Positions 1 through 64,000 of a DNA stretch of 64,000 nt are shown here, one piece after another. Source of the DNA: Octopus vulgaris. Taxonomy: Eukaryota. The notes under the pieces were generated by a model. That model did not search any database and was not told the DNA's origin. It saw only the letters and a list, made by a program, of their open reading frames with translations. A program made the translations under genes and the position numbers. Positions within the stretch are counted from its first letter, which is position 1, and the number at the start of each line of letters is the position of its first letter. The stretch lies in assembly GCA_951406725.2 (NCBI GenBank), contig OX597835.1, positions 47,492,001 through 47,556,000 of the forward strand. The letters run 5' to 3'.

Positions 1-107
1 ATCTTGGCCATAACAAGATGATGGGAGTTCTAAACCAGAACTCGGCGCCTATAATTAATATTTCAGACACCTCTGCAGGAATTCATCTCATTCTCCTTCT
101 TGTTACC

Positions 108-279
<172 letters not shown>

Positions 280-480
280 CAGCTGTAGTTAATGTCGATG
301 CTATTGTTGTTTATGTTGTTGTTGTAATCGTAAATACATGTTTGCACATCTGTTTAGTATTCTTCGGTTGGCTAGGATGTGTGTGTGTGTGTGTGTGTGT
401 TTGTGTGCGTGTAGATATATATGTGTGTGTGTGTGTGTTTGCATACGTATGTGTGACTGTGCGTGAATGTGGCCATATAT

Positions 481-539
<59 letters not shown>

Positions 540-880
540 ATATATATACATTTATATGCATACACACATATATATATACGTATATGTATATCTATCTATC
601 CACATATATATATATATATATATATATGGATAGATAGACAGATAGCTAGGTAGATAGATATACATAAACGTATATACATGTATGTAAATATATATGTATG
701 TATATATGCATAAATACATACATACATACATACATACATACATACACACATAGGCGCGCGCAAGCACACACACACACACTTCGGAGAGTCATTCAGCTGA
801 TAAGTGTGTAGGCGAGTGTGTACAAGTGCGCGCATGCGTATGAGCGAATAGGTTGTGTGTGTGTGTGTGTATGTGTGTGT

Positions 881-919
<39 letters not shown>

Positions 920-1279
920 AGTGTAGGCGTGCGTAGAATCGGTAGCTGAAGCAAGAAAAATGCAGCATTGTGAAACACACGCACACAAACACACTCATAT
1001 ACACACACAAGCACATACACACACATACACACAGTCGTGAACATTCCTACATATTGATACAGCACTGTTCACACATATAGTCACAGTCACACATTCAGAC
1101 ACAAGTATACAATCATACACACACACACACGCACACGTATACATACTCACACAGACAGATACACGCATACTTTAATACAGCAGGCAAACCCGCACACAGT
1201 CATACACACACACACACATGCAAACGCATTAATATTATCAATATGCGCGCGCACACACACACACACACGTACTCACACG

Positions 1280-1319
<40 letters not shown>

Positions 1320-2139
1320 CACACACGTACTCATACACACACTCACGGGTTGTCAAACGTTTATTGAGAGGTGCAAGTGCGAGCACGTGCCTTATTCCAA
1401 GCGAAAAAAGTATGAAAAAAATATCAAAAGCGATAAAAAAGAAAACCCCTAATGCTCCCCAAAGGGGTCTAAATTCAACAAAGGGATATAAGGAGTAGAG
1501 ATGGGTGGGCTGCCGAGGGTACCTGAGAACCTTTAGTTATCTGGCCAACCCAAATATAAAGTCTACCCTGGGACCGAAATCAAAGCAAACCCGAAAAGAA
1601 CGCAACCAACCAGCCAACCAGCCAACTCTCCACCATACCCTGACACAATCACTCACCCCAATCTCACTCACTCACACCTTTCACAACACGCCCCGTCACC
1701 ACCACCACCACCATAACCATAACCATAGCCACCACCACCGATAACATCCTCTGTCTACCCATAATGTCAATCATGACCCATCTCAAGCAACCTTCTACCC
1801 TCTGACCCCACCCTCCAATATACAAATAATATTAAAAACAAAGAAATAAGAAAGAAAATTTTCACAGAAAAAATAAAAAAAAACACTCATCAATGAACAA
1901 AAACAACAGAAAATTAAATTTTAAAATATTAAAAATTGCTTCAGTTATTGTTGTTGTTGTTATACTTTTAGTTCTAACTCAATACTCATCCCAACCGTGG
2001 CCATCATACTTCATTGTAGAAAAACCAGGACCTCATACATCGTCAAATCCAGGGTGAAATATATGGGACACGGAAACCAGAAAACAGCCCCTTTGTGCCT
2101 GTATGACTTAGAAAAGGTCTTTATCTTTTATATAAATGT

Positions 2140-2302
2140 ATAAAGGAAAAGTGCATTAAATACTAAAAAAACGTGCCCGTAGGACAGACACGGAAATACC
2201 CTAATTCTTCTCCATTTCGGCTGATAACTGAAAAAGAATTAGGGTCCCTCTATGTCTGTCCTACGGGCACGTTTTTTAGTATTTAAGGCACTTTTCCTTT
2301 AT
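2140..2302. repeat. Long imperfect palindrome (fold-back)
   Basis: ATAAAGGAAAAGTGCATTAAATACTAAAAAAACGTGCCCGTAGGACAGACA pairs with TGTCTGTCCTACGGGCACGTTTTTTAGTATTTAAGGCACTTTTCCTTTAT; inner stem ACCCTAATTCTT/AAGAATTAGGGT. Confidence 0.93.
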
Positions 2303-2469
2303 TGAATAACTGAACGCCACGCATCCCGATTTTTGTTAACAGTAAGTTTATGTATGTATCAAGCGTCGAAACCCTAATGATATCCGTGGGGCAGCTGACG
2401 ATGGAGGTATGTTGGATTGTTAGTATAGCTGTTTGTGTATATGTGGAATAGTATTATAACACATCCTTT

Positions 2470-2528
<59 letters not shown>

Positions 2529-2564
2529 TATTATTTATAGATATATATGTATACACACACACAT

Positions 2565-2632
<68 letters not shown>

Positions 2633-2637
2633 ATATT

Positions 2638-3016
2638 GGCGCAGGAGTGGCTGTGGTGTAAGAAACTCGTTTCCTAACCACATAGTCCTGGGTTCAGTCC
2701 CACTGCGTGGCACCTTGGGCAAGTATCTTCTACTATGGCCTTGGGCCGACCAAAGCATTGTGGGTGGATTTGGTCGACGGAAGCTGAAAGAAAACCAGTG
2801 ATATATGTATGTATGCATTTGTCTGCTTGTGTTCGTCCCCCATAATCGCTTGACAATTGATGTTGGTGTGTTTACATCCTCTGTAATCTAGCGGTTCCAC
2901 AAAAGATAGCGATAGAATAAGTACCAGCTTACAAAGAATAGGTCCTGGGGTCGATTTGTTCTACTAAAGGCGGTGCTCCAGCATGACCGCAGTCAAATGA
3001 CAGAAGCAAGTAAAAG
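2638..3016 (+). mobile_element. tRNA-derived CORE-type SINE (family 1)
   Basis: Head GGCGCAGGAGTGGCTGT, B-box-like GGTTCAGTCCC, CORE-like ACCTTGGGCAAGT, tail GGCGGTGCTCCAGCATG..CAGTCAAATGAC; many paralogues in the window. Confidence 0.9.
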
Positions 3017-3109
3017 CATATGTACACACATATATATATATATATGATATCCATTGATTTTTATGGTAATCTCTATGTACATGTGTGCGTAAGTGCGAGT
3101 GCGTGCGTG

Positions 3110-3168
<59 letters not shown>

Positions 3169-3180
3169 TATATATATGCT

Positions 3181-3384
3181 TGTGTTTGTGCCTGTCCCCC
3201 ACCGCAGCTTGACAATCGGTGCTGGTTTCTTCTATACGTTGCCGTAACGTAGCACTTCAGCAAAAGAGAATGATAAAATAAATCCCAAACTCAATAATTA
3301 GGTATTGGGGGCGATTTATTCGACTACAAACCTTTATGGCGGTGCTCCAGCGTGGCGGCAGTCCAATAACTGAAACAAGTAAAG
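3181..3384 (+). mobile_element. SINE family 1, 3' half
   Basis: Matches 2820-3016, including the GGCGGTGCTCCAGC tail. Confidence 0.85.
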
Positions 3385-3469
3385 CAAAAAATTAAACATT
3401 TATTTATTTATTCGCTGTGAGGATGGTAAGCCGGAAGTACAGTAATTGTGGCCAATGTTTTAAGATGGC

Positions 3470-3535
3470 AGGCTGTAATTTGAAGGACATTCGGCTGCTA
3501 AGTTTTGCAGGTCGAGTGTCTATCTGGAAGCTTCG
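3470..3535 (-). mobile_element. Family 4 element head (putative HDV-like ribozyme), degenerate
   Basis: Minus strand GCTTCCAGATAGACACTCGACCTGCAAAACTTAGCAGCCGAATGTCC, similar to 25790-25866. Confidence 0.6.
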
Positions 3536-3565
3536 GAAAGAATGAAGAATTTTTGATCTGCTTAA

Positions 3566-3763
3566 GGCGGCGCGCTGGCAGAATGGTTAGCCGCATTTCG
3601 TGCCTCTTTACGTTCTGAGTTCAAATTCCACCGAGGTTGACTTTGCCTTTCATTCCCTTTAGGGGTCGATAAAGTAAATACCAGTTCAACAGTAGGATCG
3701 ATGGCACTGACTTATCCTTTCTCTCGAAATCGCTGGTCTTCTGCTATAGTTTGAAATCAATAT
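3566..3763 (+). mobile_element. tRNA-derived SINE family 2 (Meta-domain-like)
   Basis: GGCGGCG.GCTGGCAGAA head, GAGTTCAAATTCC B-box, GACTTTGCCTTTCATCC..GGGGTCGATAAA central domain. Confidence 0.88.
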
Positions 3764-3774
3764 TTTACAGAGTA

Positions 3775-4050
3775 TCTTCTTCTTCTTCTTCTTCTTCTTC
3801 TTCTTCTTCTTCTTCTTCTTCTTCTTCTTCGTCTTCTTCTTCTTCTTCTTCTTCTTCTTCGTCTTCTTCTTCTTCTTCTTCTTCTTCTTCTTCTTCTTCT
3901 TCTTCCTTCTTCTTCTTCTTCTTCTTCGTCTCCTTCTTCTTCTTCTTCTTCTTCTTCTTCTTCGTCTCCTTCTTCTTCTTCTTCTTCTTCTTCTTCTTCG
4001 TCTTCTTCTTCGTTTTCTTCTTCTTCTTCTTCTTCTTCTTCTTCTTCTTC

Positions 4051-4086
<36 letters not shown>

Positions 4087-4294
4087 CCACCACCACTACT
4101 TCTATTATGATCACTACAACCACTATCCTCTCCACCACCACCGCCGATACCGCCGCCGCCGCCGCCACCACCACCACCACCACCACACCACCACCACCAC
4201 CGCAATAGCACCATCACCATTATCACCCCAGCTGTTACTACCACCGCTGACACCACAGGCACTGCTTCCTATGATCACGACGACGACAACGACT

Positions 4295-4325
<31 letters not shown>
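3775..4325. repeat. Compound (TCT)n/(CAT)n/(CAC)n/(GAT)n microsatellite
   Basis: Direct reading. Confidence 0.95.
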
Positions 4326-4327
<2 letters not shown>

Positions 4328-4837
4328 TCGACAATGACGACGGAGTCCACCCCCCCCCCGCCAACAACAAAACAACAACAATAACAGTAACAGTATCAAC
4401 AACGACAACGACCATTACAAGCATCAATAACGAAAACTGTGAAAATAACTGTACAACCCCCCCGCACCACCAGCACCACCACCTTCCCCCACCACAATAA
4501 CAACAACAACGACTGCGACAACAGCTACAACAACAACAACAACACAAACAAGCAGAAAAAAAACATTGTAACAAAAGCCTGTGTAAGTTGAAACTCTTAA
4601 ATTAGAAATATGTAAGAAAGAAATTTACGACAGACATGTTTAAATTTGATAAATGTTTGACAAAAGTCTTAAATTTTTGACGTGGTTTTGCTTCATCATA
4701 CCCGTTTCTTAGGCAGGGTGCATGTTTTCAGGGTTTGGTTTAAACGCCCAGAATATTGAATTGCCTATTCTACACAGTGACACCAAGTTTATGTGTATGT
4801 TTATATCCATGCATGTACGCAGGAAAGAGTGGATGTA

Positions 4838-5013
<176 letters not shown>

Positions 5014-5029
5014 AGTATATGTATTTATA

Positions 5030-5081
<52 letters not shown>

Positions 5082-5294
5082 CATGTATACACATATCCAT
5101 ATATATATACATATATACATACATACATATATATACACACACATACGCATATATATATATGTATATATATATGTGTGTATATGTATACATATGCATATCA
5201 ATTCACATACTTATGTATATGATTATATGTATGTGCGTGCGTGTGCATCTGTGTGTAAATGTGGATGTATACAATAATACATGTACATATGTAT

Positions 5295-5339
<45 letters not shown>

Positions 5340-5387
5340 CACACACGTGTATATTCATGCATTTATTTATTGCTGGATACATGCATG

Positions 5388-5422
<35 letters not shown>

Positions 5423-6019
5423 CGGTGTACGCATACATAAACATACTTATACATACATATATACATACCCCAATACATACACCCAGTAAAATGTGTGGTG
5501 CGTCTGTGTGCTTGCGTGTGTGTGTCCGTGTGTGTTTGAATGTGCGCGCATGTGTATTTTAGTTGCGTGTGTATGATCGTAAATGGAAAATATACTTAGT
5601 GAAACGGAAGTAATTATCAATGACAACAGATATTTCAAAAATGGCAACAAATAAATAAAATGTAAACAAATAAAGACGTGAGAAATTTGAAAAAACAAAA
5701 AAGAACAAAAGAAAAAAAAAAGACACAACAACCCGAAACAAGTAAAAACAAAACAAAAAAAAAAAGACACAGTCAGTGTGACGTGGCCAAAAAACAAACA
5801 TTGGTTAGGAAAGAATTCTCATCTGCAACAAACATGGCGTCCAGCTGGATGGTTGGATCATGTGGTCAGATCCGGCATTCTAAAGATGCATATCCGGTTT
5901 CGATTACGCGTTAAAGATGTTTCGCTTTACTTACGTTAACGTAATTTGTCTTTGCGTTAAACATAAATGTCAAATGTCGAAAATAAGAAAAAGGAAAAGT
6001 CACAAAACAAGTTTCTCTA

Positions 6020-6464
6020 ATGTATGTATGTATGTATGTATTTATATGTATGTATGTATGTATGTATGTATGCATGTATGTATGTATGTATGTATGTATG
6101 TATGTATGTATGTATGTATGTATGTATGTATGTATGTATGTATGTATGCATGTATGTATGTATGTATGCATGTACGTATGTATGTATGTATGTATGTATG
6201 TATGTATGTATGTATGTATGTATGTATGTATGTATGTATGTATGTATGTATGTATGTATGTATGTACGTATGTATGTATGTATGTATGTATGTATGTATG
6301 TATGTATGTATGTATGTATGTATGCATGTACGTATGTATGTATGTATGTATGTATGTATGTATGTATGTATGTATGTATGTATGTATGTATGTATGTATG
6401 TATGTATGTATGTATGTATGTATGTATGTATGTATGTATGTATGTATGTATGTATGTATGTATG

Positions 6465-6496
<32 letters not shown>

Positions 6497-7634
6497 TGTA
6501 TGTATGTATGTATGTATGTATGTATGTATGTATGTATGTATGTATGTATGTATGTATGTATGTATGTATGTATGTATGTATGTATGTATGTATGTATGTA
6601 TGTATGTATGTATGTATGTATGTATGTATGTATGTATGTATGTATGTATGTATGTATGTATGTATGTATGTATGTATGTATGTATGTATGTATGTATGTA
6701 TGTATGTATGTATGTATGTATGTATGTATGTATGTATGTATGTATGTATGTATGTATGTATGTATGTATGTATGTATGTATGTATGTATGTATGTATGTA
6801 TGTATGTATGTATGTATGTATGTATGTATGTATGTATGTATGTATGTATGTATGTATGTATGTATGTATGTATGTATGTATGTATGTATGTATGTATGTA
6901 TGTATGTATGTATGTATGTATGTATGTATGTATGTATGTATGTATGTATGTATGTATGTATGTATGTATGTATGTATGTATGTATGTATGTATGTATGTA
7001 TGTATGTATGTATGTATGTATGTATGTATGTATGTATGTATGTATGTATGTATGTATGTATGTATGTATGTATGTATGTATGTATGTATGTATGTATGTA
7101 TGTATGTATGTATGTATGTATGTATGTATGTATGTATGTATGTATGTATGTATGTATGTATGTATGTATGTATGTATGTATGTATGTATGTATGTATGTA
7201 TGTATGTATGTATGTATGTATGTATGTATGTATGTATGTATGTATGTATGTATGTATGTATGTATGTATGTATGTATGTATGTATGTATGTATGTATGTA
7301 TGTATGTATGTATGTATGTATGTATGTATGTATGTATGTATGTATGTATGTATGTATGTATGTATGTATGTATGTATGTATGTATGTATGTATGTATGTA
7401 TGTATGTATGTATGTATGTATGTATGTATGTATGTATGTATGTATGTATGTATGTATGTATGCATGTACGTATGTATGTATGCATGTATGTATGTATGTA
7501 TGTATGTATGTATGTATGTATGTATGTATGTATGTATGTATGTATGTATGTATGTATGTATGCATGTATGTATGTATGTATGCATGTATGTATGTATGTA
7601 TGTATGTATGTATGTATGTATGTATGTATGTATG

Positions 7635-7666
<32 letters not shown>

Positions 7667-7790
7667 TGTATGTATGTATGTATGTATGTATGTATGTATG
7701 TATGTATGTATGTATGTATATGTACGTATGTATGTATGTATGTATGTATGTATGTATGTATGTATGTATGTATGTATGTATGTATGTATT

Positions 7791-7822
<32 letters not shown>

Positions 7823-8052
7823 TGTATGTATGTATGTATGTATGTATGTATGTATGTATGTATGTATGTATGTATGTATGTATGTATGCATGCATGTATG
7901 TATGTATGTATGTATGTATGTATGTATGTATGTATGTATGTATGTATGTATGTATGTATGTATGTATGTATGTATGTATGTATGTATGTATGTATGTATG
8001 TATGTATGTATGTATGTATGTATGTATGTATGTATGTATGTATGTATGTATG

Positions 8053-8084
<32 letters not shown>

Positions 8085-8122
8085 TGTATGTATGCATGCA
8101 TGTATGTATGTATGTATGTATG

Positions 8123-8154
<32 letters not shown>

Positions 8155-8516
8155 TGTATGTATGTATGTATGCATGTATGTATGTATGTATGTATGTATG
8201 TATGTATGTATGTATGTATGTATGTATGCATGCATGTATGTATGTATGTATGCATGTATGTATGTATGTATGTATGTATGTATGTATGTATGCATGTATG
8301 TATGTATGTATGTATGTATGTATGTATGTATGTATGTATGTATGTATGTATGTATGTATGTATGTATGTATGTATGTATGTATGTATGTATGTATGTATG
8401 TATGTATGTATGTATGTATTTATATGTATGTATGCATGTATGTATGTATGTATGTATGTATGTATGTTTGTATGCATGTATGTATGTATTTATATGTATG
8501 TATGCATGTATGTATG

Positions 8517-8550
<34 letters not shown>

Positions 8551-8560
8551 TGTATGTATG

Positions 8561-8592
<32 letters not shown>

Positions 8593-8612
8593 CATGCATG
8601 TATGTATGTATT

Positions 8613-8644
<32 letters not shown>

Positions 8645-9210
8645 TGTATGTATGTATGTATGTATGTATGTATGTATGTATGTATGTATGTATGTATGTA
8701 TGTATGTATGTATGTATGTATGTATGTATGTATGTATGTATGTATGTATGTATGTATGTATGTATGCATGTATGTATGTATGTATGTATGTATGTATGTA
8801 TGTATGTATGTATGCATGCATGTATGTATGTATGTATGTATGTATGTATGTATGTATGTATGTATGTATGTATGTATGCATGCATGTATGTATGTATTTA
8901 TATGTATGTATGTATGCATGCATGTATGTATGTATTTATATGTATGTATGTATGCATGCATGTATGTATGTATGTATGTATGTATGTATGTATGTATGTA
9001 TGTATGTATGTATGTTTGTATGTATGTATGTATGTATGCATGTATGTATGTATGTATGTATGCATGCATGCATGTATGTATGTATGTATGCATGTATGTA
9101 TGTATGTATGTATGCATGTATGTATGTATGTATTTATATGTATGTATGTATGTATGCATGCATGTATGTATGTATTCATATGTATGTATGTAGGTATGTA
9201 TGTACGTATG
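6020..9210. repeat. ~3.2 kb (TATG)n tetranucleotide array
   Basis: Direct reading; source of the >1000 aa MYVC/HTYI ORFs. Confidence 0.98.
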
Positions 9211-9428
9211 TACGTGTATATATATTCAATCATAGGTTAAATTAGCTTCATTAAGGGATAGTAATATCCAATGAATTACTGATTAATTACCTAATATTTT
9301 TTCCGAATAATAATAATGGAGATATTGCATTTAAATTGTAGAGTCAATACCCAGAAGGTATTGCTATGGATTGGATTTTTGCCGACAATAAATTTTTATT
9401 ATATCCTATATCTCCTTTTCCTTAATAT

Positions 9429-9477
<49 letters not shown>

Positions 9478-9480
<3 letters not shown>

Positions 9481-9628
9481 TATAGTTCTGAAAATTATAT
9501 TTTGCTATGACGATCACACTGAGGACTTGCGGACATCTACGTAAGTGATAACAACGAAACTGGTTTGTGATTAATCTGTATATTTTGTATATTTTCATTT
9601 GTCTTGCTCGCTTACGTTCTGGCAAAGC
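9478..9628 (+). mobile_element. Hammerhead-bearing element family A, copy 1
   Basis: Starts right after (TA)n; homologous to the reverse complement of 46979-47140 (TTTTCATTTGTCTTGCTCGCTTACGTT shared). Confidence 0.75.
9513..9571 (+). ncRNA. Putative minimal type-I hammerhead ribozyme (family A)
   Basis: Stem I ATCACA/TGTGAT, core CTGAGGA...GAAAC, short stem III, GTT cleavage triplet; stem II irregular. Confidence 0.6.
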
Positions 9629-10004
9629 AAATTAAATAAAATTTGGGATGTTTTGCAGAGGGTGAAAGTGGTAACAAAAACAGGACAGTGAGAACAAGAC
9701 AGTAAAAACAAACGGTGATGGCTGTGAAGCCAAGACGATGTGAATTGGTGAACGGTGGAAAACCGAGCTTCGAGAAGAGACAGGTAAAAGCACGTCTTTT
9801 CTTTAGTAAGCAAGTGGAAGAAATAAAGAAGTGCAACAGAAAGATCGTCTGGCGTACGTCGAGGAAATGCATTGTTAACATTTCTCGTCAGGATTCTAAG
9901 GGGTTTTTATTGCGTATAAATCTGCAAACAAGAAGATTTATACTCAGTGAAAAGAAGACAATCCAGGAGATATTCAACCATAAAACTTTCTGATTAAGAT
10001 TTAT

Positions 10005-10038
10005 ATGATGATGATGATGGTGATGGTGGTAGTGGTGG

Positions 10039-10092
<54 letters not shown>

Positions 10093-10583
10093 GGGTGATG
10101 ATGTTGATGATGATGATGATGTTGATGGTGGTGGTGGTGGTGATGATGTTGATGATGACGACGACGATGATGATAATGATGACAATGAAAATGATAACAA
10201 TGACGATGGTGATGACAATGAAGATGATAACGATGACGATGATGATGATGATGATGACGATGATGAGGACGATGATGACGATGATGACGATGATGATGGT
10301 GATAATGATGACGATGTTGATGATGATGATAATGATGACGACGACGACGATGATGATAATGATGACAATGAAGATGATAACAATGACGACGATGACGATG
10401 GTGATGACAATGAAGATGATAACAATGACGACGATGACGATGGTGATGACAATGAAGATGATAACAATGACGACGATGACGATGGTGATGACAATGAAGA
10501 TGATAACAATGACGATGATGATGATGATGATGACGATGATGAGGATGATGATGGTGATGATGATAGTGATGGCGATAATGATG
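10005..10583. repeat. (GAT)n-based compound repeat with internal 42-bp tandem unit
   Basis: GATGACAATGAAGATGATAACAATGACGACGATGACGATGGT repeated at 10361, 10403 and 10445, partial at 10487. Confidence 0.93.
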
Positions 10584-10690
10584 CACTTAACACTTCTTTC
10601 GCTAGAATTGCATGTAAAATGGAATTTGTTAACATGGTTAAGTTTCAGACACACACAAAAAAAGAAGTATGAAAGAGTTGTATTATTATA

Positions 10691-10851
10691 GGCGCAGGTG
10701 TGGCTGCGGTAAGAAGCTTGTTTACCAGTCACATGGTTCCGGGTTCAGTCCCACAGCGTGGCATCTTGGGCAAGTGTCGCCTACTATAGTCACGGGCCGA
10801 CCAAAGACTTGTGAGTGGATATGGCAGACGGAAACTGAAAAGAAGCCCATC

Positions 10852-10901
<50 letters not shown>

Positions 10902-11100
10902 ATGAGTGTTTGTCCTCCATCATCGCTTGCCAACCGATGTTGACGTGCTTACGCCTCCGTAACTTAGCGGTTCGGCAAAGGAAATTGATAGAATAAGTAC
11001 TATACTTACAAAGAATTAGTCCTGGGTCGATTTGTTCGGCTAAAGGTGGTGCTCCAGCATGGCCGCAGTCAAATGACTGAAACAAGTAAAAGAACAAAAG
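10691..11100 (+). mobile_element. SINE family 1, full length with internal TA/TG microsatellite
   Basis: Head, CORE-like segment and tail as at 2638. Confidence 0.92.
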
Positions 11101-11910
11101 AACAAGTACTTCTTTTCCCGAGGAGAAAAGAGAGAAAGAAGGTAAGACATCAATTTTTATTAAAGAAAGAATAAAACAGGTTTTTTTTTTCTCTCTTGGT
11201 ATAGGAGGACATATGACAAGGCAAGAAGGCAGAGCAGAGGTCGTGCTTTTTCACTCCTGTCCAAATGATATTTCCATATTACACAGACAGGCAAATACAA
11301 GTTTCACGATCAGAGACATTACTGCTAACAAAGGCTTTGGATCAATTTCACCTCCGTAGACTATTGCGGGCAAGTAATGAGCACAGAGGTGACTCGTAAC
11401 AACACAAGGTCGATTGAGATCTGCTTGGCCGTCCGACTCTGTTGACCATTGGATACTAAAATGCTGTTCTTGACCTACATTCTAGCGCAGAGAGGAAGTC
11501 GATCGGACAAGTTGTGTAAGGAAGGAGGTCCAATTGTTACACGTCTTGTAGTAAACTCTTTCTGCCTAGAGAAAGAGGTGGTTGGTGGTGAAGAAAACAC
11601 AATTGACAGGGGTAACTGTAGACAATGGCAGAAGCGAGGGCAACGGTAGGCTCTCGAGGCGAAAATGACAAGAAACAAACACTACAGCTGCTTCAGCTGC
11701 CGCTGCCACTGCTTTCACGGCGCCAAAGTAGCAAGTCCAGGGCTACGGTCTTAAACCTCAACGTCACTGGAACCAGATGTCAATGAGGTTGCTCACCGAG
11801 AAACCGAGGGCTCTCTCCTTGAAGCTCAAGGAGCATTATTGCCCCCATCATATTGGTGACAGATTGTTTTTAAAAATTACACCTCACACCAACGATATAT
11901 TTACAGTAAA

Positions 11911-12144
11911 GGCGGCGAGCTGGCAGAGTCGTTAGCACGCCCGGGGGAAATGCTGAGCGGCATTTTGTCTATCTTTCCGTCTTGAGTTCACATTCCGCCG
12001 AGGTCGACTTTGCCTTTCATCCTTTCGGGGTCGATAAATTAAGTACCAGTTGCGTACTGGGGTCGATCTAATCGACTGGCTCCCCTCTTCCAAAATTTAA
12101 GGCCTTGTGCCTAGAGTAGAAAATATATATAAAAAAAAACCGAA
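11911..12144 (+). mobile_element. SINE family 2 with probable TSD
   Basis: Full head and central domain; flanked by GATATATTTACAGTAAA / GATATATCTACAGTAAA. Confidence 0.92.
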
Positions 12145-12680
12145 GATATATCTACAGTAAAGGGACGGCAGCCACAAGATGGGAGATCCTTTACAACATT
12201 GATAAGATCGATAATGTTCACGATAAAATTCAGGGGCCCTTGTGATCGGGAGCTGATTAGAGTAGAAAGTAGTCCTTAGGGAGTTTTGGGGTACCTTGAT
12301 CTACCCTAAGTAGATCTTGTCACCCTTACATTACTTTGAAGTTTTGCACACACACATATACGCACATCCGAAAACATTTTGTGATCGTTTTGTACGGTTT
12401 CTTTTGTATTATATGTAGAAGCCCTTGTGGCTAATAAAGCAAGACTTGTTATTATTAATATTGGCTGATGTTATTTGGTTATATAAATATAAATCCCAAG
12501 CACAGCTATAAATCCACACTTACACACATATATCAACCTATATGTGTGCATGTATATATTTATATATATGTATATATATATATATATATATACATTTATA
12601 TATGCATATACATACGTACATACATACACAACACACACATATATATGTACATGCATATACATACATATACACATATATAT

Positions 12681-12741
<61 letters not shown>

Positions 12742-12926
12742 GAATGTATGTATGTATGTATACGCTTCCATACGCGTGCATACTTATACTTGGACACTTC
12801 GACTCACGCATATATGCGCATTCAATATACAACCCAAAACAATCATCGTCATTGTCAGCGTCTTCACCACCACCACCACTGATATCGCTACCGCTGCCAC
12901 CACCCCACCAACACTACCACATCCAT

Positions 12927-12967
<41 letters not shown>

Positions 12968-13521
12968 GCAGTAGCAGCAGCAGCAGCATAGCTCCACCAC
13001 CAATAATAACAGCAATAACATTGTATTAAATTCGCAACGGAATCTATTGTTTAGATTAGTTAAAACGTCGAGTATTATTATCGCCCATGAAACTCCAAGT
13101 GAAACTTTAGTACACACAACGAACAAAACTTCGAAATTTTTTAGGTTATTTATTGTTGACATTTTTGGTTCTTTTTGGATAAAAGTTTTAGTTTTGAAGT
13201 CTGTGGAAATGATAACGTTGGAATATTTATGAGAAAATAGTCTTTGATAGTAGATTTAGTTCATCGTTCCGTTTATAATACACCATTGCTAAAAAAAAAA
13301 CCAAAGAAAAAGAAACAAAAATGCTTTTCGAATACAGACGACACAACTTTCCACCAACCAACCAGCCAGCCAGCCAGCCAACCAATCACAAAATGTCGGT
13401 TCGGTCAGTTGTTCGACCGTCTGTGTGTCTTAGATTATTTGTATTTGTTTGCATTGGTTTATTTGTTTGTTAGTTATCTGTTGATTTTCTGCTTTTCGTG
13501 TTTTTCTACACCTTAGCTTTT

Positions 13522-13604
<83 letters not shown>

Positions 13605-13842
13605 GTCTGTCTGTCTATCTGTCTGTCTGTCTGTCTATCTTCCAATCTATCCATCCATCCAATTATCCCCCACCCATCCATCTCTCTATCTGTCTTTTCC
13701 TACCTTCCTACCTACCCATCTACCTACCTACTGACTTACCTACCTACCATGTGGTCGAATATTCTGCAAACACGTGTAACTCCACGCAAGTTGACACAGT
13801 GTGACAAGGTTGTACCTTTTGAATCAGCGCAACAATTGACCC

Positions 13843-13992
13843 GACGGGCTTCTATACAGTTTCCGTCTACCCAATTTCATTTAGAACGAATGTGTTGGCC
13901 TGAGGCAATGACAATTTGCGGAAGATGCCGCACCAGGGAAGTGAACCTAAGACTTCTTGGTAGCGAAGTAATTCCTTAACCATTCAGCCACA
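13843..13992 (-). mobile_element. SINE family 1, degenerate 5' half
   Basis: CAGTTTCCGTCTACC...CCTTAACCATTCAGCCA is the reverse complement of the family 1 head and core. Confidence 0.75.
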
Positions 13993-14027
13993 TACAGCCT
14001 GCAACGAAGGATAAAATCAGAAAAATA

Positions 14028-14530
14028 TCTTTTATCTTTTACATGTTTCAGCAACCGGATGCGGCCATGCTGGGGCATCGTCCTCAAGGGTTAATCGAAC
14101 AAATTGGCCACCGGTGCTTAATATTTAAAATCTGTCGGTTACTTTTGATGAGCCGCTAAGTTATGGACGCGTTTACTAACCAAAACGGGTTGTCAAACGG
14201 TAGACATACACGCATACACACAGTCTCTTCCATACACTCACACACACATACACACTCTCTCTCACATACATTCACACACACATACACACACAGACGCACA
14301 CACACACACTCTCACACGCATACACACGCATACACACATACATACACACATACACGCATACACACACACACACTCACACACGCACTTCTTTCAATTTCTG
14401 TCTACCAAATCCACTCATGAGGCTTTGGTCAGTCCGGGGCTATAGCAGAAGACACTTGACCAAGATTCCATGCAGTGAGATTGAAACCGAATCCAAGCGG
14501 TTGGGAAGCAAGCTTCGTACCTCACAGTAG
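14028..14530 (-). mobile_element. SINE family 1 with expanded internal (CA)n
   Basis: Reverse complement of the tail (GCGGCCATGCTGGGGCA) and of the core (GAAGACACTTGACCAAG). Confidence 0.87.
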
Positions 14531-14631
14531 CACCATTGTCAATATATACAAAAACCCATTGTTTATCTTGTTTCATTAGTCTCTGATGTGTATAACAACA
14601 TTAAGAATGACAAACGGTATAACGGATATTC

Positions 14632-14799
14632 CGCCGTTACGCACTGTACCAGTTACGCACTATACCAGTTACGCACTGTACCAGTTACGCACTGTACCAG
14701 TTACGCACTGTACCAGTTACGCACTGGGGTCGATGTAATCGACTTAATACCTTTGTCTGTCCCCTCTATGTTTAGCCCCTTGTGGGTAATAACGAAATA
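14632..14799 (+). mobile_element. 5'-truncated SINE family 2 with a 16-bp tandem stutter and 16-bp TSD
   Basis: GTTACGCACT at 14636/52/68/84, 14700 and 14716; TSD GGTATAACGGATATTC at 14616-14631 and 14800-14815. Confidence 0.9.
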
Positions 14800-15202
14800 G
14801 GTATAACGGATATTCTAAACTCGTAAATGAAATGTTTTAAAAATCCGTGACGCATCGAGATGCCCTGCATAAAACACTTCGTCGCAGCATCACACCGCTT
14901 TTATTATTCTTAATCTTTTAGTCATGGCAAACTATATACACACATGTACACATATCTGTATGTAAAGAAATAGCAACGGATGGATAATGTGTCAATTCAC
15001 TACAGCTGTTTCCATCGAAATTTTTAATTTATTAATGGAGGCATTTTCATCAGATAAATACAAGAACCACAACATTTAAAAATCAACGGCATACTTCATC
15101 ACTCAACGAGCCTTGCCAGTGGTGCCCAACCATCTAAGTACCTGGTTCACTTGGCTTCCTAATCTTTTATGTGTGTGTGTATATATATATGCATATATGT
15201 GA

Positions 15203-15264
<62 letters not shown>

Positions 15265-15500
15265 ATTGCATATATATGCGGATGTCCGCTTGCATTGGAT
15301 GGTACCGTGGTGGTGATATTAACTTTATTGACTTTTTAAGAAATGACACATTTTAATATATTGAACTGTTTAATATATATGCCTGCATTGAGTGTGAGTG
15401 TGTCTGTTGTGGTTTCTTGATGTTGGTTGAGGAGCTGTGGCATTCAATATGGAACATTATTGTGTTTGTTGATGTATTTTGATCTATATTGTTTATATTG

Positions 15501-15549
<49 letters not shown>

Positions 15550-15551
<2 letters not shown>

Positions 15552-15884
15552 AATATGAGTATGTATGCACACATATTTATATTTATATGTACATTATTTA
15601 GGATTTGTACTCATACTTGCATTAAAATCTCTGAAGAGGCCGTAAGATATTCTTGTTAATGTCTCATTTATACCTGCATTATATGGCTAATAGGTTAAAT
15701 GAGACATACCTGTCTTCATGGCCGAAACAGCTGTCAGCTACAATGTAAATGTATTTCTATGTCTTGTTATATTTGTACTATATTAATGTATAATATCATT
15801 GCTATTGTGTAGTGTTTTAATAAAGTATTGATTCGGTATTATCTGATAGTTGATGATTGATTTAGATATATTTCTCCATTTTCT

Positions 15885-15890
<6 letters not shown>
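15550..15890 (+). mobile_element. TA-flanked hammerhead-bearing insert (family E)
   Basis: Unique ~340 bp between two (TA)n tracts, containing the hammerhead motif. Confidence 0.6.
15627..15739 (+). ncRNA. Putative hammerhead ribozyme with long stem II (family E)
   Basis: CTGAAGA GGCC...GGCC GAAAC AGCT GTC; palindromic stem III ACAGCTGT; stem II contains ATGTCTCATTTA/TAAATGAGACAT; stem I weak (CT/AG). Confidence 0.7.
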
Positions 15891-15930
<40 letters not shown>

Positions 15931-16216
15931 ATATATGTGCGTATATATATGTATTTATCTATCTATATATACACACACGCACACATACACACACATATAT
16001 ATAAAATATAAATTAGAGATAAAACCGCTATTATGCAACTCAAACAGTGATAGACATAAACCAAAACATAAAAATCAAATAATATATATTTTTATAAAAC
16101 ATATAATTAGATCTCAAAAAGTATAAAAATACTATATATATAATAAGTATATATATATATATATAAATATATACATATGTATATAAATATATACATATAT
16201 ATACATATATATATAA

Positions 16217-16277
<61 letters not shown>

Positions 16278-16299
16278 TACATATATATATATATATATA

Positions 16300-16440
16300 T
16301 ACTTGTTTCAATCATTAAACTGCAGCCATGTTAGGGCACCAACTTCAAGGGTTTTAGGGGAATAAATCGACGCCAGTAGTTATTTATTGTAAGCTTGGTA
16401 CTTTTTCTATCGGTCATTTTGGCCTAACCGCTAATTTACA
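16300..16440 (-). mobile_element. SINE family 1, 3' fragment
   Basis: ACTTGTTTCAATCATT..GCAGCCATGTTAGGGCACC is the reverse-complement tail. Confidence 0.78.
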
Positions 16441-16791
16441 TATGTTTTATATACATACATGCTTTTCTCGATGCACTGAGTGTTCGTTTCTTTTTTTCAT
16501 CTGTTATTTTTTAATTATTGATCTTCTGTATAAATGAAGATATTTCCTTCGTTTTGCTGCTTTTCTTTCAACGAAATGAGAAGATGCATTGCGGAACTGT
16601 TATTTTAACGAGTTGTGCCTTTTTATCACCCGATGAGACACAACTGCACCACTGGATACTCCTGAACCAGTTGTTGATTGTCCCACTCGTCAGGGATCGA
16701 TGCTAGATGCGTCGAAACAATTGTTGTGGTCAATAATAAAAATTCTTGTATATTCCATCTTCCGTCTTTCATTTACCATAAATATATATAC

Positions 16792-17090
<299 letters not shown>

Positions 17091-18244
17091 CACGCACCTC
17101 TCTATATACATAAGCATGGACACAAACATTAATTTCGGTGTGAAATGAAGTCCGTATGAGATGAGGGAACTGTGATTTGCTAACAACGCAGCCATTAGCT
17201 TCGATTCTCATCCCAAGTTCTCGAGCAATCCCTGGTGGGCGAGACTTTTATAGCGAGACTAAATACATATTGATAGAACTCCTTATATTTATTTAAAATT
17301 TAAACAGTAAGAGTTTCCCACACTTCTAATGCAGTCACATATCCTTTTCCTCTCTCTCACCCACCCATCCTTTCCTCAGTAGGGGTTGGCATGTTGTGTC
17401 GCAGTTACAAGAAACTTGTCCCTTATGTATATCAATATGTCTTAGTGTGTGTGATAATATATGTGGCTGTGTGTGTATATGCATGAACGTGTGTGTATGT
17501 GTTTGTGTGTGTATGTACACGTACACTAACACACATACACACATACGCACACATGCACACACACACATATATGACGCGTGTGTATTTGTATGTGTGTATG
17601 CACGTATGAATGTATGTTTGCATACGCGTACATATACATCAATCATTTATATGTGTGTGTGTTTGTGTGTATATATATATATGATTGATGTATATGTGCA
17701 TGCCCGTGCATATATATATATATGTGTGTGTGTGTGTGGTGTGTGTGTGTAAAATAGATTTCGAATGCTACAAGAACATACGACCATACACACACATAGT
17801 TATATGTATAAACACAATGAAATTACACCCGCAAATACATACACACAGAGAATACTTGATTGAGAACAGGTGACAATATTCAAATAGCATGGCTTTGAGA
17901 AGTCCCTCATTTTTATAGTTCGTGTGTGTGTATGTGTGTGTGTGTGTGTGGAATAATGCAAGCTAAAAAGGGCAAGAATTAATCAGTATATAATTGTATA
18001 TGTATATGTGTGAGTATGGTTATGTATGTGTGTATGTACGTATGTATGTGTGCACGCGCACGTGTATGTATTTGTACCTTTGCATGAACGCATTTATGCC
18101 TGTAAATATCTAAATGCATATGTATGCTTTTGAATATAAGTAAATGTATACGTGTGTGTGTGTATAAATATATATATATGTTTTGATAGACAGACCGATT
18201 GATGTGTATATACATATATACATGCATACGTACGTGTTTATATA

Positions 18245-18291
<47 letters not shown>

Positions 18292-18395
18292 TTACATAGA
18301 TACACTCTCCCTCCCTCTCTCTCTCTCTCACACACACACAAGCGTACACATCGCGGAATCTATCTCTCTTTTCTCTACGTGTGAGAATCGAAGAT

Positions 18396-18461
18396 CTACT
18401 ACTACTACTACTACTTCGACAACGACGACGACGACCACCACCACCACCACCACTACTACTA

Positions 18462-18543
<82 letters not shown>
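18396..18543. repeat. (CTA)n/(CCA)n microsatellite
   Basis: Direct reading. Confidence 0.95.
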
Positions 18544-18697
18544 ATAAAACCGGAGAATGCGTTCAGGAGAGCATTTGCTTTTGGTGGTAAAGGTGATCCG
18601 GCATCCGTATTGTTTGTCCGATTGCTGTTTCGCCACGGGAAATGGTTCGTTTGGCTGGATGTGTCATGTGGTTTCTTTTCTATTCTCTTGGTCATCA

Positions 18698-18761
18698 TGT
18701 TTCCCAGCCACGTGGTTTCCGATTCCTGTTCCACTGCGTGCCACCTTGGTCAAATGTCTGC
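18698..18761 (+). mobile_element. SINE family 1 fragment cut at the mariner boundary
   Basis: CCACTGCGTGCCACCTTGGTCAAATGTC matches the core. Confidence 0.7.
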
Positions 18762-18763
18762 TA

Positions 18764-20050
18764 TTGGGTTGGCAACTAAGTTCCCGTCGTTTTTTTTAAA
18801 TTAAAATTTTTTTAAAAGGTTTAATATAAAAAACAACAACTAATTAATCAATAATGTAGTCACCCTTGTTGTTTAAAACTTCTCAACGTTCAACAAGATT
18901 TTCAGTACCTCATTGGTAGAAATGACCCAAGTCTGACTCGAAAAATTGATTCAACCAAGCTCTCAATTCTGCATCAGTATTGAGCGAAACTCCGCGCATA
19001 GCATCTGAAAGAGATCGAAACAGGTGGAAATCCGTTGGTGCCAAATCAGGAAAGTAAGGCGGGTGTGGCAGCACTTCCCAGCCATGCGTTTGAATGGCTT
19101 CCTTGGTCATACTGGCGATATGATGGCGGGCGTTGTCGTGCAGCAGAAGAACTCCATGCTGACGATTAGGTCTTTTCTCTTGAATAGCCGTGTTGAGTCG
19201 TTCCATCTGTTGAGTTCCGCGTTGACCGGTTGGTTCCGTTCAAGCAATTCGTAATGGATAATCCCTTCCAAGTCCCACCATACGCACAACATCGTTTTAC
19301 GCACAACATCTTGTTTAATGCGCAGTGTCGCTTTTTAACCATCCCTCATGCTTCTTCAAATTGATGTACAGGCACCATTTTTAGTCGCCAGTAACGATGC
19401 GGTAAAGAAATCGTTGCTTGTGTCCATGAGTTGAGCGGTGACGAGCAAGCAAACCAGCGGAGATTGTGGCTCATTGATTTTTGTTGTTGTTGTCACTTAA
19501 AGCATGCGGAACCTATGCTCCATACTTCTGAATCTTTCCCATCGATTGAAGTTGCTTCTCTATAGCAGTGTGGAAGCATTCTATTTTCTCCGCCAGTTTC
19601 CTTGTCGTTTGACGAGAATTTTCGTGTAAAAGTTGGTTTAATCGCTCTTCATCGAACTGAACTGGACGGTCAGAACGAGGTGCGTCTTTGAGGTCAAAAT
19701 TTCTATTTTTGAACTTGGCATACCAATCACGAGCGGTTCTTTCAGCTATGGCATCCTCTCCATACACAGCACAAATATCACGAGCAGCTTTTGCGGTCTT
19801 AGAATCTCGATTAAATGCAAAAAGGAGGTGTCGAAAATGCTCGTTTTTCTTAACTTGACATTCCATTTTAATGATCTGAAAATAAACAAAAATTAACTAA
19901 AATTAACTAGAAAAAAATAAATAAAAAACAAAATAGATTCTAAAATGATTCAAAAACTGAATTTTCGAAAAAGATAAATTTCAGAATTTAAAAACGCAAT
20001 AAATTCCAAAATTAAAAAAAAAAACGGCAGGAACTTAGTTGCCGGCCCAA
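18764..20050 (-). mobile_element. Full-length mariner (Tc1/mariner, DD34D) DNA transposon
   Basis: TIRs TTGGGTTGGCAACTAAGTTCC / GGAACTTAGTTGCCGGCCCAA, TA on both sides, ~1287 bp. Confidence 0.96.
18860..19866 (-). pseudogene. Disrupted mariner transposase
   Basis: N-terminal HTH (AARDICAVYGEDA..WYAKFK), stop at the WVPHEL-like position, RIVTGD, KTMLCVWWD, LLHDNA, HPPYFPDLAPTDFHLF split over three ORFs. Confidence 0.95.
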
Positions 20051-21505
20051 TACAATTACAATTCAAGAAGCCAAACTAATTAAAAGTGATGAAAACTTCA
20101 ACGGGAATTATAAAAACAATATAAACAAGAGTAAAAACATAAAAAAAAACAACAACTGCAAACAATCTTTAGAGTTGATGGTTAAAGGATTTAATCAAGA
20201 AAAGGTTTCGAAGATATATGTCAGAAAAACAAAGAAAAAAATCAGTCTCTTTTCTCGAGAAATTCAACGGAAAAAGGACAAGAAGGAAATTGATATGTGA
20301 CTGTTAAAAAAAGAAAATACCGAAAGGGGTTTCTATGTCTTCAAGAAGGGAGTTATTGAGTGCTTTTGCCGGTATGTAGGGAAATGTGTTTCCTTGACAG
20401 GAGCAGGACATATTTAAGCGTGTGCCCGATATCTAAAATTGATCAGGCAAGAATTCAGACAGAGGTTGTGAGTCACGTGCTAGCCTAATGGATGGTAGTC
20501 AAGTACATGAGGCTGAGAAACACAAGATCCATGTTCAGAAAAGTTGATGCCAGCATGGAATTTGCTCGCTTCTCTTTGTCTGTCTGCTTTTCTGTTTCTT
20601 TTTCTTTCTTCTTTTCATTCTGCTTCTATTATTCTCTTCATCATTCACTTACTCTTATCATATTATTTCTCTAATTCACCTTCTTTATTGTATTGCTTTA
20701 TTTCTCTTTCACAGTTCCTTTCTTAATCACTCTGCCCTTTTATCTTACTTCTTTTTAGCCATCCCTCCCAATTACACTGTCTGCTCGCATGACTTCTTTA
20801 CTCACAAGCAGTAGACTCTAACCCTGTCAATATGCCAATATTTATTCATCTAACTAATCTATCATCATTTATACTAATTTCATTCCCTCTGTCTTACCTC
20901 TCCCAACAAAACTTACAGTTTCCCAGTCAAAGGTGAAATAAAAAGGAAAACGAATAAAACAAAACCTCGTTAAGTCGCTTAGCGTTCTTTATATTAAAAT
21001 TCGTATTTGCAGTTATAGCTATCGGTCTGGTTAGTTACCCCGTTACTTACCTCGTGTTAAAGTAGATTAGCAGAGCTGAACTGCGGTCAAAGAACATCAT
21101 GGTCAAAGAACTCCATCATCAAAAACTCCATGGCATCTTGCTTTTATAGGTGTATCTAGGTCTATATGGTTCAAAGTGTATGTTGTTGTTGCTGAGACCC
21201 AAAGCAAACCTGAATGAGTTGCCCTACGACCAAAGCAATTCACGCGTTTCCATCCTATATGCTTTTAAAGTATTTAAGATTACATGACCCAATTCGTACT
21301 TTCCTCATAAAAATAATAATATTTAATGTAAAGGAGATTTGGCTTCTGTTTCTAGCAAATACAGCGCATGCTTTGTTTTACAGTGTATGTCTAAATGCGT
21401 ACAACAAAACGTTTACATCGACACATGTAAAGTAGGGACGCAATCTGAGCATAAACAAGACAGAAAATCTTGTATACAATCGAATAAATCAAAATAGGCA
21501 TGAGA

Positions 21506-21772
21506 GTGTAGGCGTGGCTGAATGGTAAGGACTTTGCTTCCCAACCACAGTGCTCCAGGTTCGGTCCCTTAGACCCATTGCGTGACACCTAGGGCAAATG
21601 TCTTTTACTATTGCCTTAGGCCGACCAAAGCGTTGAAAGTGGATTTGGTAGACGAAAACTGAAAGAAGTCTGTTGTATACACCCGCCACATACAAACACA
21701 CACACACACGATTTGTTCTTCGAGGCGGTGCCCCAGCATTGCCGCGATCTAACGACTGAAACCAGAAAAAAA
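21506..21772 (+). mobile_element. SINE family 1, internally deleted
   Basis: Head, ACCTAGGGCAAATGTC core, GGCGGTGCCCCAGCAT tail. Confidence 0.85.
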
Positions 21773-21807
21773 GATGATACATGTATACATAGATACATAC
21801 ATACATG

Positions 21808-21862
<55 letters not shown>

Positions 21863-22170
21863 ATATATATATATATATGTGTGTGTGTGTATGTGTATAT
21901 ATATATACATATATATATACATACATAGATATATATATATATACACATACATACATATAATATAGACACATATATACATAAAATATATATATATGCATAG
22001 ATGCATACGCATATATAGATGTAAGTATACGTATATGTATGTATAAATGCATATGTATATACACATGATATATATATATATACATATACGTATACATACA
22101 TATATATATGTGGTTTTGTATGTATATATATATGTATATTATATTTTATATATGTGTAGATGTGTATATA

Positions 22171-22239
<69 letters not shown>

Positions 22240-22332
22240 ATACATATATGAAGACGGTACTCCAGATGGCCTTAGTCATGTTGGCTGAAGCGAACTGTTT
22301 GTACTTATACACGATCTCTCAGGACACGCAGA

Positions 22333-22389
<57 letters not shown>

Positions 22390-22879
22390 GTCTTACATGT
22401 ATACACGATCTATCTATTACATTAAAGCAAAGGCGCATATATACGCTGATGTATATATGCATATAAATGCGTATATACATGCAAGGAAGCACGAACAAAA
22501 AACCACCACAACAAAAAACAAAAACAAAAACAAAAACAGCAACAGAAACTGAACTAAAGCAAGCAAAAACATAAACAAACATGCATTCATTTGTTTCGCG
22601 GCCATTGTGTTTTGCTTTTTGTTTTTTAGAGCAACTTATTGTTTTTTTTTTGCTTTTTGTTTTTTAGAGCAACTTATCTTTAACTTGGAACAATTAGATA
22701 AAGATGTCCACTAAAATGACATTAGATTGGGAAAGAGGAACAAAACAACAACAACAGCAACAACACAAGTAACATCATCAACAGCAACAACACCAACAAC
22801 AATAGTAATAAAACACGCTGAAACAAAGTGAAAACCAGTCGCAATGCAATGCGAACGTATACAATGTATTAGAGTACAA

Positions 22880-24690
<1,811 letters not shown>

Positions 24691-25016
24691 ATGATGATAA
24701 CAACAAACAAGAGAAACAATTGTATATAAGTGTAAGCAAGCGAGCAAACGAAGGAAGGATGGAAGGCTGAGGCGAGCAGGCATGCGAATATTGAGTGTTT
24801 TGTGACTAAAGCAATTTAGACTCTCTATTAAACAGACGATAGAATTCACATAAAACTGTCCTTCACAATTTTCTCCCGAAACATTTACACAAACAACAGC
24901 CATGGTTTTTAGTTCCACAGAAGTGATTTGCCGTTAATTTGCTTTCATATTTCCCCTTTTTTTTTTTTTTTTTTTCCTTTTTCTTATTTCTTTCTGTTTT
25001 TATTTTATTTTTTCAG

Positions 25017-25132
25017 GTGACTTGCTATTTGATTATGGACGAAGCAAGCAAGCCATCATCATTACCGGCTCAATTGCGTCTGCTGTACTTTATATATATT
25101 GTGGGTTAAAACAGCGCCCCGGCTTTGTGGTC
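25017..25132 (+). other. Candidate internal exon (116 nt)
   Basis: ~60-nt polypyrimidine tract + TTTCAG acceptor, GTAAGA donor, one open frame (G)DLLFDYGRSKQAIIITGSIASAVLYIYCGLKQRPGFVV. Confidence 0.3.
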
Positions 25133-25630
25133 GTAAGAGGAGAAGGAGGAGGAGGGGAATGGGGAGGAAGGGGAGGAGGGAAAAGGAGAGGCAATGAGTA
25201 GAGAGGGGTAAAAGTCGGGTGGGAAGGAACTAACGAGCAGCTGATGGTCGACGATGCAATAATGGTGGAGGGGGTTGGCGGGAGGGAGGCCGAGAAGAAT
25301 ACGAGAGACGGTGTCTGCGTTGCAGTTGTTGTTTTTGCTGTTGTTGCTGTTGTTGTTTCTGCATGGTTGGGGTGTAAGTGTTGGTGGTGACGGTGGTGCT
25401 TGTGTTTGCAGTGGTTCTGGTGGTGGTGGTGGTGGTGGTGGTTATGGCGGCTGTGACGATAATGGGGATGGCGGCGGCAGTGGTGGTGGTTGCTGGTTGA
25501 AGTGGTGGAGATGTCGGTGAAAGTGAAGGTGATGGAGGCGTTATTGGCGGTGGTGATGGTGGCGATAGTGGTAATGGTAGTGGTGGTGGTGGTAGTGGGT
25601 AATGGGGATGGTGGGAGCATTGGAGACTGA

Positions 25631-25866
25631 CGTGGTGGTTGTACTTTAGCCTCAGATCAGCACCGACCAAACCGATCAAAGATATTCCATCCGTGACCAT
25701 TGCATCTTTTTCTTTCTGTTTGTGCAGGAAGCCAAGATGGCATCATCCGATGTGACCTTTTCTAAGACAGACAGTGGTGCGTCATTTCAAGCAGATTTGG
25801 TTACTATTTTTAGCAGGTCTGCTGACCACATAGACGGCCTCTTTGTTTTCTGGTTCTGGTTCAGCT
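25631..25866 (-). mobile_element. Family 4 SINE-like element with putative HDV-like ribozyme head
   Basis: Head homologous to 3470, 21330, 32115 and 40740; body homologous to 32019 and 63880; CAA/CAC-like tail. Confidence 0.65.
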
Positions 25867-26277
25867 GGTGTCGAGGCTGCGACGGGGACAACGGTTTGTG
25901 AGGGGCACCACGATGGGGATTTCGTCTGCAGCTACGGAGAGTTGGTGAGCTGAGGCAGAGTGGAAGGTAAACAACAACAACAGCAGCAGCAGCTTTATCA
26001 CTATAACAATGGACCACCACCAACGTCGCCGCCGCCACCACCATCTCAATACTAAGTAGCAACAACTTTAGGAGCAATGTCAGATATCAAAAATTATATA
26101 TACATATGTGTGTGTGTGTGCATATATTTGTGTGTGAGTGTATCTATATGTTGGTGTGTATATGTATATGTGTGTGAGTGTTATATAGCTATCAAAAATA
26201 CTATATCTACATTTGCGCGTACATATATAAAGATATAAGCATATACATACATGCATACATACATATATATATATATA

Positions 26278-26690
26278 CGATAGACGTACACATATACTAT
26301 ATACTACACATATACATACATACATACATACTTACGTACATGCATACATACATATATATACTATAGACATACACATATACTATATACTACACATATACAT
26401 ACATACATAGATACATACTTACATACATGCATACATACATATATATACTATAGACATACACATATACTATATACTACACATATACATACATACATACATA
26501 CTTACATACATGCATACATACATATATATTCTATAGACATACACATATACTATATACTACACATATACATACATACATACATACTTACATACATGCATAC
26601 ATACATATATATACTATAGACATACACATATACTATATACTACACATATACATACATACATACATACTTACATACATACTTACATACATA
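26278..26690. repeat. ~83-bp minisatellite, about 5 copies
   Basis: Anchor C(T/G)ATAGAC at 26278, 26361, 26448, 26531 and 26614. Confidence 0.9.
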
Positions 26691-27222
26691 CATACTTACA
26701 TACATACATACTTACATACATACATACATATTTATATATATATATATATGTATATAGACATACTTAGATATAAATATATGATTGGTTAATGTTTGTCAGT
26801 TGAAAGTGATTAGAAGCGCCATTGTGGACGAAGTGAGTCACAATTTTGTCATGTTCTTACAGCCATTGTCAAACACCTTAATTCACTATACACACAAACA
26901 GATACATACATACATGCATGCATACGTACATACATACATGCATAGAGGCAGACTAGCAAATGGGTGATACATATATATATATATATATATACACATATAC
27001 GCAATCATAAAAGCATAGATAAATATATACATACAGACGAGCGTACATATAGATATATACATATACTTCGATATCTTTACATTCAGTGATACACAGCACA
27101 CATTCGTACTCGCGCGCACGCGCGCACACACTTTCATACTCATATAAGCATAATGGAAATTATATATATATATGTATGTATGTATATGCATATGTAAGTG
27201 TATATGTATATATATATGTATG

Positions 27223-27479
<257 letters not shown>

Positions 27480-27944
27480 CGCACATGTATGACTCTTAAT
27501 GACACTCTATCCTTTATTTCGGTTCCAGCTTGTGCTAAAACGTTGGTTGCTTTATTCAAACCTGCTTTCTTTGTTTTATTGACTTTTCTATTCATTTGGA
27601 ATTCCTGGTGGCCATATAAACGTTATTGAGGTAATTTCAGCTTGATGATTAGTTACGCTGTGGAGTTCGTGGCGTAATACTTATGTAAATAGCTTCATTC
27701 AGCTAAGAAACATATGTAGCTTACATATTACCTGTTCTACTGTTCTACACTTATAAATTCTGTATATGTTACACATATATACGTATATTTAAGTATATGT
27801 ATATGTACATACATGCATATATATATATGTATATATATATATATGTATATATATATATACGAATGTATATATATACACATGTATATAAATATATATATAT
27901 GTATATATATGTATATACACATGTATATAAATATATATATATTC

Positions 27945-28011
<67 letters not shown>

Positions 28012-28264
28012 ATATGCATATATATATGTATGCATATCTAGATCTATCTATCCGTGCGTGCTTGCATGTATGTGTATATATGTGTGCGTTCGTGTGTATG
28101 TTTGTATGAGCACGTGCCAGTCTGTTTTTGCATCTACATTTAACGTTGTAATCGCACAAGGAGATGTAGGGAGATATCGAAAGAGGGAATTATAGAGAAA
28201 GACAACTAGGTAAAAAAAATGAGAGAGAGAGAGGGAGACAGAAAGGGAGAGAGAAAGGGAGAGA

Positions 28265-28312
<48 letters not shown>

Positions 28313-29373
28313 GAGAGAGAGAGAAAGGAGCAAAAACAGAGATAGAGGAGAGTGACGCATACACCAAGATTTATCAAACCAACGCCGTCGCGTGCAAACC
28401 TGAATATCATCAGAAACGAGTCTGCAGGTATGTGGCTAAAATGATGAGAATCTAAATAAAGAATTGGAAAATAGATTCACTAATCCTGCAAATTAATGAG
28501 AAAAAAACATAAATGGATATGTGCGAGTAGGTTCCACCTCTATTGACACCCATTCTCTTTTTTAAGTAATGAAACCACAATAAATTTCTTATAAAAGAAT
28601 TTTGGAAAACCAACAGCGAATGAAAGCATTACGTTTAGATCCCATTGGATTTGATGCTGGGAAAAAATATATTGTTTCAAAGACAAAGAAACGATTCGGG
28701 AATCGAAATAGAACTCAGCCGATGAGGAAATAGGTAATGAAAACCCAACTATCGAACACAGTCAACACACAAAAACTCTGAGAAGGAAAATCACCAAGGT
28801 GGTCTTAGTCTATGAGAAACTAAATCGCAAAATATAATAACGAATATTTCGTCGCCCTTATTAGATTTATTGAAGCACCACTTCTCTGTCCACCAACACA
28901 TATCTTTCCAAAAGGAAAATATGGTGAGTGTTTGGTCGAAGAAGACTGTGTCTGTCCTTATTCTTTGTAATCTTGACCACTACAGGATCTCTCTCCCGCA
29001 TAGCTATCAGAAAGTGGACAATTGCCTGCTCTTACTGGATAATAGGCAGCGATGGATCGATCATGGCGATGATTTCGGCTGATAGCCAGATCGTGTTATT
29101 TGCAAGAACAGTTATTGAATATTACTCAACAAGTCAGCAACGCAGGGGTTCTGAACGATGTGGGTGCTTAATACATCCATTGTTCTGTGTTCATATCAAG
29201 GAGGTCTTGCAAACGGTTCTAATGGACCTGTAGAATTCCAAACCGGTAGTATTCCCCGGTCAGAAATTTTTGAAAGTAAATCAGTCTCCTGCCTGATATT
29301 CCCTCGAAATTGAGTGTTCAAACCACAGATTGCCTTGACTTGACTGTAGAGAACTGTGAATGCATAGCAATAT

Positions 29374-29592
29374 GCGGTGAGCTGGCAGAAACCTTAGCAC
29401 AGCGGGCAAAATGCTTAGCGACATTTCGTCTGTTTTGATGTTCTGAGTTCAAATACCACCAAAGTCGACTTCATCATTCATCCTTTCGAAGTCAGTAGAA
29501 TAAGTACCAATTGAATACTGGTGGTCGATATAATCGACTTAACTCCTCCACTGAAATTACGATTCTTATGTCAAACATTTGAAAACAATATT
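29374..29592 (+). mobile_element. SINE family 2
   Basis: GCGGTGAGCTGGCAGAA head, GAGTTCAAAT, GTCGACTTCATCATTCATCC. Confidence 0.87.
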
Positions 29593-29900
29593 CCGGATGC
29601 CAATGCGAAAATGTAGTGAAGTGCTAATTAATTAGATTTCAAGAGAAGAAGGTTGGACGTTCAAATACAACTGATATCTTATTCTTTTTTTATCCGTGTG
29701 TCAAAATTTGAAACCAATATTTCGGATGCCAAGTACCCAGTTTTGGTCATTGTTTGAGCTTGTACTGCAACCCCATCAAAGAGTTGAGCAGTGGAAATAC
29801 CTGTCCTACAAACGGTGACCACAAATCATCAGCATCTAGAAATTTCTGACGACGTTTGCATCCTCAATGCATGCATGTGCTTCATCCTTCATTGTATACC

Positions 29901-30131
29901 TATTTCTTTATTACCCACAAGGGGCTAAACACAGAGGGGACGAACAAGGACAGACATAGGTATTAAGTCGATTACATCGATCCCAGTGCATTACTGGTAC
30001 TTAATTTATCGACCCCGAAAGAATGAAAGGCAAAGTCGACATCGGCGGAATTTGAACTCATAACGTAACGGCAGATGAAATGCTGCTAAGCATTTCGCCC
30101 GGCATGCTAACGTTTCTGCCAGCTCGCCGCC
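29901..30131 (-). mobile_element. SINE family 2, full length with TSD
   Basis: Reverse-complement full element; ATTGTATACC at 29891 and 30135. Confidence 0.93.
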
Positions 30132-30193
30132 TTTATTGTATACCGATCCTTCCACTCAGAAGCGTTGGTAGCAGATTATCCCTCTATCCAGAG

Positions 30194-30529
30194 AAGTATT
30201 TCTGAACCTTTTTTCATCTATGGACCCCTTTGACTGTTATCTTTTTCTGGTGGACCTCCATAGCCATTCGATGTTTAAAATCTAGTTTTATAGAAACTTT
30301 TTTCAAAATTCCCAATTTTGTTTGTCGCACATTCGCTCGTGTAGATTGAATTAGAGAAAGAATCCTAGTTGTTTCTTGCAGTGAATGCATCTCAGCCAAA
30401 ACTTTTTCATGGCTCCTTAATACGGTGGATCCTCAGCTAAGTAGTTTGCTTGCATGGACCCCACCCCCACCAACCCAAAATTTTACATGGACCCCCAGGT
30501 GTCATATGGACGCCGGATGAGAACAAATG
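30194..30529. mobile_element. hAT (Charlie-like) MITE, degenerate
   Basis: Ends resemble CAGTGGTTCTCAACC / GGTTGAGAACCACTG; repeated subterminal ATGGACCCC motifs. Confidence 0.65.
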
Positions 30530-30539
30530 ATAATCGAGA

Positions 30540-31480
30540 GGAAGGCGTCGATTTTTTGTGAAGCGAAGGGACGGATATACAAATCTGGCCAAACGGTGAC
30601 CTGGGGAAAGAAACGATGGTCAAGGGACAAAGAATAAAGAAGTTGACATATGCGTTTGGCACTTTTACCCAACCGTTTAAGAATAGTTTCCTCTCATTCT
30701 AATTCTGGATAAAACTGTAGCCGTACTTGCTCGTACTGGCATTCCAGTTCTTTTTGAAATTAAGCTCAAACCAGGTTCAAAGCATCTAACAGCCCGTTAC
30801 TGACCCTACCACTTGTCTTGGTTACCGTTTCGTATTCCTTCGATGTGGCCAACCACCGTTTCTCGTTCCACTGTCATTCACGCACGCACGGTATGGTCTT
30901 CTCGTATCCCAACGGGAATGGAATACATTTCACCACCTTTAGATTCCGCTGAAATGGACGGATAGCCAAAATATAGAGGTGGGAACAAAGGGGACACTTT
31001 TTATGGACCTAGTATGTGATTAGATACAGTTCCAAGGCAAACATTCTGTCTGTTCACTGAGTAGATGCCACTGTATAAATACGCAACCCAGCATCTGGAA
31101 ACGGGAGCTAAATCGGATGCCATTTAAACCATTGTTAGCCAGCGATGGTCAACATTGCTGAAAGCTTTAGAATGATGTAAACTGACCAGCGCCTACGAGA
31201 GCCAAATCTATATCTAACGTTCTCGACACTTAATCGCACAACGTTGAGGCTGATGTGGTTAGATCTTTCGGGAATCCTTTCGGAGCAGCCATGTGCATCT
31301 CTGGAGACACAACTGAAGAACAAACAGTGCCGGCCCCTTTACGAGAAACTTAGTCAACATCTTTAACTGTGAATTCCACAGAATCACGGATCTGAAATTG
31401 TTGACGGTGTCCTCTTCATACCTTTCTTCAGCAAAGCACCGTATAAGGGTTCCCTCCACAGAGATTACTCCACGATCCGT
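30540..31480 (-). pseudogene. L1/Tx1-like LINE ORF2 relic (RT and C-terminus)
   Basis: NFRSVILWNSQLKMLTKFL resembles the RT-0 motif FRPITLLNxDxKILAKxL; ETVVGH and WVKV-like remnants further 3'. Confidence 0.6.
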
Positions 31481-32009
31481 TGGCAGTTACGATAGACGTC
31501 TACCAAATTTGTATCGAGTGGTGAGGAAGTCATTCAACTAAAAATTCTTCAAGGCAATGCTTCAGGATGGCCGCAGTCTAATGACTGAAACAAGTAAAGG
31601 AAGATAAAAGAAGATATTTAACAATATTTCCTGTGAAAACCAAAACATCTGAAGAAAGCCACTTCAGTTGAAACCAGCTGAAGGTAGCATTGGTTGATCA
31701 GAGACAGAAAGTGGAAGCCTTCTGTAGGCGAAGAATAGTTCAGTTCTCAATGTCCCACTCAGGCGAAGCATACAGGCTAAGGGAAGAAACGTATGTGACC
31801 CTAAGTGCCCTGATGATGATCCAGTGTAACACTGGATTCAGAAGGACAACTTGTAAACCTCTGAGTAGCTCCTGTAGTCTCTGCATGGCACAAAGCATCT
31901 CCATTGTTTCTATCACAAAGAAGAATGATTCGTTTAATGAAAAAAAAGAGAATCAATTAGAATCGGCCAAGTGACGGACTGCGGTTTATAGCCCAAGAAC
32001 ATTCCTAAT

Positions 32010-32170
32010 TAGCCAAATCTACGATCAAAACAATTCAAACCGTGACCATTCCATTCTAACTTTCACTCAGAGTCAATCATTATTCAGTATATCATTCTTT
32101 ATTCAAGACGATTAAGAGTGATTTGAGGGAAATTTTGGCCGCATTTTCTCGCATGTCGAAGGCTCCAGTT
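32010..32170 (-). mobile_element. Family 4 element, internally deleted head
   Basis: Minus strand GGAGCCTTCGACATGCGAGAAAATGCGGCCAAAATTTCCCTCAAATCAC; body CCGTGACCATT shared with 25691. Confidence 0.6.
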
Positions 32171-32618
32171 AAATAATGAGCAAATGAGATTACTGCTTAT
32201 TTATTTCTTTGCAAATTAATTTATTGATTTATTTATTAATTTTTCTCTTCGTCTCCGTCGTCTCATTCCAATCATGTATGCATGGTGAACTCCAGACATC
32301 ACCCAGCGGATTTGAAGGTTCGAGGAAACACACATGTCCTGTCTTTCTTCTGCCCAACCCACTCTCTACTCTCTCCCTCTCTCTCTCTCCCTCTTGCGTC
32401 CTATACGTATAGGGATGGCTACATACATACATACAACCATACATACATACATACATACATACATACATACATACATACATACATACGTATATGCAAATAA
32501 ACAAGTTACGTGTATATATATATATGTATACATATATATATATATGTATACACACACACATATATATATATACATACATACATTTCTACATACATACGTA
32601 TATTCACAAACAAATTAC

Positions 32619-32663
<45 letters not shown>

Positions 32664-32781
32664 TTAACACATGTATATACATAAACACAGGCATGCATAC
32701 ATAATTAGGTACTTGTACTTATACATGTAAATACATATATATAAGTATATAACATATATACTTATATGACTTATATATATA

Positions 32782-32821
<40 letters not shown>

Positions 32822-32823
32822 TT

Positions 32824-32856
<33 letters not shown>

Positions 32857-33238
32857 TAATATATGTGAATACTTACAAAGAAATACACAAACACACACGG
32901 TGTATGTATATATATATATGTGTGTATAATGTAAATATATATGTATATATACTATTTTTATATATGTACATGATGTAGGCTTGTAATATATATATATATA
33001 TATATATATATATTCGCATGTGCGTATGTATGTGCACACAAGTGTGTGAATATATATACCTATATTTGCGTCTATGCGTGTGTGTGTGTGTGTATATGTG
33101 TGTATGTGTAGATACATATTTACAAACACATTTGCGCTACAAGTCCACATCATGAGCACATATAAAAATTGCTGCACGTGCTTACTTCGCATGAAAGCTC
33201 CCAAATACACACACACACACCGTATACTAAATCTGTAT

Positions 33239-33285
<47 letters not shown>

Positions 33286-33497
33286 TAAAGGGAGAGAGAG
33301 AGAGAGAGTGAGATAGTGAGAGGGAGAAGGAGATGACGAGGGTAAGGGTGAAGAAAGAGAGGGAGACACCAATAACTAACGTCACTTAATACTTATAATC
33401 TGTGGTAAATATTGGCCAATTAGGTTTGTAAAATTGCTACACATCATTATCACAAAATTTGCTAATACGAATAAGGCAAGCTCTATGAAAATGCATG

Positions 33498-33539
<42 letters not shown>

Positions 33540-33688
33540 GCGTATATACACACACATGTATATATATATGTATATAAATTCATATGTGTGTCTGTAAATA
33601 TGCACACACATGCGCATATACATAGAGACATATATCTAACAATATGTTATGTTTGTGTATGTACGCCTGTGCGCTTGTGCATGTGTAC

Positions 33689-33736
<48 letters not shown>

Positions 33737-33940
33737 GTGTGTGTGGTGTTGTTAGTATGTTAGTAAGACCAAAAATGAAAACACTCAAGATTTAGAGTAA
33801 GGAATAAAATGGAAAGGGAAGGAAATTTAACTGCATTTAAAGAAACTATTAACGTCTCGTTTTCTGATTTTAAGACGGCGTTTGGTAATGTCTCGAGTCA
33901 GTCGGCCATGCATACCATGCCCCCCCCCTCTCCATGCCAC

Positions 33941-34143
33941 CAATGTTATCCCAGGGAAAGGCAAAGGGGCCGATACAGCTTGGCACCAGGGACGTTGCAA
34001 CTCATTTCTACAGATGAATGAACTGGAACAACGGGAAATAAAGTGTCTTGCTCAAGAACACAACACGCAGCCCAGTCCGGAAATCGAAGCCACTACCTCA
34101 TGACCGTAAGCTCGACGCTCTAACCACTGAGCCATGCCCTTTC
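33941..34143 (-). mobile_element. tRNA-derived SINE family 3
   Basis: Minus strand GGCATGGCTCAGTGGTTAGAGCG head, GTGTTCTTGAGCAAGACACTTTATTTC; paralogue at 59682. Confidence 0.85.
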
Positions 34144-34376
34144 ACAAACACACACACAAACATACACACACATACACAAATATATGTATCTGTCTATATT
34201 ATACAAATATCAGGATCCTCCCGACCGTCATGAGTTCGCCACCCACCACCAGCAATAACGGCTTCCTTCCTCCTTGAACTTCAGCTTTTCCGGACGATAT
34301 TTATAGAGTTTAGACATGCCGTATTTGGCTTCCGGTTATCTAGGTTATGAATATGGTATTCAAGGTTATATGATGC

Positions 34377-34438
<62 letters not shown>

Positions 34439-34573
34439 GAAATGAGGTAATCAGAAGATCGGATGGTTTATATATATATATATATATATATAAGAGAGAT
34501 AATATATATATATATATGTATACACACACACACACACACACACATATGTATATGTGTGCGTGTATATATATAT

Positions 34574-34621
<48 letters not shown>

Positions 34622-35129
34622 ACACACACACACACACATATATATATGTATATGTATATACATATTTATATACTTGTACAAATGCGTTCGTTTCCTTTGG
34701 ATCTATAAAGTGTCTGAAGATGTTTTACCGTTCCTCACTTTCTGCCAAAAGATTGCTGATAATTCTGAGAATCATCTCACGTCTGAACACATTCCGTTAT
34801 TACCATATATAAACGAATCAAGCGAACAGACAGACGGACCAAATAACAAAACAACCCCCCCACAGCCCACCCAGTGCATCAACCGCCCAAGACATCGACC
34901 AACGGCTTACGGATGTATGTATGTATGCATGTATATATGCATGAATGTGCGTGTGTGTGAGGGTGTGTGTTTGCGTGTAGGTATATACGAATGTATGTTT
35001 GTGGGTATATGTGAATATATGTGCATAGGTATGTGTGTGGGCCTGTGCATGTGTCTGTGTTTATGTGTCTGTGTGTCTGAATATAATTCTACGTACATGA
35101 ATGTGTTATACATAAATATATACATGAAC

Positions 35130-35177
<48 letters not shown>

Positions 35178-35661
35178 AGATATATATAATATATATATAT
35201 ATGTGTGTGTGTGTATATTTGTATGAATATATAGATATATATACATATATGTGTGTGTATATATGTGTGTATACATAGACACAAATACATGAGAATTTAT
35301 ATATGTACGTATATATATGTACGTATATATATATATATGTATGTATATATACACACATATATATACATATATGTGTATATATCTACATATTCATACAAAT
35401 CTTACTCTCTCTCTCTCTCTCTCTCTCTCTACACTACACACACACAAATATATATACGTACAAACGTACACATACATTCACATACACACATATTCAATCA
35501 GTATACGCGTGTGTATGTGTAAAGCCTTAATTTACTGTGTGTACGAGTAGTAATATGCTTTTGTATAAGTGTTGTTAGGATGTAAAATCATTACATAGAT
35601 GTGACATGCGCATACAGTATCTGCATGCGTATATGTGTGTGATTGTGTGTGTCTGTGTGTT

Positions 35662-35742
<81 letters not shown>

Positions 35743-35745
35743 ATA

Positions 35746-36332
35746 CGAGGGGTATACATTAAAGATTTCCCCTGACCCACTTCCGGTTATTGCAAGAAAC
35801 GGAATTTGCATAAGTATAATCGTACATGTCTCTCCATGTCACATTGTAAATTGTAGCTTTCCACTGGTATTCGTTTGTCTTTTACAGCTGCTGAAGTGGA
35901 CTCAGGTGTTATAATGGAGGCAGGTGAATGCAGATCAGTGATCAGGTTCTTAAGGTCGTACACCAAACGAGACTTTCGATGAGATCAAAGAAGTGTATAG
36001 TGATCAAGCACCATTATAGGAGGTAGTCAAGCACTAGTATCGCTAGTTCAAATGTGGTCGGACATCGGTAGAAACTGCTCTTATTCCTGAAGGACCACAT
36101 ACCGCCATTGCTGACGACACTATCCATAAAGCAGAAGCCGCCATCTTGGAGGATCGCCGCATCACTATTCGGCAACTTGCCCAAGAAGTGAAGGTAAGAG
36201 TAGGGTCCGTGGAAAAGATCATTCACGGCCATTTGCACATGCGGAAGTTCTCTGCACGATGGATTTTCCGGAAGCTCACACTTTTTCAAAAGCAGGAACA
36301 AGTCAATTGCTCCCAGGCTCTTTTGGCAATGG
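35746..36332 (+). mobile_element. Mariner 5' fragment (different subfamily)
   Basis: TA+CGAGGGG terminus; EDRRITIRQLAQE..GSVEKIIHGHLHMRKFSARWIFRKLT (second HTH and WVPHEL-like linker). Confidence 0.88.
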
Positions 36333-36541
36333 GAAGTTCTTTGTAATAACAGCAACGAAGACAACAAAAACAACATGAACAATGTTGCAATAATTACAGC
36401 AACATCAATAACAGATTATCAGCAGCAGCAGGACTACCATGACGACCACCACGACCACAACTACTATTACTATCACTACTACCTATAACAATTGCAGTAC
36501 ACACACATAGATACATACATACATACACACATACACACATA

Positions 36542-36613
<72 letters not shown>

Positions 36614-36669
36614 TATATGTATACATATATATATATATAAATATATATAGATGTACATATATGTATAAA

Positions 36670-36763
<94 letters not shown>

Positions 36764-36981
36764 TTCTCTTAATATATAAATATATGAATGCATATACACA
36801 CATTTGTATATATATATGTAACAGGTATAATATAAATATATAAATTTGGAGGAAAAAATGATAAAATCGTAAACAAGACAGAAAATTACAAAAAAATTTA
36901 AAAGCCAGGCTTTTAAGAGAAAAATAACAGCAAATACAATAACAAAAGCAACTACAAAAGTGTAAAATAAACAACAATGAC

Positions 36982-37047
<66 letters not shown>

Positions 37048-37260
37048 CTTGAACGAAGAGCACCTGCAAAAGTTTAAAAGCAAGACGCATTTTTTACGCT
37101 TTTCCTTCGCGTATACCCATACCTACACAGGGTCATACATAGACATACATCAAAGTACACATAGAATTACATATAAATATAGGCATACGTATAAATAATA
37201 TGTATATATACATATATATATATACGCATATATATTTAATATACATATATATATATATAA

Positions 37261-37318
<58 letters not shown>

Positions 37319-37412
37319 GTATATATATTTGAATATACACATATTTATATCCATATACATATATGTATGTATACATATATATAAGCATACATATATCTAT
37401 ATGTATGCATAA

Positions 37413-37523
<111 letters not shown>

Positions 37524-37618
37524 CAAATGTGTATATATATATATATATATATACATGTATAAATACATTTAATTTAAACACATACTTTAAGTTGTACACA
37601 CACGCAAACGAACATAGA

Positions 37619-37654
<36 letters not shown>

Positions 37655-37795
37655 GAAAACATGAAAAAATTTATAAAAACGTTAAAATGTATTGAAGCTG
37701 ATTTTTTTTATAAAACGTAGTTAAAAATAAGCGAGAAAATGGTAAAATCTATAAAAAAAAATACGATGAAAAATAATGAATACACTCACACACAC

Positions 37796-37843
<48 letters not shown>

Positions 37844-37887
37844 GTAAAGGGAACTGCACAAGTCTGGGAATAAATGTACTTGAAATG

Positions 37888-37956
<69 letters not shown>

Positions 37957-38510
37957 CATCATCATCATCATCATTATTAAGGTATTGTGTGGGCGTTATA
38001 ATGCTTTCGTATTTTTTTTTGTACTAAAAAAATATGAAGTTTTAATGAAGGTTTTTTTGTGGGTGGGGAAAGAGCAAAAAATACAATTCTTGCTACTGTA
38101 AATAACTTGGAAGTAAGCCAACCTGTGTTCCTCCTTGAAAACACACACAAACACACATACACATGCGAAAAAAAAAAAAACACACATATACAGATGCGCA
38201 AAAATTTGCATTTAATTTGGAATTAACAGGTGTGAATTACGTAAGAGACTGTTGTGTGGAAGGAAACGGGACCGTGAAGGTATATTCTCGTTGTGAAATC
38301 TCTGTATTATATCCTCTCGCTTTATCTTACTCATTCTCCTCCCGTTCTCTCACTCAATACATTCATCCATACACACACACACACACTCACATACACACAC
38401 ATAAAAAAAAATATATGTATACATACATATATATGTATGTATATATATATATATATATATATATACATACATATATATATATATATATACATGCACACAC
38501 ACATATATAT

Positions 38511-38557
<47 letters not shown>

Positions 38558-38637
38558 CATACATACATATATACATATATATATGTGTATTTATATATAT
38601 ACATATATGCCTATATATATATATATATATACATATG

Positions 38638-38746
<109 letters not shown>

Positions 38747-39036
38747 CGCGTTAAGTTATTCAATCGTTAAGTTATTCTATACAGTTATTCTATCGGAATT
38801 ATAAGCGGCATTGATTTTGTTCGGACGTTTCCTATCCGAGACGTCAAAAGCAAAGAATGGGATCGAAGATGAAAAACTGGTTATCGGGCGTCTACGCCAC
38901 ATCTCGCGAGATTTTGCTCATTCACCGGCAACCATCCGACCCATTAACCATCCACGAACTCATTGCTTAAATAGCGGTGTAACGTTACGGGATAAACCAG
39001 TTTTATATTCCTGTGCCTACCACTCATTAATATAAT

Positions 39037-39372
39037 GCGCAGGAGCAGCTGTGTGGTAAGTAATTTGCTTACCAACCATGTAGATCCGGGTTCAGTCCCA
39101 CTGCGTTGCACCTTGGGCAAGTGTCTTCTACTATAGCGTCGGGCCAACCCAAACATTGTTAGTGGTTTTAGTAGACGGAAGCTGAAAGAAACATACATAC
39201 ATGCACGCGCGCACACACACACACATATATAGATACATGCATGTGTGTCTGTGTTTGTCCCGCCCCAACATGCTGGTGTGTTTACGCCCCGTAACTTAGC
39301 AGTTCGGCAAAAGACACTGATAGAATAAGTACTAGGCTTACAAAGAATAAGTCCAAGTAAAAGATTAAAAGA
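39037..39372 (+). mobile_element. SINE family 1
   Basis: Head and CACCTTGGGCAAGTGTCTTCTACTATAGC core. Confidence 0.9.
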
Positions 39373-39389
39373 ATATATATATATATATT

Positions 39390-39420
<31 letters not shown>

Positions 39421-39431
39421 CACATTATTTG

Positions 39432-39833
39432 TATGATGTGGAAAGTATTCCATCAGCACTGTCGAAATGATGTTGGCATCACCTTCAAAATACACCTAAG
39501 ACTTGAACCGTGTGCCATCCGTCCACAACAAAAATCTAAATCGCATCTCATGACAACAATACACCACAATTATTTCACCTCAATTGAACCCGCTCTCTTC
39601 AACATTACACCAGGACACGTCAAAGCAGAAACGGACCACACAAAATTCAAGAAGTCTTTGGACAAATTCCTCCAAGCAGTCCCGGACAAACCATCCACAC
39701 CCGGATATGTCTCCGCAAACAATAACTCTCTTCTCGAATCGGCCTTGGTGCCCAAATCCTGAATTGAAAGACTTCGACAGGTGGACATGGCCTGGGCCAA
39801 TACTGGCCAAAACCTTTCTAAGTTATTCGAAGT

Positions 39834-39835
<2 letters not shown>
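39432..39835 (+). pseudogene. CR1/L2-group LINE 3' end (ORF2 C-terminus + 3' UTR)
   Basis: [30 protein letters not shown] is typical of CR1-group C-termini. Confidence 0.85.
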
Positions 39836-39913
<78 letters not shown>

Positions 39914-40070
39914 CATACATACATACATACATACATACACAGAGTATATATATGTATATATATATACATACATACACATTTATATTAGTATGCATGTATC
40001 TACCTATCTATCTCTCTATAAGTCTATTTATCTATCTCTCTGTATATTTATATATATATATATTTATATT

Positions 40071-40145
<75 letters not shown>

Positions 40146-40188
40146 ATATATATATATATGAATGTGTGTGTGTATAAAATCTGTATCA

Positions 40189-40221
<33 letters not shown>

Positions 40222-41063
40222 TATATATATTTGTGCCTATGTGAGCGCATGTACTTTTAAGAAACTACACAATATCTGCATTTCCGTAGTTGTGGAGATG
40301 AACACAAACACACACACACACACACACACACACGCTCGTGCGCGCATGCATTATACATACATATATGCATGTATACATACATACATACGTACATACATAC
40401 AAGTATGTGTTTTGTTTAATGAATTCTGGATAAACCTGATATTTTTTTCTTTACAAACAATTGAAGGACACAGAAAGAACGAAAGAAAAATTGCTTAGAA
40501 GAAAAATGAAGCGAAAAACTATTTGAGTGTTTACAATAATGGAATTTCAGAGTAATTCAATATTCCGTTTTAGATGTAATATGGTTTACGTTAGAATGGT
40601 TTGTAGTCGATTGGCACAATCTGGAGAGCATTGGAGGGGCGAGAAGCGGAAGGAAAAAATACGACTTGTGGCAGTTTGTAATGAAGTTCTATATTTTGAG
40701 TCAAAATCTCGCTTAAGGATTTGAACTTTCGTCTTTGTGGAAATTTTAGCTGAAAATTTTTGCAGGTCGAGTGACCCCTAAAAAGGACCTCCCAGGTGGC
40801 GCGGGAGTAGAGATGCAGTTTTAGTAGTAATAGTAGTAGTAGTAGTAGTTGTTGTATAATGACACTTCTGGTTTGATCTCAGTAAATTTTGCACGTGACT
40901 TACAAAATACCTCAATCTAACTTTTGATTTTTTCCCTCCCCAATTTCAGTTTTCTAATTGTCCGGTGCTAGCATTGCTGTGTGGTAGTAAGTTACCTTCC
41001 CAGTCATATGGTTCCAGGTTCAATTCCACTTTGTGGGACTTTAGGAAAGCATACATACAAACA

Positions 41064-41099
<36 letters not shown>

Positions 41100-41106
41100 T
41101 GTATAT

Positions 41107-41242
41107 ATATAATAACAAAATTATAAATAAAACATATGCATGTATGGGTACATATATGCATGTATATATACATATAGATGTAGGTACATACATATATGTA
41201 TGTACATATGCATATATTTTATTTATTATTTTGTTATTATAT
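41107..41242. repeat. Inverted repeat (34-bp arms) around a microsatellite
   Basis: ATATAATAACAAAATTATAAATAAAACATATGCA vs TGCATATATTTTATTTATTATTTTGTTATTATAT, 2 mismatches. Confidence 0.85.
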
Positions 41243-41273
41243 GATCGAACGCCACGCATCCACTTCCAAGTAA

Positions 41274-41369
<96 letters not shown>

Positions 41370-41370
41370 G

Positions 41371-41401
<31 letters not shown>

Positions 41402-41423
41402 CGTACACCCACACACATATCTA

Positions 41424-41732
41424 TAAAGTAAAGGCTATTTGCCAACATAATGTGGCTATCCTGGAAGGGACGATATTACTGATGTGTAACCCCAGGAAAC
41501 ATGCATTCGAATGGTGAATTCAGCAACGCCATCAAGCTAAGTAAATACTCTGTGTTGATAAAGGGCAATAACCCCCAAACTAGTCCACAGGTGTGTTGTG
41601 CTGGATGGGAGTGCTGAGCTCCCTGTTCGTAAATATAAGGACACAGATATTGTGTCGTGTAGCCAGGGCTAAAACAACTGTAACATCATTTTCAGGACAG
41701 CCACATTATGTTGGCAAATAACCTTTACTTTA
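41424..41732. repeat. Inverted repeat, ~40-55-bp arms, ~200-bp spacer
   Basis: TAAAGTAAAGGCTATTTGCCAACATAATGTGGCTATCCTG / CAGGACAGCCACATTATGTTGGCAAATAACCTTTACTTTA. Confidence 0.9.
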
Positions 41733-41812
41733 AAGAACTGTTACTGAATGTCTTTCTTTGAGAGATTTAGAAATAATAATATCTCTATTTCATATGTATG
41801 TATATATACACA

Positions 41813-41856
<44 letters not shown>

Positions 41857-42225
41857 ACACCTGATATATGGACACACACACACACGTTATTTTTGCAGAT
41901 GTTTAGTGATTTTACTTTCTAAATATTCATTCATTTTCCATAGAAAACTGCTTTTTTTCTCATTTACTTGCAGTTGTCTAAGCACCATTTCTGCTCTGGT
42001 CGCACAGACCAACGACAAAACGCGATCCAGCCAGGTCCATGCTTTCCTTTTATGCATCAAAGACTGAATTCTTCTTTGTATCCTTTGCTACGTTTTTTAA
42101 AGACGATAAGCTAGGATTTGAAAAAAAAATTGTCTATCATTGCCAGTAGATGGTGCAACCTCAAAAAGGTTCTTTCATAGATTTTTCTCATCATTATTAT
42201 GACCATCATAATATTCTCCTTGTCG

Positions 42226-42280
<55 letters not shown>

Positions 42281-42300
42281 TATCATCATCATCATCATCT

Positions 42301-42331
<31 letters not shown>

Positions 42332-42699
42332 CCTCATCAAAATCCACTTTCAACAGTTTCAATACCACAAATCGCTGATCTCGTTCTTTCTCGTGATGTC
42401 ATTATTCAGTGTATTCTAAGTTTGTCCAACTTTATTCTCATTCCTTTTCTCACCTTCTGCTAAAAGCCTCTGTGAAACAACTTTTATTCAAGCAACTGTT
42501 CAAAGTTTTTTTTTCTCTCCCCCCCTCTCTCACCCTCTTATAATGTTTTATAAAAATATCCTTTGTGTTTCTCCATTCTTAGAACTAAATACTTTAGTGT
42601 TTTCTGTCCATGATATTCTCGAAATTCTTCCGAATTCAAACATCTTAAAGGCTTGCTATATATTTGATAAAACCTTACTTAATGGCCATGATTCAACTG

Positions 42700-42990
42700 C
42701 GTATACAGTTCAATGTAATACTCTAATAGATTCTCGAAGACCAGACATTGTTGTAGCGGATAAGAGGGAAAAAGGAAACTAAGATTACAGATATTGCCAT
42801 ACCTGGGGATGCACCCATGGGTAACAAAGAGTTGGAAAAATATGTGAGAGAAAGATGAAATTGTAAGAATGTGGGTAACGGAAAGAGTAACTGTTACCCC
42901 AATAGTTGTAGGAGCACTCGGAGTACTAACAACCAAGTTCGAGAAATATGTCGGAGAAATTAGAATTGACCTGAGAGTAGAGCATGCCTC
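42700..42990 (+). pseudogene. RLE-type (R4/Dong-like) non-LTR retrotransposon endonuclease relic
   Basis: RRPDIVVADK..ITDIAIPGD..KELEKY..VTPIVVGALG, with frameshifts. Confidence 0.85.
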
Positions 42991-43506
42991 CATCCGAAAT
43001 TGCTCCAATGGGTTCAGTGAGCATCTTGAGAATGGTATTTTGGTGTTGAGTATCTTCCACAATATCTTCAGTATCCACAGTATCTTCCACAATATGAGTA
43101 CGAAGTCTTAAAATTCGTAGAAAGAGACCCCGAGTGACCCGGTGAAACCTTTGACAACATTTTGCTGTCCGTTCTCAGAATTAACCGAAGCAAATAAAAT
43201 GGAGAGCTCTGAGAAGTAAAATAGAATAAATACAACAATAATATCAATATCAAGAGTTGATGGTGGATTTCATTTTCGTTCCGTAATTTAAGAAAACAGG
43301 ACAAAAATACACAAAATGTAGATTTCCCAAGAATTATTTTCTCACAATTAAAATTTGCCCGACATATGCCAACAATTCTCGATTTCACAAGACGCGAACA
43401 CAATCAGACAAGCACAGACACAACAACACAGATGAAAGTACATATAGGACCATACGTATACGTAAATATACACACGCCTAAACACACGCATATACGCATA
43501 TATATA

Positions 43507-43563
<57 letters not shown>

Positions 43564-43870
43564 ATATATATACCTACATGTATGTATATACATATATATG
43601 TATATATGTATGTATATATGTATGTATATATATATATATGTCTGTATATGTATATATGTATGTATATAGATATATGTATATATGTATGTGTGCATATACG
43701 TATATATATATGTATATGTATTATATGAATGAGCACATATACATTTACATATATAAATACGCATATATATGTGTGTGTACAACATGTGACACTATGTTCG
43801 TATATATATATTTATATATTTGGATATATATATATATGTATGCATAAATATATATATATATATATATGTA

Positions 43871-43927
<57 letters not shown>

Positions 43928-44630
43928 ATACATACATGTATATGCATGCATACAAAATATAATTGTGTGTATGGGTGTTTTGAATATGTCATGAAAGTAA
44001 CATTCTTCCCGCATTTGAAATTCAAGAAATTTATTATAACCTAAACGAGGTTTTGCACACATGACTACAAAAGACACAACAATATTTATAAAACAACTGG
44101 ACTAAATAATAATAATGATAATAATAATAATAATAATAAATAAATAAATAAATCTATAGATATAATAATGAAAGAAACAAAAATATAAAAATACACCGAA
44201 ATATAAATGATTTTCAAGACAAGATCTCAGCCCATGCGCGCGCGCACACACATACATATACACACACATATATACACACATGCAAGCACATACAAGTGCA
44301 AGGACTCACGAAAAAACACTTACGTATATACATGAATGTATAAATACATATAAATATACATACACACACAAATATACATACACACACAAACACGTACATA
44401 TACTTAAATACAAAAATTCACACACACACACACACACACATACCCATAGATATATTTCTGAAAATTGTTTCCAAATGTTTTCGAAATTTCCACATCTAAA
44501 GGATCTTTGGCTCTGTGAAAAATGGTAATTCTAAGGAATGGTAAAAGATTCTGGTGAGAAAAAAATTAACAAGATTACAATCGTATTAATGTGATGCCTC
44601 AGACGAAGTTGGTGGTAGTGTTTATGATGA

Positions 44631-44689
<59 letters not shown>

Positions 44690-45084
44690 GTGATGATGAT
44701 AATGATGATGGTGATGATGGTGATGATGATGATTGTGATGATGATAATGATGATGGTGATGATGATGGTGATGATGATGATGGTGATGATGATGATGGTG
44801 ATGGTGATGGTGATGATGATGATGATGATATGATGAGGAAGAAGTGGAGCAGGAAGAGAAGGAAAAGGAAATAGAAAAAGAGGAAGATGAAGGGGGAAGG
44901 AGAGAAAATTAAATGAGTGAAGAAGGAAAGCAGGACGGCCTTGATGGTTGTAGTGACCTTCGTTCAGTAATGGGAACCAAGGGACATATTGGCCTGTTTA
45001 TACGTATCAACGCGTGAGAGGATGTGCGCCCGTGCATGTGTATATACAATGCTTGAGAGTGGATGTGTTTGTGGGTATATATAT

Positions 45085-45263
45085 ATTCTTTTATTCTTTT
45101 ACGTGCTTCAGTCATTTCGACTGCGGCCATGCTGGAGCAAATCAATCTCAGGACTTATTCTTTGTAAGCCTAGTACTCATTCTATCGGTCTCTTTGTCCG
45201 AACCGCTTCGCTTCAGGGATATAAACACACCCACATCAGTTGTCAAGCGATGGTGGGGAGACA

Positions 45264-45339
<76 letters not shown>

Positions 45340-45529
45340 CACACATGTATATATAACAATATATATACAACGGGCGTCTTTCAGTTTCTGTCTACCAAAT
45401 CCACTCACAAGGCCGAGTCACTTGGTCGGTCCGAGGCTATAGTAGAAGACACTTGCCCAAGGTGCCACGCAGTGGGACTGAACCCGGAACCATGTGGTTG
45501 GGAAGCAAGCTTGTTACTACACAGCCACT
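45085..45529 (-). mobile_element. SINE family 1, full length with (CA)n
   Basis: Reverse-complement tail, core and head. Confidence 0.92.
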
Positions 45530-45547
45530 GATGTATATCTATATCTA

Positions 45548-45676
<129 letters not shown>

Positions 45677-46531
45677 GCCTGTCTGTCTGTCTGTCTGTCT
45701 GTCTGTATATGTGTGCATGTATGTGTGTGTCTATAGAAGGTCAGAGTTAGATAGATAGAAAGATAGAGAGATAGAGAAAGAGAAAGAAGGAAATAAATAA
45801 ATAAAATGAGCGAAAATCACGAAGCGTGAAATTGGTGTCCCTTCATTTCATGTTATGTATGTTTCTGTAATCGGTAAGAATTAACGATGTCACAATCTAC
45901 ATGCAATTCATAAATGCAATTTATAAACATGATAAATAATGCATATAATCCCTTCGACCAGGTCCTCACACAGAATCAAAACACAATATTTGCACTCCCT
46001 CTAAGGACATGTTCGGTAAGATTAAACGATTTGTTTACTGCACTTAAAAACTGCAATTATGAATTGAAGTGTTCTTTATATCACATTAAAGGTGAATTAG
46101 GACAGCCTACTTCCCTATCAGATCAGAGGGAATTTAACGCGATAACTAATAACAGCCGCTGCCAAAACGATAAATTTGCCAGACACTGATCTCACTCATT
46201 TCCATTCGTATTAAACCTTCCAATTGTCTCCATTCTGAGAAAATTCGCAGAAGATAAATACAAAGGAGAAAAAAAACAGAAAAATCATTATTCATAAATT
46301 CATTATTGTTTTGTAATATACATATGACGCAAATAAGAAGACTAAAACATCTTTAATGACAAGTTACAATTGTTTCTGTAGCAACACAACCTTTTCATGC
46401 CTATTCACACAAAAATTCCATGTGAAATATTGCGTAGTATTTGTGGTATTAAACTTTAGATTGGCACATCTTTAGACCTGCATCAAAGAGAAGCCCTTAC
46501 ATTATGAGTCTGACAAGTGTTGTGTTTTGTT

Positions 46532-46567
<36 letters not shown>

Positions 46568-46677
46568 TAGATAGATAGATAGATATATATATAGGGTGAA
46601 ATATAATTAATTTAATAAAATCAACAAAATTCACCTAGTAGTATTTCGGTATGGAAAAGGGCCATATTCGGTAAAAG

Positions 46678-46806
46678 TTTATATAATTATAACAGTATGG
46701 GTTATTTGCAACAAGTTGCTTAACCATATACCCAAAATTTTAGAAATTTTCGGTATGTGGTTAAACAACTTGTTGCAAATAACCCTTTCTGTTATAATTA
46801 TATAAA
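46678..46806. repeat. Nearly loopless ~129-bp palindrome
   Basis: TTTATATAATTATAACAG..GGGTTATTTGCAACAAGTTG..TTAACCA..ATACC.AAAATTT mirrored around TAG at 46741-43. Confidence 0.93.
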
Positions 46807-46826
46807 TATATATATATATATATTAT

Positions 46827-46887
<61 letters not shown>

Positions 46888-47029
46888 GGATTACCGCTAA
46901 GTGGACACCCTAATGCTAGAAGTAGATCCGCTATGGTCCTACCACTAAGAAATGTTCTCTAGAAGATTTAGCAAACACCAGAAACGTAAGCGAGCAAGAC
47001 AAATGAAAAGTAACAAAAATATAGATTAG

Positions 47030-47103
47030 TCATAAACAATGTTTCACTATTAACAGATTACGTAATTTTACTTACGCAATTTGTCCGTAAATCTTCAGTA
47101 TGA
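47030..47103 (-). ncRNA. Putative hammerhead ribozyme (family A, copy 2)
   Basis: Minus strand TCATA CTGAAGA ... GAAAC ATT GTT TATGA; stem I covaries with 9513-9571. Confidence 0.62.
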
Positions 47104-47501
47104 ACGTCCATACAAATATAATATGCAGAACTACACACCAGACGTCTGCACGAGGTCGAACATGTATGTAGTTCTACCTATTACACTTGTGGTTATTTTT
47201 CAAAAGTCCTCGTTTTGGCGCGCTAAATTATCGGAAATAATACTGCAGAAAATAATTTACTGCAGTAGCTTTTGCCGGTTTGAGAATGTATTAATTTTAA
47301 ATTAATACGTTCATATTGAACTGAAGATGTTTGTGCCTGATGAATGTACAAAGATATCACACGCGATATTATTAATTATTTGACATGTTCTGAGCACAAG
47401 GAACTATTAGTATCACTTAAAACATGTATTGTCTCTAGTAAATAGCATTTGTCTCCCACCAGATGCAGTTCTTCTTATGTTGATCTTACCATCATGGTAC
47501 T

Positions 47502-47571
<70 letters not shown>

Positions 47572-47604
47572 TTTATTTAAAGCAGCAGAAAATTCAACAA
47601 AACC

Positions 47605-47640
47605 TGTTACTCTGAGTTTCACGTTCCCGTTCGTCGGACA
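47605..47640 (-). ncRNA. Putative minimal hammerhead, U4C variant (family C, copy 1)
   Basis: TGT CCGACGA ACG GGAA CGT GAAA CTCAGAG TA ACA: stems I, II and III all present. Confidence 0.65.
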
Positions 47641-48265
47641 TTACTCCGGTATATATATATATATACACACATTTTCTATATAAGAACAACGTGATAATGA
47701 ATAATGTTTTCCCTGACTCACAGGATGCTAGTAATATCAAGGGTGACACCGCTTGCAAGATACACTGGAATTAAGCAAAACGACGTGTCAGAAAAGGTTT
47801 GAAACCGACATCGTGTGGGTGCAGTTCATTAGACAGGCCCGAATTATGAACGGGGACAAAAAGTAAGAGACAAAGGACAAACATAAAGCTGAGCCGATAT
47901 CAACTTGCCCCGGAGATGCAAAAAATAAATATTTAATGCACATCGCTTTTGGGTTCGTCCGTAGTTTGTCAAAAATGGAACTTGCGAATAAACGGCTTCA
48001 AGAAACGCTCAGCTAATTAGGAGTTCACACATATGCATACATGCATACACGCACACACACGTACACACACAAACACACACACACACACACTCATATATAT
48101 GTATACATATATGTATACAATTATATCTATCTATGTATTTATTATCTATTTATCCATCCTTGTATGCATGTATGTATGTATATATGTATGAATGTATGTA
48201 TATATATATGTATGCATATATATATATGTATATATACATAAATATATATTTATGTATATATATAC

Positions 48266-48332
<67 letters not shown>

Positions 48333-48548
48333 CATATATATATATATAAGTATATAGTGTCAAGTTCTCAATCCCATAAACATGCAGAACTTGTTCGTAG
48401 ATCTTCGGTTATAATATAATCGATTGTATCATAAAACCGAAAGCAATCTATCATTTTCCCCCTCCCTTTATACTAATACCCCTCTACAACGTTCTCTCCT
48501 TATCTTTCTATATACATTCGTATATCATATAGATAAAGAAATAAATTA

Positions 48549-48646
<98 letters not shown>

Positions 48647-49169
48647 GCAGACGTATGTAAATATATATATATGAATATATATATATGTATGTATATATGT
48701 ATACACACAAAAATACACAAAATTATAATTATTTATCATGTATACTCATATATGTGTATATAAATGAATGTATATAAATTTATATATCCAAACGTTCCAT
48801 ACATCCACATATAATATAACCGCATCCATACATATATGATTACTTATTACTATACATACATGCATACGCATATGCATAATTACATATATATGTACACCCC
48901 ACCATACACTCACACTCACATACGCGCTAACACACATGCATAAATATATATGTATATATAAACATTTATACGCATATATGAATATATATATATAATTATG
49001 CATGTACGGATACATGTGTATACACACGTACATACATACATAGGTAGATATGTTCGTACGCACAAACAAACGCACATAGATATATACTTACGTAAATCCT
49101 TAAGACAGAAAAAATTATAAATGATTAGAATCAACTATACATCCGTTTAATGCATTCATAACGAATGTA

Positions 49170-49204
<35 letters not shown>

Positions 49205-49335
49205 CATATATATACATATACATATATATATACACATATATATATACATATAGATATATATATATACATATATATATACATATATATATATACATATATA
49301 TATACATATATATATATACATATATATATATACAC

Positions 49336-49366
<31 letters not shown>

Positions 49367-49501
49367 CATATATGTATACATATATATACATATATATATA
49401 CATATATATACATATATATATATACATGCACACACATGTATGTATATATATACACGCATTTACATCCAAACATAAATCCAAACATATGCACATACATATA
49501 T

Positions 49502-49537
<36 letters not shown>

Positions 49538-49541
49538 TATA

Positions 49542-49574
<33 letters not shown>

Positions 49575-50035
49575 GCATATATACAGAAATATATGTATGT
49601 GCATATATATATATATATATATATATTTTTTTACCAAATTTTTTTTCCTCTGCCACTGTTACCTGAAGAATAAGATTAAATTGCAAATATTTACCCGAGT
49701 GTATTGTGTTTGACTCATGCATATTCCTCGAAGATCCTGTTTTTCGTGAAAAAAATGCAAAAATTCCATTTTATATTGATGAAAATTTGAAACCCGGAGA
49801 AAACTATTATATGAAATATCATTCGCGCAGCGAAAGTGGGATTGCATTTTTTGAAATTGTGTTTTATTACCTGTTGATTTGGATAAGGTACAGGGTATAT
49901 GGGAATTCGAGAAATATATACGTATGTATTATTTTACACACACACACACACACTTGCACACACTTGCACACACATGCACGAATACATCACTATATATGTG
50001 AATGTATATATGTATATACATACACACACGCACGT

Positions 50036-50112
<77 letters not shown>

Positions 50113-51475
50113 TAGATAGATAGATAGATATGCGTTTGTATGTGTGTGCACCAATCTATATATATATATGTGTGTATGTTTGTATATATGTATATATACA
50201 TACATACGTATATATACATATAAGCGCGGGTGCACAGCATACACACTCGTATATGTTTATACAGATATATATGCACAGAAAGATAGGTATATGATTCATA
50301 TATAATAGGGTTGATATTTGCTTAGTCAGGGAGATAGATAGAATAGCTAGCTGGCTAGAAAGATAGATAGACAGAAAGACAGAGAGACGGACGAACGAAC
50401 AAATAGATATATAAATAGATAGATAGACGGATGGATGGATAGATTGATAAATAGATAGATTCCCAGACATACATACAGAGAGACAGACTGACAGACAGAT
50501 GGATAAATAGATAGAAAAAGATGGTTGTTTAGTGGTCAGGGCTTTGTTTCCAGAACGTAAGATCGTGCTTTCAGCTCCTTGTATCGGCTGCGTGTTTTTT
50601 ACGTTGGGCATTGCTCCTTATTTCACGCTGCGACACTCTACACGGCTTCACTGAGTCTCATCCTGGTTTCTGTAGCTTTCTCTTTGTCGTGCTCGACGTT
50701 CTGCTAGGTTAAAAGTATGCGGTTTCTCTGTTTCTGATTGTGACTATACAGGCAGCTGAAGTACTTAGCGAAACCATGGTACATGTTTTTTAGTATACTC
50801 ACTGACGAGTGACAACTATGACTATATGCACACTGCTATACAAGTAAATAAACGGATAACTGAAGAAATACGCCGATACATGTATGTATGTATGTATGTA
50901 TGTATGTATGTATGTATGTATGTATGTATGTATGTATGTATGTATGCATGTGTGTATGTATGTATGTGTGTATGTATGTATATATGTATGTATGTATACA
51001 CACACACACGTATATATATATGGATAGATAGATAAATAAATAGATATATGTGTATATGCACACACATTTACAAGTATATACACATGTATAGATACATATA
51101 ATACTTATACATATATATATACATACAAGCATATATATGTGTGTGTGTATGTGCATGTTTATTCTATCTATCGTTCTGGTGTTTTTCTTTCTGTCTTTCT
51201 GTCTTTCAGTTATAACGGCTACCTCGCACCACTACCCCAATGAAAATCTCCCTCTCCCTCTCTTTCATCGCCGCCATCTTGTTTATGGCGTCTTGCTCGT
51301 TGCAGATTCTCCTCTCACTTGCAAAGTCCGATCGGCTCCTCTTGTGGAGTTTCGCTACTGACATTGTTATCCGCCACGTCCTTCAACACCCCACCCTCAC
51401 ACCTCTCACGTTATTATATTCGTTATAACTCCAATACCACCACCACCACCACCACCACCACCATCATCATCGCCG

Positions 51476-51518
<43 letters not shown>

Positions 51519-51627
51519 CATCATCATCATCAGTTGCAGCAGCAGCAGCAGTGGCAACGACATCTTCGCCATGCCCGCCACAACCAAATACATACCACTA
51601 CTATATTACAGCAACGACGGCGACGAA

Positions 51628-51694
<67 letters not shown>

Positions 51695-52519
51695 GCGATT
51701 ACGCTACCCAAAAACAATATCGCAACCACTACCAACAACGACAAAAACAACAAAAGCAACAACAACAGGCACCATTAACCCCATCGCCACCGATATCAAA
51801 CAACCACAACCATCACCACAATCTCCTTACTCACATATGTATTTTTATACATACGTACATGCATATATGTGTATAAGTATATGTGTATATGTGTATATGT
51901 GTATAGATGTGTGTGTGTGTGTGTGTGTGTGTGTGTCTTTCGGAAAAAAGAGATCGATGGAATAAGCTTGTTACTGAAAATAGAGCACTTGGGTTCTATT
52001 TAATCGATTAAACTCTTCAAAGCGGTGCCCCAGCATGGCCGTAGTCAAAAGCCTGAAGCGAGTAAATGCATAACGGGAAAAAAAGAGCAACTGATTCGTG
52101 TACTTTTGAGGGGCAGAAGATTGCAGAGAAAACTTTAGGTTTAACAAAAATCTGAAGCGTGACCCCTATGTAGGACAAGGGGGAACCTTTTCAATAAAAG
52201 GGTCAGTCTGTCAGATGGGTTCCAAGTTTTCTACACCGTTTACATCTGCTTCAAGATATGATAAAGGACAATTGCACAAGATGGCAATGCTACAAGTGAG
52301 GCCGCTCTTGGAATTTACTGATTGTTCTTCGGAGTAGTTTCCGCGCAGATAAAGTGGTTTGACGGGAGGCGACGACTTCATTTTGAGAAGTGTGTGTAGG
52401 TAATGATTATGCATACACATACAGACATACATACATACACACACATACATACATACATATATTTATATATATATATAAACATATATATATGTATGTGTGT
52501 ATGTATATGCGTGTGTATG

Positions 52520-52555
<36 letters not shown>

Positions 52556-52559
<4 letters not shown>

Positions 52560-52760
52560 ATCCAAACAAAAAAGCACAAAAAAACACAACAACGCGAGGA
52601 CGTGGAACAAATATAGTATTATTGGACGCTCAGGAAAGAAGGAAAGAAGGAGGGTTTAACGTTTCGAGCGGAGCTCTTCGTCGGAAACATAGGAGAGGGA
52701 AAGATCCAGAGAAGGGAAGAGAGAGGAAAAGAAATCGCCAACGGTACACAATCGGTCACA
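52556..52760 (-). mobile_element. TA-flanked hammerhead-bearing element family B, copy 1
   Basis: Close paralogue of 62212-62418; the same terminus GGATTAAC abuts (TA)n. Confidence 0.85.
52654..52688 (-). ncRNA. Putative minimal hammerhead, U4C variant (family B)
   Basis: GTTT CCGACGA A GAGC TCC GCTC GAAAC GTT AAAC; palindromic ACGT stem III. Confidence 0.65.
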
Positions 52761-52817
52761 TTTTGAAATATATATATATATATGATATGTGTGTGTGTGT
52801 GTGTATGTATGTGAGAG

Positions 52818-52900
<83 letters not shown>

Positions 52901-52907
<7 letters not shown>

Positions 52908-53349
52908 GCAAGATTTTTTATGTGAAGTCGTGTGTTGAAACAGATATTGTTATATTTCGGAATGGTCATATTGCCAGTTTAGCCAATAAAAACACACGCA
53001 CTATATATTTGGTGTTATTTTGCTTCAGTGATATTTATTTTTTACATTAATCTTAATCTTATTTCGGCCACACTAAATAAACATAGACGCACATAGAGAT
53101 ATAAGCATGCGCAAATGAAGACATACAATAGAAATACAAAATGGCTGACGGTTAGTAAGGAGAGACACAAGTAAGTGAGAAGAAAACAAAGGACCACTGA
53201 TGCGGTCACAGGAGTGTGACGAAAGAACTTTGGCCGAAATAAGATTAAGATTAATGTAAAAAATAAATATCACTGAAGCAAAATAACACCAAATATATAG
53301 TGCGTGTGTTTTTATTGGCTAAACTGGCAATATGACCATTCCGAAATAT

Positions 53350-53357
<8 letters not shown>
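52901..53357. mobile_element. TA-flanked element family D with 127-bp inverted arms
   Basis: Arms 52944-53070 and 53231-53357 appear to be exact reverse complements; 160-bp spacer. Confidence 0.9.
53194..53233 (+). ncRNA. Putative minimal hammerhead (family D)
   Basis: CCA CTGATGC G GTCAC AGGAGT GTGAC GAAAG AA CTT TGG; A9 position is C in this copy. Confidence 0.6.
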
Positions 53358-53389
<32 letters not shown>

Positions 53390-53395
53390 TCTCAC

Positions 53396-53449
<54 letters not shown>

Positions 53450-53712
53450 GTTTAAGCACTATCACAAGCATGTAATAGAATATATGTGTATATATATAAA
53501 TATATGTATATCCACACAAACACACACACTCAGACATACACACACACACGCACACACACATATACCCGAGCACACACAAACATGTATGCACACGTACAAC
53601 TCCGCAGATACAATCAACGAATAAGAAGAAAACAAGAAAAAAAAAGAAAGAGTCCAATAGAAATAAGAAGAGAGAATTGAAATCTATATGAGTGACAGAG
53701 AGATAAAGATAG

Positions 53713-53781
<69 letters not shown>

Positions 53782-54025
53782 TAGGGTGAAAGATAGGGTA
53801 GAGTGTGTGTGAGCAAGATGGATGTTATGGGGGAATATTATGAAAGAAGCAGCAGGTTGCCGAAACAAATAGCAAAATAATGGCGGACCTACATCAGGCA
53901 ACCTGTTTTGCCTTGCATGTTTTTCTCGCCTTTAACCCCAAGCCTCCAAACGTATAAACGGCCTTTCCATCTGGACAACAATTACAAAGCAATGGGATTT
54001 ATTTTCATTTTTTATTTAAGAAAAA

Positions 54026-54076
<51 letters not shown>

Positions 54077-54120
54077 GTCGTTATCGTTAAGATCTTTTTC
54101 AAAATCTTGTTTTCAAAATC

Positions 54121-54218
<98 letters not shown>

Positions 54219-54340
54219 CCTTATATTCATGTCTCTTCCTCTTTTCACGTATTCCTTATCTCTCTTTTATGAAAATCATCTCACTCGTTTGTTTAAGATG
54301 GATTTTTTTATGAACACACATATTCAAACAATATTTGTAA

Positions 54341-54395
<55 letters not shown>

Positions 54396-54569
54396 GTTTT
54401 CATATCGCCTCATGCTTTTCGTTTTTATATTAGTCATAAAAGCAACAACGTGGGTGGCAATATACATATACGCCTATCTGTCTGCCTGTCTCTGTCTCTC
54501 TCTCTCTTTCTATATATATACTTATATATACATATATGCATATACATACACACACACAAATATATATAC

Positions 54570-54626
<57 letters not shown>

Positions 54627-54628
<2 letters not shown>

Positions 54629-54765
54629 GGAGCAAACACATAAATGTGAAACAAGGTGCAAAAAAGAGTATTCACATACCAGGGGTAGAGTAATATGCTT
54701 TATTTAAAAGCAGCAGAAAATTCAACAAAACCTGTTACTCTGAGTTTCACGTTCCCGTTCGTCGG

Positions 54766-54768
<3 letters not shown>
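54627..54768 (-). mobile_element. TA-flanked hammerhead element family C, copy 2 (motif 54733-54768)
   Basis: Identical hammerhead motif to 47605-47640; ends CTCCGG against (TA)n. Confidence 0.82.
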
Positions 54769-54812
<44 letters not shown>

Positions 54813-54846
54813 GTATATATATAGCTTCTGTACCCTGACAATGGAT

Positions 54847-55225
54847 TCTCATTTGTTCCTCTTATCAAAGGTACATTAGTTTTATGTACCAAAAAATTTG
54901 CATAAAAACCTAGAAATACTCAGTTTCACGGAGAAAGAGCAAAAGTCCCTGATGCGGATTCTCCAAATCCAATCTATTAGTGGCACAGTGGAGATTTATG
55001 AGACATTCCAGAAATATTCCGTCTGAGATTCTTCTATGAACAGATGCACACAGTTGGGCGTTTGCATCGACAGGTCAACCAACACACCAACTCTAACACA
55101 TATTTACAAACACCGGGAACCCTCTTAACTCAAAAAGCCTTGTTACATTGTTAGCGGCCGACCTGAACTCTCTCAAGAAAGACGCTCACGTTAAAGTGGG
55201 GATAAACGCTACCATATAAAAATAA
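54847..55225 (+). pseudogene. RLE-type LINE 3' end relic
   Basis: FVPLIKGTL..VPKNLHKNLEILSFTEKEQKSLMRILQIQSISGTVEIYETF resembles the C-terminus after the PIxxGALG motif; 3' UTR follows. Confidence 0.6.
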
Positions 55226-55347
55226 TTTCATTAAAAGGGGAGGAGAACTTTTGGCTCTTAAGACCAGATATGACCCTGAATAACTACAAGTAACCTATGG
55301 CTTTATGTTTATGTACCCCTGACATACATCCCTTTATTGTTACCCAT

Positions 55348-55393
<46 letters not shown>

Positions 55394-55625
55394 ATATATA
55401 TGTGTGCCGATCGAAATCTTAAAGATACTGCAGAAGAGACGTGACGCCAATCTATGGAACGAACCATCATTTCCAGATCATAAAAATCCGCCCATCAACA
55501 AACTACTGGTCTTCGGTCCTCACCGGGCCTCTCTGAGCCAAGAACTTGTCTCAGATATTCTGGACTTGCCAACCCTGAACAGCTCTTGTGGAATTTGGGC
55601 AGAGGTGAACCACCCGTTTTCGGCG

Positions 55626-55715
55626 TAACCCTAATTCTAATCCTAAAACTAATACTAACCCTAAGCCCTAACCCTTACCCTAATACTTAACCCTAACCCT
55701 AAACCCTAACCTTAA
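55626..55715. repeat. Degenerate (CCCTAA)n telomere-like tract
   Basis: TAACCCTAATTCTAATCCTAA...AACCCTAACCCTAAACCCTAACC. Confidence 0.85.
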
Positions 55716-55825
55716 ACACCGGGTGTGCGCATTCTTTACCTTTGCCGGAATTTCTTGGTAGCTGAACCAAGACTGTATCTTAGATTGTTAATCCAATGCA
55801 TTACGTTAGATTATCCAAACATATA

Positions 55826-56232
55826 CAGCTGTGTGGTAAAGAAGATCGCTTTGCAACTACGTAGTTTCGTGTTCAATTCCAATGCGCAGTACCTTAGACA
55901 TATATCTCTTATAGCTCCGGACTGACAAATGTCTTGTAGTGAATATGGCTTGCGGAAACTATACGGAAGCTCGCCGTACACTCACATACACACACGCACA
56001 CCTATACATGTACACACATATTTGTGTGTGCGTGCGCGCAGGCACGCATATATTTGTGGTTTTGTTATCGGCACTTTACAACCGCTCTACGTTTATTTAC
56101 GTCACCGAAACTTAGTGTTCGAGAAAAACAATGTGATAAAATCAATACAAGATTCAAAAATAAATTTGAAACCCTTCAAGGCTGTGCCTCAGAATAGCAC
56201 AATCCACTGATTGAAAGATATACACGAATAAA
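55826..56232 (+). mobile_element. SINE family 1, degenerate
   Basis: GCTGTGTGGTAAAGAAG head; AAGGCTGTGCCTCAG tail. Confidence 0.7.
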
Positions 56233-56376
56233 AGAATGTGTTGTGTAACATCTTTCACGTCAGCTCTCATTATATAAACTGTTTCTTTTGCCCCACAAAT
56301 TATTCTAACCCTACAAGCCGTTTCAGCCGTTCACGTTTTGTACGCATGACTCAAATTCTATCTAATTGCTCTCCGA

Positions 56377-56545
56377 GGTACTTTATTTTATCGACCGCAA
56401 AAGGATGAATAGCAAATCTACTCCGGCGAGATTTGAACTCGGGACGATAATAGACGTAACTAAATACCACAAGGCATTTTGTTGTTGTTGCTGTTGTCGT
56501 TGTTGTTGTTGTTGTTATCCGTTGCTCTACCGATTCTGTTACTAC
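56377..56545 (-). mobile_element. SINE family 2, degenerate
   Basis: GGTACTTTATTTTATCGACC..AAAGGATGAA..GATTTGAACTC. Confidence 0.72.
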
Positions 56546-56843
56546 AAGGCCCTATCAATATTATTGTTGATAATCACCACCAGAAGTAGTCGTGCTTGGC
56601 GGAAGTCGTGGTGCGATTAGGTTTGAGGCAAAGAGCTTAATTCGCGTCTCCCGCGTCACATGTTGGACGTGTCATCAGCTAAGATCTCGCGGATTGCCGC
56701 CTCCCTCCCGACCATCTCCCACCTCCTTCCCCACCGACTTTATCCACTGCTAAAAAAGCATCAAACAAAAAGGAAAAAGTACAATAACACACACACACAC
56801 ACATCATACATGACATAAACACAGCAAAAATATAATAAACATG

Positions 56844-56920
<77 letters not shown>

Positions 56921-57409
56921 GCATATATGTTTGTATATATATATATATATCCATATATATGTGTGTGTGTGTGTATGTTATATATACTTGTATGCATGTA
57001 TGTATACACACATATACACAAGCAAAAATTCATTTAATGAAACAAACGTTAATGAATTAGAAAGATGAAAATGAAAGAATAATAACAAGCTATATATATA
57101 TATATATACATATACATATTCATATATATACATATATATATAGATACAAAATGACACATAAAAGAAAGCTAAAACGAGGCTAACCCTAGATGATTGGTGG
57201 CCAAATTATAAATATTTTTATTGAAAACATTGTCTTTTGGATATTTTAAAAATAGCTTTTTGGTATTTTATCGTCTATTTTTTTAGTTTGATTTCTCAAG
57301 ACAAAAAAAAAAAGCACAGGAAAAGAAAAAAGAACTGCAGACAAACGCTTAATGCTATCCAATGTTTAATCCAGAAATTGCGATAACGGAGGTGATTCGA
57401 TCTGTTTAT

Positions 57410-57421
57410 TGTTATCATTAA

Positions 57422-57509
<88 letters not shown>

Positions 57510-57519
57510 GTTGATGTTG

Positions 57520-57577
<58 letters not shown>

Positions 57578-57687
57578 CATCATCATCATCATCATTATTA
57601 TAAATAATAATAAAGAGAGCTTTATTACCATCATTACTAACCGCCTCATTACCATCAACATCATCATCATCACCATCATCACCATCA

Positions 57688-57718
<31 letters not shown>

Positions 57719-57940
57719 TGTCGTTGTCGCCATCATCCTCGGCATCATCATCATCATCATCATCGTCGTCGTCGTCATCATCGTTATCATCATCATCATC
57801 AACACCATCATCACCATCATCATCGTCGTCGTCGTCGTTGTCGCTATCATCATCATCATCATCGTCGGCATCATCATCCTCGTCGTCGTCATCATCTTTA
57901 TCATCATCATTATCTTCATCATCATCGTCGTCATCGTCGT
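57410..57940. repeat. (ATT)n/(CAT)n/(CGT)n compound microsatellite
   Basis: Direct reading. Confidence 0.95.
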
Positions 57941-58298
57941 GATTAGCATACATAACTTATTTAATCATTTCGTCTCTCCGCCTGCAAAACATAACACCCA
58001 GCAATTTATTTTTCGCGAGCGCTCGCACACTCACACACATACACACTAATACACAAACACATAAACAGGCTCACACACACATACACACACAGATATTTTT
58101 ATTTTTGTTGACAATATATATGTGTGTGTGTGTTTGTGTATGTGTATGTGTATATACGTATACGCATACATTTACATATATGCATACATAAATATATTCA
58201 TACACATACATGCATTCATACATACATACACACACACCACACACATATATAAGCATATATATATATATATATATACAAACACACATACATACACAAAC

Positions 58299-58351
<53 letters not shown>

Positions 58352-58811
58352 ATATTTACAAACACATAACTATATATACATGCACGCATACGCACACACA
58401 CATACACTCACACACGACTGTCTCTTGTTTTTTTTCCATGTTATATATTTTTTAATGTGTGTTGCTTTTATTTTTCTCTTCGCTCGCCCCTCTTAAGCCC
58501 TTCGTACGGGAAGCCATCACGCTTTGCTAGCAATGTTTTCATTTTTGCTCGTTCTGTTGGCACTAGAATTCCAGAGATTAGACAATAAGGAATCAACTGT
58601 ACTTCTAATGTTGTGACAAAATAGCAGAGCGTTTCCGTGCAATCTGTCTCGTACACATACATATAAACAGACACACATATATTCACATATTTAAGCGCAC
58701 GCACATACATACACATCTATATTATCTTATCAACAAAATGTGCATATATACGTGCGCAGATGTACGTATATACATTTATGAATATTGAATGCAAACACTC
58801 TCTCACACCTG

Positions 58812-58848
<37 letters not shown>

Positions 58849-58869
58849 TTATGTACACAGTTATTCGTT

Positions 58870-59088
58870 TATTTCCATTGCTTGTTTTAGACATTTTGAC
58901 TGCGGCCATGCTGGAGCCCCGCCTTTAGTCGAGCAAATCGACCCCAGGACTTATTCTATCGGCCTCATTTGCCGAACCACTAAGTTATGGGGACGTAAAC
59001 ACACCTTCATCGGTTGTCAAGCGATGTTGCTGGGCACAAACAAAGACAAAGACACACACACACACACGCACACATACACACACACACA

Positions 59089-59149
<61 letters not shown>

Positions 59150-59307
59150 TGAGCTTCTTTCAGTTTTTGTCTACCAAATCCATTCAAAAGGATTTGGTTG
59201 GCCCGAGGCTATAGTAGAAGACACTAGCCGAAGGTGTCACGCAGTGGGATTGAACCCGGAACCATGTGGTTGGTAAGCAAGGTACTTACCACTCAGCCAC
59301 TCCTTGC
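58870..59307 (-). mobile_element. SINE family 1, full length
   Basis: Reverse-complement tail, (CA)n, core and head. Confidence 0.9.
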
Positions 59308-59415
59308 AAATATTTACACACAAACACAAACGCACAATTATATACAAGCACATAAAGACATATATGTACACACGCAGCCACATATAGGTACATTTGTGAG
59401 TCCTACCACTTGGTG

Positions 59416-59595
59416 ACTGGTGTTGGTTTGTTTACGTCCCTGTAACTCACCGAGTCAGCAAAAAAGAATGAAAAAAACAAACACAACAAAGACAGAATAA
59501 CGATTGAATATGCACCAGACTTAAGAAATGATATGTGCTTGGGTCGATTTGTCAGATTAATAATCGTCAAGGTGGTGCTCCAGTAAGGCCGCAAT
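59416..59595 (+). mobile_element. SINE family 1, 3' half
   Basis: TTTACGTCCCTGTAACT...GGTGGTGCTCCAGTAAGGCCGCA. Confidence 0.75.
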
Positions 59596-59681
59596 ACGTA
59601 GTAGATAAAAGATAAAGATAATACGACGATAACAACGAAAGTAACAATGGCAACGATGTAAAGGGAAAACGGAAGACTTGT

Positions 59682-59930
59682 GGAGGCGCGTGGTTTAGTG
59701 GTTAGGGTGTTGGATCCATGATCGCATGATTGTAGTTTCGATTCCAGGACCGGGAGACGTGTTGTATTCTTGAACAAAATACTTCATTTCACGTTGCTCC
59801 AGTCCACTCAGCTGGCAAAAATGAGTTAACCCTGAGAGGAGCTGGCGTCCTGTTCCCGTAGGCAATATATACACCATGGAAACCTGGAAACTGGTCTTTA
59901 TGACTCGGCATGATTCAGGAAGGTAACTTT
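59682..59930 (+). mobile_element. SINE family 3
   Basis: GGAGGCGCGTGGTTTAGTGGTTAGGG head, GTTTCGATTCC, TATTCTTGAACAAAATACTTCATTTCACGTTGCTCCAG. Confidence 0.85.
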
Positions 59931-60747
59931 ACCCTCAGCATTTTACAGAGGGCTAGAAAGACTAACTACAAAGAAAAGGGCAATAATAAGCAACATCAAC
60001 AACAACGACAACAACAACAACCAGAATAATCCCAAACACCGATCACAGTGACAGCAACAAAATCAAAAAATGAAGAAACGATAACTACGTCAAGGAGACT
60101 AACTATATGGAAGGCCAATAAGGCAATAATCGAAACTACAACAGTGATGACAATGACAAACAGGGACTACGATAGCAACCAAAAAAAAACATAGAAAAAA
60201 AAAGGATACCAGAAGGAGAAAAAAAAAGAAAACAGAGATAAGGAGATGAAGGTGTAAAACGATATGGAAGACCAGTAAGAAGACAACAAGTACAACATCA
60301 GCATGAATAAAGAACAAGAAAAACAAGCAGAACAGCATTGCAGAAGAGAAGCGATAGATTGGCTCTCATCCAGAGAAGTGTTGGACATTTTGCAAAGGGT
60401 TGCGATCGGAGGATATACATATACATGCGTGTGTATATGTGTGTGTGTGTGTACATGTGCGTGTGTGTGTTTGTTATAATGACTTGATTGTTAGTGGTCA
60501 AAGAGTCTGTGGCGAAAATGGTAAGTGCTCCAATAAAACATGTCCATTAAGCGATGTAATCACCCCCTTTAGGTTTGGAATAAGTGAAACGATTTCACGG
60601 TTTCGGTGAAGAAACAGTTGCGTACAATAAACACTCTCAGTAAATATGTGCGCGGCGTGTGTGTATGTGTGTGTGTGTGTGTGTGTGTGTACCGGTGTGT
60701 GCGGGAATGTGTGTTTGTAGATATATAACAAATGCACACACATGCAT

Positions 60748-60820
<73 letters not shown>

Positions 60821-60829
60821 CTCTCTCTC

Positions 60830-60916
60830 TCTCACCCACACGCATATATTTCTATATATATATATATATGCGTATATACACACACAGATGCATGCATACA
60901 TACACACACACACACA

Positions 60917-60955
<39 letters not shown>

Positions 60956-61093
60956 TCTCTCTCTCTCTCTCTCGCTCTTACCCACGCTCTCTCTCTCTCT
61001 CACCCACTCTCTCACACACACGCATATATTTCTATATATATATGTATATATATATGCATATATACCCACACAGATGCATGCATACATACACAG

Positions 61094-61120
<27 letters not shown>
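60830..61120. repeat. 180-bp tandem duplication of microsatellite-rich DNA
   Basis: CGCATATATTTCTATATATA at 60841 and 61021, each followed by CACAGATGCATGCATACA. Confidence 0.8.
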
Positions 61121-61128
<8 letters not shown>

Positions 61129-61395
61129 CGTACGTACCCCCCCACATCTTTATATTCATTCATGAATGCGTGTCCATGAATAATATCTCACTTAAAACCC
61201 ACGCTCTCTCTTTCTCTCTCGTTCATACACAAGTACGACTACAGGGAGAGAGATATAGAGAGTGAAAAGGAATGAGAGAGAGAGAAAGAGAAGAAGAGTG
61301 AGTGAGGTGAACGAGAGCGGAGAGCAGAGAGAGAGAGAGAGGAGAGAGGAGAGGGAGAGAAAAGACATAGCAGTATGGAGTGTGAGTAGAGAGTG

Positions 61396-61499
<104 letters not shown>

Positions 61500-61502
61500 T
61501 AC

Positions 61503-61593
<91 letters not shown>

Positions 61594-62014
61594 CACATAT
61601 ATATATATACATATCTATATGTATATGTATATATATATATATATGCAAACCATAGCAAATATGAAAATGATATGGAAAAGTGTTATTTTTCTGGTGCGCG
61701 ACTTTTGTGCCCCCTACCTGTATGCATATGGTTTAAGAATGACAACACAAGTACCCAATACATACTGTAGAGTATGATTACTCTAGGCAATGTGCTACCT
61801 GTAGCTTCCAGGTTCCATTAAATGACGTCACATTGATGGAATTGAACTTTTACAATATGCCACTAAAATATGACTTCCATTGGTTATTTGACATAGATTG
61901 CTGATGGAATGGTTCCTCTTTAGGTAATATCATCGCTGTTATATGCGTGTGTGTGTGTAAGTATATATATATATGCATACATGCATATACATATATATAT
62001 ATATACACATATTC

Positions 62015-62121
<107 letters not shown>

Positions 62122-62166
62122 TATATATATATATGTTTATATATATATATGTTTATATATATATAT

Positions 62167-62211
<45 letters not shown>

Positions 62212-62215
<4 letters not shown>

Positions 62216-62418
62216 ACCGCGTGTGTGCCGTTGGCGATTTTTTTTCCTCTGTCTTCCCTTCTCTGGATCTTTCCTTTTCTTATGTTTCCGACGAAGAGCT
62301 CCGCTCGAGACGTTAACCCCTCCTTCTTTCCTTCTTTCCCGAGCGTCCAATAATACTATATTTGTTCCACGTCCTCGCGTTGTTGTGTTTTTTTTTGTGC
62401 TTTCATGTTTGGATTAAC
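62212..62418 (+). mobile_element. Hammerhead element family B, copy 2 (motif 62284-62318, GAAA mutated to GAGA)
   Basis: Paralogue of 52556-52760. Confidence 0.85.
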
Positions 62419-62512
62419 TATATATATATAAACATTAGGATAAAACATTAAGGTTAACGACTGTCAAACTTGGGGAATCAGAAAATCGGACATTTCATTC
62501 TTAATGATCTGA

Positions 62513-62614
<102 letters not shown>

Positions 62615-63427
62615 TTTTGTATTTCCAAATTCATAGATTTTCATAATTTCAGGTGCTGCCGTTGCCATTAGAGGGCTTAGTCTTATAAGACATCCCATCT
62701 TTCACTTTGCGAACTAGATAAATAGGGACCAAAATGTCGATATTATATGAAGAGTTTAGTTGGACACAGCAAGTCGTAAAGTGATTGACCAAAGAAAGAT
62801 ATTAAGCGTACCATACGCGTGATACTACATAGAGAAGTATATTTCGTGAAGGTGAACATTTCGTCGGACCCATGCAACACATAACGAAACAGATATAACC
62901 AATGGAAATAGCACCTTCTGAAGGATCTTCGCTTTACCCAAAGCAATGACGCTTCATGGAAATTGCAGACGTGAAACTCTTAACGAAGAATTAACAGCAG
63001 TGTCCATGTATCAATGCTTGAGAAATAAATCAGTGTCGCTAATGGCATCTGAATAAAATAGACAAATATTGTTATATCAAATGCCATACAACATAAATTC
63101 TTGATTTGTTTAAAGCATCTCCGCCACAAGAGGTTGTTGAAGAATTACCAAACTACAGTGGAGAAAAGCTAGAAGAGGAAATAACTCCAGTGGTCAAGAA
63201 TTATCCATTAATAAAAAGAATAGGTTAATTGTCTGGAGATAAGAAGACAAAGACGGACGCGTTTTTCTACCTCCATAGGCGTCATCAGTACAGCTATTGT
63301 CCTTTGTATGTATATATGTATGTATGTAGTGGCGTAAATACAATAAGCCACTAAAAATGATAACGTGTGAAGAACGCTTAAAAGAGGAGAGAGAGAGGGA
63401 GAGAGAAAGAGAGAGAGATAGAGAGTG

Positions 63428-63463
63428 CCTTAATGTTTTGGACGTTAGTCCTTCATCAGAAGA
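63428..63463 (-). ncRNA. Decayed minimal hammerhead (family F)
   Basis: CTT CTGATGA A GGAC TAAC GTCC AAAAC ATT AAG; two G>A changes away from GAAACGTT. Confidence 0.5.
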
Positions 63464-64000
63464 AAAATAGATAAGAGAAGTATAGGGAAATGATGAATGA
63501 GATTGTGAGTGTGGGTGTGAATACACGTGGAATGTAAATATAAGTGTGTGTATGGGGAGAGAGAGATGGAGAGAGAGAGAGAGAGAGAGAGCGAGAAATT
63601 GAGAGTAGCTAGGTAAACAGATGTACTAAAGTGATAAATATATTTAACATTATTCCAAAAAAGGTTTCCCCATATTTTCATTTGGATTCCTTGCAGTACT
63701 TAGGTAACTATAAACTTCCTAATCCATTATCAAGGATATTAAGCTTGAACATTCACATCTTGGGGATGCGGTCTGGGAGTCGGAAGGCTGAGTTCAGAGA
63801 TGTAGATGTTTCGTATAAGAGAGATATAAGGTGAATTGTGTGGCAGAGTAAGCAACAAGCAACTGAAATTATAGGCAAATTTGTTGTTGTTGTTTAGTGT
63901 TTGGTCAATCTTAGTCGATGAGGCCTTTGATGAAAGAAAAAAAAGGACAATCAAGCTTTGACCATCACGTCTATTTTTGAGGCTGTGTGTATTTAGAACG

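What the first reader, a model, noticed from the sequence alone, without database searches (positions are those of the whole stretch)
52901..53357. 127-bp inverted repeat begins exactly at a predicted hammerhead cleavage site
Seen: arms 52944-53070 and 53231-53357 are reverse complements. The spacer ends in CCA CTGATGC G GTCAC-AGGAGT-GTGAC GAAAG AA CTT, so cleavage is predicted between 53230 and 53231, the first base of the right arm. The left arm stops at the same nucleotide (..TCGGCCA|CAC) and runs out to (TA)n at 52901. Inference: the inverted copy is a cDNA of the self-cleaved 3' product, a genomic footprint of in vivo ribozyme activity and of the inversion step known from Penelope-like insertions.
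Basis: partly seen in the sequence, partly recalled or inferred. Interest (0 to 1): 0.82.

Follow-up and report, generated by a model that had tools for sequence, protein, structure and literature searches.

The report
Head-to-head Penelope retrotransposon insertion, octopus
This is one of thousands of cut-down, two-armed insertions of a Penelope-like jumping gene; its short arm ends at the predicted cut site of the element's hammerhead ribozyme, but across the genome that spot is only about 2.5-fold favoured, so this copy is more likely an ordinary short-homology join than a footprint of ribozyme cutting.

Summary
The 127-bp perfect inverted repeat and the hammerhead-like motif are real, and the left arm stops at the predicted scissile bond. 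The element is the 3' end of a Penelope-like retroelement (PLE) with at least 3,161 copies and a natural full-length copy encoding reverse transcriptase plus GIY-YIG endonuclease. Head-to-head arms in (TA)n, one arm with a 'tail', are known PLE anatomy.

Against the footprint reading: of 70 sampled copies that reach the cut site, 1 stops there and 67 run through the ribozyme. This junction has a 2-nt microhomology. The window's subfamily carries C9 and U17, and cut-site ends are not enriched in the older A9 subfamily. A second hammerhead-bearing family shows no peak (4 of 67).

For it: genome-wide the cut site holds 44-48 junctions against about 19 per neighbouring position (about 2.5-fold; 3-4% under position-to-position scatter), similar to peaks at -2, +6 and +13. 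A minor cleavage route is not excluded (about 0.25).

Side result: 108 of 112 head-to-head pairs have exactly one tailed arm, which points to two independently primed cDNAs.

The parts
52818..52899 (.). (TA)n target microsatellite, left side
   Evidence: sequence
52900..52943 (-). PLE 'tail': 44-nt extension present on the left arm only; it is the continuation of the element's ORF start
   Evidence: the same sequence follows the 5' pLTR of full-length copy L050
52944..53070 (-). left arm: inverted, 5'-truncated copy of the element 3' end, reaching at most to the first base after the predicted cut
53069..53070 (.). 2-nt microhomology (CA) shared by the end of the left arm and the family sequence at -162/-161
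53071..53230 (+). spacer: element sense strand from -160 to -1 relative to the cut; belongs to the longer right-hand copy
53191..53235 (+). type-I hammerhead-like motif: core from 53197 with C at position 9 (53203), extra G (53204), 6-bp helix II, minimal helix III, U17 (53230); predicted cut 53230/53231
   Evidence: no Rfam hit; activity untested
53231..53357 (+). right arm: element 3' end without tail; holds the first ATG of the element ORF at 53332
53358..53387 (.). (AT)n target microsatellite, right side
   Evidence: sequence

Best explanation
This is a 5'-truncated, head-to-head insertion of a high-copy Penelope-like retroelement in a (TA)n tract, likely made from two separately primed cDNAs that joined through a 2-nt microhomology, and the stop of the short arm at the predicted ribozyme cut is likely a mildly favoured joining point rather than the end of a cleaved RNA. 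Shown: family identity, two arms pointing outward into (TA)n, one arm with and one without the tail, the microhomology, scattered break points and read-through of the ribozyme in most copies. Inferred: the endonuclease cuts both strands of the (TA)n target. Each 3' end primes reverse transcription, one at the outer start site (tail) and one at the inner start site (no tail). Both cDNAs stop early, and their 3' ends anneal over a few bases and are filled in. The template is mostly uncleaved RNA.
For: Family and ORF. Read-through: of 70 copies reaching the cut, 1 stops at it, 2 stop at -4/-5 and 67 run to -35 or beyond. Junctions at 0 carry the same microhomology as others (mean 1.9 nt against 1.9-2.4; only 1 of 19 has none). 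Six of the 35 hits join at one site that offers a 3-nt match. An independent copy from another subfamily with other flanks (L189) has the identical junction. Peaks of similar height lie at +13, +6 and -2, and a microhomology-availability model correlates with the profile (r 0.51-0.56). Cut-site ends are not enriched in the A9 subfamily (11 of 29 against 28 of 94, p 0.49). A second hammerhead-bearing family shows 4 of 67 junctions at its cut against a mean of 4.8. 108 of 112 pairs have exactly one tailed arm (28 of 29 in the unbiased set), and the tailed arm is the shorter one in 50 of 78 parsed pairs, this copy included. In vitro, a PLE protein cut and extended both strands, used two start sites and did not need ribozyme cleavage (PMC11167929).
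Against: After correcting for the subfamily base at -1, the cut site holds 48 hits (44 distinct events) against 14 at -1, 36-42 at -2 and an estimated mean of 18.6. That is 2.4-2.6-fold, with a tail probability of 0.03-0.04 under the observed scatter. In a model fitted without position 0, position 0 has the highest observed/expected ratio of 44 positions (3.3; next 2.95 and 2.4). Profile counts were read by eye from the first 100 listed hits of each search. The models are crude (dispersion 2.1). The two-cDNA mechanism was not observed directly.
Confidence: 0.72

Rival explanations
1. Ribozyme footprint: a minority of transcripts self-cleave, reverse transcriptase runs off the cleaved 5' end, and the cDNA's last bases anneal to the partner cDNA. 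This copy would be one such event.
For: About 2.5-fold excess of junctions at the cut and the top residual in the fitted model. The microhomology here lies inside the 3' product, as run-off predicts. Two unchecked earlier notes report a similar over-use in other genomes.
Against: Even if the whole excess came from cleavage, only about 60% of cut-site ends would be due to it. There is no enrichment in the A9 subfamily and no peak in the second family. The window copy has C9 and U17 and a non-palindromic loop 3. Position -2 is nearly as high and needs a template that passes the cut. PMC11167929 found no RNA-seq reads starting or ending at the cut in the anole PLE.
Confidence: 0.2
2. Fold-back self-priming of one cDNA: a single cDNA runs to -160, folds onto itself at the cut-site bases and copies itself (proposed for palindromic junctions in PMC3846280, there on an antisense template).
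For: 9 of 78 parsed pairs are near-perfect palindromes. Both arms of this copy are 100% identical.
Against: The shorter arm here carries 44 nt of tail that the longer arm lacks, so it cannot be a simple copy of it. The same holds for 50 of 78 pairs (sample enriched for junctions near the ribozyme).
Confidence: 0.06
3. Assembly artefact or later rearrangement between two neighbouring copies.
For: The region is rich in microsatellites, and no read or contig spanning the whole junction was seen.
Against: The same architecture recurs in 112 held pairs with a fixed tail rule, and an independent locus has the same junction.
Confidence: 0.02

Closest known systems
Insertion architecture of endonuclease-bearing Penelope-like elements (PMC3846280; PMC8557442)
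   Same: pLTR-ORF-pLTR parent, heavy 5' truncation, an adjacent inverted 5'-truncated copy, a tail on one end that includes the first codons of the ORF, (TA)n targets, microhomology at junctions.
   Different: The tail here is about 55 nt rather than 30-40 (44 nt kept in this copy). The one-tailed-arm rule is counted here (108 of 112); the passages I read state it only in words.
Minimal type-I hammerheads of metazoan PLE pLTRs (PMC4209133)
   Same: [quoted passage not shown]
   Different: Position 9 is C in the two younger subfamilies and position 17 is U in the youngest; loop 3 is not palindromic, which would weaken the dimer form (inference).
Poseidon element of the green anole studied in vitro (PMC11167929)
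   Same: Tail matching two reverse-transcription start sites near the ORF start; AT-rich target; ribozyme close to the start codon.
   Different: This element has a CX4CxxC motif before the GIY-YIG domain (Neptune/Nematis type) and its ORF starts about 100 nt after the cut rather than before it. No biochemistry exists for this element.
L1 twin priming (recalled, not from a call)
   Same: Two primers from the two target strands, with an inversion joined through microhomology.
   Different: Here both arms start at the element's 3' end and overlap in sequence; in L1 the second primer starts internally and the pieces do not overlap.

Membership tests
EN+ Penelope-like element | single ORF with RT and C-terminal GIY-YIG endonuclease | tested here: met
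   L050 1710-5648(-), 1312 aa stop to stop. Pfam RVT_1 E 1.4e-3 and GIY-YIG E 4.7e-4 in that order, both below Pfam's cut-offs; the whole ORF alone gave no hit at E 0.01
EN+ Penelope-like element | pseudo-LTRs flanking the ORF in partial tandem | tested here: met
   same ribozyme-bearing repeat on both sides of the L050 ORF
EN+ Penelope-like element | inverted 5'-truncated copy and optional one-sided tail | tested here: met
   108 of 112 pairs; window copy
EN+ Penelope-like element | RT groups with PLE/telomerase RTs in a tree | not tested
   no named reference sequences were on hand; 196 unnamed homologues found
Neptune/Nematis clades | CX2-5CxxC linker before GIY-YIG | tested here: met
   CX4CxxC read in the L050 translation; definition from PMC8557442 passages; the two clades were not told apart
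Type-I hammerhead ribozyme | helices I, II and III around the core | tested here: inconclusive
   helices I and II form in the predicted fold, helix III does not; z -0.96; no Rfam hit
Type-I hammerhead ribozyme | consensus core C3 U4 G5 A6 N7 G8 A9, G12 A13 A14 A15, U16 H17 (PMC3088659) | tested here: not met
   C at position 9 in this copy and in 93 of 105 held copies; A9 in 11 older copies
Type-I hammerhead ribozyme | self-cleavage after H17 | not testable with these tools
   no assay and no raw RNA reads available
Non-LTR retrozyme | tandem non-coding units each with a type-I hammerhead | tested here: not met
   the locus is one inverted pair derived from a coding PLE; definition from 10.64898/2026.07.22.740005 part 1

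The most novel reading that the evidence does not exclude
The 2.5-fold excess of junctions at the scissile bond (roughly 1 copy in 100) is a genomic record that a PLE hammerhead cleaves a minority of transcripts in the germline and that cleaved RNA is used as a template. Together with the near-absolute one-tailed-arm rule, it would mean each two-armed insertion is made by a pair of enzymes starting at two different sites, one of which can run off a ribozyme-cut end.
Probability: 0.25. Interest if true: 0.6.

Novelty: new member of a known kind. Interest (0 to 1): 0.3.

Why it matters
The role of hammerheads in Penelope-like elements is open: PMC4209133 notes the lack of in vivo evidence, and PMC11167929 found cleavage unnecessary in vitro. 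A clear pile of insertion ends at the cut would settle part of it. This genome gives only a weak signal in one family and none in a second. It also shows a lineage that kept expanding while its core drifted from A9/C17 to C9/U17, which suggests cleavage is dispensable. The more solid by-product is the tail rule (108 of 112 pairs), a count that supports two-site, two-strand priming and can be tested with the existing in vitro system.

Tried and rejected
Rfam scans: only microsatellite-driven miRNA hits and no hammerhead.

DNA search of the own genome: empty because the words are too common; replaced by pattern searches.

my filter was placed one position off and passed the consensus. It served only as a copy count (9,455) and an unbiased view (0 of 100 listed copies of the second family begin at its cut). 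Repeated correctly.

My first reading, that -2 clearly outnumbers the cut site (55 against 34), was partly wrong. The base at -1 differs by subfamily, and 13 of the '-2' hits and 1 of the '-1' hits really end at the cut.

Sequencing runs: no RNA holder listed. Contigs of three runs guessed to be RNA bridge the cut, but contigs cannot show RNA ends and the run type is a guess, so this is not used as evidence.

Subfamily contrast C17 against U17 in cut-site ends: p 0.06-0.10 and confounded, because an A after the cut looks templated in U17 arms; not used.

Inverted duplication of flanks as a general feature: 2 of 99 pairs against 0.5% in shuffled pairs; rejected as a rule.

Literature: a search for Penelope + hammerhead + truncated + twin priming gave 0 papers; searches showed no title on junction counts around the PLE cut site. 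The library lacks most subscription papers, and supplements were not read.

Full report
Observation. The arms 52944-53070 and 53231-53357 are 127 nt, 100% complementary and 160 nt apart. A hammerhead pattern scan of the window gave 4 hits; one predicts a cut between 53230 and 53231, the first base of the right arm. The left arm runs 44 nt further into (TA)n. Rfam does not recognise the motif. Helices I and II form in the predicted fold, helix III does not, and the z-score is -0.96. Below, position 0 is the first base after the predicted cut.

What it is. A 26-nt anchor from the arm occurs 3,161 times in the 2.8-Gb genome. One copy (L050) is full length: a 1312-aa stop-to-stop frame between two copies of the ribozyme-bearing repeat. 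[quoted passage not shown] Its best protein hit is 99% identical and labelled Octopus vulgaris by the source. The arm is the end of the pseudo-LTR plus the first codons of the ORF, and the 44 extra bases on the left arm are the PLE tail. Inverted 5'-truncated copies, a one-sided tail and (TA)n targets are described for PLEs (PMC3846280 and PMC8557442, passages found by term). The window copy is therefore two outward-pointing 3' fragments: a long one from -160 without tail and a short one from 0 with tail.

The junction. The family sequence before -160 ends in CA, as does the left arm, so the two share a 2-nt microhomology. A second locus, L189, has the same junction but belongs to another subfamily and has other flanks, so this join arose twice.

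Unbiased sample. I fetched all of the first 100 listed anchor hits; 98 could be parsed. 5' ends range from +85 to -4516. Twenty-eight start downstream of the cut (two more were poly-A length artefacts that continue upstream). Of the 70 that reach the cut, 1 stops at it, 2 stop at -4/-5 and 67 run to -35 or beyond. Cleaved RNA is thus not the usual template.

Junction profile. Three pattern searches selected copies that leave the family sequence within +18..+6 (242 hits), +5..-9 (362 hits) and -9..-25 (222 hits). I classed listed hits by eye: the first 100 and the first 74, dropping 23, 14 and 10 internal indels. A script check was run on the 30 loci held for each. Over one common genomic interval, 190 junctions fall on 44 positions (mean 4.3, variance 12.3). 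The highest are +13 (15), -2 (13), +6 (12) and 0 (11).

Exact counts and a correction. Exact searches gave 35 hits ending at 0 (1 indel), 22 at -1 (7 indels) and 67 at -2 (12 indels). The base at -1 differs between subfamilies, so some '-1' and '-2' arms do not match their own template there. After calling the subfamily for all 22 and all 67 hits, the cut site holds 48 hits (44 events, since five share one duplicated junction), -1 holds 14 and -2 holds 36-42. The mean for that window is about 18.6, estimated as 77% of 362 over 15 positions. The cut site is thus 2.4-2.6-fold favoured, with a tail probability of 0.03-0.04 under the scatter between positions.

Tests specific to cleavage. Three subfamilies can be told apart: A9/C17 (mean 90% identity to L050, 10 copies), C9/C17 (96%, 27) and C9/U17 (99.7%, 66), the last including the window copy. 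A9 is part of the consensus core (PMC3088659, passage), and the extra base between 9 and 10.1 is normal for PLE hammerheads (PMC4209133, parts 1-2 of 4), so C9 is a true core change. If cleavage made the cut-site ends, the A9 subfamily should be enriched among them; it is not (11 of 29 against 28 of 94, p 0.49, before the correction above). Microhomology at cut-site junctions matches that at other positions (mean 1.9 nt). A second hammerhead-bearing family in the window, with at least 9,455 copies and A9 intact, has 4 of 67 junctions at its cut against a mean of 4.8 (first 100 of 719 hits, 33 indels dropped). In vitro work on an anole PLE found ribozyme cleavage unnecessary for insertion and no RNA-seq reads ending at the cut (PMC11167929, parts 1-2 of 4).

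Mechanism. Of 112 distinct head-to-head pairs held, 108 have exactly one tailed arm; in the unbiased set it is 28 of 29, where half would be expected. The tailed arm is the shorter in 50, the longer in 19 and equal in 9 of 78 parsed pairs (21 of 99 not classed; sample enriched near the ribozyme). A short arm that carries sequence the long arm lacks cannot be a fold-back copy of it, so two separately primed cDNAs are likely. This fits the in vitro picture of a predicted dimer that cuts and extends both strands and has two start sites (PMC11167929). These steps are inferred, not observed.

Verdict. The coincidence with the cut is most likely a mildly favoured join (0.72); run-off from a cleaved RNA is possible for this copy (0.2). 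Even if the whole excess were due to cleavage, about 40% of cut-site ends would still be background, so one copy cannot be a proof. My searches showed no paper that counts junctions around a PLE cut site; the library is incomplete and I read no supplements. Two earlier AI notes on other genomes report a similar mild excess; they are unchecked and I did not test them.

Noticed in passing
window 52802-52816 and 53390-53404: A 15-nt flank motif beyond the (TA)n tracts is itself inverted on the two sides; it occurs only here in 929 kb of held DNA. One other pair (L101) has an inverted flank duplication of over 80 nt; 2 of 99 pairs in all.
   Followed up: partly
window 52536-52770 (-), cut predicted at 52657: 5'-truncated end of a different hammerhead-bearing repeat family, with a C3-C4 core variant, between (TA)n tracts.
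   Followed up: no
window 54629-54765 (-) and around 47570-47640 (-): Two copies of a third hammerhead-bearing family (at least 9,455 copies). Both window copies begin just 5' of helix I, and many genomic copies form short head-to-head pairs whose centre lies near the ribozyme.
   Followed up: partly
family-wide, e.g. L139, L147, L219 against L050: Stepwise drift of the ribozyme core with subfamily age, A9/C17 to C9/C17 to C9/U17, while the youngest subfamily is 99.7% identical to the full-length copy.
   Followed up: partly
L050:1710-5648 (-): Full-length PLE ORF with a long Asn-rich stretch before the RT domain; Asn-rich inserts are described in rotifer Penelope ORFs (PMC3846280), there at other positions.
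   Followed up: no
C1 copies starting at +78 to +85: 17 of 98 copies start in this 8-nt stretch next to the anchor, many joined to a tail-only inverted arm through a T-run match: a far stronger hotspot than the cut site.
   Followed up: no
L219, L309-L312: One junction repeated at five places (near the start of C7, three on C31, one on C49), probably by segmental duplication.
   Followed up: no
window 6000-9300: Long strand-skewed (TATG)n-type satellite (GC skew up to 0.92) that causes false miRNA hits in Rfam.
   Followed up: no
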